Under the pieces are notes generated by a model. The model did not search any database and was not told the DNA's origin. It worked only from the letters and a program-made list of their open reading frames with translations. A stretch of 64,000 bases of DNA from Planctomycetia bacterium (GTDB lineage: Bacteria > Planctomycetota > GCA-002687715), in assembly GCA_005790545.1 (NCBI GenBank), contig SXUL01000036.1, positions 80,123 through 144,122 on the forward strand. Direction: 5' to 3'. Positions 1 through 64,000 of the stretch are shown in pieces. Within the stretch, counting starts at the first letter, position 1. Every line of letters begins with the position of its first letter. Both the position numbers and the translations under genes were made by a program.

Positions 1-759
1 TCGCAGACGCGCCTGATTCGCGTGGACTGCTCCGAGTACGCGCTGCCACACGAATACGCGAAGCTCATCGGCTCCCCGCCCGGCTACATCGGGCACAACG
101 AAGGCGGCTATCTCACCGAAGCGGCGAAGGAACTGGACGAGTTCGTCGTGCTCTTCGATGAAATTGAGAAGGCTCACAGCAAGATGCACAACATCCTGTT
201 GCAACTCCTCGACGAAGGCATGATCACTGACTCGAAGGGCTTCAAAGTCTCCTTCCGGAATGCCCTGGTGCTGATGACCTCCAACCTCGGGGTGCGCGAG
301 GTCGAGAGCCTGCGCGGAGCCATCGGCTTCGACTGGGAGGAACGCCAGGAGTCACGCTACGAGCAGATGAACACGGCCATCGATGAAGCCCTCAAGAAGT
401 GCTTCCGGCCGGAGTTCCTGAACCGCCTCGACGACATCGTGGTCTTCAACACGCTCACGCGTGAAGACTCGGTGCGCATCGTGGATCTCATGCTCGGCGA
501 GATGTCCGGCATCGCCAAGCGCGCCGGCATCATGCTCCAGTTCGATGCCGCCGTGAAACGCGCACTGGCCGAAAAAGGCTGGCGCCGCGAATGCGGTGCG
601 CGCGAACTCCGGCGCACCCTCAAACAGCAGATCGAGACGCCGCTCACGGACATGCTCCTTGACGGGCGCATCCGCGAGGGCATGGATGTGCGCGTCCGAG
701 TGCGCTCCGGCGACGTCGTGTTCGAGCCCCAGGAGATCGCGACACCGTCGATCGCCTGA
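1..759 (+). CDS. ATP-dependent Clp protease ATP-binding subunit (ClpA/ClpB/ClpC family), C-terminal D2/AAA+ fragment; 5' end is outside the window
   Basis: Translation from position 1 is in frame with ORF 22..759. Contains sensor/arginine-finger-like region '...GSPPGYIGHNEGGYLTEA...VVLFDEIEKAH...LLQLLDEG...VLMTSNLG' and the ClpB_D2-small C-terminal domain typical of Hsp100/Clp ATPases. Confidence 0.85.
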   Translation, partial: SQTRLIRVDCSEYALPHEYAKLIGSPPGYIGHNEGGYLTEAAKELDEFVVLFDEIEKAHSKMHNILLQLLDEGMITDSKGFKVSFRNALVLMTSNLGVREVESLRGAIGFDWEERQESRYEQMNTAIDEALKKCFRPEFLNRLDDIVVFNTLTREDSVRIVDLMLGEMSGIAKRAGIMLQFDAAVKRALAEKGWRRECGARELRRTLKQQIETPLTDMLLDGRIREGMDVRVRVRSGDVVFEPQEIATPSIA

Positions 760-768
760 GGCACACCC

Positions 769-2067
769 TCAGGGATAGATGCGGTAGAGCATGCGCGGGA
801 AGGGAATGCACTCCCGCACGTGCTCGCGCCCGCAGATCCAGGAGACGGTGCGCTCAAGGCCGAGGCCGAATCCGGCATGGGGCACCGTGCCGTAGCGGCG
901 CAGGTCGAGGTACCAGTTGAACGGTTCTTCCGGCAGGCCATGGTGCTTGATGCGCCCCTGCAGGACCTCGAGGTCGTCTTCACGCTGGCTGCCGCCCACC
1001 AGTTCTCCGGAGCCCTCGGGCCCGATGACATCCACGCCGAGGGCGAGCTTCTCGTTCGCGGGGTCGCGCTTCATGTAGAAGGCCTTCACTTCGTGCGGCC
1101 AGCGGTGCACCATCACGGGCATCCCGAAGTGGTCACCGAGTGCCGTTTCGTCCGCAGCTCCGAGATCGCTCCCGTACACGAAGCCGGTGCCGAGCTTGCC
1201 GAGCAACTCTGCGGCCTCGTCATAGGTGATGCGCGGGAACGGAGCCTTGATGCGCTCGAGCTTGCTCACGTCGCGTTCGAGTTCGGCGAGGTCCCCGCGC
1301 TTGTCCGCAAGCACGTCCCCCACGATGGTCGCGATGAGCCCTTCCGCGAGATCCATGACTTCATCGAGGGTCGCGAAGGCGACCTCTGGTTCGACCATCC
1401 AGAACTCGGTCAGGTGGCGGCGCGTCTTGCTCTTCTCGGCGCGGAACACCGGCCCGAACACGTAGACCTTTCCGAGCGCCATGGCTCCCGCTTCGCCGTA
1501 GAGCTGACCGCTCTGGGTGAGGTAGGCCTTGGCGTCGTCGAAGTAGTTCACTTCGAAGAGCGTGGACGTGCCTTCGCAGGCATTGGGCGTGAAGATGGGT
1601 GCGTCGAGGAGCGTGAACCCGCGGTTGTCGAAGTAGTCGCGGATGCTCTTGACGATACGGGCGCGGATGCGCATCACGGCGGCCTGTTTTCTGCTGCGCA
1701 GCCACAGATGGCGCTGACTGAGCAGGAAATCCGGGCCGTGCTCCTGATGTGCGATCGGGTAGTCCTTCACATCCTGCAGGACCTTCAGGCTCTTCAGTCC
1801 CAATTCGAAACCGCCCGGGGCGCGCGCGTCTTCGCGCACGGTGCCCGTGACGATGAGGCTTGACTCCTGACCGAGATGCCCCGCCTCATCGAAGGTGGCG
1901 TCGGGGACCTCGCCCTTCACCATCACGCCTTGCACAATGCCGCTGCCGTCGCGGATGAGGAGGAAGTGCAGTTTGCCCTTCGAGCGGCGGCTGTAGAGCC
2001 AGCCACGCACCTCCACGTCCTTGCCGACATGGTCCTTGAAATCACGAATGGAGGATTGGGCCGTCAT
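769..2067 (-). CDS. asnS: Class II aminoacyl-tRNA synthetase, most likely asparagine--tRNA ligase (archaeal-type short AspRS not excluded)
   Basis: 432 aa. N-terminal OB anticodon-binding fold followed by class II core with motifs 'FRAE', 'GGSQRE' and C-terminal '[27 protein letters not shown]', typical of AsnRS/AspRS subclass IIb. Confidence 0.65.
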
Positions 2068-2078
2068 GGGATCCTGTA

Positions 2079-2606
2079 TCAGGGAAAGAGAAACGTCGGC
2101 AGGCGCATGTCCATGCCGGTGACCGCGCCGTCCTTGACGAGAACGGCGCCGAATCGCGTCTGGTCGCCATGGCGAGCACTCACGAGGAAACGCTCGCCGC
2201 CATCCCGCTCCGTGCGCTGCAGGATCACGATGGAGGCGTAGCCCTCCTCCGCAAGCTTCCGACGCACGAGATCCTCCGCATCAGGCGCCGTCGCGCCTGC
2301 TGCCAGCATGGCCCCGTGCATCTCGCGGCGCACAAGGGCCACATCCGCCGCGAGCTTCGCCTGCGCTTCCGCAGCTGCAGCCTGCGCTTCCAGGACCTCG
2401 GAAAGGAGGCGCTGCACCTCCCCTTCCGGCGCAGTCGGGATGATGACCGGGGGCCGCGCGGTGATGTCATTCGCGCGTTGCTCGAGTTTCTCGAGGCGCG
2501 CCGCCGTGCGCTCGGCCGCGTGGCGCATGGCCGCAAGCTGCCGCCAGATGAGCACTGCTGCGGTGGCAAGCGACGCCAGCACGAGCATGTCCATGACCGG
2601 AGGCAT
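2079..2606 (-). CDS. hypothetical membrane-anchored coiled-coil protein
   Basis: 175 aa ORF 11 bp upstream of asnS on the same strand. N-terminal hydrophobic helix ([15 protein letters not shown]) then Ala/Glu-rich helical region. No recognisable family. Confidence 0.4.
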
Positions 2607-2669
2607 GTCTGGAGCGTATCAACGCGCCGTGACGGAGCCAGCACGCGGAGCGTCGCGTATGGTGCGCGC

Positions 2670-4064
2670 ATGACGAGCTTCCCATCCTTCTCCGTGCGGG
2701 TCTTCGCCCTGCTCTTGCTCACACTTGGCGGCCTCGAAGCCCAGTGCGGCATGCAGCTCTACGCCCAACACTGCGCAGCCTGCCATGGTGAACGTGGCCG
2801 CGGCGACGGGCCCGCCGCCCGCTTCCTCGACCCCAAGCCGCGCGACTTCCAGAGCGGGCACTTCCGGTTTGTGAGCACGGACAACGGCGTGCCCTCCGAC
2901 ACGGACATCCTCGAAGCGATCTCCGCGGGACTGCCGGGGTCCGCCATGCTCGGGTTCACGCAACTCACTCCGCCTGAACGCATCCGCCTTGTGGACTATG
3001 TGCGCGTGCTCCGCCGCGCCGGAATCCGCGAGCGCCTCGCGGGCACCGGTCTTGAAGGAGATGCACTGGAAGCAGAGGTCTTCGCCCTCGACACGCCCGG
3101 GGCGCTGGTGCGCCCTGCGGCCGAAACCCCGGACACCATGGAGAGCCGCGCGCGCGGGGCTCTGCACTGGACGCGGCTGTGTGCGTCGTGCCACGGTGAC
3201 AATGGCCGGGGTGTGTTCGATCCCTTGCGCATCACCGCCGAGGGGCACCTCGTACAACCCCGGGATCTCACCCGTGGAGTGATGAAGAGCGGCCACGAAG
3301 CCGAGCGGCTGTGGCAACGGGTGCGCTGCGGCATTCCCGGCACCCCGATGCCGAAGCTCACGGCGAAGGAACTGGATGACGATGCCCTGTGGGATCTGCT
3401 GCACCATCTGCAGAGCCTCGTCCCCGCCGGGCGTCAGGCGCTGCACGACCCCTTGCGCTGGACCATCGGCGTGCCGCGCCTCGCAGGTGCGCTGCCCACC
3501 GATCCGGCGGACGAACGCTTCAACGGAGTGAGCGCCACTTGGATTGCACTCGCGCCCATGCAAGCGCACACGCCGAACGTCAACGGTGTGATGCTGCAGG
3601 CTGCCCACGACGGCGAGCACGTTGTGCTGCGTATCCAGTACGCCGACAGGACCTTCAACGCTGCCGGCGTGCCCGGTGCGCCGGACGGCGTTGCGGTGCG
3701 ACTCACGAGCGCAGCCCGTCCGCCCGTGCTGCCACTGCCCGGCATGCCGCTGCCCGTTGACCGCGCGCTCTGGCTGGCCGGCGCCAAGCCGGCTCCGGAT
3801 GATCCGATCTTCGAACATCTCGTGCCGCGTTTCGAAAACCCGGACAGCGTGTGCAAGTCGCCCATCGGACCAGAACACGTCGGCAAGGCTGCTTGGCGTG
3901 ATGGCCTGTGGACTGTGCTCATGCTCGTGAAACCTGAACGGGCCGGTCGTCTCAGTGTCGGTGGAACGATGCCGCTCAGCCTCGCGGTTTTCGATGGCGC
4001 GACGGCACGCGGCCCGCTGCCGGGAGCCTTCTCCCACTGGCAGACACTGCGTTTCCTGCCCTGA
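2670..4064 (+). CDS. diheme c-type cytochrome (two CXXCH motifs) with about 200 aa C-terminal non-heme domain
   Basis: In-frame ATG at 2670 gives signal-peptide-like N-terminus (MTSFPSFSVRVFALLLLTLGGLEA). Heme-binding motifs CAACHG and CASCHG are present. The upstream 167 codons of ORF 2169..4064 overlap the antisense gene 2079..2606 and lack a signal peptide. Confidence 0.8.
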   Translation: MTSFPSFSVRVFALLLLTLGGLEAQCGMQLYAQHCAACHGERGRGDGPAARFLDPKPRDFQSGHFRFVSTDNGVPSDTDILEAISAGLPGSAMLGFTQLTPPERIRLVDYVRVLRRAGIRERLAGTGLEGDALEAEVFALDTPGALVRPAAETPDTMESRARGALHWTRLCASCHGDNGRGVFDPLRITAEGHLVQPRDLTRGVMKSGHEAERLWQRVRCGIPGTPMPKLTAKELDDDALWDLLHHLQSLVPAGRQALHDPLRWTIGVPRLAGALPTDPADERFNGVSATWIALAPMQAHTPNVNGVMLQAAHDGEHVVLRIQYADRTFNAAGVPGAPDGVAVRLTSAARPPVLPLPGMPLPVDRALWLAGAKPAPDDPIFEHLVPRFENPDSVCKSPIGPEHVGKAAWRDGLWTVLMLVKPERAGRLSVGGTMPLSLAVFDGATARGPLPGAFSHWQTLRFLP

Positions 4065-5249
4065 TCAGCGCATCTTTGCGATACGGGAGGCGATCTCCCG
4101 CGCGATGACCATGGAGGCGCGCTGGTTCGGATGTCCGGTGCCGTTCACGAAGAGTGCGCCGGTATCCTCGCCTTCAGCAAGGCTCGCAACCAGCGCCGGC
4201 CCGAGATCCAGCACGCAATCCTCGTTGTCGAGCTCTTCGAGGATTGGCTTCCAAACGGTGGGCGTCCCGCTTCTGTAGCGCGCGATGTCATCCGACTGCG
4301 GGAGCAGCACGACGAGGGGCGCGCTGTCGGCTGCGCGCGAACTGTCGATGAACAGCCGCAGGAGCGCGGCCGTGACTTGGACCCCCTCGCCTCCGCGCTG
4401 CGTGAGTCGCAGAATCTGCTCATGACGCTCCCGATGTTCGCGCCGCGAGCGCATCCAGCGCAGCAGACGAAACGCATCCGTCCATGGCTCTGCGTGAAAG
4501 CCGGGACGGTACACCGCATCCAGCGCGCTCAGCGCGGAAGCATCGTAGTGACGGACAATTTCCGCGACCTTCGAAGGCGCCACACACGGCTGGTTCAAGA
4601 GGGCGAGGCTGCCGTCCGTCTCGAGGGCAAAGCGCGGTTTCGTCCAGGGCATGTCGGTCCAGTGGAGGTACGCGCTGCGCAGGATGTTCACATTGCGGAG
4701 CAAATCGTCGCGGCAAAGCGCAAGCACCGAGACCTTGGACTCAATGCTGGTACGGAGAGCGAGCGCGCGCAACAGGGCCTGATCCGTGCCATAGCCGGGC
4801 ACGCCCGCGTTGTGCACGCGCCAGTTGTCGCCGAGAGCGACACCCAGTTGTGCAGCCCAAGTGTCCTCGAAGCGGAGTTCATCGCCGTGGGTGAACGAGT
4901 CCCCTGCGAGGAGGACGGCCATTGCATCGGCGCGCGTTGTCGTGACCACGCTACCGGTGCGCAAGCCGCGCTCGTCGGCCTGATAGAGCCCGTCCACCGA
5001 ACGACCGGACGGTTTGATGGTCCAGCCAAGTGTCGCGTCAGGAATGATGTAGGCGTGCTCCTCCGGGGCCTTCCGCAGCAGTTCCTCGTGCTGCGTGGTC
5101 AAGCGCTCGAAGGGCAGCAGTTTGATGCCGAACAGCGTCGCATGGCCTTCAACATCACGGGTGAAAAGGCGCAGCGCGAGTTCGAGCACGGCCACGAAAA
5201 TCAGCATCCCGATCAGGATGCGCAACAGAATGCGCAGCAGGCGACTCAT
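4065..5249 (-). CDS. SGNH/GDSL-family hydrolase-like membrane-anchored protein
   Basis: Start at internal Met (MSRLLRILL...) gives an N-terminal TM helix. 'LLAGDSFTHG' block resembles the SGNH hydrolase block I (GDS). ATGA start/stop overlap with the upstream gene at 5246-5249. Confidence 0.6.
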   Translation of the reverse strand: MSRLLRILLRILIGMLIFVAVLELALRLFTRDVEGHATLFGIKLLPFERLTTQHEELLRKAPEEHAYIIPDATLGWTIKPSGRSVDGLYQADERGLRTGSVVTTTRADAMAVLLAGDSFTHGDELRFEDTWAAQLGVALGDNWRVHNAGVPGYGTDQALLRALALRTSIESKVSVLALCRDDLLRNVNILRSAYLHWTDMPWTKPRFALETDGSLALLNQPCVAPSKVAEIVRHYDASALSALDAVYRPGFHAEPWTDAFRLLRWMRSRREHRERHEQILRLTQRGGEGVQVTAALLRLFIDSSRAADSAPLVVLLPQSDDIARYRSGTPTVWKPILEELDNEDCVLDLGPALVASLAEGEDTGALFVNGTGHPNQRASMVIAREIASRIAKMR

Positions 5250-6595
5250 GCGGATGTCCTCGCGAGAAAGTGCAGCGTGAACCACAGGACCAGCAGCAAG
5301 GCGACGAGCGTGAGGAACCACGGCGCAAGAGACACGGGTTGTGCGCTCCCGAAAGACGGGGCCCGCCACGTCTCGGTCGTGGTGCGCGCGCCAGCCGTGG
5401 CATCCGCATCCAGCACGCCTTCATTCACGGCCGCGGTACTGCTGCCCAGATGCGCAAGAATATCCCGCACCATCAGTGGCAGAGCTGCGTGCGCGGCCAT
5501 CTCCTCCGGGTCTGCGAGCAACAGCAGATCCCCTGCACTGCCGACGAGCAGTGGTTCAGAGGCAAGGGTGCAGTGCACCTCGACGGAGGCCGGCGCCGCG
5601 TGCAACGCAAGCTCCAACGCCTCGCCAGCGGACTCGTCCGCCCACGAACCGGCCACAACGCCCCGGACACGCCGTTGCACACCAGCATGCGCCACACGGA
5701 GCATCTTCCCGGCCTTGCCACCGCCGACCCCGAGGTCTGCGTCTTCACGCACAAAGCTCACATCTGTCTGAGCCTTGAGCGCGCGGACGAGGCTCGGCGC
5801 CGAATCCGGCCCGAGGTGGACACGCACCGGGCCGCGTGCCAAGCGCAGGGTGGCCACGTCATCCTCGGGCAAGGCGTCGCCGCCGCCCACGCGCGCCTCG
5901 AGAATCTCGCCGGCGCGCAGCACGACATCAGGAATGGACCTCGAGAACGTCTCAGCGGTGAAAATCTGCTCGCACAGGATGCGCGGGTGTCCTGTCGCGG
6001 CGCTGATCTGCACTGTCAAGGTGCGTTCCGTTCCCGGACTGCGCTGGCGCGCCGTCACCTGCAACAGCCCCCCCGCCGAGAGACTGAGGCGCGTGATCCC
6101 CGCGTTGCCCACGGCATGTGCCAACTGGATGAAGCCTGCGTCCGCGGGCGCCGTGACTTCCGGGCGGTCCGTCACGAGCACGCCGATCTCGCCCTTGGCG
6201 CGGAGGTTGGCGAGCGCGCCTTGCGTGTCTTCCGCCATCAACACCCTCACAGGCTCACCCATGGCTGTGCGCAGCGTGGTTGTCGCGCGCTCGATCCCGC
6301 TCACACCCTGGACTCGCGTCAGCAACGAAGCGCGGCCATCATGGACGAGCACGTGAGGTGCTGGACCGTCCTGCCGTTCCGGACGGGCCAGTGCAAAGAT
6401 GGCTGCCAGAAGGGCAACGCCGAGAAGCACGCGCTGCAGTTTTGGCAACACCAGACGCCGTGCAGGCGCCGTCGCAAGCACCCTTTCGAGCAACAGGACG
6501 CTGCTCCACTTGCGCCGGCGCGGGCGCGTGGCGAACAGCCAGAGCAGCAACGCCGGCGGAATGAGGGCGAGCACCCATGGCGCGGCGAAACTCAC
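5246..6595 (-). CDS. BatA-domain (N-terminal double-transmembrane) protein; lacks recognisable vWA motif
   Basis: N-terminus 'MSFAAPWVLALIPPALLLWLFATRPRRRKW' matches the BatA/aerotolerance N-terminal double-TM signature. C-terminal TM helix present. ATGA overlap with the DUF58 gene at 6592-6595. Confidence 0.55.
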   Translation of the reverse strand: MSFAAPWVLALIPPALLLWLFATRPRRRKWSSVLLLERVLATAPARRLVLPKLQRVLLGVALLAAIFALARPERQDGPAPHVLVHDGRASLLTRVQGVSGIERATTTLRTAMGEPVRVLMAEDTQGALANLRAKGEIGVLVTDRPEVTAPADAGFIQLAHAVGNAGITRLSLSAGGLLQVTARQRSPGTERTLTVQISAATGHPRILCEQIFTAETFSRSIPDVVLRAGEILEARVGGGDALPEDDVATLRLARGPVRVHLGPDSAPSLVRALKAQTDVSFVREDADLGVGGGKAGKMLRVAHAGVQRRVRGVVAGSWADESAGEALELALHAAPASVEVHCTLASEPLLVGSAGDLLLLADPEEMAAHAALPLMVRDILAHLGSSTAAVNEGVLDADATAGARTTTETWRAPSFGSAQPVSLAPWFLTLVALLLVLWFTLHFLARTSA

Positions 6596-7440
6596 GCGTC
6601 ACCGCCAGGGCCGCACCAGCGCAGCAGCGTGTCTTCGAAGGGCCGACTGTCATCGGCCGCGGTCATGCGCACACCATGCACATGACAAAGCCGCCGCCAT
6701 GCTTCCTCATGTGCAGCAAGAGCCGCAGTCCACGCACCTTGTCGCGCTGCGCCATCATCCACAGCGCACTCCCGTTCGCCCTCGCCTCCGAGACAGCGAT
6801 TCGCTCCGGCTGGCAGCATGCGTTCACATGCCGCCGCGATGAGAATGAGACTCGCGCCCCCTGCACGCGCGAGCGCCGCCACCGCCGCCGCAGGCAAAGG
6901 CTCGACCAAGCCATCCGAAAGGAGAATCACGATGCGGTGCGGCGCGGTGCGCAGCGTTGCGAGTGCGCTGAGTGCCGTCGGCCCGTCAGGCGCGGGCAGA
7001 TTCTCGACGACCTGCAGCAATGGCTCGAATCGACGTGCTCCCTGCCAGCGCCCGAGCGTGACCGATCCGCCTTCACCCGCCAACGCGAGTTGCACGGTGC
7101 CACCGGCGGCGAGGCCGAGCCAACCGAGGGCCACTGCGAGTTCGCGCTGCAGGCCATCCTTGCCTCCGCGCTCATCTGCCATGGAGCCGGAGCGATCGAG
7201 GAGCAGCAGCAATTCGGGCGCCTCGCCACTTCCCGGCTGGCGCACGTGCAATTCGTCGAGCCGAGCCAGAACGTTCCAGTCGATGCGCCTCGGATCATCG
7301 CCCTCGACGAACGGTCTGTGGCCCCAAGGATCGCCTTGCGCCCCACGGCGCCGCGCCCCAGCGGAGCCGGTGCGACTGGCGAGCTGCCGCTCGAGAGCGA
7401 GCACGCGCGGACGGAAATCCGCAGCGAAGCGGAAAGGCAT
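6592..7440 (-). CDS. DUF58 family protein (MoxR-associated, vWA-like)
   Basis: 282 aa with 'LLLDRSGSM' MIDAS-like motif characteristic of DUF58 proteins, usually found downstream of MoxR AAA ATPases. No MoxR gene is present here. Confidence 0.6.
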   Translation of the reverse strand: MPFRFAADFRPRVLALERQLASRTGSAGARRRGAQGDPWGHRPFVEGDDPRRIDWNVLARLDELHVRQPGSGEAPELLLLLDRSGSMADERGGKDGLQRELAVALGWLGLAAGGTVQLALAGEGGSVTLGRWQGARRFEPLLQVVENLPAPDGPTALSALATLRTAPHRIVILLSDGLVEPLPAAAVAALARAGGASLILIAAACERMLPAGANRCLGGEGERECAVDDGAARQGAWTAALAAHEEAWRRLCHVHGVRMTAADDSRPFEDTLLRWCGPGGDA

Positions 7441-7460
7441 GCGGAGATGTTACTCCGCTG

Positions 7461-9359
7461 TCAGCGCGGTGCGACGCTCTGCAGCGCCTGACGAATGCGC
7501 CCGGCGAGTCCCTTCGGATCGAGACCGAGCTCCACCATCAACTCCGCGCGCGAACCGTGCGGCACGAGCGCATCCGGCAGGGCGATGGGACGAATGCGTG
7601 CTGCATCGAGACCGTGGAGTGCGCACTCCTCCAGCACGGCGGAGGCAAAGCCGCCACGGAGTGTGTGCTCCTCGAGAGTGAAGACCTGCGCATGCCTCGC
7701 GAGCAGGTCGCGCAGCATGTCGATGTCCATGGGCCGCACGAAGCGTGCATTGACCACCGTGATCTCGATGCCCTCGGCAGACAGAAGTTCGGCGGCCTCC
7801 ATTGCTGGATAGACGAGGTGCCCAAGCGCGAAGATGGCCGCATCTCCACCCGAACGCAACTTCTCGGCAAGCCCCGCCAGCAGTTCCCGGCGGATCGGCA
7901 ATTCCTGCGCGGCATCCGGTGCCGCCGTGCGCGGATAGCGGATGGCCACCGCCTTGCCGCTGTCCAGAGCGAGATCGAACATGGCCTGGAATTCCGTGGC
8001 GTCGCGCGCGGACATGAGCATGATGTCCGGGAACGTGCGCATGAAGGCGATGTCGTAGCTGCCGTTGTGCGTGGCACCATCCGGCCCCACCACTCCGGCG
8101 CGATCGATGCAGAACACCACCGGAATGTGGTTGAGTGAGACCTCGTGGAAGACCTGGTCGAAAGCGCGCTGCAGGAAGGTGCTGAAGATGGTGCACACCG
8201 GCTTCAGGCCCGCTTTCGCGAGACCCGCAGCGAACGCGACCGCGTGCTGCTCGCAAATACCGACATCGAAGGCCTTGCCCGGGTGCGCCTTCATGAAACG
8301 TGTCACCGCCGTGTTGTCGGGCATGGCTGCCGTGATGACACGCAGCTCCGGATCACGCTCGGCGCGAGCGATGGCCGCATCCGCAAAGACATCGCTCCAG
8401 TTGCGGATGCCCTGACGTGCGAACTCACGCTGTGGTGGTGACGAAGGCGGCAGCTTCGGACTGATGCCGTGCCACTTGATGGGATCGCGTACCGCATCCA
8501 CGTGTCCGCGCCCCTTCTCGGTGATCACGTGCAGGAGCTTGAAGCCCTTCTGGCGCTTCAGGTCTTCCAGAATGGCCATGAGATGGCCGATGTCGTGGCC
8601 GTTCACGGGACCGAAGTAGCGCGGACCGAGTGCTTCAAAGATGTAGCCCGGACGAATGGCCGAGAGCACCGCATCGCGCGCCTGAGCGAGATCCTTCTCC
8701 AGCCGGTCGCCGACCACGGGAATGGCGTGAATGAAGCGATGCGCAGATTCTTTCAGCTCGTTGTAGAAGCCGCCCGCACGCATGCGCGCGAGATATTCAG
8801 AGAAGGCTCCGACGGACTTCGAGATGCTCATCTCGTTGTCGTTGAGGATCACCAGCACGTCGCGTTGCAGCACGCCGGCGTGGTTCAGCGCTTCGAAGGC
8901 CACGCCTGTGGCGATGGAAGCATCTCCCACCACTGCGACGTGATGGCGCTCGGCACCACCCTTGGCCAGGTCTCCCTCGGCCATGCCGAGCACCACGGAA
9001 AGCGCGGTGCCTGCATGGGCGAAGTGAAAGAGGTCGTAAGGGCTCTCTTCCGGATGGGTGTAACCGGCGAGACCGTGGCGCTGACGAATGGTGCCGAACT
9101 GTTCGCGACGGCCCGTCAGGAGCTTGTGCGGGTAGCACTGGTGCGAGACATCGAACACCAGACGGTCATGCAGGAAGTCGTAGACGCGATGCAGGGCGAT
9201 GGTCAGTTCCACCACGCCGAGACCGCTCGCGAGATGGCCGCCGTTGCGGCCGATGGTCTCCACGATCGTGGAGCGGATCTCTTCGGCCACCTTCGGCAGA
9301 TCGGCCAGAGGCAGGGCACGAAGGTCTGCGGGATCGTTGATGCGTTGCAGGAGTCCCAT
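7461..9359 (-). CDS. dxs: 1-deoxy-D-xylulose-5-phosphate synthase
   Basis: 633 aa from Met at 9359 (MGLLQRINDPADLRALP...). TPP-binding motifs 'GDGA/GDAS...NDN' and transketolase-like domains are present. The upstream 103 codons of ORF 7461..9668 are out of family and overlap ispA. Confidence 0.95.
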   Translation of the reverse strand: MGLLQRINDPADLRALPLADLPKVAEEIRSTIVETIGRNGGHLASGLGVVELTIALHRVYDFLHDRLVFDVSHQCYPHKLLTGRREQFGTIRQRHGLAGYTHPEESPYDLFHFAHAGTALSVVLGMAEGDLAKGGAERHHVAVVGDASIATGVAFEALNHAGVLQRDVLVILNDNEMSISKSVGAFSEYLARMRAGGFYNELKESAHRFIHAIPVVGDRLEKDLAQARDAVLSAIRPGYIFEALGPRYFGPVNGHDIGHLMAILEDLKRQKGFKLLHVITEKGRGHVDAVRDPIKWHGISPKLPPSSPPQREFARQGIRNWSDVFADAAIARAERDPELRVITAAMPDNTAVTRFMKAHPGKAFDVGICEQHAVAFAAGLAKAGLKPVCTIFSTFLQRAFDQVFHEVSLNHIPVVFCIDRAGVVGPDGATHNGSYDIAFMRTFPDIMLMSARDATEFQAMFDLALDSGKAVAIRYPRTAAPDAAQELPIRRELLAGLAEKLRSGGDAAIFALGHLVYPAMEAAELLSAEGIEITVVNARFVRPMDIDMLRDLLARHAQVFTLEEHTLRGGFASAVLEECALHGLDAARIRPIALPDALVPHGSRAELMVELGLDPKGLAGRIRQALQSVAPR

Positions 9360-9360
9360 G

Positions 9361-10263
9361 TCAGTGATCCCTCCCGGAGACCCAGTCAGCGAGCGCTCCG
9401 AGAAGGCCCCCGCCATCATAAGGTGCGATGACGCGCCGCGCTTCGTCTGCACATTGATGCGCATCTCGCCGTGCGGCTTCGAGACCGACCACCGCTGGCC
9501 AGGTGAGTTTGCCGCGCTCCATGTCTTTCCGCGTCGCCTTGCCGAGCTGCTCCGCAGTGGAGGTCTCGTCGAGAATGTCATCCGTGATCTGGAAGGCGAG
9601 GCCGAGGTGCTCGCCGTAGCGCGTGACGGCAGCCAGTGCGGAACGGTCGGCCCGCGCCGCAATGGCACCCATGCAACACGCGGCGCGGATCAAGGCCCCG
9701 GTCTTCCTGAGATGGATCGCACGCACCACTTCGAGATCCTTCGGGCCGTTCTCCGCAAGCAGGTCGAGCACCTGGCCACCGATCATGCCGCGCGTGCCCG
9801 TCGCTTCACCGAGAGCTGCGATGAGAGGCTGGACGAGGTCGCCCGCGGGCATTTCTCGTGCCAGCAGTTCGAAGGCGAGGCAGCAGAGTGCATCGCCAGC
9901 GAGAATGGCGGTGGCCTCGTCGAATTGCCGGTGGTTCGTGGGCCGGCCGCGACGGAGATCGTCATCGTCCATGGCTGGCAGGTCGTCGTGCACGAGACTG
10001 AAGGCGTGGATCAGCTCGAGGGCCGCGGCTGGCGCATCCAGAAGCGCGTCATCCGCACCGAGGGCCTGCCCAGTGGCGTAGACCAGTGACGGACGGAGAC
10101 GCTTGCCCGGAGCCAGTGCGGACCAGCGCATGGAGGCGTGGATGCGGCCGGGCACATCCGCCGCCGTCGGCAACCAGCGCTCAAGCACGGCATCAATGCG
10201 GCGGGCTGAGAGAGCGACGAAGCCGGGAGCGTCAGCGCGCGGGGCGTCGTTCTGGCGTTGCAT
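9361..10263 (-). CDS. ispA: farnesyl-diphosphate synthase / geranyltranstransferase
   Basis: Two Asp-rich motifs: FARM 'LVHDDLPAMDDDDLRRGRP' and SARM 'FQITDDILD'. Sits between xseB and dxs as in the classical xseB-ispA-dxs operon. Start chosen at the second Met; M1 at 10293 is also possible. Confidence 0.85.
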   Translation of the reverse strand: MQRQNDAPRADAPGFVALSARRIDAVLERWLPTAADVPGRIHASMRWSALAPGKRLRPSLVYATGQALGADDALLDAPAAALELIHAFSLVHDDLPAMDDDDLRRGRPTNHRQFDEATAILAGDALCCLAFELLAREMPAGDLVQPLIAALGEATGTRGMIGGQVLDLLAENGPKDLEVVRAIHLRKTGALIRAACCMGAIAARADRSALAAVTRYGEHLGLAFQITDDILDETSTAEQLGKATRKDMERGKLTWPAVVGLEAARRDAHQCADEARRVIAPYDGGGLLGALADWVSGRDH

Positions 10264-10486
10264 CCTCACCGCCTCTCCCCTCGCTGCCGTCATCTTTCGT
10301 GAGAACCTCGAGTCGTTTCTCGAAGGTGTCGAGATCCGCCTGCAGGCTCGCGCGGAGCTTGCGCCCCTCTTCGTAGCGGCTCACGGCATCCTCAAGAGAC
10401 AAGGCACCGCCTTCGAGCTCCTCGACGAGTTGACGGAGCTTCTCCATGCGTTGCTGGAATGTGCTGCTTTCCGCTGCGCGATTCAT
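10232..10486 (-). CDS. xseB: exodeoxyribonuclease VII small subunit
   Basis: 84 aa helical protein 'FQQRMEKLRQLVEELEGGALSLEDAVSRYEEGRKLRASLQADLDTFEKRLEVL', matching XseB. Lies between xseA and ispA. Confidence 0.85.
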   Translation of the reverse strand: MNRAAESSTFQQRMEKLRQLVEELEGGALSLEDAVSRYEEGRKLRASLQADLDTFEKRLEVLTKDDGSEGRGGEDATPERRPAR

Positions 10487-10510
10487 GAGCCGAAGGCTAG
10501 CAACCAGCGC

Positions 10511-11800
10511 TCAGCGAGGCGAGTCCGGGGCGCTGTGCGAGCGGATGGTTTCCCCGCTGCCGAGCAGGGTCTCGAGGATGGTGCCCGGAGGCGCATCCGC
10601 AGCGCGGCGGACGAGCGTGCCGTCGGCGCGCCGCGTCAGCGAATAACCGCGCTCCAGAATGGCGACCGGGCTCAAGGCCTCCAGAGCGGACGTGTGGCGC
10701 CCGAGCCTCGCCGCGGCGTCCTTCAGTTGGAGCCGCAACGCTGCGTCCATGCGGGCCGCGAGCAGTTGCACATCGCCACGCGAGCGACGCAGCCGCAGCG
10801 CCGGCGCGACCTGCCCGAGTCGCTCCCCCAAGCGGGCCACAAGTGCCTTGCGCTGTGCGAGCGGGCGGACAAGGCCGGCCTTGAGGCGCTCCGCGAGGAG
10901 GTCCAATTCCTGGCCCAACTCGCGCTGCCGCCGCGCGAGCGCACGCGGCATGCGCCGCTTGGCGTCGTCCAATTCCTCCAGCAGTTCATCGAGCCGCGGC
11001 ACGGCGCGCACCCCACCTTCAGTGGGCGTGAAGGCGCGGAGGTCAGCCACGAGGTCACAGAGGGTGACATCAATCTCGTGGCCGACGGCACTGATGACCG
11101 GCACAGGCGAGGCGGCGACGGCGCGCACCAGCGCCTCATCGTTGAAGGCCCACAGATCCTCGACCGAGCCACCACCGCGGCCGAGAATGATCACGTCCAC
11201 GCGCGCGCTGGCGGCGAGGCGCTGCAAAGCCTCGCGCAGCTCTTCCGCTGCTCCCGCTCCCTGCACCCGCGCGGGCGCGAGCAAGAGAGACATGGAAGGG
11301 AAACGCTTCCAGATGGCCTGCTTGATGTCCTCGATGGCAGCGCCGGTCGGCGAGGTCACGACTCCGACCATGCGCGGGAGGAACGGCAAGGGCCGCTTGC
11401 GCTCGGGGCTGGTGAGCCCTTCCTGGTCGAGGCGCTCCTTCAACGCAAGAAATGCGCGGCGCACATCGCCTTCGCCTTCGGGCACGAGGCTGTGCACGAT
11501 GATCTGAAAGCGCCCGGCCGCCGGCCAGATGGTGAGCTTTCCGCGCAAGACCACGCGCAGGCCCTCGGCGGGCTTGACCGAGATCTGCCGCGCGTCACGA
11601 GCGAACAACGCACAGGCCACGCTGGCTTCTGCATCTTTCAGCGCAAAGTAGATGTGCCCGGAAGCCTGCGCGGTCACACGCGAGATTTCTCCCACCACGC
11701 TCACATCACGAAACTGTGATTCGAGGAGATCGCGCGCCTTCTGGCTCACCTGCAGGACGGAAAGTGGCCGCGCCGCCGGCGGCTGCCCCATGAAGTTCAT
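10511..11800 (-). CDS. xseA: exodeoxyribonuclease VII large subunit
   Basis: N-terminal OB fold (VSVVGEISRVTAQASGHIYFALKD), catalytic core 'GVVTSPTGAAIEDI...IILGRGGGSVEDLWAFNDE' and C-terminal coiled coil. Start set at the Met that abuts the upstream gene stop. Confidence 0.9.
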   Translation of the reverse strand: MNFMGQPPAARPLSVLQVSQKARDLLESQFRDVSVVGEISRVTAQASGHIYFALKDAEASVACALFARDARQISVKPAEGLRVVLRGKLTIWPAAGRFQIIVHSLVPEGEGDVRRAFLALKERLDQEGLTSPERKRPLPFLPRMVGVVTSPTGAAIEDIKQAIWKRFPSMSLLLAPARVQGAGAAEELREALQRLAASARVDVIILGRGGGSVEDLWAFNDEALVRAVAASPVPVISAVGHEIDVTLCDLVADLRAFTPTEGGVRAVPRLDELLEELDDAKRRMPRALARRQRELGQELDLLAERLKAGLVRPLAQRKALVARLGERLGQVAPALRLRRSRGDVQLLAARMDAALRLQLKDAAARLGRHTSALEALSPVAILERGYSLTRRADGTLVRRAADAPPGTILETLLGSGETIRSHSAPDSPR

Positions 11801-12996
11801 GAGCCGCCAGCCACGGCAAAGGGCAGCTTCGCCGCAGTCCACGTCGCCGGCTCGACACCCGTCAGCACCATCTGATAACGGTCATTGAAGAAGGGCGAAC
11901 GCAAGGCGCGCGCAACGCCCTGATGGAAAGTCACCGTCCCGCGCACGAAGGAGAGTTCAAGAATGCGTGTGGGTGTCGTGAGCTGAAAGCTGAGGCGCTC
12001 TGCTTCCACCACACGCGCCAGGACGTCATCGCGGCTCCACACTTCAAACACCACGTTGGTGAATCCGAGACTGTCAACGCCCGCGGCCGAACGGAGGACA
12101 TGACGCTCGTAGCCGTTGTGTCGGGCGAGCAGCGCATTGAGATCGGCGAGCAGCGCCGCATCCGCTTCGCGCAGGTCCGCTTTCGGCGCCTGCCCGGTGG
12201 CTGCCGTGCGCTCTTTCAGCGGAGTCACCGGCACCGGTTGTGCGGCCCGCAGTTCCTCGATGATGCGATTCTGTTCCTGGATGAGCTTCTGGTCCGCCAG
12301 CACGCGTTCGGTGAGGCGCGTGAGCTCCTGACGCGCAAGGCCGAGATCCGCAGCCACGCGTTCTTCTCGCGCCGCGGCAGCCCCGATGCGCTCCTCGCCT
12401 ACCTTCACTTCACCTCTGGCTGCGTCGCGTTCCCGCGCGATGTTGGCCCGTTCCATGGCGTTGGCTTCGAAGGCCGTCCGCAGACGCGCGAGTTCCTGGA
12501 GAAGCACATCGCGCTCGACGCCCTCGACACCACGGATGCGTTCCTCGAGCGCCTCCAGTGCAGCCACGCGCGAGCTCTCTTTCCCCTCATCGGTGCGCAG
12601 GGCGTCGGCCACATCACCACCAAAGCTCTTGAAGGCGAACACGACGGCAGCCGCGAGCACGAGGATGCCGAGTGCGATCAACCAGAACAGGCGCCGGCTC
12701 GCCGGGCGCGTGGATTCGAGGCGCGCGGCCAGCGCTTCCTGCGAATGCCGCATGGCCTCGAACGAATCATTCAGAGCCTGCGTGGACCGGATCATCAGAT
12801 CCGAACGGCTGCGATCGCGCATTTCACCCGCGAGCTTCTGCTGCTCTTCGTGCATGCGGCGCAACACTTCCGCCTGCATTTGCAGAGCCGCGCCCAGACC
12901 TTCCAGTGCCGCCACATCGCGCCGGGGTTGCACGCTGGGGAGCTGGCCCTCAGCGCCGCTCGGCTGTTCTTCGTTCTGGTGCAGAGCATCACTCAT
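11797..12996 (-). CDS. hypothetical membrane protein with long coiled-coil region
   Basis: 399 aa. Single TM helix (LFWLIALGILVLAAAVVFAF) flanked by Glu/Arg/Ala/Leu-rich heptad-like segments. No family assignment. Confidence 0.45.
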   Translation of the reverse strand: MSDALHQNEEQPSGAEGQLPSVQPRRDVAALEGLGAALQMQAEVLRRMHEEQQKLAGEMRDRSRSDLMIRSTQALNDSFEAMRHSQEALAARLESTRPASRRLFWLIALGILVLAAAVVFAFKSFGGDVADALRTDEGKESSRVAALEALEERIRGVEGVERDVLLQELARLRTAFEANAMERANIARERDAARGEVKVGEERIGAAAAREERVAADLGLARQELTRLTERVLADQKLIQEQNRIIEELRAAQPVPVTPLKERTAATGQAPKADLREADAALLADLNALLARHNGYERHVLRSAAGVDSLGFTNVVFEVWSRDDVLARVVEAERLSFQLTTPTRILELSFVRGTVTFHQGVARALRSPFFNDRYQMVLTGVEPATWTAAKLPFAVAGGS

Positions 12997-13565
12997 CTGT
13001 TCACGGCACTTTCCCGGAGCAGGACCTCGATGGAATTGGGTGCCGCGTCATCGAGAGCCCGCCGCGTGGCACTGCGGGCCACCAGCAGGACGCCCGCGAT
13101 GGAACCCGTCGCACCCGGCTCCAGAGTGAGCGGCGGATCGGTGACGCAACTGAGCGCGCGCTGATGTCCGGGTGCGAGCGGTTCTTCCAGACGACCTTCA
13201 AGAAGTGCGCCGAAAGGGGCCTCGCCCGCAAGCGCAGGGACGAGCCGTGCCTCACGACCACCACTCACGATGCGCGCCCCCTGCAAGGAAACGGTCTGCG
13301 CCTCCGGGCCATGGTTTTCGATCACGAGGTCGATGCGGCCCCTGCCGAGCACCGGTTCCGCCAGCGCACGTCTCTCAGGAACGGCAAAGCGCTCGCGCAC
13401 CAGCACGTGTAGCCCGCCACTGTCGCCGCTGAGCACCGTGATCAGGCGCGGTTCTTCAGCAGCGGGTGGCGGCACTTCGTTCCTCTCGCGCCGCCCTGCG
13501 AGGTGATGCACAAGGAGCATGGCCGCGAGCGCCAGCATGGAGAGAATGAGCAACACCCGCGCCAT
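12993..13565 (-). CDS. hypothetical membrane-anchored protein
   Basis: 190 aa. N-terminal TM/signal anchor (MARVLLILSMLALAAMLLVHHL). ATGA overlap with the downstream gene. Confidence 0.4.
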   Translation of the reverse strand: MARVLLILSMLALAAMLLVHHLAGRRERNEVPPPAAEEPRLITVLSGDSGGLHVLVRERFAVPERRALAEPVLGRGRIDLVIENHGPEAQTVSLQGARIVSGGREARLVPALAGEAPFGALLEGRLEEPLAPGHQRALSCVTDPPLTLEPGATGSIAGVLLVARSATRRALDDAAPNSIEVLLRESAVNR

Positions 13566-13571
13566 GTGATC

Positions 13572-14321
13572 TCACCAGGCCGTGGCCTTCTTGCCCGTGT
13601 CGTTCCACCACTTCTGCCAGGCGGGTGCGCCTTCGACGCCTGTCTTCACCCCGGTGAGGAGTTTGAGACTGCCCTCGGTCGCACGCTTGATCTTCTCGAG
13701 GTTGTTCTTGGCAGTCGTGTCGCGCGGATCGTTGGCGGCGCTCCAGGCGCTGTTGTAGATCTTCAGCATGGCTTCGACCGCTTCCTTCTTCTGTGCCAGC
13801 GGCGATTCCCGATAGAAGCCGAGCGCTTCGGCGGCGGAGCCTCGCACCTCCCAGTCCTTGTAGTTCATGTACTTGGTGAGGAACGGGAGCTGCTTCGCGC
13901 TGTGCAGCTTGCCGACGGCCACCAGCACCTGGCCGTGATAGGTGAGGTCCTGTGCCGTCGTCTTTTTGCCAGCTTCGTCCGCAAGGATCTTCGCCGAAGT
14001 GTCGGCGTCCTTTTCCTTCACTCCGCCACCCATGCGGGCGATGGCTTCCACCATGGCGCCGCGCACCTTCGCATCCTTCGCGTTGAGACACTTCGGCAGC
14101 AAGGTGTGGATCTCCTTCCTCTGCGCCTCGTCGGCTGCATCCCATTTCTCGGACACGAGCTTGGTGAAGTGCTCCATGTCCGCTTCGATCTTGCCTTTCA
14201 CCGCGCCCTGCAGACCGGTGAGCGCTTCGGCCAGCGCGGTCTTGTCCGCCTCGCTCGCTTGCGCTTCGAGAACGCTTCCGATCAGCAACACGCAGCAAGA
14301 AACCACAAGGAATCGCATCAT
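13572..14321 (-). CDS. secreted HEAT/ARM-like repeat protein
   Basis: Start at Met giving signal peptide MMRFLVVSCCVLLIGSVLEAQA. Repeated helical units (..VRGAMVEAIARMG.., ..VRGSAAEALGFY..) typical of PBS-lyase HEAT-like repeats. Confidence 0.5.
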   Translation of the reverse strand: MMRFLVVSCCVLLIGSVLEAQASEADKTALAEALTGLQGAVKGKIEADMEHFTKLVSEKWDAADEAQRKEIHTLLPKCLNAKDAKVRGAMVEAIARMGGGVKEKDADTSAKILADEAGKKTTAQDLTYHGQVLVAVGKLHSAKQLPFLTKYMNYKDWEVRGSAAEALGFYRESPLAQKKEAVEAMLKIYNSAWSAANDPRDTTAKNNLEKIKRATEGSLKLLTGVKTGVEGAPAWQKWWNDTGKKATAW

Positions 14322-14384
14322 GGGACAAACCTCCGGCACGTCTTGCATTCTCCGGCGGCGGCCGCTTTGCGGCAAGCCTCCGGG

Positions 14385-15197
14385 TCACGCAGGGGACGCA
14401 TGCACAGCCTCCGCAAGCAGCCGGGTGACAGGGCCGTTCACGAGAGGCAGAGCTTGATGTTCCAACGCAGCCACGGCGCGAATGCCCCGCACGGAAGCCG
14501 CGATGAATGCCTCCTCGGCGCCGAGGACATCGGCCGCGGTGAGTTCGCGCTCCTCCACAGGGATGGCCTGACGTACTGCTGCTGCCAGCAGGACCTCGCG
14601 AGTGATGCCCGGCAGAATCGGCAGCAGAACGGGAGGCGTGCAGAGCCGCCCCTGTTTCACCAGAAAGAATGTCGAGCGCGTGCCCTCGAGAATCCGGCCA
14701 TCCGGCATGCGGAGCAGGACTTCATCGAATCCCATGCGCTGACCGGCCTCGAACGCGAGCCTCGCCGAGAGGCCATTCATGGTCTTGTGCTGCGCGAGCG
14801 GGCGCGGCCCGTCAAAGGGTGGCAGCGCCCATCCGAGATGCACCGGCTTCGACGCGTCAGCGGGCAGTTCCTCGGTCTGAATGACACGTTGCGTTGACCG
14901 GCCGAGGTGCAGCAGCGTCACGCGCAGCAGCGCTTCACCCGCCGCGGTCGCAGCACGCGTGCACTCTCGCGCGAGGACCCCGCCTTCAGGAGGCGCAGGA
15001 AAGTTCAGCGCGGAAGCTGAGACCCGCAGCCGCTCCAGATGGCGTTCGAGATGCACAACGCCACCCTGGCTGACGCGCATGGTTTCGTAGAGCCCCGCGC
15101 CGGAGAGCAATGCGGGCGCCGCGAGTTCCAGCGCGACACGCGCTGTCGAGCGGAGTTCGCCATCGATGAGCACACAGAAACGCGAGTCGAGCATCAT
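14385..15197 (-). CDS. pabC: aminodeoxychorismate lyase / class IV (D-amino-acid/branched-chain) aminotransferase-fold protein
   Basis: 270 aa fold-type IV PLP enzyme (..EGTRSTFFLVKQGRLCTPPV..GITR..). Translationally coupled (ATGA) to the upstream aminodeoxychorismate/anthranilate synthase component I gene. Confidence 0.65.
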   Translation of the reverse strand: MMLDSRFCVLIDGELRSTARVALELAAPALLSGAGLYETMRVSQGGVVHLERHLERLRVSASALNFPAPPEGGVLARECTRAATAAGEALLRVTLLHLGRSTQRVIQTEELPADASKPVHLGWALPPFDGPRPLAQHKTMNGLSARLAFEAGQRMGFDEVLLRMPDGRILEGTRSTFFLVKQGRLCTPPVLLPILPGITREVLLAAAVRQAIPVEERELTAADVLGAEEAFIAASVRGIRAVAALEHQALPLVNGPVTRLLAEAVHASPA

Positions 15198-16534
15198 TCC
15201 TGCCCCAAGAGTGCAGCCACCTTCTGCAGCGTCTCTTCCCGCTCCGCTGCGGGATCGGAGTCGAGCACGATACCGCCCCCCGCGTGGAGGTGCAGCACAC
15301 CTCCGCCGCTGTAAAGAGTACGGATGAGGATATTGAAACGGCTGCTGCCATCGCAGCCAATCCAACCGAGCGAGCCGCAATAGGGGCCGCGCGCCTCGGC
15401 CTCCAGAGCATCGATGATCTCCATGGCCCGGATGCGCGGCGCGCCCGTGATGGATCCGCCGGGGTGCGCAGCACGCAGCAAGTCCACCAGTCCGAGTCCC
15501 GGGCGCAGTTCTCCGGTGACTTCGGCCACCAGATGGAGCACCGTCGGATGCACTTCAACATCCACAGGCGAAGGCACGCGCACCGTGCCCGGGCGGCACA
15601 CGCGCGCGAGGTCATTCCTCAGAATGTCCACGATCATGGCGAGTTCCGCACGGTCCTTGGTGGAGGAACGCAGTTCCGTGGCGCGCTGCCGATCTTCCTC
15701 CGTGGTGTGACCGCGAGCGATCGTGCCCTTGATGGGACGCGTCCTCACCGCGGCGCCCTGCACATGCAGGAACTCCTCCGGCGAAAAGGAGAGCAGTGCT
15801 TCGCCCTCATGCTCGAGCCAAGCCCCGAAGCTGGGCGGATTGAGCCGCCGCAACGCGACATGATGCTCGAGAAGATCCGCCGGCCGCGCGAGAGTCCAGT
15901 GCTGCGCGAGATTGGCCTGATAGATGTCGCCGCGCCGGATGTGCTCCAGCGCGCAACGGACCCGCGCCTCGTGCGCCGCCGCATCGGGAGCCTCCAATAC
16001 GGTGGGTGCCACGCTCGACATTGGCGGGAGCGGCCTCTGCAGCGCCTCCAATACGGCCGAGCGCTGCGCAAGAAGCTCGGCTTGCGCCGGATCGTTGTCG
16101 CCGCCATGCAGAACCGCCAGTCGGCCCAAGCCCGTCTGTTCGTCCCGCACCACCGTGACACGACTCTCGATGACAAGGAGATCGGGCAAGGTGGAGAGTG
16201 GCTGATGTCTTCCCGGCAACTCCTCGAGGGCATGCCTCAGTTCGTAACTGAGAAGAGCGACGCAACCGCCGCTGTACTCCGGAGCACCCGGAACGCGTGG
16301 TGCAGCGCCGAGCCGCTCGGCGAGCAGCGCAAAAGGGTCACCTGCATCGCCGCGGCGCCAAGAAAGTCGCCGTCCAAAGGGAAGCGCCAGCACACTGCTG
16401 CGACCGTGGGGAGGACCGCCGCCACTGTCCAACAGAACGGGTGGGCCGAGATGCCTGAGGCGCAGCAGCAGTTCGCCTGCATCCGGCAGCGCACCGAGAT
16501 CTTCCATGTGCGGGTGAAACCCGACTGACGACAT
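15194..16534 (-). CDS. pabB: chorismate-utilising enzyme, aminodeoxychorismate synthase component I (PabB) / anthranilate synthase component I family
   Basis: 446 aa with the chorismate-binding C-terminal domain 'GTIARGHTTEEDRQRATELRSSTKDRAELAMIVDILRNDLARVC...GGSITGAPRIRAMEIIDALE...PYCGSLGWIG'. Adjacent pabC-like gene supports PabB. Confidence 0.8.
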   Translation of the reverse strand: MSSVGFHPHMEDLGALPDAGELLLRLRHLGPPVLLDSGGGPPHGRSSVLALPFGRRLSWRRGDAGDPFALLAERLGAAPRVPGAPEYSGGCVALLSYELRHALEELPGRHQPLSTLPDLLVIESRVTVVRDEQTGLGRLAVLHGGDNDPAQAELLAQRSAVLEALQRPLPPMSSVAPTVLEAPDAAAHEARVRCALEHIRRGDIYQANLAQHWTLARPADLLEHHVALRRLNPPSFGAWLEHEGEALLSFSPEEFLHVQGAAVRTRPIKGTIARGHTTEEDRQRATELRSSTKDRAELAMIVDILRNDLARVCRPGTVRVPSPVDVEVHPTVLHLVAEVTGELRPGLGLVDLLRAAHPGGSITGAPRIRAMEIIDALEAEARGPYCGSLGWIGCDGSSRFNILIRTLYSGGGVLHLHAGGGIVLDSDPAAEREETLQKVAALLGQE

Positions 16535-16570
16535 GGCGCGAGTCTAGCGAGGGGCTGTATCCTGCGGCCA

Positions 16571-17479
16571 GTGAAGCACCTGCGGGCATTCCTGACCCAC
16601 CTCGAACACGTGCGCGGCATGTCCATCCACACGGTGGCTGCTGCTGCGCGCGATCTCACGGCACTCGCTGCAGAACACGGCGGCGTCGCAGCCGACCCGG
16701 CCACTCTCGCCACCCCGCAATTGAAGAGCCACATTGTCGGCCTGGTGGGACGCGGCCTCGCCCGGAGTTCGGTCGCACGACACGCCTCCTCCATCCGCAC
16801 GTTTTTCCGCTGGCTCCTCGACGCTGGTCACATCGAAGTCGATCCGTCGCGCAGCCTGAAGGTCCCGCGGCCTCGGCGCAGCCTGCCGAAGGCGCTCTCA
16901 TCAGAAGACCTGCTGCGTCTCCTCAGCGCCGCGGGCGGCGACGATTTCACCTGCACCCGCGATCGTGCAGTGCTTGAAGTGCTGTACAGCTCCGGTGTGC
17001 GCGTGAGCGAAATGGCTGGATTGTCCCGGGAGGATCTCGATATGCGCTCGGGCCGCATGCGCGTCCTCGGCAAAGGGCGTCGTGAGCGACAGGCCTTTCT
17101 CGGCCGCCATGCCTTGAAGGCACTTGCGGATTGGTGGCCGCTGCGAACAGGGGTCGCGAAGGGCAAGGACCGAGACCGCGTTTTTCTGAACCGCTTCGGC
17201 ACGCCCCTCACCGACAGGAGCATCCGGCGCGTACTGGCGCGGCGCATCCGCGGCGCCGGACTGCCCAGCGGCATCACACCGCACACCCTCCGCCACACCT
17301 TTGCCACGCATTTGCTGACTGCTGGCGCGGGCCTCAAGGAAGTGCAGGAGATGCTCGGCCACCGGCATCTCTCAAGCACGCAGATCTACACCCACGTGAC
17401 ACCGGGCCACCTGAAGAAGGTGCATGAACGCGCGCACCCCCGCGGCAAAGTCAGTCCTCGCACTCCTGTTGGTGCTTGA
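16571..17479 (+). CDS. tyrosine recombinase, XerC/XerD family
   Basis: 302 aa. N-terminal SAM-like core-binding domain and C-terminal catalytic domain with R..HxxR..Y signature ('TPHTLRHTFATHLL...LGHRHLSSTQIYTHV'). No flanking repeats or phage genes, so it is probably the chromosomal dimer-resolution recombinase. Confidence 0.9.
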   Translation: MKHLRAFLTHLEHVRGMSIHTVAAAARDLTALAAEHGGVAADPATLATPQLKSHIVGLVGRGLARSSVARHASSIRTFFRWLLDAGHIEVDPSRSLKVPRPRRSLPKALSSEDLLRLLSAAGGDDFTCTRDRAVLEVLYSSGVRVSEMAGLSREDLDMRSGRMRVLGKGRRERQAFLGRHALKALADWWPLRTGVAKGKDRDRVFLNRFGTPLTDRSIRRVLARRIRGAGLPSGITPHTLRHTFATHLLTAGAGLKEVQEMLGHRHLSSTQIYTHVTPGHLKKVHERAHPRGKVSPRTPVGA

Positions 17480-19715
17480 GGTACCAGCTGAGCATCGCGC
17501 CCACGCATTCGCCGCACCAGTCGTGCTCTTCGAGAAGCCGCGTCCCGAAACCCTGTGCCTGTTCGCGGCGTGGTGCATCCAGGTGCGCGCTGCCTCCCTG
17601 CAGTTCGAGCAGGGCGTCGCGAGCCATGCGCAGCACTTCCCCTTCGCGTTCGCGGAAGAAACTCCGCTCGAGGGTGCGGTACTCGGCGGCGAAGAGCTCC
17701 TTCAAGACCAGCGGCGCATCCGGATCAGAGAGTCGGAAGGCCGCGATGCGTCGGATGAGGTTGTTCCTGAACTCGGCCGCATCCGTGGTGATCCCGAGGT
17801 GCTTCTCGACGTTTTCCATGCTCGCCGCATCGGGAGCACGGTCTTCATGGCGGCGCTCATCGTGCACGCGCTCGCCCGTGCCGAAGGCCTTCACCTCCCG
17901 CAGGTAGTCGTGGAAGATGCGATCTGACTCATTCTCGTCCACGAGCCGCGACGCCTCGCGCAGAGTCTTGCCAAGCCGCAGAACAAGCTCGGCCCTGACA
18001 TCCCTGAGGAAGCTCTCGCTCTGACCGAAGGCCCCGTCAGGCGCGATGCGCAGGAACGCATAGAGCGAGGGGTCTGCGAGCAAGCGCGGCAGGGCATCGA
18101 GGACATCCATCGGTGTGAGACAGGCGCCACTGCGACTGACACTCACCTCGGAGAGCATGCTCTGCATCTCGCGCGGTGAGGCACCCACACGTCCCTCGTA
18201 GGAAGCTTCGACGCATTCCTCGAACTCCTCCTCGGCGCCGTCGTACTCGGCAGCCAGGACTTCGATGCCTTCCGTGAGCGCGTGGCGCTCTGGTTCGTCG
18301 AGCCCTTCAGGCAGCGTGCCGTCCTCATACAGCGCGACCTTGTCGGCAGGTTTCAGTTTCTTCAGCACCTTCGCCAGCACGCCTTCGTGGGCGGCAGGAT
18401 CGGGTCGACGCATGCGCGTCAGCACGGCAAAGAGCGCCGCCACTTCCGCACAGTGTGGCGCGATGTGCATGCCGTGGGCGACGGACTCGAGATGTCGTTC
18501 GTAGATCTTCGCCTCGGTGGAAACCCGTCGGAGGTAGGGCACGCGCACGAGTTCCATGCGCCCCTTGAAGCCGGGGAAAGTGGGATCGCGTTTGAACGCC
18601 GCGAGGTACTTCTCATCCGACGTGCCCACCTGCAGGAGATCGAGGGCCACGGTAATGGCCGGGAGATGAAGCATGCCGCGCTCCACCGTCGTGAGCAGAT
18701 ACTTGTTCGCCTCCAGCGGTCGCTTCAGGAAGTCGCTGTACTCCGCGATGCCGTGGTTGGCATCCACCAGATCGCCGTGAGCCTCGTGCAGATCTTCGTG
18801 CATGAGCACGGCCGGCAGTCCGTCCATGGAACCGTGCGCGAGCATGCGGGAGGCTGCATCCACAGTCGTCTGCGGCTCGATGGTCACTGATCCGATGCGG
18901 TAGCGATGGGAAACGTAGAAGCGCTCGACACGCACGTGCCTGAGCACGCGTTGCCAGTCCCCTTTGCAGGAGCGCAACAACGTCTCGTAGAGCACCTTGT
19001 TCTTGGGGCTGAGTTCGCCGCGCTGAATTGCATCACTGAGCACGAACCGGTCACGCTCCGACGCATCGGCCGTGGCCAAGGCCTCCTCAAGCATTTCGAG
19101 GCGGCGCTTCTTGGGGATGAGCAGCCACGGCGGGTCTTTCATCTCGCAGGGGATGCGACTGGTGATGAAGCGGTCATCCACGTGCGCAAGCGAGCCTTCG
19201 TCAGCATGAGTGCGCCTTCCGAATCCCACCTCGCCTTTCTCCGTCCGCTCGCAGAAGACCCACGAGAACCGGAACAGCGGGCAGTCGTCCGTGCGACTCC
19301 ATGCCTCCAGCCCGTTCCTGAGGCAGTCCACGATGCTCGACTTCGAGGAACCGTTGGGCCCGTGCAGCAGCACGAAGCGGTCGCAGCGCCCGCGCTCGGC
19401 GAACCCGCTGATCACGTCGTAGAGCCGGTTCTGCACTTCCTCCTGCCCATAGACCGTGGCGAGCCCGTCACCGCGCGGATCATCGAAGAGCGCAAAGCGC
19501 CGCGTTGGAGCGCCACCGAGCCCCGGCACCTCGTACGCGCCATGGTGCACAAACAGATCGCGCAACATCTGATGCACGTTGCGCGTGAGTGTGTACGGCC
19601 GCGCGTAGAGGAGTTCGAGATACTCCTCGAAGGTGAGCTGCGCCCGCTGCCCTTCGAAGGAGTCCTTCGAGTGCTGCGTCACACGGGCGATGGCCTTGTC
19701 GATTCTCGGGTCCAT
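17451..19715 (-). CDS. prkA: PrkA-family serine protein kinase (AAA+ N-terminal domain)
   Basis: 754 aa. Walker A 'LLHGPNGSSKSS' in an N-terminal AAA domain and the long conserved PrkA C-terminal domain. Similar to E. coli YeaG / B. subtilis PrkA. Confidence 0.85.
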   Translation of the reverse strand: MDPRIDKAIARVTQHSKDSFEGQRAQLTFEEYLELLYARPYTLTRNVHQMLRDLFVHHGAYEVPGLGGAPTRRFALFDDPRGDGLATVYGQEEVQNRLYDVISGFAERGRCDRFVLLHGPNGSSKSSIVDCLRNGLEAWSRTDDCPLFRFSWVFCERTEKGEVGFGRRTHADEGSLAHVDDRFITSRIPCEMKDPPWLLIPKKRRLEMLEEALATADASERDRFVLSDAIQRGELSPKNKVLYETLLRSCKGDWQRVLRHVRVERFYVSHRYRIGSVTIEPQTTVDAASRMLAHGSMDGLPAVLMHEDLHEAHGDLVDANHGIAEYSDFLKRPLEANKYLLTTVERGMLHLPAITVALDLLQVGTSDEKYLAAFKRDPTFPGFKGRMELVRVPYLRRVSTEAKIYERHLESVAHGMHIAPHCAEVAALFAVLTRMRRPDPAAHEGVLAKVLKKLKPADKVALYEDGTLPEGLDEPERHALTEGIEVLAAEYDGAEEEFEECVEASYEGRVGASPREMQSMLSEVSVSRSGACLTPMDVLDALPRLLADPSLYAFLRIAPDGAFGQSESFLRDVRAELVLRLGKTLREASRLVDENESDRIFHDYLREVKAFGTGERVHDERRHEDRAPDAASMENVEKHLGITTDAAEFRNNLIRRIAAFRLSDPDAPLVLKELFAAEYRTLERSFFREREGEVLRMARDALLELQGGSAHLDAPRREQAQGFGTRLLEEHDWCGECVGAMLSWYLKHQQECED

Positions 19716-19898
19716 GCTTCAGAATGGTCTACGGATCGGGAGCGCCGCTCGGGAGTCCGGCCATGCGGGGCTTATCGGCCTGAAGGCGCGCGCAAGTTCG
19801 GGAAAAGACCGGCCATGGCGAAGCAGCCACGGAGCCACCGGCGCTCACAACCCCAAGGCGGGCTGTAGCGGAAGGACGAACGGCGCAGCACGAAACGA

Positions 19899-19973
19899 TG
19901 ACCCCGACGGGATTTGAACCCGTGTTACCAGGATGAAAACCTGGTGTCCTAGACCTGGCTAGACGACGGGGCC
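19899..19973 (-). tRNA. tRNA-Glu (anticodon TTC)
   Basis: Reverse complement reads GGCCCCG-TC-GTCT..GGAC-A-CCAGG-TTTTCAT-CCTGG-TAAC-ACGGG-TTCAAAT-CCCGT-CGGGGTC-A. It forms a cloverleaf with a 7-bp acceptor stem (one G-U) and anticodon loop UUUUCAU. Strong similarity to bacterial tRNA-Glu (UCGUCUAG...GGUAACA..GGUUCGAAUCC). Confidence 0.85.
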
Positions 19974-20080
19974 GAACGCGCGAAACGGTATCAACACCGC
20001 GGCGACACGCCAGAGTTGTTTCAAAGCCGTTGAACCGACACCTCTGAGCCCGCCGGCGCCTGATTTTCCCGCGGGATAGC

Positions 20081-21421
20081 ATGGCCGCCATGCGCACATT
20101 CAGCCTCGCTCTGCTCACACTTCTTGCGGCCTGCACCACTGGAACGCCGGGCGCCGGCAGCCCCCCGCCGGACTCAGCTTGGACTCCTCTCTTCGACGGC
20201 AAGACCCTCGACGGATGGGTGAACGTGCAGTGTGCCCCCAGCACGTTCACCGTGAAGGACGGCCTGCTTGTCTCGAGCGGCATCCCGACCGGCATCCTCC
20301 GCACGGCCCGCATGTACGAGAACTTCGAACTCGAACTGGAGTGGCGCCACATGAAGGCTGGCGGCAATGCCGGCCTCTTCATCTGGTCCGATGCGCTCAC
20401 TGCTCGGGGGCAACCCTTCTCACGCTCCATTGAAGTCCAGGTCATGGATGGTGTGGAGAAGCCGGGCTTCTACACCTCGCAGGGAGACATCTTCTCAATC
20501 CACGGCGCGCGCATGAAGCCTGACCGCCCGCATCCGAACGGCTGGGAACGCTGCCTGCCCGCCTCGAACCAGACACGCCCGTCGCCTGAATGGAATCACT
20601 ACCGCGTGGTGGCCAATGAGGGCGTGCTGAAGCTCTCGATCAACGGCGTGGAAGTCAGCGGTGCTTCCGCCTGCACGCCCCGCAAGGGCTACATCTGCAT
20701 TGAATCGGAAGGCAGTGAATGTCACTTCCGGAATCTGAAGATCAAGGAGCGCCCGGCGAGTGCAACTCCCCTCAACATGAAAGACGTGGCGCAAGAGGCC
20801 GACCACTTCCGTTCTCTCTACAACGGTGTCTCCCTTGCCGGCTGGAGAGATGCAGCGGAGAAGTCCGCCCACTGGCAAGCGCATGATTGGACCCTCGCTC
20901 ACGACGGCAAAGGCGGCGACCTGTGGACCAGCGAGGAATTCGGGGACTTCGAGCTCATGGTGGACTGGCGCCTTGCGGGCGCTGCCAAGGAAATGCAGCG
21001 CCCGGTGCTGGGTACCGATGGTCTCGAGAAAAAAGGCGCCGACGGAAAGCCTGAACTCGTCAGTGTCAGCGACGCCGGCGATTCCGGCATCTACCTCCGC
21101 GGCAGCAGCAAGGCTCAGGTGAATATCTGGTGCTGGCCCTGCGGCTCCGGCGAAACATGGGGCTACCGCACAGCCGCCGAGACGCCCGCGAGCGAACGTG
21201 GCGCCTATGTGCCGCTCGTGCGGGCGGACGCGCCGCCCGGGCAGTGGAACCGCTTTCACATCCGCGTCGTGGGTGAGGCCCTCGATGTCATCCTCAATGG
21301 CAAGCGCGTGATCAAGGAAGCGCTGCTCAGAGGGGTCGCCGCCCGCGGTCCCATCGGGCTTCAAAGCCACGGTGACGCCATCGAATTCGCGAACATCTAC
21401 GTCATGCGCATCAAGCCCTGA
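20081..21421 (+). CDS. lipoprotein with two tandem DUF1080 (3-keto-disaccharide hydrolase-like / LamG-like) domains
   Basis: Lipoprotein signal 'LALLTLLAAC'. Two repeats each containing the DUF1080 hallmarks (W...F.V.DG.L......G.L.T...Y.NFEL..E.R....GNSG..IR / ...GYI.LQSEG..I.FRNI.I). Confidence 0.7.
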   Translation: MAAMRTFSLALLTLLAACTTGTPGAGSPPPDSAWTPLFDGKTLDGWVNVQCAPSTFTVKDGLLVSSGIPTGILRTARMYENFELELEWRHMKAGGNAGLFIWSDALTARGQPFSRSIEVQVMDGVEKPGFYTSQGDIFSIHGARMKPDRPHPNGWERCLPASNQTRPSPEWNHYRVVANEGVLKLSINGVEVSGASACTPRKGYICIESEGSECHFRNLKIKERPASATPLNMKDVAQEADHFRSLYNGVSLAGWRDAAEKSAHWQAHDWTLAHDGKGGDLWTSEEFGDFELMVDWRLAGAAKEMQRPVLGTDGLEKKGADGKPELVSVSDAGDSGIYLRGSSKAQVNIWCWPCGSGETWGYRTAAETPASERGAYVPLVRADAPPGQWNRFHIRVVGEALDVILNGKRVIKEALLRGVAARGPIGLQSHGDAIEFANIYVMRIKP

Positions 21422-21423
21422 CA

Positions 21424-23202
21424 GTGCGCCGCAGCACACACCTCGCCTCGATACTGATCCTCTGCGCCCTTGCGGGCGCCGTGGCGCCTGCGCAAGGCGT
21501 GCGCGTCATCCTCGCAGATGGCCGCATCGTGGACCAAGCCGGCGCAGGTTCGACGCGCGCGGGCGCGCTGGAGCTGAAGGTAGAACCCGTTCACGACGGG
21601 CGTTTCGACGTTGAGCTCAGGAATCCGACCGCGTTGCCGTTCGGGATCACTGCGGCACGGCGCGGAACACCAGTCTTCCTCACCCACGCTGCGATTGCTG
21701 CACCACCCGGCTGGCGCATTGACTGGGCTGAAGCGCGCGGAGCTGAGCGCGCCTTCGCCTGGAACGATCAGGAAGTGTGGGATGTGCTCGGCCCACGGCA
21801 TCGACGCACCACCGCGCTCACGCTCGAAGAGAGCGCGCGCTGGCACCACCTGAATGGCGGCGAGTGCATTCGCTGGCAGGTGCTCCTGGCTCCCGAGCCC
21901 GTGCCCGCACGCGACGGTGCAAGCGCCGACCGCTGTCGCGGTGCCCTCCGCAGCGTGGACGCCGCTGAATGCGCAAAGCAGCGCGCACTGTTTCCGCGGC
22001 TCGAGCAGTTGCGCAGGCAGTTCACCATCGCGGACACCGCTCCCCCCTTCGACACGGCGCCAGGCACGCGCAACTTCGGCTGGTATCTCCACTGGTGGCA
22101 GCGGCGCTTTGATTACGGCCATTCAGCTCCCTGCAACGGGCCCTTTGACTGGGGCGTCGTGCCTTGGTCGGGCGGCAACACGAATGCGCACTACGACCTC
22201 GTGGCCTGCTGCATCGAGAACTGGTTGGACTCCGGCGACGCCGGTGCCTGGCGCCTTGCACTCTTGCTGGCGCGCCAGATGGCCACGCGCGGATTCACCA
22301 ACACGGATGAACCGTTGCCTTTCCCCGGCTGGCCTGCGGGGTACCTGAACCACAGTTGGCATTTCGAGAAGACGAACACCGAACGCCCGGACAGCGCAGG
22401 ACGGAAAGGCTTCGGGCATCCCGGGAACTACATGCCGCCGCAGAGTTCTCACCAATGGGATCTCGGCGTCTTGATGACAGCCGAGCTCTCGGGTGATCCT
22501 CATCTCCTTCGCACCATGGCGCAACGGAGAGCCTTCCTCCTCGCCGTGGGACATGAACGCATTTGGGATGGGAGTTGGGGCATCCGACCCGCCGCGTGGC
22601 ATCTCCGCAATCTGCTCGCCTTCCGCGTCGTGCGCGAGGACAAGAGCATGGAGGCTCGCGCCGAGGCGTTCCTCGCCCATTGCATGAAGCTCATCGGCCC
22701 CGAGGCCAAGTGGCCGACGGATCGCGGTTCACCTGAGTGGCAAACGCCATGGCAAACGGCGTTGTTCGTCTCTCTTGCTGCCGAATGGCGTGAACTGGGC
22801 GTCGGCAAGGGACATCGGCCTCGCTTGCTCGCGCTCGGCCGCTGGGTGCTCGATGAGACCACGACCTTCGTGAACGAAGAAGTCGGTGAGTGCTTGAAGG
22901 GTGCCTACCGTGTGCGCATCGCAGAAGGCGGCCGCGCAGAGGTGACGGAGTGGCTGGCTCCCATCTCGACACCGCTGCTCTTGCCGCTCTGCACCGTGAT
23001 GGCCAATGCGGATCCCCGTTACGTGCGTCACCTCACCGCGGCACGGCGCACCGCCGCCGCGGCGGCGTGGCGCGGTTGGGGTGACCTCAGCACCAAAGGC
23101 AGCGCCGGAGAATCCGACTGGGGCTCTTCCATGTACCCGGGCTCCATGCCCAAGGCGGCCGCGGAGCTTCTGCTCGGCGCGCGACGCGCCCACATGCGCT
23201 GA
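21424..23202 (+). CDS. hypothetical secreted protein (592 aa)
   Basis: Signal peptide 'ILILCALAGAVAPAQG'. Trp-rich, possible all-alpha carbohydrate-active fold. No confident family assignment. Starts 3 bp after the DUF1080 gene. Confidence 0.5.
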   Translation: MRRSTHLASILILCALAGAVAPAQGVRVILADGRIVDQAGAGSTRAGALELKVEPVHDGRFDVELRNPTALPFGITAARRGTPVFLTHAAIAAPPGWRIDWAEARGAERAFAWNDQEVWDVLGPRHRRTTALTLEESARWHHLNGGECIRWQVLLAPEPVPARDGASADRCRGALRSVDAAECAKQRALFPRLEQLRRQFTIADTAPPFDTAPGTRNFGWYLHWWQRRFDYGHSAPCNGPFDWGVVPWSGGNTNAHYDLVACCIENWLDSGDAGAWRLALLLARQMATRGFTNTDEPLPFPGWPAGYLNHSWHFEKTNTERPDSAGRKGFGHPGNYMPPQSSHQWDLGVLMTAELSGDPHLLRTMAQRRAFLLAVGHERIWDGSWGIRPAAWHLRNLLAFRVVREDKSMEARAEAFLAHCMKLIGPEAKWPTDRGSPEWQTPWQTALFVSLAAEWRELGVGKGHRPRLLALGRWVLDETTTFVNEEVGECLKGAYRVRIAEGGRAEVTEWLAPISTPLLLPLCTVMANADPRYVRHLTAARRTAAAAAWRGWGDLSTKGSAGESDWGSSMYPGSMPKAAAELLLGARRAHMR

Positions 23203-23203
23203 A

Positions 23204-23276
23204 TAAGGCCGGCGGGGATCGAACCCGCGACCAACGGATTAAAAATCCGTTGCTCTACCGACTGAGCTACGGCCTC
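23204..23276 (-). tRNA. tRNA-Lys (anticodon TTT)
   Basis: Reverse complement GAGGCCG-TA-GCTC-AGTCGGTA-GAGC-A-ACGGA-TTTTTAA-TCCGT-TGGTC-GCGGG-TTCGATC-CCCGC-CGGCCTT-A. Canonical cloverleaf; anticodon loop UUUUUAA. Confidence 0.85.
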
Positions 23277-23347
23277 GTAGCGGGCCGGGGTCTGGCACTG
23301 TGGCCGGGCCCCTGCCCCCGGAACACGGCGGCGGGAGCCATTACGGC

Positions 23348-23914
23348 TCACACCGTCGTGAGTTCGTCTGATTTTTTCTTGAGCAGGCCGTCGATCTTCG
23401 ACTCCTGCTGCTTGGTCAGGTCCTGGATCTTCGCTTCGAGATCCTTCTCCTGATCCTCGGTGAGCTTCGTTTCCTTCTTCGCCTGCTGCGCCACCTTCAT
23501 GGAGTCGCGGCGCACATTGCGCACCGCCACGCGCTGCTGCTCACCCAGCTCCTTGATGTGCGCGACGAGCTTCTTTCTCTGCTCCTCGGTCATCATGGGA
23601 ACCGGCAGGCGGATGATCTTGCCGTCACTCTGCGGCGTGATGCCGAGATTGCTCGCGAGAATGGCTTTCTCGATGGACGACGTTGCGGTCGCGTCGAAAG
23701 GCTTGATCACGATGCTGCGCGCATCGGAAACCGAAACCTGCGCCAGTTGCGAAATGGGCGTCATGCTGCCGTAGTAGTCCACCTTGATGTGGTCCACGAG
23801 GCCCGGCGCCGCGCGGCCCGTGCGGATGCCGCGCAAGTCATCCTCGAGGCGCGCCACGGCCTTGCCCATGCGGTCCTTCGTCTCGTTCAAGATGCCGTTG
23901 TAGCTGAGGTCCAT
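23348..23914 (-). CDS. frr: ribosome recycling factor
   Basis: 188 aa. 'LEDDLRGIRTGRA...VDYYGSMTPISQLAQVSVSDARSIVIKPFD...IRLPVPMMTEEQRKKLVAHIKELGEQQRVAVRNVRRD' is the classic RRF sequence. Last gene of the rpsB-tsf-pyrH-frr array. Confidence 0.95.
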   Translation of the reverse strand: MDLSYNGILNETKDRMGKAVARLEDDLRGIRTGRAAPGLVDHIKVDYYGSMTPISQLAQVSVSDARSIVIKPFDATATSSIEKAILASNLGITPQSDGKIIRLPVPMMTEEQRKKLVAHIKELGEQQRVAVRNVRRDSMKVAQQAKKETKLTEDQEKDLEAKIQDLTKQQESKIDGLLKKKSDELTTV

Positions 23915-23917
23915 CGT

Positions 23918-24661
23918 TCAACCCTCCGCCCCGCCGACCTGCGTGCCCACGTCGCCGCCGTGCAGCAGCTTGACGAGATTCGCTGGTTCGGACATGTCAA
24001 AGACCACGATGGGGAGCTGGTGCTCCATGCACGTCGTGATCGCTGTCTTGTCCATGACGCCGAGGCCCCTGTTGATCACTTCGAGGTAGCTGATGCGCGT
24101 GAAGCGCTTCGCATCGGTGTGCTTCCTCGGATCACGGTCGTAGACGCCATCCACTTTGGTGGCCTTGAGCACGGCCGCGCACTCGAGCTCGAGCGCGCGC
24201 ACCGCAGCCGCCGTGTCCGTGGTGAAAAAAGGACGACCTGTGCCGCAGGCGAGAATCACTACACGCCCCTTCTCGAGGTGGCGCATGGCGCGGCGCCGGA
24301 TGAACGGCTCCATCACCTCGCGGATGTCGATGCCCGAGCACACCCGCGTCGGCACACCCTTCTTTTCGAGGCAATCCTGCAAAGCCATCGAGTTGATGGC
24401 GGTCGCCAGCATGCCCATCTGATCCGCCGTGGCGCGATTGATGCCGAGGGGCTCGATCTGCGCACCGCGGAGGATGTTGCCGCCGCCGATCACCACCGCC
24501 ACTTCAGCGCCGGTGGCATGAGCGGACTTCACAACCTCCGCAGCGCGCTGCACGGCCGCGATGTCGATGCCATGCCCACCGGGTTCGCACAGCGATTCCC
24601 CGGAGAGCTTGAGCAGCACCCGCTTCCAGCGCAGCGACGAATGCGCCTTCGAATCACTCAC
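23918..24661 (-). CDS. pyrH: uridylate (UMP) kinase
   Basis: Motifs 'RVLLKLSGESL', 'VVIGGGNILRG', 'ILACGTGRPFFTTDTAAA'. No in-frame ATG near the expected N-terminus. A GTG at 24661 (V-S-D-S-K...) gives a 247-aa protein overlapping the tsf stop by 8 nt. The ORF-track start at 24931 would overlap tsf extensively. Confidence 0.9.
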   Translation of the reverse strand: MSDSKAHSSLRWKRVLLKLSGESLCEPGGHGIDIAAVQRAAEVVKSAHATGAEVAVVIGGGNILRGAQIEPLGINRATADQMGMLATAINSMALQDCLEKKGVPTRVCSGIDIREVMEPFIRRRAMRHLEKGRVVILACGTGRPFFTTDTAAAVRALELECAAVLKATKVDGVYDRDPRKHTDAKRFTRISYLEVINRGLGVMDKTAITTCMEHQLPIVVFDMSEPANLVKLLHGGDVGTQVGGAEG

Positions 24662-25517
24662 CGATGCGAATCCTCGAGAAGGAGAGGATGCGCACGTTGC
24701 TGACGCCCGCTGCCTTGGCACCAGCGGCCAACCAGACGCCGACTTTCTTCTCCGGGTCGAGCACGCACTCCTGCTCGATGAGAGCACGCTCCGCGACGAA
24801 CTTCTGGATGCGCCCACCAACCATCTTCTCGGCGATGGCCTGGGGCTTGCCGGATTCAACAGCCTGCTTGATGCAGATTTCGCGCTCCGCGGCGAGATCC
24901 TTCTCCGGGATGCCAGTGGCATCCACGGCAAGGGGTGCCGGCGTCACGGCGACGATGTGCATGCAGAGCTCGCGCAACACCTTCGCGAAAGCCTCGCTGC
25001 CGATGTCGCCTTCTGCACTGACTTCGACAAGACCGCAGCTCTTGTTGTCGAAGTGCTGGTAGGCACCTGCGATGCCGCCCATGCGCACGACGCGCCGGAT
25101 GGCCATGTTCTCGCGGATGGTGTTGGCTGCATCGTCGAGCAGCGCCTTCACCTTGCCGCCGCAGCACGCGAGCACGGATTCTGGCGAGGCGGCTTCAGGA
25201 GCGGAGGCCATGGCGGCATCCAGCGCCGCTGCCGCAAGGGCCTGGAACTTCTCGTTGCGCGCGGAGAAGTCCGTCTCGCAGGAGACGAGCACCGCCGCAC
25301 CACCCTTGTTGCCCGGCCCGATGGCAACGCGCACGACACCTTCGAACGTGTCGCGGTCCGCGCGCTTGGCCATCTTCGCGATGCCGCGCTCGCGCAGCAC
25401 CTTGATGGCGCTGTCCATGTCGCCACCGGCGGCATCGAGAGCGCTCTTGCATTCCATCATCGGTGCCTGCGTACGTTCGCGCAGTTCCTTCACCATGGCA
25501 GCAGTCACTGGAGGCAT
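24654..25517 (-). CDS. tsf: translation elongation factor Ts
   Basis: 287 aa. N-terminal UBA-like 'MVKELRERTQAPMMECKSALDAAGGDMDSAIKVLRERG' and duplicated EF-Ts core domains. Confidence 0.95.
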   Translation of the reverse strand: MPPVTAAMVKELRERTQAPMMECKSALDAAGGDMDSAIKVLRERGIAKMAKRADRDTFEGVVRVAIGPGNKGGAAVLVSCETDFSARNEKFQALAAAALDAAMASAPEAASPESVLACCGGKVKALLDDAANTIRENMAIRRVVRMGGIAGAYQHFDNKSCGLVEVSAEGDIGSEAFAKVLRELCMHIVAVTPAPLAVDATGIPEKDLAAEREICIKQAVESGKPQAIAEKMVGGRIQKFVAERALIEQECVLDPEKKVGVWLAAGAKAAGVSNVRILSFSRIRIGE

Positions 25518-25535
25518 GTGATGTCCTTTCGTGAC

Positions 25536-26456
25536 TCAGGCCAAAGGATCGGTCTTCGGTGCATCCGCGGGAGGCGCAACAGCGGCGCCTGGCGTGTCCG
25601 CCTTGGCGGCGCGCTCGGCACGCAAGCGGGCCTGCGCAGCCTTGAGAGCTTCGACTTCGGCAGCCCGGCGCTCGGCTGAACGGCGCGCCACTTCCTGCTC
25701 CTTCTTCTGCTCTTCCATGCGACGCGATTCCTCATCCGCGCGACGCTTCTGTTCCGCGGCCTGCCACTGGGCGAAGGCGGTATTCCCTGCGGCCACCGCC
25801 TCGGTGAGCTTCTTCAGCAGCACCTGGATGGAACGCATGGAGTCGTCGTTGCCGGGAATCGGGATGTCGATGAGGCTTGGATCGCAGTCGGTGTCGAGGA
25901 TGGCCACCACGGGGATGCCGAGCTTGTTCGCTTCGCGCACCGCGTTGTGTTCCTTCTTCGGATCCACCACCACCATCGCGCCCGGGAGCTTCTCCATGAG
26001 ACGCAGACCGTCGAGGTTGCGCAGCATCTTGCGCTTGTCGCGCAGGATCGTGGACTGCTCCTTCTTGGCGCGCGATGCGAATTGCGGGTCCAGCACCTGA
26101 CTCTCGAGTTCGAGCAGCGCCTTCATGCGCCCGCGGATGGTTGCGAAGTTGGTGAGCGTTCCGCCCAGCCAGCGTTCGGTCACGAGCGGCATGTTGACGC
26201 TCGTCGCGCACTCCTGGATCACCGGTGCGGCCTGACGCTTGGTGCCCACGAACAGGACCTGGTGGCCTTCCGCGGTGAGCCGCTGCAGGAAGGTCGTGGC
26301 CTTGATGACACCACGCAGGGATTCGCGCAGGTCGATGATGTGGATCAGGTTCCGCTTGCCGAAGATGTAGGGCTTCATCTTCGGATTCCAGCGGGAGGCG
26401 CGGCAGCCAAAGTGCACGCCAGCTTCGAGGAGATCCTTGACTGGGACAGCAAACAT
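25536..26456 (-). CDS. rpsB: 30S ribosomal protein S2 with about 60-aa Lys/Glu/Arg/Ala-rich C-terminal extension
   Basis: Start at Met 26456 (MFAVPVKDLLEAGVHFG...) gives a canonical S2 N-terminus; 'LFVGTKRQA...DTDCDP' core. The C-terminal 60 aa are low-complexity charged (EQKRRADEESRRMEEQKKEQE...). The upstream 145 codons of the ORF track are not S2-like. Confidence 0.95.
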   Translation of the reverse strand: MFAVPVKDLLEAGVHFGCRASRWNPKMKPYIFGKRNLIHIIDLRESLRGVIKATTFLQRLTAEGHQVLFVGTKRQAAPVIQECATSVNMPLVTERWLGGTLTNFATIRGRMKALLELESQVLDPQFASRAKKEQSTILRDKRKMLRNLDGLRLMEKLPGAMVVVDPKKEHNAVREANKLGIPVVAILDTDCDPSLIDIPIPGNDDSMRSIQVLLKKLTEAVAAGNTAFAQWQAAEQKRRADEESRRMEEQKKEQEVARRSAERRAAEVEALKAAQARLRAERAAKADTPGAAVAPPADAPKTDPLA

Positions 26457-26640
26457 GTGCGAACTCCACCGCGCAGGTCCATTGTGGAGCCCTTGATGCA
26501 GGACCCCGGACTTGCCGGATCGAACGAGAACCGCCCCCAACAGCCCGCACCACCATGGCGCGACACTCAAGGGACGCGGGCAGTCTAGCCGTCCCGCAGC
26601 GCGCCTCAACGAAGTGCCACGGCTGCTAGGCTCGCCACCC

Positions 26641-27777
26641 ATGCGCGGCGGGAAGAGCGTTTTCATCGCGGCTGGTGAGCCCTCCGGCGATCTGCACGCC
26701 AGCCGGCTGCTGCGCGAGCTCTCCCGCATGCGGCCGGACATCGAGGCCGCTGGCGTCGGCGGCCGCCAGCTCGAATCCGCGGGCATGGAACTCATCGAGG
26801 ATCTCGCCGCGGACGCGGTGATGGGATTTTTTCCCGTGGTGCGCGCGCTCCCCCGGCTCCGGCGCGTCTTCCACCGCTGCCTCGAACGCATGGATGCACG
26901 GCGCCCGGAACTCCTCCTGCTCGTCGATTACCCGGGCTTCAACTTGCGCCTTGCTGCGGAGGCCAGGCGACGCGGGATTCCTGTCATCTGGTACATCCCT
27001 CCGAAGGTCTGGGCGTGGAAGCGCGGACGCCTCGCGGAGATCAAGCGCTGCGTTCAGAAGGTGCTCGTGATCCTCCCCTTCGAAGAAGGGGTGTTCCGGG
27101 ACGCGGACATCGCCGTCCAGTACGTGGGCAGTCCTGTGGTCGATCACTGGGTTGAACATGTCCCCGCAGCGGATCAGATCGAAAAACTGCGCGGCGGAAG
27201 CGAGCACGTGCTTGGCGTCTTTCCCGGCAGCCGTGCCCATGTGCAGAAGAGCCTTCTCAGCACCTTCGTGGATGCTGCAGCGCTCTGTCGTGATGCCGGC
27301 ACTCCTTGGCGCGTGGTGGTTTCCGGCGGCGCAGACATGCGCGCGATGCTCCAGCCATTGGCCGCTCGTGCGGGTCTGGAGGCTCTGGTTCACACTGGTT
27401 CGGCTCTCGACATCATGCACGCGATGGATGCCGGACTCGCCGCGAGCGGAACCGTGACCCTCGAACTGGCGCTCGCCGGAAAACCCTTCGCCATCGCGTA
27501 CCGCGTCAGCGCGCCGGTCTGGCTCGCCGGCAAATGCCTCATCGACCTGCCCCACTTCGCACCGGTGAATCTCGTGGCGGAACGCGAGGTGGCGCGCGAG
27601 TTCATCGGAGTGCGTTCGCCAGCCGGGGCACTCGCTGCAGAACTGCTGCGTCTGCAAGGGGCATCCTCAGCGGAGGAGATGCGCCGCGGGCTGATGGAAG
27701 TGCAGCAGCGACTCGGACCGTCTGGCGCATCGCTCCGCGCCGCTGAGTGCGTGCGCGACTTCATCGAGGGTGCTTGA
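26641..27777 (+). CDS. lpxB: lipid-A-disaccharide synthase
   Basis: Start at ATG 26641 (MRGGKSVFIAAGEPSGDLHASRLLREL...), matching LpxB N-terminus (GT-B fold, family GT19). Adjacent to the lpxA/C/D cluster. Confidence 0.9.
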   Translation: MRGGKSVFIAAGEPSGDLHASRLLRELSRMRPDIEAAGVGGRQLESAGMELIEDLAADAVMGFFPVVRALPRLRRVFHRCLERMDARRPELLLLVDYPGFNLRLAAEARRRGIPVIWYIPPKVWAWKRGRLAEIKRCVQKVLVILPFEEGVFRDADIAVQYVGSPVVDHWVEHVPAADQIEKLRGGSEHVLGVFPGSRAHVQKSLLSTFVDAAALCRDAGTPWRVVVSGGADMRAMLQPLAARAGLEALVHTGSALDIMHAMDAGLAASGTVTLELALAGKPFAIAYRVSAPVWLAGKCLIDLPHFAPVNLVAEREVAREFIGVRSPAGALAAELLRLQGASSAEEMRRGLMEVQQRLGPSGASLRAAECVRDFIEGA

Positions 27778-27786
27778 CGACGCTCG

Positions 27787-28578
27787 TCAGGCTTGCAGTG
27801 CACGCCCGGCACTGCTCTCTCCGGTACGCCTCAAGAACGCGATGAGATAGGCCACTTCGGCCGTCACCCAAGGACTCTGCTCGAGTTCGGCCAGCACCTC
27901 GTCGCGCGGCCGTGCGGTCCGGAAGATGACGCGATAGGCGTTGCGGATGGCCTCGATCTGCCCGGGCGAGAATCCGACGCGCTGCAATCCGACCGTGTTC
28001 ACCTTGCGCACCTTGGAGGGATGCCCCTCGACAACCATGAAAGGTGGCACGTCGTGCACGACGCGCGTGAGCCCACCCACGTACGAATGGCGTCCGATGG
28101 TCGCGAACTGCTGGACCGCCGCAGCGCCATTGAGGATGGCTCGATCCTCGATCACCACGTGCCCCGCGATGAGCGCGTTGTTGGCCATGATGACGTGGTC
28201 GCCGATGCGGCAATCGTGCGCCACGTGGCACGCGGACATGAACAGGTTGTTGTTCCCGACCCGCGTCCAGCCGTCGCCCTTGAGAGTGCCGCGGTTGAGC
28301 TGCGCGAACTCGCGCACCACATTGCCATCACCGAGTTCGAGCCAGGTTGTCTCGCCCCGCCAGGTGAGATCCTGCGGCGCTCCACCGACCGCGGCGTGCC
28401 CGTGAATCTGGTTGTTGCGGCCGAGACGCACGTGCGGACCGACGAGGGCGTGCGGACCAATGCTGGTTCCGGCACCGATGACGGTGTCCGCGCCGATGAC
28501 AGCGCAAGGTCCCACCTCGACATCCGCGTCGAGAGATGCCCCGGGATCGATGATGGCTGTCGGGTGAATGCGGCTCAT
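27787..28578 (-). CDS. lpxA: acyl-ACP--UDP-N-acetylglucosamine O-acyltransferase
   Basis: 263 aa from Met 28578 ([42 protein letters not shown]...). Left-handed beta-helix hexapeptide repeats and C-terminal helical domain typical of LpxA. ATGA overlap with upstream lpxC-fabZ. Confidence 0.92.
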   Translation of the reverse strand: MSRIHPTAIIDPGASLDADVEVGPCAVIGADTVIGAGTSIGPHALVGPHVRLGRNNQIHGHAAVGGAPQDLTWRGETTWLELGDGNVVREFAQLNRGTLKGDGWTRVGNNNLFMSACHVAHDCRIGDHVIMANNALIAGHVVIEDRAILNGAAAVQQFATIGRHSYVGGLTRVVHDVPPFMVVEGHPSKVRKVNTVGLQRVGFSPGQIEAIRNAYRVIFRTARPRDEVLAELEQSPWVTAEVAYLIAFLRRTGESSAGRALQA

Positions 28579-29879
28579 GCGTCCATCAACATGAATTTCA
28601 TCACGGCCTGACAAGTGAGTTCGCCGTTGACCGTCGCCTTGCCCTCGACCTTGCCGGCCCGATCCTTCAAGGTGATGGTCTCGCACTCGAGGCGCAACTG
28701 ATCGCCCGGCACCACGCGCCGGCGGAACTTCACGTGGTCGATCGCCACCAGCACGGCCACGCGCCCCGTGTTCTGCAGGCGGCGCAGCAGAAGGACGCCC
28801 GCGAGTTGCGCGAGGGCCTCGATTTGCAGCACCCCCGGCATGATGGGCTGATCGGGCCAGTGCCCCTGGAAGTGCGGCTCGTTGATGGAGACACACTTGA
28901 TGCCCACTGCACGTTGCCAGCCATCCAGTTCCACCACGCGGTCCACGAAGAGGAATGGGTACCGGTGCGGCAGGATCTTCAAGATCTCGCGCACGTCGAG
29001 ACCTGTGTCCGTCTGCAACACGCCTTGGGCTTCGAGTTCCTTCAGCCGCGTGGCGAGTTTCCGGACGAGTGCTTGATTCTCTGCGTGACCGCTGCGCGTA
29101 GCCACGACGCGCGCTTCGAGATCCATGCCCAAGAGCGCAAGATCACCCACGAGGTCCATGAGCTTGTGGCGCGCGGCTTCATCGGGGAAGCGCAGTTTGT
29201 TGTCGCGGACACCCTCGGCCCCGAAGACGAGCGTGTTCCTGGTGTCGGCCCCCTTGCCGAGACCGAGGTCCTGCAGCGCCTTCGCCTCGGCTTCGAGACA
29301 GAACGTGCGGGCCGGCGCGACCTCCGCCAGAAAGCGGTCCTCCTCAAGGACCAGCGTGGTGCACTGGGTTCCAAGACCCGGGACGCCTGGATAGTGCAGG
29401 GTGTACGCAAGTTCGAGGCGGTCCTTCGCGGGGAAGGCCGTGATGCTCGCCTCGCCATCGTGCACAGCCACTGGCACGTCCAGCGCGAACCGCTTGCGCG
29501 GAGCTTTCTGTTCGAGCCGCCCGGAACCGCGGATGATCTCTGCGAAAGGCAGGCTCGATCCGTCGAGGCCGGGAACTTCCGGGCCATCGAGCTCCACATC
29601 CACGTTGTCCACGCCGAGGGCATGCAGGCTCGCGGTCAGATGCTCGACGGTGTGCACGTCCGCATCACCGAGTGCGAGAGCCGTGCGCCGCTCGCGCTCG
29701 ACAACATTCTCGATGCGGAGCGGGATGCGTGGTCTCCCGGGAAGGTCTGTGCGCACGAACACGATGCCGTTGCCCGGTTCCGCAGGACGCAGCGTGACGG
29801 TGCATTCCTTGCCGCTGTGCAGGCCGATGCCGCGCACACTGACGGCACTGCGAATGGTGCGCTGGTTGCGAAGACTCAA
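28575..29879 (-). CDS. lpxC: bifunctional UDP-3-O-acyl-N-acetylglucosamine deacetylase / 3-hydroxyacyl-ACP dehydratase (LpxC-FabZ fusion)
   Basis: 434 aa. N-terminal about 280 aa LpxC (..[35 protein letters not shown].., zinc-ligand region HTVEH). C-terminal about 145 aa FabZ hot-dog fold (..[16 protein letters not shown]...[27 protein letters not shown]..). Confidence 0.9.
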
Positions 29880-30901
29880 GGCACTTCCTCCGCGCCAAAG
29901 CGGCGCTCCAGAGCACTCACGCGCCTGAAGAGTTCGGGCAGGCGCTTCTGAACGACTCGCACTCGGAGTCCGTCCGCCAGCGGAATGGCCGGCAATCCGA
30001 GATACCGCGCGTTGCCCTCGAGATCAGCAGTGATGCCGCTGTAGGCGGCCACCTGTGCGCCGGCTGCAATCGTGATGTGCCCACCAACGCCAACATGGCC
30101 ACCAAGGACCACGCGGTCGCCGAGCTTTGTCGATCCAGCAATGCCGACGAGTGCAACGAGCAGGCAATCCTCGCCTACCTCCACGTTGTGCGCGATCTGG
30201 ACCAGATTGTCGATCTTTGTGCCGCGACGAATGCGCGTCGCATCAAAGCGCGCGCGGTCGACACAGACACACGAACCGATTTCCACGTCGTCCTCGATGA
30301 TCACGGTGCCCGTCTGCGGCACCTTCACATGGCGCCCCTGCTTGTCCGTCGCATATCCGAAACCGTCCGAACCAATGACGGTCCCGGCGTGGATCGTGAC
30401 GCGCTCGCCCAGAACCACGTCGTGTTCGAGCACGACGCGGGCATGAATGACGGAGTCGCGGCCGATGCGCACGCCAACCCCCACGACAGCTCCGGCGTGG
30501 ACGACAGTGCCCGGACCAATCTCGGCGCCCTCGCCCACGGAGACGAGCGGGCCGATGTGCGCATCCGCGGCGATGATGGCTCCAGCAGCAACAACCGCGG
30601 AAGGATGCACTCCGGCAGGCGGCTTCGCGGCCGCCACGAGATGCTGCACGATGCGCGCAAAGGCAAGCTGCGGTTCGGCCGTCAGGATCATCGCGCCCGC
30701 AAAACCGGGCACAGGACTCGCGAGCACAGCCGCTCCCGCCTTGCTGGCCGCGAGCTTTGCACGCCAGCGTTCATCACCCGCGAAGGTGATATCGCCCGCT
30801 CCGGCGCCATCGATACCAGCGTGGCCGCTGATGACGCGCGTGGGATCGCCGCGCAGATCACCATGCACGAGCGCAGCAAGAGTGCCGAGGGTCGCGGCCA
30901 T
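29876..30901 (-). CDS. lpxD: UDP-3-O-(3-hydroxyacyl)glucosamine N-acyltransferase
   Basis: 341 aa. N-terminal LpxD domain plus extended hexapeptide left-handed beta-helix (IGxxxxIxxxxxIG repeats) and C-terminal helix. Follows skp as in the canonical bamA-skp-lpxD-fabZ-lpxA array. Confidence 0.9.
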
Positions 30902-30904
30902 CCT

Positions 30905-31441
30905 TCAGCGATTGAGGCGCTTGATGACCTCGTTCGTGAGGTCCGCGCTCTCGGCGTGCCACACCACCGCGCGACGATGAATGGAATCCCAGATGTCCCC
31001 GCGGGTGCGACCGGCGGCTTCGCCAGCGTTCACGAGGAACACGGCCGAGAGGCCCTTCTCGGTGCCGAGGGCGGCCACTTCACGCCGCACCTCGATATAG
31101 ACCTTGCGAATGTGTTCGACGAGATCGCGCTCTTGCTGCAAGAGCACGGTCTTTTCAGCGAGTTCGAGTTCCACACGCTCAAGAGCGAGGTCGCGCTCCT
31201 TCTGCAACCTGTCCAGCGGCGCCGCATCGCCGAGCTCGAGAGCTTCGCGCTTCTGTTCCAAAGCCTGGCGCTGCTGGCGGACCTTCTCGCGCTGGTCCTT
31301 CAGACGCGCTTCGAGTTGCAGAGAGATGTCCGCGGTCTTCTTGTATTCAAGAACGACGCGCTCCACGTTCACGAAACCCACAGACTGAGCCGTGGCGATG
31401 GCCGTGAGCAAGAGCAGGATGGCGGGCGCGGAGAAGCGCAT
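30905..31441 (-). CDS. skp: periplasmic chaperone OmpH/Skp
   Basis: 178 aa from Met 31441 with signal peptide (MRFSAPAILLLLTAIATAQS) and long charged helical tentacle region (..LEARLKDQREKVRQQRQALEQKREALE..). Located between bamA and lpxD. Confidence 0.8.
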   Translation of the reverse strand: MRFSAPAILLLLTAIATAQSVGFVNVERVVLEYKKTADISLQLEARLKDQREKVRQQRQALEQKREALELGDAAPLDRLQKERDLALERVELELAEKTVLLQQERDLVEHIRKVYIEVRREVAALGTEKGLSAVFLVNAGEAAGRTRGDIWDSIHRRAVVWHAESADLTNEVIKRLNR

Positions 31442-31452
31442 GAGAGGCCCTT

Positions 31453-33918
31453 TCAGAAGGTGTGTCCGAACGAGAACGATATGAGCTGCGTTTCGTCGCC
31501 ATTCTGCTTCAGCAGCGGGATGCCGAAGTCGATGGCCACCGGTCGTTCGCCGAGGAACGGTATCACGAGGCGCACGCCCGCTCCAACGGCGAGACGCGGC
31601 TCCCACGTGTCCGTACTCGACCAATCTTCGCCCACGGAACCGGAGTCGACGAAGAACACGCCGCGCAACTGGTTCTCCTCGATGGGGAACAGATACTCCG
31701 CTCCGAGCAACCACATAGCCTTGCCACCCGTGGGATCGTCGCCCTCGTGCGGGCCTGCTCCGCGGTAGCGGAAGCCACGGATCGTGCCCGTGCCACCAGC
31801 GAACAGGCGATCGAAGATGGGCACGTCGCGCGTGTCGCCCAGCGCACCAGCCCAGCCCACGCTCGCATTCAGTTGCAGCACGTGACGCTGCCCTTCGGCG
31901 TTCTCGAGCAGCGTCACATATTCATGCACAGCCGCATTGCCGCGCCAGTAGGAAAGGCTCCCCCACAGACCGGCGTACTTCAGAGAAAGCTCGATTTCGC
32001 GACCCTCGGTGGGTTCAAGAAAGTTGTCCACTCTGCGCAGGCGAGCGTCCGCCTGGAGAGACGCCACTTCGTTGCGGCCTTCGAAGTCCCAGACGATCTG
32101 TGGCGCGCCGGTTTCGATCTCGCTCACCTCCGCCACCTCGTCGCGGAGAGTCACGTCCACGCGCAAGTCCTCGCCGATCAGCCGGCCGCCGGTGATCGAG
32201 ATGCCCTCGTGGCCTTCGCGCCAATTCTCACGCAACCACTCCGTGAGATACAGCTCCCCCGTCAGCGCATAGGGCGAATCGAAGATGTGTTGATCGCCCC
32301 AGAGAATCCGGCCCCGCGTCATGATCGTGCCGGGTTGGAAGCTGAGCACGAGTGTCTGGCCACCACCAGTGAAGGCATCGAGAGTGTCCGAGAACTTCTC
32401 CGGCAGATCGAGCGGATCGAAATTGGTCTTCGTGTACGTGACGTCACCGATAATGCCGGCGTTGGTGGAGACACCCACGGCAAAGCGCACCGTGCCCGTG
32501 TCCGTCTCCTCGACATCAATGACCACATCCTGCACGTTTTCGCGCTTCGTGTCGCGCAGGTGCACATAGGCCTCGCGATAGATATTGAAGTCTCCGAAAC
32601 TGATCTCGGGCGTCTCCACACGCAGGCCCCGCTCCGGACTCCAGTAACGCAGGCTGCGGATGCGCTGTTCCGAGCGGCGGAGCTTCTTGAGATTCAGCGG
32701 TTCGCCCGTGATGAGTTCGATCTCGCGACGGATTACGCGGTCCTGCGTTTCAACGTTGCCGCGAATTTCGATCGCGCCCACGTGGACCAACTCGCCTTCC
32801 GTGACCTGGACCAGCACATCCACCACATTCGTCTCGAGGTCGATTGCGCTGCGGTCCATGACCTGCGCATTGATGAGCCCTTCTTCCTGGTAGCGCTCGG
32901 TGAGGCGCTTCATGTCGAGCCCGAGGGCGCCATCCGGAGCGACGGCATACGGCCCGCCCACGACGGTTTTCAGCGCCGCCAGGACTTCCTCCGTTGTGAA
33001 ACGTGCGACACCTTCAACGCGGATGGAACGCACCGTGTAGCAGGAGCCTTCCTCAACACGAATGAAGAGTTCCACGCGCTCGTGGTCGGACGTCGGGCGC
33101 CATTCAACAAGCGTGGCATGCGCGTCGAGGTGTCCTTGGCCGCGGAGCCACGCATTCAGTCCCACCACGTCGCGTTCAACCTGCTCCAGCACGAATTCCT
33201 TGCTGAAGATCAGCCCGGGCTCTTCGCACCAGGGCATCTGATCCAGCAGTTGGTCGCGGTCGAAGCTCGCGAGCCCCTCGAAGTGCACCGCGCGGATCTT
33301 CACCTTCACGCCTTCGAGAATGTTGAAGATCACGAGATCGCCACCGCGCACGGCTGTCTTCTGGAACTGCACGCTGACGTAGTGGAACCCGCGTTCGCGG
33401 TACCAGCGTTCGAGTTCCTTGCGATCGAGCTCGAGCGTGAAGTCATCCACCATGTGCCCCGCGCGCGTGCGGATCACGGGCAGGAGTTCCTCCCGTCCGA
33501 ATTCAAGCGCACCGAGGAACACCAACCCCACGACCTTTCTGTTCTCTTCGCCATGCAAGGTGATATTGACGCCGCCCTGTCCGTCATCCACCGCCAAGAC
33601 GCTCGGGATGACAGCGAAGAGTTTGGGCAGGCGCTGCGTCTCGACCGGCGGACGCGGATGCGCCGGATCCTCCGGCGCGGCTTCCTGCCAGCCGGAAAGG
33701 CGACGCACATCGCGGTCGAGTGCGGCGCGCGTGAAGGGCGCCCCGACTTTCACACTCATGACGGCGAGCACGGACTCGGGTGTCAGCTGGCGCAGCCCCT
33801 CGATGCTGATCTTCCGCACGGGGCGGCCTTCGAGTTCAGAGCCATCACCCTGCGCCAGGGCGAGCCCGGCACAGACAAACGCACACAGGATGAGGTGGGC
33901 AGTCTTGGTCGCAGACAT
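31453..33918 (-). CDS. bamA: outer membrane protein assembly factor BamA
   Basis: 821 aa. Signal peptide, multiple POTRA-like repeats and C-terminal 16-strand beta-barrel ending in aromatic terminal residue (..LISFSFGHTF). Conserved context upstream of skp-lpxD. Confidence 0.9.
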   Translation of the reverse strand: MSATKTAHLILCAFVCAGLALAQGDGSELEGRPVRKISIEGLRQLTPESVLAVMSVKVGAPFTRAALDRDVRRLSGWQEAAPEDPAHPRPPVETQRLPKLFAVIPSVLAVDDGQGGVNITLHGEENRKVVGLVFLGALEFGREELLPVIRTRAGHMVDDFTLELDRKELERWYRERGFHYVSVQFQKTAVRGGDLVIFNILEGVKVKIRAVHFEGLASFDRDQLLDQMPWCEEPGLIFSKEFVLEQVERDVVGLNAWLRGQGHLDAHATLVEWRPTSDHERVELFIRVEEGSCYTVRSIRVEGVARFTTEEVLAALKTVVGGPYAVAPDGALGLDMKRLTERYQEEGLINAQVMDRSAIDLETNVVDVLVQVTEGELVHVGAIEIRGNVETQDRVIRREIELITGEPLNLKKLRRSEQRIRSLRYWSPERGLRVETPEISFGDFNIYREAYVHLRDTKRENVQDVVIDVEETDTGTVRFAVGVSTNAGIIGDVTYTKTNFDPLDLPEKFSDTLDAFTGGGQTLVLSFQPGTIMTRGRILWGDQHIFDSPYALTGELYLTEWLRENWREGHEGISITGGRLIGEDLRVDVTLRDEVAEVSEIETGAPQIVWDFEGRNEVASLQADARLRRVDNFLEPTEGREIELSLKYAGLWGSLSYWRGNAAVHEYVTLLENAEGQRHVLQLNASVGWAGALGDTRDVPIFDRLFAGGTGTIRGFRYRGAGPHEGDDPTGGKAMWLLGAEYLFPIEENQLRGVFFVDSGSVGEDWSSTDTWEPRLAVGAGVRLVIPFLGERPVAIDFGIPLLKQNGDETQLISFSFGHTF

Positions 33919-33967
33919 CAGGCTCCTCCCGGAAGGCCACGAGGCGCCGCAGCGTAACCGCTCGGAA

Positions 33968-35320
33968 TCAGGAGCCCGAGCCGTCGGCCGAGTTCTCGAA
34001 GCGCAGCCGCGCCGGAAAGAACTGGAGTTCGACCTTGCCTGTCGGACCGTTGCGGTGTTTTGAAAGCAGCACTTCCGTCAGGCTGCCCTCTCCCGGCGCC
34101 GGGGACTCACCACGGTAGTAATCGTCCCGGTAGAGAAACATGATGATGTCGGCGTCCTGCTCGATGGCGCCCGACTCACGGAGGTCCGACAGCCGCGGAC
34201 GATGATCTTCACGGCTGTCCACGGCGCGATTGAGCTGTGACAAAGCGATGACACAGCATTTCAGTTCGCGCGCCAGTTCCTTCAAGCTGCGGCTGATCAT
34301 CGCGATTTCCTGCTGGCGGTTTTCTGTGCCGGCTGGCGACGCCACCATCTGCAGGTAGTCCACGATCACGAGATCGATGCCGCCAAGGTGCCGCGCGAGA
34401 CGGCGCGCCTTGGTGCGGATGCCCATGGGCGTCAACGCCGGTGTGGCATCAATGTGGAATTGCGCAGCGCTCATGCGCGAGGCTGCCTCCGAGAGCTTGG
34501 CCCAATCGCGTTCGGAAAGCGTGCCTTTGGTGATGCGCGTCGCTTCCACGCGAGCCTGTGCACACACGAGATTCTGCGCGATCTGCTCCTCGCCCATTTC
34601 CAGCGAGATGAAGAGCACCTTCGCGCCGGTGGCAAGCGTCGCGTTGAGCCCGATGTTCAGGGCGAACGTGGTCTTGCCCATGCTCGGGCGTGCGGCGATG
34701 ACCACCAGATCGCCGCGCTGCAGCCCGTTGGTCATGGCATTCAGGCGGAGGTACCCCGTATCGACGCCAGTGACCGCACCGCGGCTCTCCTGCAACTGCT
34801 CGATGCGGTTGAAGGTCTCAGTGAGCAGTGAGCCAAGAGAACGCGTGCCGGCCGCCGCCTCCGATTCACCGATGGCAAAAACCGCGGACTCCGCACCATC
34901 CAGGATTTCCTGCACGGACGCTGGAGAACCAAGCGCGTCCTCGCGAATGCGTTCGGCCGCGCGCATGAGTTCGCGGCGGACCGACTTCTCGCGCACGATG
35001 CGGGCGTAATGCACCGCATTCAGTGCCGAAGGCAGGCGGTCGATCATCTCGACGATGAGCGCCTTGCCACCCACGCGCTCAAGCCGCCCATGCGCTTCGA
35101 GCTCTGCCGCCAGCGTCACCGCATCGATGGCGATGCCGCGCTGATGCATGTCCGCAATGGCCTCGAAGACGAGTGCGTGACGCTCGTGGAAGAAATCGTC
35201 AGCGCGCAGGATGCCGAGAACGTCGTCCAGTGCCGCTGGGTCGAGCAGCACGGCGCCGAGCACACTCAGCTCGGCGTCCACATTCTGCGGCAGCGCCGCG
35301 GCGAGCGTGTGCTCGGACAT
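33968..35320 (-). CDS. dnaB: replicative DNA helicase
   Basis: Start at Met 35320 (MSEHTLAAALPQNVDAELSVLGAVL...). N-terminal DnaB domain and RecA-like C-terminal domain with Walker A 'ARPSMGKTTFALN' and 'IDLVIVDYLQM'. No intein. Confidence 0.95.
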   Translation of the reverse strand: MSEHTLAAALPQNVDAELSVLGAVLLDPAALDDVLGILRADDFFHERHALVFEAIADMHQRGIAIDAVTLAAELEAHGRLERVGGKALIVEMIDRLPSALNAVHYARIVREKSVRRELMRAAERIREDALGSPASVQEILDGAESAVFAIGESEAAAGTRSLGSLLTETFNRIEQLQESRGAVTGVDTGYLRLNAMTNGLQRGDLVVIAARPSMGKTTFALNIGLNATLATGAKVLFISLEMGEEQIAQNLVCAQARVEATRITKGTLSERDWAKLSEAASRMSAAQFHIDATPALTPMGIRTKARRLARHLGGIDLVIVDYLQMVASPAGTENRQQEIAMISRSLKELARELKCCVIALSQLNRAVDSREDHRPRLSDLRESGAIEQDADIIMFLYRDDYYRGESPAPGEGSLTEVLLSKHRNGPTGKVELQFFPARLRFENSADGSGS

Positions 35321-35373
35321 GCCGCCCTCCAGAGGTGCCCGCGGACCGCGATGGCCCGCAGGCATCATCCACC

Positions 35374-35886
35374 TCAGCCGGCAGCAGGAGTCCGCGGCGC
35401 TGTGTCCGCATCCTCGTGGCCCGGAATCCAGTCACCGCGCCCTTCAGCGCGCACGCGCACCTCGATGGTGAGTCGCACTTCGTCGTGCAACACCACTGGG
35501 CACGCGTGGTTGCCAACCATCTTCAAGGCGCTCGCGAGCTTGAGCACGCGTTGCTCGAGCGGGAACCCACCGGCCGCAGCGGCTTCCGCGATCTCGCGGA
35601 CACCGACCGAGCCGTAAAGATTGCCGGCCTCGCTGGCCTTGGAAACGAGGGTCACTGAGAAACCAGCCAAACGGCCGGCCAGTTCCTTCATTTCCGTCAA
35701 CATCGTCGCCTCTTCGGCGAGCCACTGCGCGCGGACCTTGTCCACGCGGCGGATGTTCTCAACCGAGGCCGGCACGGCAGCTCCGGTGGGAAGCAGGTAG
35801 TTGCGTCCGTAGCCCTCACGCACGCGCACGCGAGCGCCGCGCTTGCCGAGGTGCTCCACGTCCTTCACCAACAAGAGATCCAGCAT
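35374..35886 (-). CDS. rplI: 50S ribosomal protein L9
   Basis: 'MLDLLLVKDVEHLGKRGARVRVREGYGRNYLLPTGAAVPAS' N-domain and C-terminal domain linked by long helix. Position between rpsR and dnaB. Confidence 0.9.
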   Translation of the reverse strand: MLDLLLVKDVEHLGKRGARVRVREGYGRNYLLPTGAAVPASVENIRRVDKVRAQWLAEEATMLTEMKELAGRLAGFSVTLVSKASEAGNLYGSVGVREIAEAAAAGGFPLEQRVLKLASALKMVGNHACPVVLHDEVRLTIEVRVRAEGRGDWIPGHEDADTAPRTPAAG

Positions 35887-35898
35887 GGTGTCAGCTCC

Positions 35899-36237
35899 TC
35901 AGCCTGTGTAGCCCATGAGCGCGAGGAAGCGAGCCCGCTTCACCGCGTACTTGATGGCCTTCTGGTGCCTGGCGCAGCCCGTCGAGCGCTTGCGCGACAC
36001 GAGCTTGCCCTGTCCCGTCACCATGCGCTGGAGAAGGTCCAGATTCTTGTAGTCGATTCCCACTGCGGGATCGAAGCGCGTATCGACTGGTTCGGCGGGG
36101 ACAGGAGCCGGAGCCCCCTCCTCTGCCTTCGGTTTCTTCTTCACCGCACAGAACCTGCACGGCAGCCGCTCGGCGAACTTCTTGAACTTGTTCTTCTTCT
36201 TGCGGCGTTCTTTCATCTGCTTGGACATCATGGCCAT
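35899..36237 (-). CDS. rpsR: 30S ribosomal protein S18 (Lys-rich N-terminal extension)
   Basis: Core 'CRFCAVKKK...IDYKNLDLLQRMVTGQGKLVSRKRSTGCARHQKAIKYAVKRARFLALMGY' is canonical S18. Confidence 0.95.
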   Translation of the reverse strand: MAMMSKQMKERRKKKNKFKKFAERLPCRFCAVKKKPKAEEGAPAPVPAEPVDTRFDPAVGIDYKNLDLLQRMVTGQGKLVSRKRSTGCARHQKAIKYAVKRARFLALMGYTG

Positions 36238-36248
36238 GTGAATCTCCT

Positions 36249-36710
36249 TCAGTTGCCTGAGCCGGCATCCATGTCACGGCCGTCGTATTCGTCACGATCG
36301 CGCCAACCGCCGCGGCGATCACCCGGCTCCTCCCACTCGTCTTCGCGCTTCCTGGGCTCGCGACGGGGGCGGAGAGCATCGATCTCGGCAGCAGTGCGCC
36401 AGATCGGGAATTCGGGGACGGCGAGCACGAGAGCGCGCAGCACGTCCTCGGAGATGTTGACGTCGTGCATGAGCCCCTGGATGGAGCCTGCGGGCGCCTC
36501 GAAATGCGCGAGGATGTAGGTCGCGCGTTTCTGGTCCTTCACGGGATAGGAGAGCTTCCTCTCGTCCCAGAGGTCCACCTTCACGGGCTTGCCGTGATGC
36601 TTCTCGAGGAGCGCGTTCACGATGTTCGTGCCGCTCCCGTTCTCGGCGTTGACCTTGCTGTTGGGCAGCAGGAACATCGCCTCATACCGATTCACTTTTG
36701 CTTCGGACAC
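36249..36710 (-). CDS. rpsF: 30S ribosomal protein S6 with acidic/Arg-rich C-terminal tail
   Basis: 'RYEAMFLLPNS...VNALLEKHHGKPVKVDLWDERKLSYPVKDQKRATYILAHFEAP' matches S6. First gene of the rpsF-rpsR-rplI array. No ssb between rpsF and rpsR. Confidence 0.9.
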   Translation of the reverse strand: MSEAKVNRYEAMFLLPNSKVNAENGSGTNIVNALLEKHHGKPVKVDLWDERKLSYPVKDQKRATYILAHFEAPAGSIQGLMHDVNISEDVLRALVLAVPEFPIWRTAAEIDALRPRREPRKREDEWEEPGDRRGGWRDRDEYDGRDMDAGSGN

Positions 36711-36874
36711 AGTGAGACCCTTTCCTGGTCATGCGCTCTGCGCCATGGACACGCCCTGCGTCGCGGTGCAAACCGCGGACTCCGCAGGGCGAGGCCCCGA
36801 AGATTCCCTCTTCGGGACGATGCGGAACGCCATGCCGGCGGAGCGGACACCCTCGGGTGCCACTCCACGCGACA

Positions 36875-37531
36875 TCACTTCTTTTCCTTGCCCTTCTCGG
36901 ATGCGGCGGGAGCCGCATCGTCGGTGGGCTTCTTCTCTGTGAGAACCACAGGCTCCGATGGCGCGCCCTCGACGGGGGCAACGACTTCGAGGGCCTTGTA
37001 GTGATGGCTGACGAGCGTCTTGTGCGGCGAATCCGTGAGCGTCACGCCCGCGGGCAGCACCACGTCCTTCGCTTCGATATGACCGCCGACGGCCAAGTCC
37101 GCGATGGAGACCGTGAGGCCCGACGGAATGGCGCGCGGCAGGCACGACACGTGAACGTCGCGGTTGATGAATTCGATCAGGGCACCCGGCACCGGCAGGG
37201 GCGGATTGATGAACTCGATGCTCACGTTCACCACGACGGGCTTCTTGTCATCCACACGGAGGAAGTCCATGTGAACCATCTTGTCGCCAACGGCGTTGAA
37301 GCCGATGTCCTTCAAGAGGCACATCTGCTTCTTGTCGCCAACCATGAATTCGAACATGCGCGCACCGCGACGAAGCGCGAGCTCCATGGCGTGGGCTTCG
37401 AGGCTGAGAGCGCGCGGCTCGCGGCCTTCCCCGTAAAGGATGGCCGGAATGCGCCCCGCGTTGCGGATGCGCTTGCACTCCTGGGAACCCTTCTTCTCGC
37501 GGAACTCGACAGGCAGGCTCACGATTTCCAT
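36875..37531 (-). CDS. rplY: 50S ribosomal protein L25 / general stress protein Ctc
   Basis: 218 aa. 'LPVEFREKKGSQECKRIRNAGRIPAILYG...' N-domain and Ctc-type C-terminal beta-barrel domain. Confidence 0.9.
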   Translation of the reverse strand: MEIVSLPVEFREKKGSQECKRIRNAGRIPAILYGEGREPRALSLEAHAMELALRRGARMFEFMVGDKKQMCLLKDIGFNAVGDKMVHMDFLRVDDKKPVVVNVSIEFINPPLPVPGALIEFINRDVHVSCLPRAIPSGLTVSIADLAVGGHIEAKDVVLPAGVTLTDSPHKTLVSHHYKALEVVAPVEGAPSEPVVLTEKKPTDDAAPAASEKGKEKK

Positions 37532-38817
37532 CAGACCGATCTCCTCACGACTCTCCGCTTCCGCGCAGGGCGCGGAAGTGGTCGCGCCGGAACACCCACC
37601 ACCGTGGAGTCCGCCGCAACATTGCGTTCACTCAGGACCACCGCGCCAGCTCCTGTCCGGGCCTTGCGGCCAACACGGACAGGCGCCACGAGAATGGTGC
37701 CAGCACCCAGCGACACCCCGGCCCCGATGCGTGTCCGGTGCTTCCGGACTCCGTCAAAGTTGGCCGTGATGCAACCGGCCGCCACATTGGCGTCCTCGCC
37801 GACGTCCGCGTCGCCGAGGTAACTCAAATGCAGGGCCCGGGCCCGCCGTCCGAGGCGCGAAGCCTTCACCTCCACGAAGTTGCCCACGCGGGCACCCTCT
37901 TCGAGGCGAGCCCCATCGCGCAACACTGCGGCGGGGCCAACGGAACAGCGGGCGGCGATGCTAGCACCCCGCCGAATCACCACAAAAGGATGCAGCACAG
38001 TGCCTTCGCCGACGCGGGCACCAGGTTCGATGACCACATGCTCGGGGCTCGGGATGATCACGCCGCCAGCCCGAAGCTCTTCGATCACACGGGCTTGGAG
38101 TTCGCGACGCGCTGCGTCCAACTCGCGCGGCGTGTTCACCCCGCGCGCCTCCTCCGCATCGTTCAGTTGGAAGGCGTGCGCCTTCACCCCCGCGAGGGCC
38201 ACCAGGTCGGTCAGGTAGTACTCCCGCTGGGCGTTCTTGCGCCCGACGAGCGGCAGCAGGCGATGCAGCGCTTCCACACGCACCACGAACTGCCCCGCGT
38301 TGATCTCCCGGATCGCGCGCTGCTCTGCGTTGCAGTCCTTCTCCTCGACGATGCGCTCGAGCTTGCCCCCGCCGTCGCGGAGGATGCGGCCCAGCCCCTT
38401 GGCATCCGCAACGGAGGCCGTGAGTACCGTCACATCGGCCTTGGCCTTCCTGTGCGCTGCCGCCGCGGATTGGAGGGTTGCTGCGCGCACAAGCGGCGCA
38501 TCCCCGCACACGATGAGCACATCAGCGCCCGCCGTCGGCAGGAGCTTCTGCGCGGCCATCACGGCATGTGCTGTGCCAAGCGGCTTGCGCTGTCGCGCCC
38601 AAGCCAGTCCTGCCGTTGAAGAGAAGGCTTTTTTCATGACCGGAAGGTGCCGGCCACCGACCACGATGTTGGTCCTACATCCAGCGCTGGCGAGCGCCAA
38701 GAGGACATGCCCGAGCAGCGGCGTGCCCAGCAGGTCCGCGAGAACCTTGGGTCCTTGGGTGCGCATGCGTTTGCCTTCACCCGCCGCGAGCACCACGGAG
38801 ATGAGTTTCCGCGCCAT
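37531..38817 (-). CDS. glmU: bifunctional UDP-N-acetylglucosamine pyrophosphorylase / glucosamine-1-phosphate N-acetyltransferase
   Basis: 428 aa. N-terminal nucleotidyltransferase 'VVLAAGEGKRMRTQGPKVLADLLG' and C-terminal hexapeptide-repeat acetyltransferase domain. Confidence 0.92.
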   Translation of the reverse strand: MARKLISVVLAAGEGKRMRTQGPKVLADLLGTPLLGHVLLALASAGCRTNIVVGGRHLPVMKKAFSSTAGLAWARQRKPLGTAHAVMAAQKLLPTAGADVLIVCGDAPLVRAATLQSAAAAHRKAKADVTVLTASVADAKGLGRILRDGGGKLERIVEEKDCNAEQRAIREINAGQFVVRVEALHRLLPLVGRKNAQREYYLTDLVALAGVKAHAFQLNDAEEARGVNTPRELDAARRELQARVIEELRAGGVIIPSPEHVVIEPGARVGEGTVLHPFVVIRRGASIAARCSVGPAAVLRDGARLEEGARVGNFVEVKASRLGRRARALHLSYLGDADVGEDANVAAGCITANFDGVRKHRTRIGAGVSLGAGTILVAPVRVGRKARTGAGAVVLSERNVAADSTVVGVPARPLPRPARKRRVVRRSV

Positions 38818-38873
38818 CCGGCTTGCTCCTTCGGAGTCGGCCTCCTGCCGGAGGCCGCGGTGATCCGCGATCG

Positions 38874-38911
38874 AAAAAAGCGGGGTTCGGAAGACTGAGC
38901 TCCCGAACCCC
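38874..38911 (-). terminator. rho-independent terminator downstream of tRNA-Gln(CTG), upstream of glmU
   Basis: On the minus strand: GGGGTTCGG-(12 nt loop)-CCGAACCCC followed by GCTTTTTTCG. This is a 9-bp GC-rich stem with a 6-U tract, unusually canonical for this high-GC sequence. Confidence 0.55.
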
Positions 38912-38919
38912 TGCTGAGA

Positions 38920-38991
38920 TTACCCTGCTAGGACTCGAACCTAGAACAAGAGGGCCAGAACCTCTCGTGTTACCGATTACACCACAGGGTA
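38920..38991 (-). tRNA. tRNA-Gln (anticodon CTG)
   Basis: Reverse complement TACCCTG-TG-GTGT-AATCGGTA-ACAC-G-AGAGG-TTCTGGC-CCTCT-TGTT-CTAGG-TTCGAGT-CCTAG-CAGGGTA-A. U1-A72 pair typical of tRNA-Gln; anticodon loop UUCUGGC. Confidence 0.85.
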
Positions 38992-39148
38992 GTCACGGTT
39001 CTGGCGAACAATGTTCGAGCTCGAACGGTGGAATGTTAGGCCGCATCACCGACCGGATCAAGCAGGCGCGTCGCGTGCGCACCGGAAGCGGGGCTGTGGA
39101 GCGTTGCTGTTCCGCAAGGGCACTTGCGCTCGTACCATGCTCCCCACC

Positions 39149-39220
39149 TACCCTGTGGTGTAATCGGTAACACATCAGTTTTTGGTACTGAGATTCCAGG
39201 TTCGAGTCCTGGCGGGGTAA
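39149..39220 (+). tRNA. tRNA-Gln (anticodon TTG)
   Basis: TACCCTG-TG-GTGT-AATCGGTA-ACAC-A-TCAGT-TTTTGGT-ACTGA-GATT-CCAGG-TTCGAGT-CCTGG-CGGGGTA-A. Acceptor and D arms are identical to the CTG isoacceptor 157 bp away on the opposite strand. Confidence 0.85.
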
Positions 39221-40510
39221 TCAGGCGAGTGTCCGGCGCAGAAGATCGAGCGCCGCACTGGCGGCGCGTTGGCGGACATCTTCGCGCGCACCGGGAATCA
39301 AGAGACTGCGGCTCTGGGTACCTGCGGGCCCCGCGACAGCAACGAACACGCGCCCCGCGGCAACGCCGCGCGCATCCGGGCCGGGTCCCGCGACACCGGT
39401 GGTAGCCAGTCCGAAATCGACACCCCATGCGCGCCGCACACCCTCCGCCATGGCTCTGGCCACGCATTCCGAAACGGCGCCCTCCAGTTCCAACAGCTCT
39501 GGCGCCACTCCGAGCATGGCCATCTTTGCGGCGTCGTCGTAGGCGACGATGCCGCCCCGACAACAACGCGAGGCTCCTGCCTGACTGATGAGCCGCGCCA
39601 GCACCAACCCGCCGGTCAGTGATTCCGCGATGCCCAGCTTCGCAGCGCGTGCGCTGAGGCGCGCCAAAACCACGGCCTCGAGACTCTCGCCCTCCGCACT
39701 CACCAGATGTTCGCCGAGACGCGCTGCCGCCAGTGCGCTGACACGCTCCAATTCCTCCGCATGTTCCGCGTCTGCTTCGCAATGCAGGCGCACTTCACCC
39801 GCACCCGGATAGCTGCCGACGAGAACCGGTCCTGTGCGGAGCATGAGATCGCGGATTTGTTCTCCGAGCGCCGCCTCGGGAATTCCGGCCACGGTGAGCG
39901 TGCGAGAGATCCGCCGCGAGACAGGGCCGGGGTGCGCCAGCAACCAATCACGAAGCGATGTGTCCGCGATCGCCAGCACCTCGCCGGGCACGCCCGGCAG
40001 CACGAGCAACTGCGCTGGGCCGAGGGACATGACGAACGCGGGTGCGGTGCCGCGCGGGTTCGCAAGGGGTGTAGCCCCGACTGGAAGATCCGCCTGACGG
40101 AGGTTCACCTCTCCCGGAGTACGCCCCGCAGCCGCGAAGAACGCACGAACCATGGCTTCTGCAAGTGGGTGACGCGCCCGCGGGACTTGCGCGGCCGCGG
40201 CAACGGCGTCCGCCGTGAGATCGTCCTCTGTCGGACCGAGACCGCCTGTCGCGATGACCAGACTGTGTCGCCGACAGAGCTCGTGCAGTGTCGCCACAAG
40301 GGCCGGCTTGTCGTCCGGAATCACACGCGCCTCGGCGACGCGCCAACCCTGAGCGTCGAGTGCACGGATGAGCGTCGGAAAGTTGCCTTCGCGCACGCGT
40401 CCCGCGACGAGTTCATCGCCGATGGCCAGCAGCGCGGCGGTGCTCACGTCATTTCCTCGACCACTTGTCGCCGCGTTGTTGCTGGATCTGCTGGATCCAC
40501 ATTTCGTCAT
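39221..40510 (-). CDS. cinA: CinA-family competence/damage-inducible protein (MoaB/MogA-like N-domain + C-terminal PncC-type nicotinamide-nucleotide amidohydrolase domain)
   Basis: 'ALLAIGDELVAGRVREGNFPTLIRAL' N-terminal domain and C-terminal 'AESLTGGLVLARLISQAGASRCCRGGIVAYDDAAKMAMLGV' CinA C-domain. Start uncertain: ATG at 40510, or GTG at 40453 abutting the tatC stop. Stop directly abuts the tRNA-Gln(TTG) 3' end. Confidence 0.8.
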   Translation of the reverse strand: MTKCGSSRSSNNAATSGRGNDVSTAALLAIGDELVAGRVREGNFPTLIRALDAQGWRVAEARVIPDDKPALVATLHELCRRHSLVIATGGLGPTEDDLTADAVAAAAQVPRARHPLAEAMVRAFFAAAGRTPGEVNLRQADLPVGATPLANPRGTAPAFVMSLGPAQLLVLPGVPGEVLAIADTSLRDWLLAHPGPVSRRISRTLTVAGIPEAALGEQIRDLMLRTGPVLVGSYPGAGEVRLHCEADAEHAEELERVSALAAARLGEHLVSAEGESLEAVVLARLSARAAKLGIAESLTGGLVLARLISQAGASRCCRGGIVAYDDAAKMAMLGVAPELLELEGAVSECVARAMAEGVRRAWGVDFGLATTGVAGPGPDARGVAAGRVFVAVAGPAGTQSRSLLIPGAREDVRQRAASAALDLLRRTLA

Positions 40511-41801
40511 CCGCAGCATCAGCCGGCAACGACATCAGTGCCTCTTCGCCGAGAAGTCCCCCGAGCAATTGCCGCGCTTCCGCCGGGAGCGGCTCGCTGC
40601 CGTGGCGCAGGGCTTGCAAGAGACCCGGCAGGAAATGCGCAAACGCGAGTGTGTCCAGCCGCTCGGCTTTCCAGACGGTGGTGCCCGCAGGCGTCCAGGT
40701 GAGCACACTCTCGGCTCCTGTCCGATCGACCACCTGCAAGGTGCGTCGCTCCTGCGTGAGACGCACCAATTCAGTGCGTCCCGATGTTTTCATCTGCGCT
40801 GCAAAACAGAGCGGGTCCTCGGCACTGTTGACCGAGAGAAGCAGCGCCGCCTCATCTTCGAGTGCGGCGCCCACGATGGCATGGGCATCGCGGAATCCGC
40901 CATCAGCGACAGGTCGCCGTTCGTCTGCGGCCATGCCCTGCCAGAAGCCGGAGATTTCCTCGCGGAAGATGAAGATCAGGGCGCCCACCGCCGCAACCTT
41001 CAGGAGATTGCGACGGAGCAAGGCACGATCCAGAGGTGGGCGCTTCTCACCCATGCCCATCCACGCAATGAAGATTCCCAACTCGTAGAGCAGGCAGAGC
41101 GGCACAGCCAGGAGGCTCTGCGTGATCGGGTCCGGCGGCGTCAGGACCGCCGAGACGATGAAGATGATGAGGATCACCCAGCGGCGCTTCTCGCGGAAGG
41201 TCTTGATCTCGACAAATCCGAGCCGCGCCAGCGCGATCATCACCGTGGGGATCTGGAAGGTGAGCCCGAGAACGAGCGTGAACAGGGTGAAGAGGGACAG
41301 GTACTCGGACAACGAAATCATGTTCTGAATGAGATCGGGGTCCGGGAACGCGAGCAGGTACTTGAGGCCGATCGGAATCAGCACGAAGTAGCCGAAGAGC
41401 ACACCCGCAAGAAAGAGGACGAGACAGAGCGGCGCGTAGTTGTAGACGTGCTTCTTCTCGCGCGCGTAGAGACCGGCGGCAACGAAGCCCCACATCTGCC
41501 AGATCCAGTAGGGCGCCATGGCGATGAGCCCGACGATCAGCGAGACCTTCAGGTAGGCGAAGACACCGGCCGCGGGCCCGGTGACCATGAGTGCAGGGCT
41601 CTGCCCGATGGACATCATGGCGTCGCGATAGGGCATCACGATCACCTGCATGATGTCGCGACACCACCAGAAGGCGCAGCCGACGCCGATGGCCGTCACC
41701 CAAGTCGCCCGCATCAGCCGGCGACGCAACTCATCCAGATGTTCCCCGAAGCTCATCCGGGACGCACCCAGTTCCAGTTCGGTTTTCGCCTCGTCTGCCA
41801 A
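40449..41801 (-). CDS. tatC: Sec-independent protein translocase TatC with about 200-aa C-terminal cytoplasmic extension
   Basis: First about 250 aa are TatC (six TM helices; 'FGEHLDELRRRLMRA...', 'YLKVSLIVGLIAMAPYWIWQMWGFVAAGLY', 'LTPPDPITQSLLAVPL'). Residues about 255-450 are a soluble Ala/Leu/Glu-rich domain absent from canonical TatC. Confidence 0.8.
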   Translation of the reverse strand: MADEAKTELELGASRMSFGEHLDELRRRLMRATWVTAIGVGCAFWWCRDIMQVIVMPYRDAMMSIGQSPALMVTGPAAGVFAYLKVSLIVGLIAMAPYWIWQMWGFVAAGLYAREKKHVYNYAPLCLVLFLAGVLFGYFVLIPIGLKYLLAFPDPDLIQNMISLSEYLSLFTLFTLVLGLTFQIPTVMIALARLGFVEIKTFREKRRWVILIIFIVSAVLTPPDPITQSLLAVPLCLLYELGIFIAWMGMGEKRPPLDRALLRRNLLKVAAVGALIFIFREEISGFWQGMAADERRPVADGGFRDAHAIVGAALEDEAALLLSVNSAEDPLCFAAQMKTSGRTELVRLTQERRTLQVVDRTGAESVLTWTPAGTTVWKAERLDTLAFAHFLPGLLQALRHGSEPLPAEARQLLGGLLGEEALMSLPADAADDEMWIQQIQQQRGDKWSRK

Positions 41802-41875
41802 GTCCGGCTCCCAAAAGCACCGCGGGCCCCACCGACGTATCCGGCGGGGCCCGCGATGTTACGCAACCCGATGGG

Positions 41876-43132
41876 TCACTGCTTCAGGAACGGTGTCAGA
41901 TCCTGGGCGCGGATCACCTCGACACCCCAGAGCATGGCGTTCTTGTAGTCCGCCGAGGCCGTGAGTTCCTCACCTTCAGCGTCTTCCTTCTCGCCGAGCA
42001 CGAGGAAGGTCGTGTTCACATCCACCTTCTCGCCGATCTTCGCACCAGCCGCCGCGAGGATGCGCGTGGCCACGTCGCGGGTATAGCGACCCGGGAGCTG
42101 ACCGAGGAATGCGAACGTGACCGATTCCTTCGCATCGAAGAGCGGGCTGTAGAGCCAGTCGCCAGCGCCGATGGTGCCAGTACCGTTCTCGTCGATACGC
42201 GCCTCGCTCATGTCGGGACGCACGTCCGTGACGGTGACCCAGCCCTTGTGGATGCGCTCGCCGCCCTTGCCGTTCCCGAACACGCGGAAGCGGGTGCCGC
42301 GACGCAGCATCTGCTTGCCGGTGACATCGATGAACACGCGACCGCTGGTCGGGTCCGCGGAGAGCACCATGCCATCGGAAGTCACGGTCGCACGCTTGAT
42401 GCGCTGCTCGGACTTCACCGCGCGGACGGTGGACTCCATGTCCTTCTTGTCCACGAGCAGAGCCTGCTTTTCCTTGTTGAAGTTCTCGCGCGCGGTGTCG
42501 AGTTCAGTGCTGACGTTGCGGATCTTGCCCTGCACGTCGTCGTTCTGGGTGCGCACCTCGGCGAGCTGATTCGTGAGGCGGCTGACGTTGCCCTCGAACT
42601 CGCTCTGCATGCGCGCCTTCTCTTCAGCGTGGGCCGTCGCGGCCTGGCTGATCTGGCTTGCCTGGCTTTCGTTCTCTGCCTTCAGGCGCGCGATGTCCTG
42701 GTCCTTCGCCGAGAGCTGGCCCTTCAGGGCCTTCACGCGGGTGATGGGCACATCGAGCGCCGCCACGAGACTGGCCGGACGTTCGCTGGGCGCATCAACC
42801 TGCTGGCCAATGCCCTCGAGCACGCCATTGAGCGTCTTCACCACGCCATCCGCAACGATGGCGGCGGGCTCGGTGACGGTCGTGTCCCAAGGCACGCTGG
42901 TGGGCACTCCGCCGCCGATGAGCGGCGCAACGGTCGCGTAGTAGTCGCGATAGAACTCCATCTGCGCGGTGGACGCGGCAGAGCCCTTCTTGGCGGCTTC
43001 CGCCTCGCCGACGAGCTTTTCGTTCTCGGTCATCTGGGTGAACCAGAGGACGCCGAAGATCAGCGTCACGATGAGCACGAGAATGAGAACGAGCAAACTG
43101 ACGGCACCACGCTGACTGGAAACAGATGACAT
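41876..43132 (-). CDS. hypothetical bitopic membrane protein with coiled-coil region (418 aa)
   Basis: Start at Met 43132 (MSSVSSQRGAVSLLVLILVLIVTLIFGVLWF). Long coiled coil (..KALKGQLSAKDQDIARLKAENESQASQ...) and a C-terminal globular part. The upstream 250 codons of the ORF track are Ser/Arg-rich junk. Confidence 0.5.
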   Translation of the reverse strand: MSSVSSQRGAVSLLVLILVLIVTLIFGVLWFTQMTENEKLVGEAEAAKKGSAASTAQMEFYRDYYATVAPLIGGGVPTSVPWDTTVTEPAAIVADGVVKTLNGVLEGIGQQVDAPSERPASLVAALDVPITRVKALKGQLSAKDQDIARLKAENESQASQISQAATAHAEEKARMQSEFEGNVSRLTNQLAEVRTQNDDVQGKIRNVSTELDTARENFNKEKQALLVDKKDMESTVRAVKSEQRIKRATVTSDGMVLSADPTSGRVFIDVTGKQMLRRGTRFRVFGNGKGGERIHKGWVTVTDVRPDMSEARIDENGTGTIGAGDWLYSPLFDAKESVTFAFLGQLPGRYTRDVATRILAAAGAKIGEKVDVNTTFLVLGEKEDAEGEELTASADYKNAMLWGVEVIRAQDLTPFLKQ

Positions 43133-43370
43133 CGCGGCATCTCCGTTCGCGCGCCCCGCGACAAACCGCGGAGGTCGAACTGCATATTCCAACGCGCCCT
43201 GCGGACCGATCCGACCGGGCGTCGCCCGTTGCGATACCACAGGCAGGTCCCGGGCATCCCCTTTCACGAGCGGGCAGGATGATAGTGACGCCCCCGCGGG
43301 TCCGTCAAGCGACGCATTCGACTTGGCCGGGCTTTGACCGGGCGCTTGCAAGTCCCTAGCATGGCGGCAC

Positions 43371-44171
43371 ATGGGCCTCCAGCTCGGCGGCCTCTTGAAC
43401 TCCATGCAATCGCTCCCCACGTGCCGACCGCTCATCCTCGGGCTCCTCGGTGGCATCGCCTCGGGAAAAAGCCTCGTCGCAGAGGTCTTCCGACGCCACG
43501 GAGCGCTGGTTCTCGATGCAGACAAGGGCGTGGCCGCTCTCTTCGAGGAACCGGCCATCAAGCAGTCACTGGCGGACCTCTTTGGCGCGACCGTGTTCGA
43601 TACCGCCGGCGGGGTCAACCGCCAGAGGCTCGCGGCCATCGTCTTTGCTCCGGACGGCAGAGCGCTGCGGAAGAGCCTCGAAGACCTGCTGCACCCTCGT
43701 GTTGAGCGGGCTCTGGTTGAGGCTCTCACGGCGGCTCTTGCAGCGTCGCCTGTCCCGGATGTCGTGCTCTTCGACGTGCCGCTGCTCGCCGAGAATCCGC
43801 GCCTGCTCCTCCTCTGTGAGCGGCTCATTTTTGTTGCCGCACCCGAAGAGGATCGCGAGCGTCGCTGCCGCGAAGTCCGCAACTGGAAGGCTGGCGAGCG
43901 AGCGCGCCGCGAACAACTGCAACTCCCTCTGCCGGAAAAACGGGCCCTCGCGCGTCACGTGATCGTGAACTCTGGTAGCGTCGCTGACATCGAAGAGGCG
44001 GCACGGGAACTCCACTCCGGAGTGCTGGCCGCGCACCGTTTGGCGGAGGAACTGGCCCGTCATGGCCCGAAGGCCCATGGCGGATTGGGACCAGAAGCCC
44101 GAGCACGCGATGGAGCACGGAGAGACCGAAGCGGAAGTGGAACAGACGGCGGAGGCGCGCCACAGCGCTGA
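43371..44171 (+). CDS. coaE: dephospho-CoA kinase with about 50-aa C-terminal extension overlapping rho
   Basis: P-loop 'ILGLLGGIASGKSLVAEVF'. 'LDADKGV...' and 'RLIFVAAPEEDRERRC...' match CoaE. The true start may be the second Met (43404). Confidence 0.8.
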   Translation: MGLQLGGLLNSMQSLPTCRPLILGLLGGIASGKSLVAEVFRRHGALVLDADKGVAALFEEPAIKQSLADLFGATVFDTAGGVNRQRLAAIVFAPDGRALRKSLEDLLHPRVERALVEALTAALAASPVPDVVLFDVPLLAENPRLLLLCERLIFVAAPEEDRERRCREVRNWKAGERARREQLQLPLPEKRALARHVIVNSGSVADIEEAARELHSGVLAAHRLAEELARHGPKAHGGLGPEARARDGARRDRSGSGTDGGGAPQR

Positions 44172-45471
44172 GGCCGCGTCACTGCGCCGCCACGCGGACT
44201 ATGACCGGGTGAAGGCCGCGCCTTCGGTACATGCGCGCCTGCATCAACTGGGCGAACGCGAGCTGAGAGAGGAAGCAAGAAGACTCGGTCTTCAGCCGGA
44301 ACCACGCGCGCCTCGCGAACAATGGGTGCAAGCCCTTGTCGCCCGTGAGCTCGCGGAAGAAGGGCTCCCTGTTGCGGACGGCATCATCGAAGTGTTGCCG
44401 CAGGGCTTCGGATTCCTCCGCAATCACGCGGTGGACTACATGCCCTCCAACGACGACATCTACGTGAGCCCCAGTCAGGTCCGACGCTTCGAGCTCCGGA
44501 CCGGGATGCACGTGGTCGGCGTGAAAAGAGCTGCAGAAGAAGGCGAACGTTTCACCGCTCTGCTCAGGATCGAAAGCGTGGACGGCACCGCGGCAGTGGA
44601 ATCGGGACCGCGCCCGCGCTTCGATGCGCTCACGCCCGTACATCCGCACCAGCGCCTCATTGTCGAACACGCAGCGGGCGCTCATGCGAGCAGGCTCATC
44701 GACATGTTCGCGCCGATCGGACTCGGCCAGCGCGCCCTCATCGTCGCACCGCCGCGTGCCGGCAAGACGCTGCTTCTGAAAGAGCTCGCCATCGGGCTCA
44801 AGGCCAACCAACCCTGGCTGCATCTCGTGATGCTGCTCGTGGATGAACGCCCCGAGGAAGTCACGGATCTGCGCCGCTCCGTTCCGGGTGAAGTCGTGAG
44901 CTCCACCTTTGACGCGACGCCGGAACGGCATTGTCATGTCGCACGCCTCGTGATCGAACGCGCACGTCGGCTCGTGGAACAGGGCCGTCATGTGGCCCTG
45001 CTGCTCGACTCCATCACGCGCCTTGCGCGTGCACACAACGCGGCCAGTCCGAATTCGGGACGCATTCTCTCGGGCGGCGTGGATGCAACCGCTCTGCAAA
45101 TGCCGAAGCGCTTCTTCGGTTCCGCCCGTGCCACCGAGGAAAAGGGTTCGCTCACGATGATCGCCACCGCGCTGACGGATACCGGCTCACGGATGGACGA
45201 AGTGATCTTCGAGGAATTCAAAGGCACCGGCAACTCCGAGATCGTGCTCGATCGCACCGCTGCCGAGAAACGGCTCTTCCCCGCGCTCGACATCCTGCGC
45301 ACGGGCACGCGCAAGGAAGACCTGCTCCTCGACCCGGAAGAAATGAAGCGCGTCACGGCGCTGCGCCGGGTCCTCGCCGGCCTGAAGCCCGATGAGGGCC
45401 TCGAACTCCTGCTGCAACGGCTGACGCGCACCCCCAACAACGCCGCCCTGCTGATGTCGATGGCGCTGTGA
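44062..45471 (+). CDS. rho: transcription termination factor Rho (extended N-terminus)
   Basis: 'GIIEVLPQGFGFLR', 'DIYVSPSQVRRFELRTGMHV', Walker A 'APPRAGKTLLLKELA', 'LVDERPEEVTDLRRSVPGEVVSSTFD', 'GSLTMIATALTDTGSRMDEVIFEEFKGTGNSEIVLDR'. These are essentially identical to the E. coli Rho motifs. Start may be an internal Met (about 44110) given the overlap with coaE. Confidence 0.92.
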   Translation: MARRPMADWDQKPEHAMEHGETEAEVEQTAEARHSAEAASLRRHADYDRVKAAPSVHARLHQLGERELREEARRLGLQPEPRAPREQWVQALVARELAEEGLPVADGIIEVLPQGFGFLRNHAVDYMPSNDDIYVSPSQVRRFELRTGMHVVGVKRAAEEGERFTALLRIESVDGTAAVESGPRPRFDALTPVHPHQRLIVEHAAGAHASRLIDMFAPIGLGQRALIVAPPRAGKTLLLKELAIGLKANQPWLHLVMLLVDERPEEVTDLRRSVPGEVVSSTFDATPERHCHVARLVIERARRLVEQGRHVALLLDSITRLARAHNAASPNSGRILSGGVDATALQMPKRFFGSARATEEKGSLTMIATALTDTGSRMDEVIFEEFKGTGNSEIVLDRTAAEKRLFPALDILRTGTRKEDLLLDPEEMKRVTALRRVLAGLKPDEGLELLLQRLTRTPNNAALLMSMAL

Positions 45472-48453
45472 TCAGCGCGCCGCAAGGTGCGCACGCCACT
45501 GTCCCGCACGTGCCGCGGACTCGGCATCCGTTGCGCGGAGCGGCAGAGCGACAAGATCCTTCAGCAAGGCGCGCGCGAGGGCGCGATCCGCTTCACAGCG
45601 CACCGGGCTCGAACCACGCTCCACCAGCAAGACCAGCGCGTCCAGCTGCGGGTCTGTGAATTCACGAGCCGTCAGCCACTGGACCTCGCGCTCAAGAGGC
45701 AGACCGAGCGCGCTCGTCGCATCCGCGAACCACTGGCTGCGCGCGGACTTGCCATGCACCTCGCTCCACTGCCGGAAAGCCTCGGTGCGCTTCGGCGGCG
45801 ACGCATCGCGGGGTGCCTGAAAGGTGAGCGCCTCGAGTGCGCGCTCCGCGGATTCATCGCCCTCGGGCGCCAGCAGGAGACGCGCCAGCAAGGGTTGCAG
45901 GGCCTCCTCGCAACCGAGCCGCGCCAAGGCCAGCGCTGCAGCGCGTGCGAGAGCGGGCTCCGCAGCAGCGAGCCACGGCAGAATCAACGGCTTCGCTTCA
46001 AGTCCGAGCGCGCGTTGCAACACGGAGACAGCGAGAATCTTCAGCTCCACATGATCCGCGTGCTCGAGGATGTCGCGAATGCGCGCCGTCGTCGCGGAAA
46101 AGGTCGCGAGGATCTCGAGCGCTTCCCGACGCTGCGGCAGATCGCCGGCTTCGCGCACGATGCCGTGCAGCGCTTCCGCTGCGCGCGCGCCACCCGCCGC
46201 GCTGAGGGCTTTCAGCACAGCCGCTCGCTCGGCGATGCCGCCGTCACGCCAACACTGCATGGCCCGCGCAACACCTTGCTCTCCCATCACCGTGCCGAGA
46301 GCTGCGATGGCGCGCACGCGCAAGTTGGCGTCGGTGCCGCTGACGAGGCGCTCGAGAAGATCCGGCGTCCTCGGGTCGCGCAGCGTCGCGAGGCCACCAA
46401 GACAGGCCGAACGCACGGCACTGTCTTCGTCCCGGAGACCAGCGAGCAGTTGCTCGGCAGCTCCTTCGCCACCCCGGCGACCGAGTGCGCCAGCCGCCGC
46501 TGCGCGCACAGACGCCGCATCGCTGGCGAGCGCCAGTCCGAGTTCTTCGCGTGGCAGGGCATCCGTCAATTGTGCGAGAAGGTCCGCTCCTTCGCGTCCG
46601 GTGACGCGCGCTGCGAGCACCAGCATTTCGAGCCTGGCCTTCGGCGCAGCGCGCACGATGACCGCCGCAGCGAGCATCCGCTCACCCGCACCCTCAAGGC
46701 CGCTGGCGAGCACGACACTCGCGAGTCTCTCCGAGGCCGAGCGCAGCCACGCCTCCGGCATGTGGGCAAGCACGCCCGCGGCTGTGACCCGCGCGCGCGC
46801 ATCCAGGCTGGAGAAACTCCCGGCCGCCAGTTCGGCGATGGCTTCCATGCGCCGGGCCCGATCCGTGATCGCGATGAGTTTCGTTCCTGTGCTCTGGAGT
46901 GCTTCGGCTCTCGCCGCGGGATTCTCTCCCGGCACAAAGCTCTGCCATGCGCGCTCGAGGCTGAGCCGCTCGGTCAGCTCGACGAGACGATTCAAGTCTG
47001 CGGATGGCTCGGGTGCCTCGATGCGTTGGAAGCGGGCTCGCGCGCCGGGCAACGCGACGATGAGGCGCCACTCGACTCCTTTGCGCCCGGCATCCTCGGA
47101 GAGACCGCGCTGGCCCAGCATGTTGCAAGCGCGCAGCAGCGCGGCGACCTCGGCACAGGCCTCCGGCTCCATCCAAGTACCACCCTCGCTGAGTGCGCGC
47201 AGCGCCACCGCGTCGAGATGCAGGGACCACTCGAGACGTCCGTCCCGGAAGCGCTGCAGACTGAGGCGCAAATCGGTTTCGGCTTTCGCATCCAGGACCG
47301 CGAGCGCGCGCTCGGCATGGAACACGGCTGCGTTGCCGGCCCACCAACGTTTCCACGCCAGTGCATCTGCACCGAATTGTCGCCCCGAAAGGCGCGCCAG
47401 TTTCCGCCACACGAGATTCTCGATGGTGGAGTAGTCGGGATAGAAGGTGCCTCCGGCCACGGCATCGATCAGGAGTGGCACGAGCAGCGTATCGGCGAGG
47501 CGACGATCCTCCTCCGCGGCCGATGCCCAGCACACATTCGTGAGCACGATGGCAGCGGAAGCGCGCAGGAATGGATCGCCGGATTTCAGCCAGGCGCTCA
47601 AACTCTCGCGCCGCGCCGCTTCCACCGGGAGCAGCGTGCCGCCGTGCAGGTCCTCGTCCTCGACGAGCGCGAGCAAGGCATGCGCGGCTTGACGCTGCGG
47701 CGCCGTGCGCGCGAGTTCCAGCAAGCGCACGCGCGCTGCCTCGACGCCGAGGCGACCGAGGTGCTGGACCGCCGTGGCAGCCACGACGGCTTCGGGATCG
47801 GCGAGTGACTCGAAAAACTCGCTGCGCTGTTCGCAGCCAGGAATGCGTCCGAGCAGATCGAGGGCGGTTGCGCGCGCGGGACTGCGCTTGCTCTGAAAGA
47901 GGGCCAGCACGGTCGGGAGATGCTCTTCCTCGAGTCGCGCAGGGAGAGCGCGCGCGGCACTCTGACGCACACGCGCCGAGCCGTGGCTGAGCATGGGCAG
48001 GACGACAGCCGTGCCAACCTTCGCATCGATGCGCACGAGCGCGGCCATGAGGTCGGGCAGCCCGGCGCGGTTGCTCGGGTCCGCGATGGCGAGACGGAGC
48101 GGCTGCACGGCCGAGGCTTCGCGCATCTCTCCCAGCACCCACGCGGCGCCCGATTGCACACGCCAGTCGTTGTGCTGGAGAGCGCTGACGAGTCGAGGCA
48201 CCACTTCCCTGCCGAGCCCCGAGAGCACCAGCGCCGCTTCACGCGCACCCGCCTGAGGCCACTGGGCAAGACGCGCGAACAAGTCCCCGACGGGATCACG
48301 CGCGGGTTGTGCAACGGCAGTACCGCTCGTCGCCGGAGCAGGCTTCTCCTGAGTTTTTTCGGCCGGCTTCGGGCGCACTGGCGGCGGCGAGAAGACGGGG
48401 TCCTGCGCACCCAGGAACATCCCGATGAGAGAGACGAGCAGCATTGAACGCAT
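45472..48453 (-). CDS. large secreted HEAT-repeat (PBS lyase HEAT-like) protein, 993 aa
   Basis: Signal peptide (MRSMLLVSLIGMFLGAQD). Over ten recurrences of the '...VR..A..ALG.LG...A...L...L.D.D..VR..A..AL' HEAT-like unit across the whole length. Confidence 0.6.
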   Translation of the reverse strand: MRSMLLVSLIGMFLGAQDPVFSPPPVRPKPAEKTQEKPAPATSGTAVAQPARDPVGDLFARLAQWPQAGAREAALVLSGLGREVVPRLVSALQHNDWRVQSGAAWVLGEMREASAVQPLRLAIADPSNRAGLPDLMAALVRIDAKVGTAVVLPMLSHGSARVRQSAARALPARLEEEHLPTVLALFQSKRSPARATALDLLGRIPGCEQRSEFFESLADPEAVVAATAVQHLGRLGVEAARVRLLELARTAPQRQAAHALLALVEDEDLHGGTLLPVEAARRESLSAWLKSGDPFLRASAAIVLTNVCWASAAEEDRRLADTLLVPLLIDAVAGGTFYPDYSTIENLVWRKLARLSGRQFGADALAWKRWWAGNAAVFHAERALAVLDAKAETDLRLSLQRFRDGRLEWSLHLDAVALRALSEGGTWMEPEACAEVAALLRACNMLGQRGLSEDAGRKGVEWRLIVALPGARARFQRIEAPEPSADLNRLVELTERLSLERAWQSFVPGENPAARAEALQSTGTKLIAITDRARRMEAIAELAAGSFSSLDARARVTAAGVLAHMPEAWLRSASERLASVVLASGLEGAGERMLAAAVIVRAAPKARLEMLVLAARVTGREGADLLAQLTDALPREELGLALASDAASVRAAAAGALGRRGGEGAAEQLLAGLRDEDSAVRSACLGGLATLRDPRTPDLLERLVSGTDANLRVRAIAALGTVMGEQGVARAMQCWRDGGIAERAAVLKALSAAGGARAAEALHGIVREAGDLPQRREALEILATFSATTARIRDILEHADHVELKILAVSVLQRALGLEAKPLILPWLAAAEPALARAAALALARLGCEEALQPLLARLLLAPEGDESAERALEALTFQAPRDASPPKRTEAFRQWSEVHGKSARSQWFADATSALGLPLEREVQWLTAREFTDPQLDALVLLVERGSSPVRCEADRALARALLKDLVALPLRATDAESAARAGQWRAHLAAR

Positions 48454-48521
48454 GGAAGCCTCGACTCCAGTTCCGAAAACCGCGTGGGGATCACCAGTCT
48501 ATGGGCGCGGGTGCAGCAGCA

Positions 48522-49016
48522 TCAAGGCGCACCCAGCCAGCCGGAGACACGCAACTGTCCGTCCGGGTCGGGGTTGACGCGCAGACTCACGGCCACGCCG
48601 CTCTTGGCCACCAAGCGGACAAGGAATCCGCCCGGATCGATGCCGAGTTGTGCCAGCCGCCGCACGGCGGATTCGGCGTCGAGTTCCTCTCCGCGCGGCC
48701 AGTGGCCTGCATGCAGTTGGCGGCCCGTGAAGGCCTCCACACGATCGGCCATGCGGCCTGCGCGAGCGATCTCCGCGATGTGGCCTGGCAGGTTCTGACG
48801 CAGTTCCTCCGCACTCTCCCAGTCGCGCGTGAGCATGCGAAAAGGCGGCATGCAATGGGAGAGCGCCGCTTCCGCATCGGCATCGATGCACGCCTTCACG
48901 AAGGCTGTCGCCTCAGCCTCTGCAGAGCGCGCGCGCGCGGTGTCGAGGGCTGATTCCTCGTCCGCGCAGGAGAGCACGAGGGTGAAAAGAAGACAGAGCA
49001 CGGCTGCACGTCGCAT
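48522..49016 (-). CDS. hypothetical lipoprotein
   Basis: 164 aa. Lipoprotein signal 'LCLLFTLVLSC'. No family. Confidence 0.4.
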   Translation of the reverse strand: MRRAAVLCLLFTLVLSCADEESALDTARARSAEAEATAFVKACIDADAEAALSHCMPPFRMLTRDWESAEELRQNLPGHIAEIARAGRMADRVEAFTGRQLHAGHWPRGEELDAESAVRRLAQLGIDPGGFLVRLVAKSGVAVSLRVNPDPDGQLRVSGWLGAP

Positions 49017-49058
49017 GGGCCCATTCTCTGCGGCTCCTGCGCTCCGGTCCAGCCGGGT

Positions 49059-51149
49059 TCACAGGGCGTCTTGCGGCCGGAACTCCGGACTGACCGCGCT
49101 CTGCAACGCCATGAGGTAGTCACGCGCGTCCGCATCGCCGGCCGCGAGGACCTTTGCCGCCGTGCTGCGCGCCAGATCCAGCAGCCTGTCCTCGCGCACG
49201 CGGGCAACGCGGAGCACACCGCCATGGCCAGCCTGGCGCACTCCGAGGACCTCACCCGGACCACGTTGTGCGAGATCCGCATCGGCCAGCCGAAAGCCGT
49301 CCCGTTCGCGCACGAGGGTTTCCATGCGTTGCAGGGCCTCCGGCTTGGCCCCTGCACCCGGCACGATGTGACAAGTACCGGCCTTCGCACCACGCCCCAC
49401 GCGACCGCGCAACTGATGCAGCGTCGCGAGACCATGCCGCTCCGCGCCGAGGATGACCATCTGGGTGGCCTCAGGCACATCGAGCCCCACCTCAACCAAC
49501 ACCGTGGCCAGCAACACGAGCGTCTGACCCGTGCGAAAACTCTCGAGGCCTGACTGCCGCTCTTCCGCCGTCTGGGCTCCGTGCACCATCGCGACGGGAA
49601 TCCCCGCCAGTTCGCGCCGCTGCCAGCGCACACCTTCGCGCACGAGCGCGGGAACTCCTGCGGCCGTGATGGCGGGAAAGACGACGAATGATCGTTCGCC
49701 GCGCGCCGCCGCTTCACGCACCGCAGCGAGTGCCTCCTCCACATTGGCGAGGCGCGTGGTCAGTCCGGCCCGCCCCGGCGGCATGCCCGCGAGTTGCGAG
49801 CGCGGCAGATCACCGAGCAAGGTGAGCATGAGCGTGCGCGGAATGGGTGTCGCGCTGACAGAAAGCGCGTGCACGGCCACGCCCATTTTCACCGCCGCCA
49901 GTCGGTTGCGCACTCCAAAGCGCTGCTGTTCGTCGATGACGACCAGACCCAGCCGTTTCCCGTCGAGCTTCGCTCGCAGTACGGCGTGAGTGGCGGTGAT
50001 GATGTCCGCCTCGGCGAGCTCGCGGGCCCGCGCAGCGCTGCCGCCGGTCTTCAGCGCGAGCTTCACCCGCGACCCCTTGAGCCAGCGCACGAGCAGTTGG
50101 TGGTGCTGTTCTGCGAGTTCCTGCGTGGGCGCGAGAAAAATCACGCTCCGCCCCGCCGCTACCGTTGCGAGCGCCGCAGCCACAGCCACCGCGGTCTTGC
50201 CGCTGCCCACGTCCCCCTGCAGGACGCGCCGCATCGGGCGCGTGACTTGCATGTCGGAGAGAATCTCATCCAGCACAGTGCGCTGACCGGCAGTAAGGGC
50301 GAAGGGCAGGCGCGCATCGATCCGGGCCGCGATCTTCTGCGAGACCCTGATCTCTGGGGCAAGAGCTGCGGCCCCGCCCGTCCCCAGCGCCACCAGCAGA
50401 GCGACGAACCGGTCGAACAGCAGACGCTCCATTCCTGCATCGGCCTCAGTTTCCAGGACAGGCTCATGCACGCGCCGGAAGGCCAGACCGAGCGGCAACA
50501 TCTCGGCGCCGATCCAGGCTGCGAGCGGATCAGGAAGATCCAGTTGCAGCGCTTGGTGAATCAAACCGCGCAGCGTGCCTGCCGCGAGTCCCGGGATGGT
50601 CGGCCAGCGCGGATGCAGGGTTTGCAGTGCGCGCGCCAGCTCTTCGTCACTGCCGACGACCTGACAGCGCTCGATGACGAACGGCTCCTCGGCAGCGCTT
50701 GCGCCGCGCCCGGTGAGGAGCAGTTCCGTGCCGGGCGGCCATGAGAGATTGCTCCCTCCACGTCCGTACCAACGCGCCCTGAGACGGCCCTCCTCTGAGC
50801 GCAATGTCAGCTCGAGGAATCCCCCGCGCCGTCCGCGCATCCTGCCGGTTCGCACACGTTCCAGTACCGCCGTGAAAGCGCACAGCCCGGCCACGGGCCG
50901 CGGCACCAATTCCGGCGTTCGCGCGTAGCCAACGGGAGTGACCAGCAGGAGCTCGAGAAGCTGATGGATGTCCGCCGCAGCGAGACACTTCTCACGCTCG
51001 GGACCAATGCCCTTCAGGCCGGAGAGTGGCGCGAGAAGGCTCGTCACGGCAGGGCATCGAGCGAGCGGACGATGTCCGCCACATCGAGACCGTAAGCACG
51101 CAGGCACGTCGCGAGTGCATCCGACTCGGCCACCACGCAGCGCGTGCAA
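49059..51149 (-). CDS. recG: ATP-dependent DNA helicase RecG
   Basis: N-terminal wedge domain ('LSGLKGIGPEREKCLAAADIHQLLELL...P..Y'), helicase motifs 'LQGDVGSGKT', 'VIDEQQRFGV', 'SATPIPRT', 'QLRGRVGRG'. Exact start uncertain: ATG 51149, or GTG about 51047. Confidence 0.9.
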   Translation of the reverse strand: MHALRGGRVGCTRDVPACLRSRCGGHRPLARCPAVTSLLAPLSGLKGIGPEREKCLAAADIHQLLELLLVTPVGYARTPELVPRPVAGLCAFTAVLERVRTGRMRGRRGGFLELTLRSEEGRLRARWYGRGGSNLSWPPGTELLLTGRGASAAEEPFVIERCQVVGSDEELARALQTLHPRWPTIPGLAAGTLRGLIHQALQLDLPDPLAAWIGAEMLPLGLAFRRVHEPVLETEADAGMERLLFDRFVALLVALGTGGAAALAPEIRVSQKIAARIDARLPFALTAGQRTVLDEILSDMQVTRPMRRVLQGDVGSGKTAVAVAAALATVAAGRSVIFLAPTQELAEQHHQLLVRWLKGSRVKLALKTGGSAARARELAEADIITATHAVLRAKLDGKRLGLVVIDEQQRFGVRNRLAAVKMGVAVHALSVSATPIPRTLMLTLLGDLPRSQLAGMPPGRAGLTTRLANVEEALAAVREAAARGERSFVVFPAITAAGVPALVREGVRWQRRELAGIPVAMVHGAQTAEERQSGLESFRTGQTLVLLATVLVEVGLDVPEATQMVILGAERHGLATLHQLRGRVGRGAKAGTCHIVPGAGAKPEALQRMETLVRERDGFRLADADLAQRGPGEVLGVRQAGHGGVLRVARVREDRLLDLARSTAAKVLAAGDADARDYLMALQSAVSPEFRPQDAL

Positions 51150-51319
51150 GGCAGCCCGCGTGCTTCGAGAAACTCCGCCGCACCGAGCCGTGCAGCGAGC
51201 ACATCCATGACGCGCATGGAGGGGGTGATTTCCGGACGTTCCGCAGTTGCTTCGGCGGCCATGACGCCAAGGTTGTGCGCCACGGCCTCTCCGGTCAAGC
51301 GCGTGATAGGCTGCGCCAC

Positions 51320-52639
51320 ATGTTGCACGCCAGCGCCTCCCTTGCCATGTGCTGCATCGTCGGAGCTCTCGCGCTCGCTCAGGCTCCCGATCCCAAGCGT
51401 GTTGCGGCCGCAGAGGAAGCTCTCACTCGGGCGCGCGAAGCCCTTGCCACGAGCTACGAGTCGCTGGAAGCCGAATTGAAAACGGGCGGAGAGCGAGTGA
51501 AGAGTCTCCTCCTTGCGGAGCTCCGTCCCGTCGCTGACAACTGGCGCAACGCCACCGCACCTCAGGTCATCAAGCTCCTCGGCGAAGGTCGAAAAAAACT
51601 ACTCTCTCTCGCGCGACATGACGACCGCAACCTCGCTGAACTCGCAGCCTGGATGGCGCAACGGTTCAACGGCCTCGTGCAGGAAAAGGGTGCTGCTCTC
51701 GCAAAGGAATCCACCGAGGACTTGTGCGGCATGCTCCTGAGCCCGCTGCTGGACAGCCGCGCTTTCCACGAACGCTGGAATGCCGAACTCGCGCCGCTCC
51801 TTCCTTCCGCCGAGGTCTGGCGCAAGGCAACTCTCGATCTCGAAGGACTGCGCGAGGCGGCCGAGGTCGCCAAGGACCCCTCGCGCACCTTCCGCCGCGG
51901 CGCCCCGGCAGGCTTCGCACGCATCCCGGCGGGCACCTACAGCACGATCTTCAGTGGCGGTTTCTCCGGACAAGGAGTGCGAAAAAAAGACCGCCCCTTC
52001 GTGCTGGGGCACGACCTCTTCCTCGGCGTCGATGAGGTCACCCAAGCCGAATACCTCGCGTGGATCCTGAGCCTGAGTGAGGAGGAGCGTCGCCTGCACC
52101 AGCCTCGCGATGACAGTGGCAAGCCGCGCTGGGAAGCTGCAGAGGGAACGGGAGTGCTCGCTCTCGTGCCCGGCTCGGAGAAACTGCCGGTGACGGGCAT
52201 CACACTCGCAAGCGCCATCGCATTTGCGAACGCCAACGGTGCGCGCCTGCCCACAGAAGAGGAATGGTGCGCCGCCGCTTCCGGCAAGGAACGCTTCGCG
52301 TACCCGTGGGGCGCGCGCTACGACAAGGGGCGTTGCAACGATCGCGACGGCGGTCTTGGTGCTCTCGCTCCGGTCGGCTCGTTCGCGGGCGCGCGAGGCC
52401 CCTTCGGCCACAATGACCTCGCAGGCAATGCCTCCGAGTGGACCCTCACGCTCGAATCCGGCAAGGTCCTGGAACCCGGCGCCGAACCACAGGAAAACGT
52501 TGTGGTCCGCGGAGGCTCATTCAAGAACAGCGGCGCGGATGTGACGACCGGCTGGGTCTGGTTGAAACGCGCGGTGGGTGACCGCGACACAGAGACCGGT
52601 TTCCGACTCCTCATCGATCCTGCGGCGAAGGCTCGCTGA
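51320..52639 (+). CDS. formylglycine-generating-enzyme (FGE/SUMF1)-family protein with N-terminal helical region
   Basis: Start at Met 51320 with signal peptide (MLHASASLAMCCIVGALALAQA). C-terminal about 250 aa carries FGE-sulfatase domain hallmarks ('ARLPTEEEWCAAASG', 'YPWG', 'GNASEWT', 'RGGSF'). Divergent from recG. Confidence 0.65.
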   Translation: MLHASASLAMCCIVGALALAQAPDPKRVAAAEEALTRAREALATSYESLEAELKTGGERVKSLLLAELRPVADNWRNATAPQVIKLLGEGRKKLLSLARHDDRNLAELAAWMAQRFNGLVQEKGAALAKESTEDLCGMLLSPLLDSRAFHERWNAELAPLLPSAEVWRKATLDLEGLREAAEVAKDPSRTFRRGAPAGFARIPAGTYSTIFSGGFSGQGVRKKDRPFVLGHDLFLGVDEVTQAEYLAWILSLSEEERRLHQPRDDSGKPRWEAAEGTGVLALVPGSEKLPVTGITLASAIAFANANGARLPTEEEWCAAASGKERFAYPWGARYDKGRCNDRDGGLGALAPVGSFAGARGPFGHNDLAGNASEWTLTLESGKVLEPGAEPQENVVVRGGSFKNSGADVTTGWVWLKRAVGDRDTETGFRLLIDPAAKAR

Positions 52640-52662
52640 GGCGCTGTACGCCTCGCACCCCG

Positions 52663-53274
52663 TCACGCGCGGCGTTGAACCAGCACGGCGAAATCCGTGT
52701 CGTCTTCGGCCTCGAGGCGCTGCGGCGTGGCCCCTTCGAGTGCCAGTGACTCTCCGCTCTTGAGCTGCAGGCGCTTTCCTTTCACTTCCACCGCCAGCGC
52801 GCCGTGGTGCACCACGATGGTCAAGGCGTGCGCCACCCCGAATTCCGGCGCTACCGCGACCGAGCCACGGCGGCCCTCACCGAGGAGAAGCTCCGTCTGA
52901 CCTTGCTGCACGCCCCTGAAGTGGAATGCCCCGGCGCGCAGTTCGCGCGTCTGCTGCACGTTGGTCTCCGTGCGTTCTGCGAGGGACAGCAGACCGAAGG
53001 TGCTGATGCCGAGTCCCTCGGCGATGCGATCGAGGGTGTCGAGGTTGGGCTTGATGAGGTTGGTTTCGATGCGCGAGATGGGCGCATACGAAAGCCCGCA
53101 GGAGCGCGCGAATTTCTCGATGGTGAGGCCCTTTTGTTGGCGCAGCGTGCGGATGACGCTGAAGTCATAGCGTCGGCGGACCTCGTGGGCGCGCTGGTGC
53201 CTGGCGATGACCGAATTCGATTCTTCTGCGACGAGTTCGTCGCCCGTTTCTGAACGCGAAGACTGCGTGGCCAT
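52663..53274 (-). CDS. XRE-family HTH transcriptional regulator with C-terminal cupin domain
   Basis: HTH_3 'IRTLRQQKGLTIEKFARSCGLSYAPISRIETNLIKPNLDTLDRIAEGLGIS'. C-terminal beta-rich cupin-like segment. Start at Met 53274 preferred (MATQSSRSE...). Last gene of the minus-strand microcompartment cluster. Confidence 0.65.
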   Translation of the reverse strand: MATQSSRSETGDELVAEESNSVIARHQRAHEVRRRYDFSVIRTLRQQKGLTIEKFARSCGLSYAPISRIETNLIKPNLDTLDRIAEGLGISTFGLLSLAERTETNVQQTRELRAGAFHFRGVQQGQTELLLGEGRRGSVAVAPEFGVAHALTIVVHHGALAVEVKGKRLQLKSGESLALEGATPQRLEAEDDTDFAVLVQRRA

Positions 53275-53375
53275 GACGGGCCTCCCTCTTGAAGCGGCAG
53301 GCGCTGCCTCAACAGCCCTATCGGGTGTGGCCCGAACCCGTCTTGCGATCAACTCCGGTTCGGGAGGAGTATTCT

Positions 53376-54629
53376 TCAGTGATCGAGAACAACGATCACG
53401 GATTCGCCCACATCAGGGTTGCCCTCGGCCGCACGCAAATGCACCGCGCGGAGGGATTCGATGGCGCCGAGAATCTCGTCGGCCACCCGTTGTGCGGGAG
53501 GGAGCAAGAAGACTTCCCAGCCTTGTGGAGGCTGAGGACGCACTGCATTGGCAGTCCACTCGAGCTTGCCCCGACTGGCCGCGGCAAGCAGTGCCGTCTC
53601 CATCGTTTGCAGCGGCTCCGCGCGCTGAACGAGCAGCGCGCGCACAGCCTCGATCGCAGCGGGCCCTTCAGCCACATAGAGGCGCCGTGTCTCGCTGCCG
53701 CGTACTGCTCCCGGTTCGGAAACCGCGCGCTTCGCCACCAGTTGCGCCTTCGTGCTGGGGACATCGGCATCCAGCGACTCCACGCTGAGGCCACGACCGG
53801 GCTTGCCAGCGCCATCGATCACGGAGATAGCGGCGCGTGCGTCTGCAACGAACGACTCGAAGGCGCGCGCACCGGATGCCACCGCTGCGTTGCAACGTGC
53901 GAGTTCGCGCTCGGACAGCGTCCGCTCGGGCGTAGCTGGCTCTGGAATGCTCTCGGCCCGTGCACGCTCCTGGATGAGTCCCGCTTCGCAGGAAAAACGC
54001 ACACTCAGGCCGTCGTCCGTGGTTCGGCGCGGCAGCGTGAACGCGCGCGTGAGCATCGGCGCGCCAACCAGCGGAGCATTCTTGCGACGCAGGCCTGCGT
54101 GCGGTGCGCGCTTCTCGTCCGCTTCTTGATGGGCGTCCTGTTGCCGCGCGCCGTCAACACCAACTCCGCCTCCGGGGCTGTCCTCGGCAAGGCGGCCAAG
54201 GTCTTTGCTCCTCCCCTCTGTCGTGAGCGTCTCTCCCTGACCGGCTTCCGACCCCTCGGCAGTCACGCTCGGCGCAGGATCACCTGTCCATTCCGAGGGG
54301 CGTGACAGGAGCTCCACCACCCAACTTGTGAGTCCGACCACTGCGACGAGCACCGCAGCCCTCCGCAGCAGCGGGAAATAAGGGAAACGGCGACGCGCCG
54401 GGCGCAGCGCTCCCTGAAGGCGTCGAACCACGTCATCCGCAACAGGCGGGATGGCAGCCCTCCTGAGCTCCGCGCGCTGGCGCGCAAAGGCGCTGCTTGC
54501 GCTCCGACACGCCGCGCAATCGGTCAGATGCTGCTCGAGACGTGCCGCGTCCGCGGCATCCAACCGGCCATCGAGCGCAGCGCTCGAGAGCTCGCGGAAG
54601 GGCTCGCACGGATGCTCTTTCATGCGCAC
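53376..54629 (-). CDS. membrane-spanning anti-sigma factor (zf-HC2 type) with large C-terminal extracytoplasmic domain
   Basis: N-terminal 'HLTDCAACR' zinc-finger anti-sigma motif, one TM helix (AAVLVAVVGLTSWVVELL), then about 290 aa periplasmic region. Overlaps the ECF sigma gene stop by a few nt (translational coupling). Confidence 0.65.
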   Translation of the reverse strand: MRMKEHPCEPFRELSSAALDGRLDAADAARLEQHLTDCAACRSASSAFARQRAELRRAAIPPVADDVVRRLQGALRPARRRFPYFPLLRRAAVLVAVVGLTSWVVELLSRPSEWTGDPAPSVTAEGSEAGQGETLTTEGRSKDLGRLAEDSPGGGVGVDGARQQDAHQEADEKRAPHAGLRRKNAPLVGAPMLTRAFTLPRRTTDDGLSVRFSCEAGLIQERARAESIPEPATPERTLSERELARCNAAVASGARAFESFVADARAAISVIDGAGKPGRGLSVESLDADVPSTKAQLVAKRAVSEPGAVRGSETRRLYVAEGPAAIEAVRALLVQRAEPLQTMETALLAAASRGKLEWTANAVRPQPPQGWEVFLLPPAQRVADEILGAIESLRAVHLRAAEGNPDVGESVIVVLDH

Positions 54630-55189
54630 TCTCCCGAGAGCAGTTGGCGCAATCTCTCGCGCGCGCGAAAGAGCCGCGAGCGCACTGTGCCGGGCGGGAT
54701 TTCGAGAATGAGTGCGATGTCCTCGTAGCTCCGGTCATCAATGTCGCGCAGGATGAGAATGGCGCGCAGTTCCTCGGGCAACTCTCGGAGTGCGTTCAAG
54801 GCGCGGCCGTGCTCCTCTTGCAACATGAGCGATGCACCGGCGTCCTCCGTCACAGCGGGTTCGGGATGATCCGTGGGACCGTCGCCGAGAGTTTGGGTCA
54901 CATTCGGGCGGGCCTTGCGCGCGCGCGCCGCGGACACCACTGTGTTGTGCCCAATACGGCAGAGCCACGTCGAAAAACTGCTCTCGGAGGTGAAGCTCGC
55001 GAGCCCCCTGAAGGCCTTGAGCCAGGTCTCCTGACAGAGGTCGAGAGCGAGTTCGGGGTCGCGGGTCATGCGCAGAATGAAGGCGTGCAAGCGATCGGCA
55101 TGGAGTTTCACCAAGGCCGTGAATGCCTCCTCCGACCCCTGCTGCGCGGCCTTCAGGAGTCCCGCTTCAGAGTGGATTGCGTCACCCAA
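54620..55189 (-). CDS. RNA polymerase sigma-70 factor, ECF subfamily
   Basis: 189 aa. Region 2 'FTALVKLHADRLHAFILRMTRDPELALDLCQETWLKAFRGLASF' and region 4 'LPEELRAILILRDIDDRSYEDIALILEIPPGTVRSRLFRARERL'. Confidence 0.85.
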   Translation of the reverse strand: MGDAIHSEAGLLKAAQQGSEEAFTALVKLHADRLHAFILRMTRDPELALDLCQETWLKAFRGLASFTSESSFSTWLCRIGHNTVVSAARARKARPNVTQTLGDGPTDHPEPAVTEDAGASLMLQEEHGRALNALRELPEELRAILILRDIDDRSYEDIALILEIPPGTVRSRLFRARERLRQLLSGECA

Positions 55190-55228
55190 TCGGCATCCCT
55201 TCGACGCCTGCCAACCGGCCAGGTTCCG

Positions 55229-55504
55229 TCAGCAGCGCACGAGGTCGATACGGTTGGGGCGCGTCTTTGCCACCAGCCATGTCGTGGATGAACCGCCTTC
55301 CCGGTCGGGCCAGCGCAACGCCTTCAGCCCCTTCTTGAAGCGCGCTTCTCCGGGCTGAATGGAAACTTCCGTCTCTTCTTCGCGAATAACCGCGTAGCGG
55401 AAGCGGATGGAGTCATCATCCGTGGGGCCGAACCAGGTGAAGTTCGCCGCGGCCGAATCTGACTTCGGATCAGGACCGAGATGGGGCTTGAAGCCTGCGT
55501 TCAT
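55229..55504 (-). CDS. hypothetical small protein (91 aa) inside the microcompartment gene cluster
   Basis: ORF with high third-position GC consistent with local coding. Sits between the last shell gene and the ECF sigma gene on the same strand with 21 and 39 bp spacers. No similarity recognised. Confidence 0.35.
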   Translation of the reverse strand: MNAGFKPHLGPDPKSDSAAANFTWFGPTDDDSIRFRYAVIREEETEVSIQPGEARFKKGLKALRWPDREGGSSTTWLVAKTRPNRIDLVRC

Positions 55505-55525
55505 GGAGAGTCTCTTGCGGCTCGA

Positions 55526-56128
55526 TCAGCCGCTCACGAATTCCGAGAAGGGGTTGACCGGATCCTCGAAGGCCTGACGCAGGCGCTGATCGGGATTCGG
55601 AATCACCACGGAGTGCCGATGATAGCCACGCTCGCGCGCAAGGCGCGTGCCTGAATCGACGGCCGCTTCCACATCACTTTGTGCACCAGCAAGAGTCACG
55701 AAGGCGTTGCCGCCGAGCCCCATGCCAAGCCGAATTTCGAGGAGACGTACGGCGGCGCATTTGGCCGCGCCGTCCGCTGCAAGCAAAGCGGCGCAGAGAC
55801 TGGTCGTCTCGATGATGCCCACCGATTCGCGCACCGGTTCCGCCTTGCGTCCGCGGAGGACTCGCACGAGATCCGGGTGAGGCTGCGCGAGAAAAAGTGA
55901 ATCGCGGAGTTCATCACGCGCCGCCGCGGCGCCGGCACCGAGAGCCTCACGGACGGCCTCCACACTGCCGCTGAAGAGCGCGATGAAACGACCGGGCGTG
56001 ACCGGCCGCAAGGCCAGCACCTCCACGGTCGCCTCTTTCAGCACTGCATCCGCGGCGAGAAGCCCTCGGGCAACGCTCTCCCACTCGAGCATGCCGAGGG
56101 GCTTCGTATGCGGACGCACGCGCTCCAC
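55526..56128 (-). CDS. bacterial microcompartment shell protein, tandem BMC-domain (BMC-T), PduT-like
   Basis: Two BMC (PF00936-type) domains: 'LGMLEWESVARGLLAADAVLKEATVEVLALRPVTPGRFIALFSGSVEAVREAL' and 'VGIIETTSLCAALLAADGAAKCAAVRLLEIRLGMGLGGNAFVTLAGAQSDVEAAV'. Cys in the second domain at a position comparable to the PduT Fe-S ligand. Confidence 0.8.
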   Translation of the reverse strand: MERVRPHTKPLGMLEWESVARGLLAADAVLKEATVEVLALRPVTPGRFIALFSGSVEAVREALGAGAAAARDELRDSLFLAQPHPDLVRVLRGRKAEPVRESVGIIETTSLCAALLAADGAAKCAAVRLLEIRLGMGLGGNAFVTLAGAQSDVEAAVDSGTRLARERGYHRHSVVIPNPDQRLRQAFEDPVNPFSEFVSG

Positions 56129-56131
56129 AGA

Positions 56132-57121
56132 TCACCTGCGGCGGCGAGGCCGCTTCAGAGAACCGGCACCGGTATCGCCGCTCGAAGGTGCATCCCAGAC
56201 GATTTCGAAGGACTCGTCCGCGCGGGTACTGGCCGCTGGGGCCTCAGAGCGCGGAGCTGGAGTCGATGCAGGCGCCGGAGCAGGCGCTGGTTCCGGCAGG
56301 GTGCGCGCTGGTTCATCCCACACGGGGATGAAGTCAGGTTCTGGCGGCGCTTCGGGAGCCGCACTCGGAGCGGATGCCGCGACATTCGGTTCACGTGCAT
56401 CCTCGCCACGCGGTGCAGGACCACGCTCGCTGCCGAAGCGGTCGCGGCCACGGCCACGGCGTCCACGGCGGTCACCACGCTCCTCACGCGGTCCACCCTC
56501 GCCGCGTTCTTCGCGCGGCCCATTCACGCCACGCTCTTCACGGGGTCCGCGGTCTTCGCGCGGCCCGCGGTCTCCACGCTCCTCACGGGGAGCACGGTCT
56601 GCGCGCGGCCCGTTATCGCCGCGCCCTTCGCGCGCCCCGCGGTCGCCACGTTCCTCACGAGGCCCACGCTCTTCGCGCGGACCGCGATCATCGCGCTCGC
56701 GCCCTGCATCGCGGCCGTCTCTCGGTCCGCGTCCACCACGCTCGCCTTCGGGCTCGCGTTGAGAGCCTTCCTGCCCGAAGCCTCTTTCGGCTGCCCGTGG
56801 CGCCACCGCGATGCCGCGACGTCCAGCAGGCATCTCGGGCACTTCGTCTCCGCCATCCTCCGCCGGTGTCATGAAGCAACTCACCACGCCTACAGCGGCG
56901 CCAGCGACCGGCAGGTCCTTCGGCAGATCGAAACGATCGCCAAGGGGTGCGAGGGCCACGAGCACCAGATCTCCGGCACCTGCACCCGCGCGGTCGACAA
57001 CCACGAGTGCGCCGGTCCACTCCACCTCATGCTCGGGTTCAACGAGCAGGAATCTCAGGCCTTCGAAGGCCGGGTGGACCTTCGCCAATTCGACTTCACA
57101 CTGCACTGTTCCGATGAACAC
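56132..57121 (-). CDS. bacterial microcompartment vertex protein (BMC-P, EutN/CcmL/PduN fold) fused to about 240-aa low-complexity repeat tail
   Basis: Residues 1-85 'MFIGTVQCEVELAKVHPAFEGLRFLLVEPE..GALVVVDRAGAGAGDLVLVALAPLGDR...AAVGVVSCF' match EutN/CcmL. This is followed by about 10 nonamer repeats (GPREERGDR and variants), two 'F-x-VWD-x-P' motifs and a poly-Arg C-terminus. Confidence 0.75.
   Translation of the reverse strand: MFIGTVQCEVELAKVHPAFEGLRFLLVEPEHEVEWTGALVVVDRAGAGAGDLVLVALAPLGDRFDLPKDLPVAGAAVGVVSCFMTPAEDGGDEVPEMPAGRRGIAVAPRAAERGFGQEGSQREPEGERGGRGPRDGRDAGRERDDRGPREERGPREERGDRGAREGRGDNGPRADRAPREERGDRGPREDRGPREERGVNGPREERGEGGPREERGDRRGRRGRGRDRFGSERGPAPRGEDAREPNVAASAPSAAPEAPPEPDFIPVWDEPARTLPEPAPAPAPASTPAPRSEAPAASTRADESFEIVWDAPSSGDTGAGSLKRPRRRR
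56390..56760 (-). repeat. imperfect 27-nt tandem repeat array (about 10-12 units) inside the BMC-P gene, encoding GPREERGDR nonamers
   Basis: Plus-strand units recur with 27-nt period, e.g. 'cacgctcctcacgcggtccaccctcgc', 'cacgctcttcacggggtccgcggtctt', 'cacgctcctcacggggagcacggtctg', 'cacgttcctcacgaggcccacgctctt'. Confidence 0.7.
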
Positions 57122-57137
57122 GTTCGTCCTTCCTGAA

Positions 57138-57767
57138 TCACCGATTCTCGCGGCCCGAGATGGACTCCAGAGCCACAGTCACTGCCTTCACCGCCTCCCG
57201 GATCGCGGATTCCGTTCCGCCGAGATAGAGCCTTCCGAATGCACCGGAGGACTGCATCTCGATCAATTTGACGGGAGCGGCCTTTTCCGCCTCGTTGGCG
57301 GCAATGGTTGCGTAGGCGGCGGGGTGAACCTCCAGAATGTAGAGGGTCTCGCCGCCGAGGATCATATCGCCGAAACGGATGCGGTTGATGAGCTGGGCCT
57401 GGTCGGGGTCGAGGTTGGTGATGATCTGCGAACTCATCACGCGCGGGCGCAGCCGATCCTCTTCCTTGAGGCCGAGGCTCGCGAGCATGCGCGCTCCTGC
57501 CTCGCGCACCTCAGCCTGTGAGTCCGAGTGAAGCTCCAGAAGCCCGAAGGCCCGCTCCACCACCTGCAAACCGGGACGCACATCATTGCTCTTGAGCGCG
57601 ATATCGGTGAGCCGGTTGATCGCGATGCCCGGAGCCACTTCGACAAAAAGCGAGGCCTGACCTTGCACCGGCAGGAATCCTCGCGCGGTGGTTCCCACGT
57701 AGGCCGCGAACGCGGGCTGCATGCTGTCGAGGAAGGTGTACGCCCTGAGTTCGATGCCCGCGGACAT
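57138..57767 (-). CDS. bacterial microcompartment shell protein, permuted tandem BMC-domain (BMC-T, PduB/EutL-like)
   Basis: 209 aa with two circularly permuted BMC units. 'APGIAINRLTDIALKSNDVRPGLQVVERAFGLLELHSDSQAEVREAGARML' parallels PduB '..GVLMADTALKSANVEVV......ILVISGDSGAVRQAV..'. The second unit is 'GETLYILEVHPAAYATIAANEAEKAAPVKLIEMQSSGAFGRLYLGGTESAIREAVKAV'. Confidence 0.65.
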   Translation of the reverse strand: MSAGIELRAYTFLDSMQPAFAAYVGTTARGFLPVQGQASLFVEVAPGIAINRLTDIALKSNDVRPGLQVVERAFGLLELHSDSQAEVREAGARMLASLGLKEEDRLRPRVMSSQIITNLDPDQAQLINRIRFGDMILGGETLYILEVHPAAYATIAANEAEKAAPVKLIEMQSSGAFGRLYLGGTESAIREAVKAVTVALESISGRENR

Positions 57768-57781
57768 GGGCAGTGGAGCTC

Positions 57782-58075
57782 TCAGACTTCGCCGTCGCCT
57801 TCAGGCTGCGGCAGGATGGACTCGACCTGTTCGTGCGGACGCGGAATGACGTGCACGCTCACAAGCTCTCCGACGCGACGCGCGGCAGCGGCGCCGGCAT
57901 CGGTGGCAGCTTTTACTGCACCGACTTCGCCGCGCACCATCACGGTGACGTAGCCGCCACCGATCTTCTCCTTGCCGATGAGGGTCACCTGTGCGGCCTT
58001 CACCATGGCGTCGGCAGCCTCGATGGAACCCACGAGTCCGCGGGTCTCGATCATTCCCAGTGCGATCTTGCTCAT
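57782..58075 (-). CDS. bacterial microcompartment shell protein, single BMC domain (BMC-H, PduA/EutM/CcmK-like)
   Basis: '[81 protein letters not shown]' is near-consensus PF00936. Confidence 0.92.
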
Positions 58076-58120
58076 CGTCGCAGCACCTCAAGCGGGGGCA
58101 GCTCGCCCGCGCGCCACGCA

Positions 58121-59635
58121 CTATCCTCCCCGCTCCGCGCCAGCCGACAAGCCCCGCGGCCCGTTTCCCGCCCGGCGTTCCAAAGCCGCGCGGATGATGG
58201 CTTCCAATTCAGCCGGAGAATGGTGTTCGCCGGGCATGCGCGCCAGGGGGTCCCCAAGCAGGCTCGGGCGTTCCAAGGCAGCCGCTTTCTCGGGCTGGGG
58301 CCAGGGTGAACCGGCTACGGAGGATGCAGGCGTTGCCAACTGGGGCCAATCCGAGAGCGTGTCCCCCTTCCTCCACGCCGCATTCGCCCGCGCCAGGCGC
58401 TTCACGTTGATGAGGTGCTGAGGCCCCACGTTGTCGGAAGTGATATTGCCTCCAAAGGAGCCACAGCCGAGAGTCATCGAAGGAAAGAGCCCGCTGGCTG
58501 CCCCCACGGCACCGAGGGATGTCGGCGCATTCAGGATGATGCGATTCACCGGCTTCTCGAGGGCGAAGGCCCGGATGATGGCCTCATCGCAGCAGTGCAG
58601 GCCGAGCGTGTGCCCTCGTCCGCCGAGCGCAAGAATATCGATGCAGAGCCGGCAGCCCGCCTCGTGCCCATCCACGGCATAGAAGGCAAGCACCGGCGCC
58701 AACTTCTCATACGAGAGTGGATGGCCCGGCCCGAGCCCCGCTGCGCGCGCAACCAACACGGTGGTGGCCTCGGGCACGCGGAAGCCGGCCATGGCGGCAA
58801 TGCGCGCCGCGGACTGCCCGACGACATCGGGATTGGTGCCGCCGTCACGCGCGAGGATGCGCTCGAGCAGAGGCGTTTCTTCAGCCGAGAGCAGATGCAC
58901 ACCACGCGCCACGAGTTCGCGCAGCAACGCTTCTTCTACCGGCCGGTCGCAAACGATGGCCTGCTCGGAAGAGCAGATGGTGGAGTTGTCGAAGGTCTGG
59001 CTGGTGACGATGGCGCGCGCAGTCTCCGCGATATCGGCAGAACGGTCGACATACACCGGCACATTTCCGGGGCCCACGCCAAAGGCCGGTTTGCCGGATG
59101 AATACGCCGCACGCACCAGGCCCGAGCCGCCGGTCGCGAGAATGAGATTCACTTCGCGGTCGTGCATCAAAGCCTGAGTGCCTTCGAGAGCCACATGCTC
59201 CATGCAGAGCGCCCAATCCTCGGGAGCCCCGGCAGCGACGGCAGCATCGTGCGCCACACGAATAGCCTCAGCGATGCACTGCTTCGCGCGCGGATGCGGC
59301 GAGGCCACCATGGCATTGCGCGACTTCAGGCAGCAGATGGCCTTGTAGAGCGCCGTACTCGTGGGATTCGTCACGGGGATGATGGCCGCCACCACTCCGA
59401 AGGGTGCGGCGATTTCCATCACGCCGCGTTCCTTGTCCTCGCTCAGCACTCCGCACGTGCGCATCCCGGCGATGGCTTGCCAGAGTCCTCGCGTCGCAAA
59501 GCGGTTCTTCACCGTCTTGCTCTCGACCCGCCCCATGCGCGTTTCCTCGACAGCCAGCGCGGCGAGACGCGCACTGGCTGCGTGCCCCGCTTCCACCACT
59601 GCGGCCGCGGCGCGATCGATGGCCTCCTGATCCAT
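58121..59635 (-). CDS. CoA-acylating aldehyde dehydrogenase (EutE/PduP family) with C-terminal linker plus probable encapsulation peptide
   Basis: Start at Met 59635 ([18 protein letters not shown]...) preferred. The ATG at 59830 would overlap the divergent peptidase gene. Catalytic Cys in '[14 protein letters not shown]'. NAD/CoA-binding '[12 protein letters not shown]', '[13 protein letters not shown]'. C-terminal Pro/Ser-rich linker then amphipathic helix '[18 protein letters not shown]'. Confidence 0.9.
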
Positions 59636-59823
59636 GTGCTGGAGGCGGAGGAAGGCGCGGCGTGCGCGAGCCGCCCGGTCCCGGGCATCCGCGATGGACA
59701 GGAGATCCTTGTGTCCGTTTTCCGCCACGCGTCGATCCGCCGCGAGTCTACCAGTGCAACGCTTTCCGGCGCGCGAGGGCCGGGCTATCGTCGGCGCCGC
59801 ATGTTGCTCATGGAGATCCGCCG
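59636..59823. promoter_or_regulatory. divergent intergenic region between the microcompartment operon (minus) and the M16 peptidase gene (plus); candidate promoters
   Basis: 188-bp non-coding gap between two divergently oriented start codons. On the minus strand it contains 'GGAAAGCGTTGCACTGGTAGACTCG' (GGAAA-N16-GACTC), loosely resembling an ECF-type -35/-10. Speculative. Confidence 0.3.
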
Positions 59824-62532
59824 ATGCCACGCCTCGTCCTCGCCCTCCTTCTCCTCCACGGAGTTGTCATGACCCAGTCGTCGCGCCCCGCGCTCGCCAT
59901 CGAGCGGTACGTGCTTCCGAACGGCCTCACCGTCATCCTCCATGAAGATCACGCGCTGCCCATCGCCGCGGTGAACATCTGGTACCGCGTCGGCAGCAAG
60001 GACGAGGTTGCGAAGCGCTCGGGCTTTGCACACCTGTTTGAGCACCTCATGTTCATGGGCACCGAGCGCGTGCCGCAAGGCCGCTTCGACGAGATCATGG
60101 AAGCGGGCGGTGGCAGCAACAACGCCACTACTTCCCAGGACCGGACGAACTACTTTGAATCCGGCCCCGCGGAGATGCTCCCGACGTTGCTCTGGCTCGA
60201 AGCAGATCGCATGGAGGATCTCGGCCGCTGCATCACACAGGAGAAACTCGACCTGCAACGGGACGTGGTGAAGAATGAACGCCGCCAGTCCTACGAGAAT
60301 CGACCTTATGCGCGCGCATGGCTTGAATTGCCCGCGATGATGTATCCCGCGGGGCATCCCTATGACCACTCGGTCATCGGCAGCCATGAGGATCTCGAAG
60401 CCGCGAGCGTCGAAGACGTGCGCGACTTCTTTGCCACGCACTACGTGCCCGCCAACGCGGCCTTGGTGGTCGCCGGCGATTTCGATCCTGTCGCAACGAA
60501 GGAGCTCATCGCGAAACTCTTCGGCACCCTCGCTGTGGGCAGAAAGCCGACCGCGGCGCCGATCCCGGTGCCGGTGCAACTCGATCGCATCATCCGCCGC
60601 AGCATGGAGGACAAGGTTCCGGCCGCACGGGTCAGCATGAGCTTCCACTCGCCGCGTCATTTCGCACCCGGCGACGCGGAAGCCGATCTCGTCGCCAGCC
60701 TGCTCGGAGAAGGCGCCGCCTCGCGGCTTGAGCGCGTTCTCGTGCAAGAACGCCGCCTCGCGCAGAGCGTCTCGGCGAGCCAGCAAAGTGGCTTGCTCTC
60801 GTCCATGTTCATGGTCTCAGCCTTGGCCATGCCTGGCGTGAGTGCCGCCGACCTCGAAGCCGCCATGGACACCGTCTTGAAGGATGCGCTGAAGGATGGC
60901 TTCAGTGTCGCGGACGTGGAGCGTGCTGTTTCACGCGCAGAAGCCGCATATGCCGCGCAGATGCAGGAACTCCTGACGCGCGCCGACCTCCTGAACCAGT
61001 ACGAGATGGCCTTCGGCAATCCGGATGGGTTCGAGCGCGACCTTGCGCGCTACCGCACCGCCACTGTCGAGAGCGTGAATGCCACCCTCCGCAGCATCAT
61101 CACTCCCGGTCAGCGTGCGGTGATGACTGTCCTGCCTGAAGGCACAACGGCAGAGGCGGTCCGGAGCGCGCGGGACACGCGGCCTGGCGATCTCGCCACG
61201 AAGGCATTCGTGCCGGCCGTTCCGGAGTGCTTCAAGGTTGGCGGTATGGAAGTCTGGCTGCTCGAGCGCCATCAGGCGCCGCTTGTTTCGCTGGCGCTCA
61301 GCCTGCCGCTCGGCAGCAGCGCTGACGCTCCCACACGCGCAGGTCTCACGGCACTCACGTGTTCGCTCATGCACGAAGGGGTGCGCGGCAATGATGCTGC
61401 CGACTTCGCCGTGGCTCTCGAGCGCCTTGGCGGTGCCGTGTCCGTGAAGGCCGGCAAGCGCCAGTCCGTGGCGGGAATGCTCGCGCTTTCGCGCAATGTC
61501 GATGCCACCTTCGACCTCCTCGCGGATCTCCTGCTGCGCCCGACGCTCGGCGAGCAGGATTTCGAGCGCGTGAAGGCCCAGCAACTCGCCGGCATCGAGC
61601 AGCGTGCCAAAGACCCCGCGACGATCGCGACCCTGGTGGCGGCACGACGCCTCGCGGAGGAACGCGGACGCAGAGCTGACCCCGCGAACGGCTATCTCAC
61701 GACCGTGAGCGGTCTCACGCACGCCATGGTTCGTGAACGCCACGCCAATGTCGTCGCGGCCCTCGGCGGCGCACGCATCGTGGTCTGCGGTGACATCACC
61801 AGGGATGCACTCGAAGCGACTCTGAAGCGCCAGTTCGGCGCCTTGCCCGTTGTCGCAACGCCGGCACGCGAGAAGGCCGCTGACCCCTTCGCAACGCGCA
61901 AGCTCTACATCGTCGATCGGCCCGATGCGCCGCAAACAGTGATCCGCTTCCAGCACGACGCCCCGGCGCTGGGTTCAGCATTCGATGCGCCGCTCCAACT
62001 CGCCAACACGGTCTTCGGTGGCAGCTTCACCAGCAGGCTTTCACAGAACCTCCGCGAGAAGAATGGCTTCACCTACGGGGCCGGTTCACGCGTCTCCCAG
62101 GATGCCGATGAAGGCGTGTTCGTGGCCACCTCCAACGTGCGCACGGAAGTCACAGGCCCCGCCATCCGCGAGTTCCTCGCGGAATTCCAGCGTCTCTCCA
62201 AGAGAGACTTCACGGTGGAAGAACTCGCGAAAGCGAAAGCCGCCGAACGCACGGACTTGGTACGGACCTTTGAGGAAGTCAGCGCGACCTCGGGGGCGCT
62301 GCTCCTCCCGTTGGTCGCCGGACGCGGCCCCGGCCATCTCGGTGAATACGCCGCGCTTGCGGCAGCCACGGCTCTCGATGCCGTGAATGCTGCAGCGGAT
62401 GTGCACATGCAAGGCTTCCCCGGCGTTCTGGTGCTCGTCGGCGATGCCAAGACCATCCTCGCGCAACTCGAAGGCATCGACCTTCCCGTGCCCGAGTGGT
62501 GCGACGCGGACGGCAACCTCATCAAGCGCTGA
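59824..62532 (+). CDS. M16-family zinc metallopeptidase (pitrilysin/insulinase-like), tandem M16 + M16_C units, secreted
   Basis: Start at ATG 59824 (MPRLVLALLLLHGVV.. signal). Inverted zinc motif 'HLFEHLMFMG' (HxxEH) plus downstream Glu; a second inactive M16 pair. 902 aa. The upstream 140 codons of the ORF track overlap the aldehyde dehydrogenase gene in antisense. Confidence 0.85.
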   Translation: MPRLVLALLLLHGVVMTQSSRPALAIERYVLPNGLTVILHEDHALPIAAVNIWYRVGSKDEVAKRSGFAHLFEHLMFMGTERVPQGRFDEIMEAGGGSNNATTSQDRTNYFESGPAEMLPTLLWLEADRMEDLGRCITQEKLDLQRDVVKNERRQSYENRPYARAWLELPAMMYPAGHPYDHSVIGSHEDLEAASVEDVRDFFATHYVPANAALVVAGDFDPVATKELIAKLFGTLAVGRKPTAAPIPVPVQLDRIIRRSMEDKVPAARVSMSFHSPRHFAPGDAEADLVASLLGEGAASRLERVLVQERRLAQSVSASQQSGLLSSMFMVSALAMPGVSAADLEAAMDTVLKDALKDGFSVADVERAVSRAEAAYAAQMQELLTRADLLNQYEMAFGNPDGFERDLARYRTATVESVNATLRSIITPGQRAVMTVLPEGTTAEAVRSARDTRPGDLATKAFVPAVPECFKVGGMEVWLLERHQAPLVSLALSLPLGSSADAPTRAGLTALTCSLMHEGVRGNDAADFAVALERLGGAVSVKAGKRQSVAGMLALSRNVDATFDLLADLLLRPTLGEQDFERVKAQQLAGIEQRAKDPATIATLVAARRLAEERGRRADPANGYLTTVSGLTHAMVRERHANVVAALGGARIVVCGDITRDALEATLKRQFGALPVVATPAREKAADPFATRKLYIVDRPDAPQTVIRFQHDAPALGSAFDAPLQLANTVFGGSFTSRLSQNLREKNGFTYGAGSRVSQDADEGVFVATSNVRTEVTGPAIREFLAEFQRLSKRDFTVEELAKAKAAERTDLVRTFEEVSATSGALLLPLVAGRGPGHLGEYAALAAATALDAVNAAADVHMQGFPGVLVLVGDAKTILAQLEGIDLPVPEWCDADGNLIKR

Positions 62533-62792
62533 AGCTCTGCCTTCTTCTCCTGGCGCGGCCCGCAAACGCCGTGCGCTGCTTGTGGCGGGGGATCGCTCTA
62601 CGCGGCACTGCGCCGCCTGCGCCGTGAGTGGAGTCCCGCTGAGCAGTGCCTTCGAGTGCATCCGAGCGGCTCTGCGAAGCGGGATCACCCCCGAACAGAG
62701 CAGGCGTCACACCCGCGCTGCGGTTGATGGCAGACCTCCACGCTGCGCCGCCTGCGCGCTGCTCGCGACGGGGGCGTGCGCGTCACTGGCGC

Positions 62793-63902
62793 TCACCAGC
62801 GCCCGCGCTGCACGCTCACACCCTGCACCAGCGCAAGCACCAGCATCGAAACAAGGAGAGATGAACCTCCGGCGGAAATGAACGGCAGCGGCAAGCCCTT
62901 GGTGGGTGCCAGCGCAACAGTCACGGCCATGTGCGCAAAGGCCTGCGCGCCGAGGAGTGCCGCGGCGCCGGCGCAGAGCGTGCGCGCACTCAGCGGCCGC
63001 GCAGCCGCCCCCACACGACAAATGAGCAGAACAAAGGCCATTTCGAGCAGCACGAAGAGAGCGCTGCCGACAAAACCCGTCTCTTCCGCAATCTCGGCGA
63101 AGATGAAATCGTTGTGGTGATACGGCAGGCGGCCGGACTGGACGCAAGGCCCCTCTCCCAACCCGTGCCCGAACAGGCCCCCGTTGCCGACGGCCGTCAG
63201 CGACTGAGCGAGCTGATAGCCGGCTCCCGAACGCTGCGAGGCCGACATGTTCTCGATGTTGATGGTGCTCGCGATGCGCTCTTTCTGGTACGGCTCCAGC
63301 AACATGCCGCCAGCGAGAAAGAGCGCGAGCGCGGCAGCGGCAGTGCTGAAGAGGAGCGGTTTCCAGCGCGCGCCTCCCGCGATGATGACTGCCAGCGTGA
63401 GGGGAACGAACATGAGACTGGTTCCGAGATCCGGCTGCACGAGGATGAGCCCTGTCGGCAGCAGCCCCACAACGAGCACAGGCAACCACTCATGGAATTC
63501 CGCACGCGCACGCTGCGCGCGGTAAAGCTGCGCGAGCATCAGCAGCGTGAAGAGCTTCATGAACTCGGAAGGCTGCAGACCTCGACCGAGAAGTGGCAGC
63601 CAACGCTGCGATCCGTTGATGACTGGTCCTGCCACCTTCACCAGCACGAGCATTCCGAGGCCGACGCCGTAGAAAACCGGCGCCATGGAAAGCACGCGTG
63701 GAAGCGGCAACAGCAAGAGCAGAAAAGACACCGCCCCACCGAGCAGGAGCCAGCGCTCCCATGATGTGGCCAGCTCCTCACCGCCGCGGCCGGCAGCACC
63801 TTGCATGAGCCAACCCAAGAGAAGCAGCAGGCCCCCCGCCAACAGCAAGGGCGCATCGAGGTTGCCGAGGCGGCGGATGGGCTCCGGGAGTCTCACCACC
63901 AA
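62793..63902 (-). CDS. rodA: SEDS-family peptidoglycan glycosyltransferase (RodA/FtsW)
   Basis: 369 aa, 10 TM helices. Conserved 'LPTGLILVQPDLGTSLMF', 'GGLFGHGLGEG', 'HNDFIFAEIAEETGFVGS', 'GLPLPFISAGGSSLL'. ORF-track start is a TTG; a GTG/TTG start is used. Confidence 0.85.
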   Translation of the reverse strand: MVVRLPEPIRRLGNLDAPLLLAGGLLLLLGWLMQGAAGRGGEELATSWERWLLLGGAVSFLLLLLPLPRVLSMAPVFYGVGLGMLVLVKVAGPVINGSQRWLPLLGRGLQPSEFMKLFTLLMLAQLYRAQRARAEFHEWLPVLVVGLLPTGLILVQPDLGTSLMFVPLTLAVIIAGGARWKPLLFSTAAAALALFLAGGMLLEPYQKERIASTINIENMSASQRSGAGYQLAQSLTAVGNGGLFGHGLGEGPCVQSGRLPYHHNDFIFAEIAEETGFVGSALFVLLEMAFVLLICRVGAAARPLSARTLCAGAAALLGAQAFAHMAVTVALAPTKGLPLPFISAGGSSLLVSMLVLALVQGVSVQRGRW

Positions 63903-64000
63903 CGCTCCTCGGGATGCACACGCACGAGCGCTTCGAGCGCCGCGGCCACGAGTGGCGCCGCGTCGGCGCCCTTGTCATGCGTGTGTGCGCGTACCGCCGC
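63893..64000 (-). CDS. 3' end of an upstream minus-strand gene running off the window (possibly the rodA partner mrdA; unverified)
   Basis: Open reading frame on the minus strand from the window edge ending with TGA at 63893-63895. It overlaps the rodA start region (TTGGTGGTGA), suggesting translational coupling. Only about 35 codons visible. Confidence 0.3.
   Translation of the reverse strand, partial: AAVRAHTHDKGADAAPLVAAALEALVRVHPEERWW

Follow-up and report, generated by a model that had tools for sequence, protein, structure and literature searches.

A putative C-terminal encapsulation module on the aldehyde dehydrogenase of a minimal planctomycete-like metabolosome locus

We identified a conserved C-terminal extension on the CoA-acylating aldehyde dehydrogenase (ALDH) encoded with four bacterial microcompartment (BMC) shell genes. 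It is probable that the last ~81 residues of this enzyme constitute a C-terminal encapsulation module, in which a disordered tether leads to an amphipathic helix and a short hydrophilic tail. This reading draws on the anatomy of the tail, its pattern of conservation and selection, its homology to the tails of other shell-linked type I ALDHs and its operon context, and binding, condensation and packaging through the tail are proposed by analogy. If correct, it means that the five genes encode a functional metabolosome in which the ALDH is the sole recognisable cargo, and that residues 498-535 are a concrete candidate peptide for directing cargo into a minimal shell of four proteins that comes from a little-studied planctomycete-like lineage. 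C-terminal encapsulation peptides (EPs) on type I microcompartment ALDHs have already been catalogued, so the principle is established and would not surprise a specialist; the present case is a sound but ordinary example. Table 1 lists the features, with positions counted along the window, which is the whole stretch of 64,000 nucleotides that was analysed.

Table 1. Features of the ALDH gene and the downstream shell genes in the window
Feature	Position	Strand	Residues or length	Basis
Acylating (CoA-dependent) ALDH gene	58121..59728	minus	535 aa + stop	likely GTG start at 59728
ALDH catalytic core	58367..59728	minus	residues 1-454	alignments to solved ALDHs/AdhE
Pro/Ala/Ser-rich linker	58220..58366	minus	residues 455-503 (49 aa)	poorly conserved
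Ser-Pro-Trp island in linker	58301..58309	minus	S474 P475 W476	conserved in 31-sequence clade
Putative encapsulation-peptide helix	58172..58219	minus	residues 504-519	AlphaFold2, conservation, codon changes, homologue-helix HMM
Terminal fragment after helix	58121..58171	minus	residues 520-535 (16 aa) + stop codon	pLDDT <50
BMC-H shell hexamer gene	57782..58075	minus	97 aa	Pfam PF00936, E 5e-30
BMC-Tdp (CcmP/CsoS1D-like permuted tandem-domain trimer)	57138..57767	minus	209 aa	PDB matches
BMC-P pentamer	56132..57121	minus	EutN/CcmL domain, residues 1 to about 85	Pfam PF03319, residues 1-79
BMC-Ts (PduT-like tandem-domain trimer)	55526..56128	minus	200 aa	two PF00936 domains

The aldehyde dehydrogenase and its C-terminal extension

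The open reading frame (ORF) of the ALDH spans 58121..59830 when read from the farthest GTG. The GTG given in Table 1 is likely the true start because a homologue that is 90% identical, P0001, begins at the same residue ('MAENGHKDLL'); the N-terminus of P0002 was likewise used for this assignment. The protein is matched by Pfam PF00171 and by PDB 5j78 and 3k9d (E 1e-126 to 1e-128), and its top NCBIfam match is TIGR02518 (IPR013357; 538 bits, E 2e-161, residues 7-447), at a score that does not reach the equivalog cutoff of 620 bits. The catalytic cysteine is kept, since Cys252 ('STICSSEQ') is invariant across a 52-sequence alignment, and AlphaFold2 models the core with a pLDDT of mostly 80-99. 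An N-terminal extension is absent, as solved ALDHs align from residue 6-8 on. At the other end, the alignments to solved acylating ALDHs (5j78, 3k9d) and to AdhE ALDH domains stop at residues 446-454 in the 535-aa numbering. An earlier note on this DNA had put about 90 residues beyond the catalytic core, and we obtained 81-88 from the alignment ends of solved ALDHs, AdhE and TIGR02518, comprising linker, helix and terminal fragment; the core-end, linker and helix strings that it quoted are all present in the order given. That note had named as a refuting outcome an extension that aligns to a segment of free aldehyde dehydrogenases; the extension instead lies beyond the ALDH domain of free AdhE-type enzymes, and a PDB search found no solved-structure counterpart for it.

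The linker behaves as the poorly conserved, flexible joint to the catalytic domain that is expected ahead of an encapsulation peptide. Residues 467-502 have a pLDDT below 50 and lack secondary structure, the length is variable, and identity to the query averages about 0.2 among 31 clade members, which bears out the description of a poorly structured Pro/Ser/Ala-rich segment. Within it, a Ser-Pro-Trp island, reading 'SPW[DE]xP' in the alignment, has an identity of 0.81-0.87 across the 31-sequence clade, compared to 0.03-0.3 at the flanking positions.

Beyond the linker, AlphaFold2 (52-sequence alignment) predicted a helix of 15 aa at residues 505-519 with disorder on both sides, albeit at a pLDDT of only 60-70. 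The prediction falls within the length of about 15-20 aa that characterises the short helix of an encapsulation peptide (Kinney 2012; Aussignargues 2015), and it answers the doubt raised in the earlier note that the terminal segment might have no helix propensity. L508, I511, I512 and L516 are conserved at 0.65-0.84 in the 31 clade members and occupy positions i, i+3, i+4 and i+8 of one helix face; together with the less conserved A515 (0.58) they fall within a 140-degree arc. The best 11-mer hydrophobic moment is 0.52-0.54, which is in the 94th-99th percentile among 11-mers of the ALDH, compared to 0.60 for PduP, 0.69-0.79 for EutC and 0.71-0.82 for PduD. Over the AlphaFold 15-mer, the Eisenberg moment is an unremarkable 0.15, under the shuffle mean, because R518 and R519 sit on the apolar side. 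The amphipathicity is modest, being clear only over the 11-residue core, and lies at the weak end of what is expected from an encapsulation peptide. Thus, the proposed layout of a linker followed by an amphipathic helix is upheld by the predicted helix past disorder, the conserved positions on one face and the selection contrast described below, although its moment falls towards the bottom of the range of validated EPs. The helix is near the C-terminus, as proposed, but not at the very end, since 16 residues come after it.

Codon comparisons indicate that the helix is under purifying selection and the linker under relaxed selection. Against L081, the closest relative, residues 498-519 show no non-synonymous and six synonymous codon changes, compared to 23 non-synonymous and 12 synonymous in residues 448-497 (Fisher p = 0.004); the core has 27 non-synonymous and 173 synonymous differences in 447 codons. 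Against L083, the counts are 5 and 10 in the helix and 29 and 12 in the linker (p = 0.015). These patterns bear on the reading that the extension is not real protein, with an earlier true stop or an artefact of a high-GC open frame, to which we give practically no credence. At 66% GC, the window contains many spurious ORFs, and GC3 over the short tail does not separate the frames; nevertheless, the tail continues the reading frame without a stop, and independent assemblies show a conserved protein sequence in which the helix has synonymous changes only.

We also built a helix profile from the homologue helices with the query left out and searched it against the 604 six-frame ORFs of the window. 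The sole match was this peptide (20.1 bits, E 1.5e-5), and the helix profile found no second EP-tagged cargo in the window. Judged from sequence, the tail feature exceeds chance, with a helix that is conserved in homologues, a linker that is not, and a single profile match.

The terminal fragment is conserved in the four closest homologues only, and L081 encodes it with exactly the same codons. Residues 455-535 contain no cysteine. Since the last 16 ALDH codons and the spacer downstream match L081 fully or almost fully, we considered an RNA or DNA element at this gene end. The fold was no better than shuffles (z = 0.70), there was no Rfam match and no promoter or terminator consensus, and the candidate was rejected. 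BMC-H and BMC-Tdp also show few synonymous changes, so codon bias or recombination would explain the gene-end identity to L081 equally well.

The downstream shell operon

An enzyme carrying an EP is expected to be encoded with shell genes, and here four shell genes lie directly downstream of the ALDH. The BMC-H gene begins 45 nt downstream of the ALDH stop, and its product is 89-93% identical in L001-L003. BMC-Tdp is matched by 5v76 (E 6e-80), CcmP 4ht5 (3e-74) and CsoS1D 3f56 (1e-53), and BMC-Ts by 3nwg (6e-39) and PduT 3n79 (3e-33). BMC-P is extended by about 240 aa of charged, repeat-rich sequence, and its orthologues in L001-L003 retain a conserved end motif. The order ALDH, BMC-H, BMC-Tdp, BMC-P, BMC-Ts, all on one strand, is conserved in five other loci (L001, L002, L003, L081 and L083). 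No terminator or promoter consensus was found inside the five-gene cluster, nor any further shell gene in the 64-kb window, which thus holds one BMC-H and one BMC-P in all. The cluster is bordered at one end by an M16 peptidase; at the opposite end come a 91-aa ORF, an ECF sigma factor and an anti-sigma factor.

Tails of relatives and known encapsulation peptides

Relatives from the genome collection come from an alignment-based scan, as a single-protein search gave no match. The motif [ST]xx[DE][ILV]xx[IV][IV]xxx[LFM] also closes the ALDH tails of distant relatives, with profile scores of 18.7 bits in Gemmatimonadota, 15.2 in KSB1, 13.6 in Cytophagia and 9.6 in the acidobacterial locus L062. 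Weaker matches (E >0.01) occur at the same tail position in other acidobacterial, Ignavibacteria and some Bacillota ALDHs. In addition, a profile made from the distant tails alone lands on query residues 504-516 (empirical p about 0.003). Many relatives without nearby shell genes, for example in Ignavibacteria, still bear the helix; dispersed (FRAG) shell loci have been described in the phylum of Ignavibacteria and could account for this (2021 catalogue, PMC8217296). In some lineages the helix seems, from the tails themselves, to be dispensable: in a subclade formed by L003, P0007 and P0016 the ALDH ends just ahead of the helix while the shell genes are the same, and in a further planctomycete type (L009, P0048-like) the tail is short, rich in proline and devoid of the helix.

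This diversity of tail types, together with acidobacterial ALDHs that carry a folded 'DFVxEDDV...TPSARD' domain past the helix, leaves room for other functions, such as a tail that serves the enzyme itself in oligomerisation, regulation or docking of a partner enzyme, independent of the microcompartment. We consider such a role very unlikely, since the tail is disordered and a variable tether separates it from the core, free AdhE-type enzymes and solved ALDHs have no such extension, and the gene is placed in a conserved shell operon. In L060, where no shell gene lies within 10 kb, the tail is 23 aa long and lacks the helix; this relative is one of few clean non-BMC controls for the comparison.

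The preferred reading, a C-terminal encapsulation module, fits best with the type I BMC ALDHs, which bear an EP at the C-terminus (PMC4594438; PMC8217296); the two papers thus agree with the proposal that several non-PDU types typically place it there. The type I enzymes of EUT2, EUT3, GRM1, GRM6, FRAG5 and FRAG8 probably share the enzyme family, given that TIGR02518 is the best match here, though below its cutoff. They also have the EP at the same terminus, the same layout, in which a helix of some 15 aa comes after a variable linker, and the same helix motif. Published linkers of their C-terminal EPs range from 4-91 aa (Aussignargues 2015, PMC4594438; Sutter 2021, PMC8217296), and the linker of about 49 aa here lies inside this range. 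What sets the present clade apart is the pre-helix signature LPGEH[FH]S, the SPW island and the 16-aa terminal fragment.

The helix also resembles the N-terminal EP of PduP from Salmonella enterica (MNTSELETLIRTILSEQL). The cores are near-identical, with PduP residues 5-14 (ELETLIRTIL) aligned to the helix (PMC5405515), and six of ten positions are the same, including the equivalents of E7, I10 and R11, which matter for EP self-assembly (PMC5405515; PMC12339742). The PduP-like pattern occurs once in the 96,613 six-frame ORF residues of the window. Both tags are on a CoA-acylating aldehyde dehydrogenase of a metabolosome. However, the PduP tag is N-terminal and on a type II ALDH, whereas ours is C-terminal and on a probable type I ALDH, and alanines on the polar face of our helix lower its hydrophobic moment. 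The type I and type II extensions are argued to have arisen independently (Sutter 2021, PMC8217296). The C-terminal EP of CcmN from beta-carboxysomes is similar in its long variable linker, C-terminal amphipathic helix and hydrophilic end fragment of 5-15 residues (PMC4594438), although the carrier protein is unrelated; carboxysomal EPs are described as functionally distinct from metabolosome EPs (PMC12339742).

At the level of the locus, the gene set of ALDH, H, Tdp, P and Ts followed by an ECF sigma factor corresponds to no exact catalogued type, and MIC3 of Planctomycetes (Sutter 2021, PMC8217296) is the closest. Most of our relatives are Planctomycetota MAGs, and MIC3 likewise has an incomplete core with ALDH as the only core enzyme, a long C-terminal ALDH linker and a shell set with BMC-H, BMC-P, BMC-Ts and a CcmP-like BMC-Tdp. 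The locus nevertheless departs from MIC3. The MIC3 AldDh closes with a domain of about 40 aa bearing four cysteines, and no detectable EP has been reported for it, whereas here there is a helix and no cysteine; MIC3 also has a PF04909 amidohydrolase, two BMC-H and two BMC-P, compared to no adjacent amidohydrolase, one BMC-H and one BMC-P here. The HO locus type (Haliangium ochraceum-like), suggested by the resemblance of the present gene set to Hoch_5812-5816, was ruled out, as the ALDH has no N-terminal extension and the EP-like helix is C-terminal.

In a sister clade (e.g. P0035, P0036, P0038, P0039, P0041 and P0045) the same helix is followed directly by 'GCPFGRCADCPP...C..C', and the four-cysteine motif was also found in L018, L036, L040, L041, L054 and L066. 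That the four-cysteine domains of MIC3 proper open with the same helix is plausible by eye (LSTAEIQNIMAHAG), but they gave no helix-profile match at E <=10, and we claim the combination of helix and four cysteines only for sister-clade members such as those named. Since MIC3 is reported as EP-less, an EP-like helix that is plain in both the query clade and its sister clade points to a gap in the catalogue.

The position of the helix directly ahead of the cysteine motif in the sister clade, and the published picture of the MIC3 AldDh, in which the linker leads to a four-Cys domain of 40 aa and no EP was detected (PMC8217296), would suit a helix that is the leftover of a larger, metal-binding module of sister lineages and has lost its targeting role. 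This is very improbable in our view: the helix is under apparent purifying selection in the absence of cysteines, about 25 cysteine-free homologues retain it, and the profile does not detect the tails of MIC3 proper. Moreover, a cysteine-free helix closes many distant shell-linked ALDH tails, so the helix-only state is more likely ancestral.

Proposed mode of packaging

If the tail is an encapsulation module, the disordered tether would join the ALDH core to the 15-16-residue helix, which by analogy with characterised encapsulation peptides may use its L508/I511/I512/A515/L516 face, aided by an E509/R513 charge pair. The helix could bundle with other copies and so condense the enzyme into a cargo core, or attach to the shell tiles on their luminal side, or both, after which BMC-H, BMC-Tdp, BMC-P and BMC-Ts would surround the enzyme.

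It is possible, though we think it somewhat unlikely, that the helix is mainly a self-association element which condenses the ALDH into a cargo core while the shell is recruited otherwise, for example by the SPW island or the extended BMC-P. PduP-type EPs assemble into trimeric bundles and give rise to condensates by way of I10 and an E7/R11 salt bridge (PMC12339742), and the equivalents I512, E509 and R513 are present in the ALDH helix. In addition, the linker holds SPW as a second conserved island, and the subclade without the helix retains the shell genes. Self-association is nevertheless compatible with shell binding, as such EPs have also been reported in the groove between shell tiles (PMC11157265).

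The SPW(D/E)xP island of the linker resembles the conserved '(I/L)VW(D/E)AP' motif at the end of the charged, disordered extension of BMC-P. Alongside the helix, the island might conceivably act as a second docking element, so that the ALDH tail would dock in two parts within a metabolosome that is unusually minimal in having the ALDH alone, a speculation that we regard as doubtful. If both Trp motifs bound one shell site, the pentamer would carry a built-in CsoS2-like scaffold organising the cargo, and the helix-less enzymes of L003, P0007 and P0016 could still be packaged. These three have a Pro-Trp island at the equivalent spot, reading KPW or RPW rather than SPW.

The C-terminal tail of the aldehyde dehydrogenase

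We place the start of the CoA-acylating aldehyde dehydrogenase (ALDH) gene most likely at the inner GTG, since several homologues, among them the 90%-identical P0001, have their first residue there. The protein matches Pfam PF00171; in NCBIfam it fits TIGR02518 best, scoring 538 bits across residues 7-447, short of the model's cutoff of 620 bits. The solved enzymes 5j78 and 3k9d match it with E values of about 1e-126 to 1e-128, and their alignments, like those of AdhE ALDH domains, stop at residues 446-454 and leave the C-terminal ~81 residues beyond the aligned core. The earlier note had proposed that these residues form a linker and an amphipathic helix acting as a C-terminal encapsulation peptide (EP). 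The tail strings that it quoted are exactly present there, and the extension beyond the core is confirmed by these alignments, which include few clean non-microcompartment controls. The tail alone gave no match among solved structures (best E = 1).

An AlphaFold2 model built with a 52-sequence alignment (mean pLDDT 81.5) predicts the core confidently, places residues 467-502 below a pLDDT of 50 without secondary structure, predicts a helix at residues 505-519 (pLDDT 60-70) and leaves residues 523-535 disordered; we therefore divide the tail into three parts. On a helical wheel, L508, I511, I512, A515 and L516 span a 140-degree arc, with E507, E509, R513, E517 and three alanines on the opposite side. 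The best 11-mer of the helix has an amphipathic moment of 0.52-0.54 (94th-99th percentile among 11-mers of the ALDH), below the PduP tag (0.60-0.61), EutC (0.69-0.79) and PduD (0.71-0.82), and the whole 15-mer is unremarkable because R518 and R519 lie on the apolar side. The predicted amphipathic helix near the C-terminus is thus found, with modest amphipathicity and moderate model confidence.

Features of the ALDH-shell region (window coordinates, or residues of the 535-aa ALDH)
Feature	Position	Strand	Remark
ALDH ORF	58121..59830	minus	from the farthest GTG
ALDH gene, most likely extent	58121..59728	minus	535 aa; GTG at 59728
Tail linker	residues 455-503	minus	AlphaFold2
Ser-Pro-Trp island	residues 474-476 (58301-58309)	minus	
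Tail helix	residues 504-519	minus	AlphaFold2
Tail terminal fragment	residues 520-535	minus	AlphaFold2
BMC-H	directly downstream of ALDH	minus	PF00936
BMC-Tdp, CcmP/CsoS1D-like	downstream of ALDH	minus	5v76 at E 6e-80
BMC-P with long charged extension	56132-57121	minus	PF03319
BMC-Ts, PduT-like	downstream of ALDH	minus	
91-aa ORF	55229-55504	minus	between BMC-Ts and ECF sigma factor
ECF sigma factor and zf-HC2 anti-sigma factor	53376-55189	minus	after the shell genes and 91-aa ORF

Conservation of the helix and likeness to known tags

A protein search with the ALDH returned thousands of relatives, and most of the best 120 carry tails of 70-130 aa. Across the 31 sequences of the clade that holds the query, both the length and the sequence of the linker vary (~0.2 identity to the query), and S504 and the apolar face of the helix (L508, I511, I512 and L516) are conserved at 0.65-0.84 and P499 at 0.90. 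A profile of homologous helices built without the query scored 20.1 bits (E 1.5e-5) on the tail helix and gave no second match in the window's 604 six-frame ORFs. Compared with L081, the closest related locus, the 447-codon core has 27 non-synonymous and 173 synonymous changes, the linker (residues 448-497 in this comparison) 23 and 12, and the pre-helix and helix (residues 498-519) 0 and 6. The contrast between helix and linker is significant (p = 0.004, Fisher's test) and recurs against the more distant locus L083 (p = 0.015). The last 16 codons are identical to L081 at the DNA level.

Tails taken from 70 related loci share an end motif, [ST]xx[DE][ILV]xx[IV][IV]xxx[LFM], in Bacillota, Ignavibacteria, KSB1, Gemmatimonadota, Acidobacteriota and Planctomycetota. 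The clade helix profile matched tails from Gemmatimonadota (18.7 bits), KSB1 (15.2), Cytophagia (13.6) and one acidobacterium (L062, 9.6) at E <0.01, and other acidobacterial, Ignavibacteria and some Bacillota tails more weakly at the same spot (E >0.01). Reciprocally, a profile from distant non-planctomycete tails only fell on residues 504-516 (empirical p ~0.003). The validated PduP tag ELETLIRTIL (PMC5405515) can be aligned to the helix, which keeps counterparts of PduP E7, I10 and R11, residues experimentally important for EP self-assembly (PMC12339742); this PduP-like pattern occurs once in the 96,613 residues of the six-frame ORFs.

Shell operon and proposed encapsulation

The gene order ALDH, H, Tdp, P, Ts is kept in L081, L083 and three loci labelled as a Deltaproteobacteria MAG (L001), an Isosphaeraceae MAG (L002) and a Planctomycetota MAG (L003), and in looser form in many other Planctomycetota MAGs. 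No further shell genes were found in the 64-kb window.

With this context and the tail's anatomy, conservation and selection, the best-supported reading of residues 455-535 is an encapsulation module; the earlier note's observation was correct, and its interpretation is supported. By analogy with the condensation and shell-binding roles described for PduP- and PduL-type tags (PMC12339742; PMC11157265), the disordered tether would present the helix, whose conserved apolar face and E509/R513 pair may bundle with other copies to condense the enzyme, and may bind the luminal shell face in a groove between tiles. AldDh tags can occur at either terminus, with linkers of 4-91 aa (PMC4594438). The C-terminal placement is documented for type I microcompartment AldDh (the IPR013357 branch), type II being N-terminal (PMC8217296); the putative tail EP is accordingly of modest interest, since C-terminal EPs are already on record for this branch.

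Neither a promoter nor a terminator consensus was seen in the region, Rfam gave no match, and the RNA fold of the ALDH-shell junction is unremarkable. In the stretch 57138-58171 (minus strand), which takes in the end of ALDH, BMC-H and BMC-Tdp have synonymous changes in only 12-18% of codons relative to L081, compared with 36% for ALDH; this and the unchanged last 16 ALDH codons may reflect strong shell-gene codon bias or a recombined block. The 91-aa ORF is conserved, also in L081 and L083, matches nothing in Pfam or NCBIfam, and shows 4 non-synonymous and 23 synonymous changes relative to L081, pointing to purifying selection. The sigma factor holds the same position in L001, L002, L008, L081 and L083, and L081 and L083 were confirmed to have the anti-sigma factor as well. 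The pair probably regulates the locus. The anti-sigma gene is fast-evolving (37% non-synonymous codons relative to L081). Upstream of ALDH (59900-63902) lies a gene for a large M16-family peptidase, transcribed divergently from ALDH, with a RodA/FtsW gene farther out, followed in L083 by a cluster of mreC, an mreD-sized ORF, PBP2 and rodA. Thus the microcompartment locus sits beside cell-wall elongation genes with conserved synteny.

Locus type and diversity of tails

Among catalogued locus types (PMC8217296), HO was rejected because its AldDh carries an N-terminal EP. The closest description is MIC3, a Planctomycetes type with an incomplete core and a shell that comprises H, P, Ts and a CcmP-like Tdp. 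MIC3 differs in its AldDh, whose C-terminus is a four-cysteine domain and which was reported to lack a detectable EP, and in having an amidohydrolase gene and two copies each of the H and P genes; none of these features was found at the query locus, where the 64-kb window holds one BMC-H and one BMC-P gene. We therefore place the locus outside MIC3 and regard it as a planctomycete locus related to the MIC3 and FRAG types but not yet catalogued. The tails of MIC3-proper loci (L018, L036, L040, L041, L054 and L066) are similar on visual inspection but went undetected by the helix profile.

In a neighbour-joining tree of cores, nearly all members of the query's clade have the helix, and several sister-clade members carry this helix with 'GCPFGRCADCPP...C..C' immediately after it. 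Related loci differ greatly in tail architecture, which is very labile: some tails have the helix alone and others the helix with a four-Cys motif; further tails join a four-Cys domain to a long linker (MIC3-like), lack the helix, or are short and Pro-rich; and in Acidobacteriota an internal helix precedes a folded 'DFVxEDDV...TPSARD' domain (examples of tail forms: P0035, P0036, P0038, P0039, P0041, P0045; the MIC3-proper loci; L003; L009; L011, L013, L023, L024, L028 and others). In the subclade of L003, P0007 and P0016 the tail stops immediately before the helix position and the shell operon is retained, and the L009 and P0048-like subclade has a short proline-rich tail only; the helix is therefore dispensable in some lineages.

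Less expected than the putative EP itself are this variety of tails, a Trp island in the linker and a long disordered BMC-P extension with a similar Trp end. The Ser-Pro-Trp island is 81-87% conserved in the 31-sequence clade within an otherwise unconserved, disordered linker, and resembles the Trp motif closing the BMC-P extension. This extension runs ~240 aa beyond the EutN/CcmL domain and could be a shell-tethered scaffold. It contains 'GPREERGDR'-like repeats rich in Arg, Glu and Gly, a segment rich in Pro and Ala, and the motif 'VWD(E/A)P' twice, and its end, 'KRPRRRR', is polybasic. The BMC-P orthologues of L001-L003 have charged disordered regions quite different in sequence, and share the end '(L/I)VW(D/E)A(P/A)', after which the C-terminus is polybasic (in L001 and L002, 'GDT.KRK.PRRRR').
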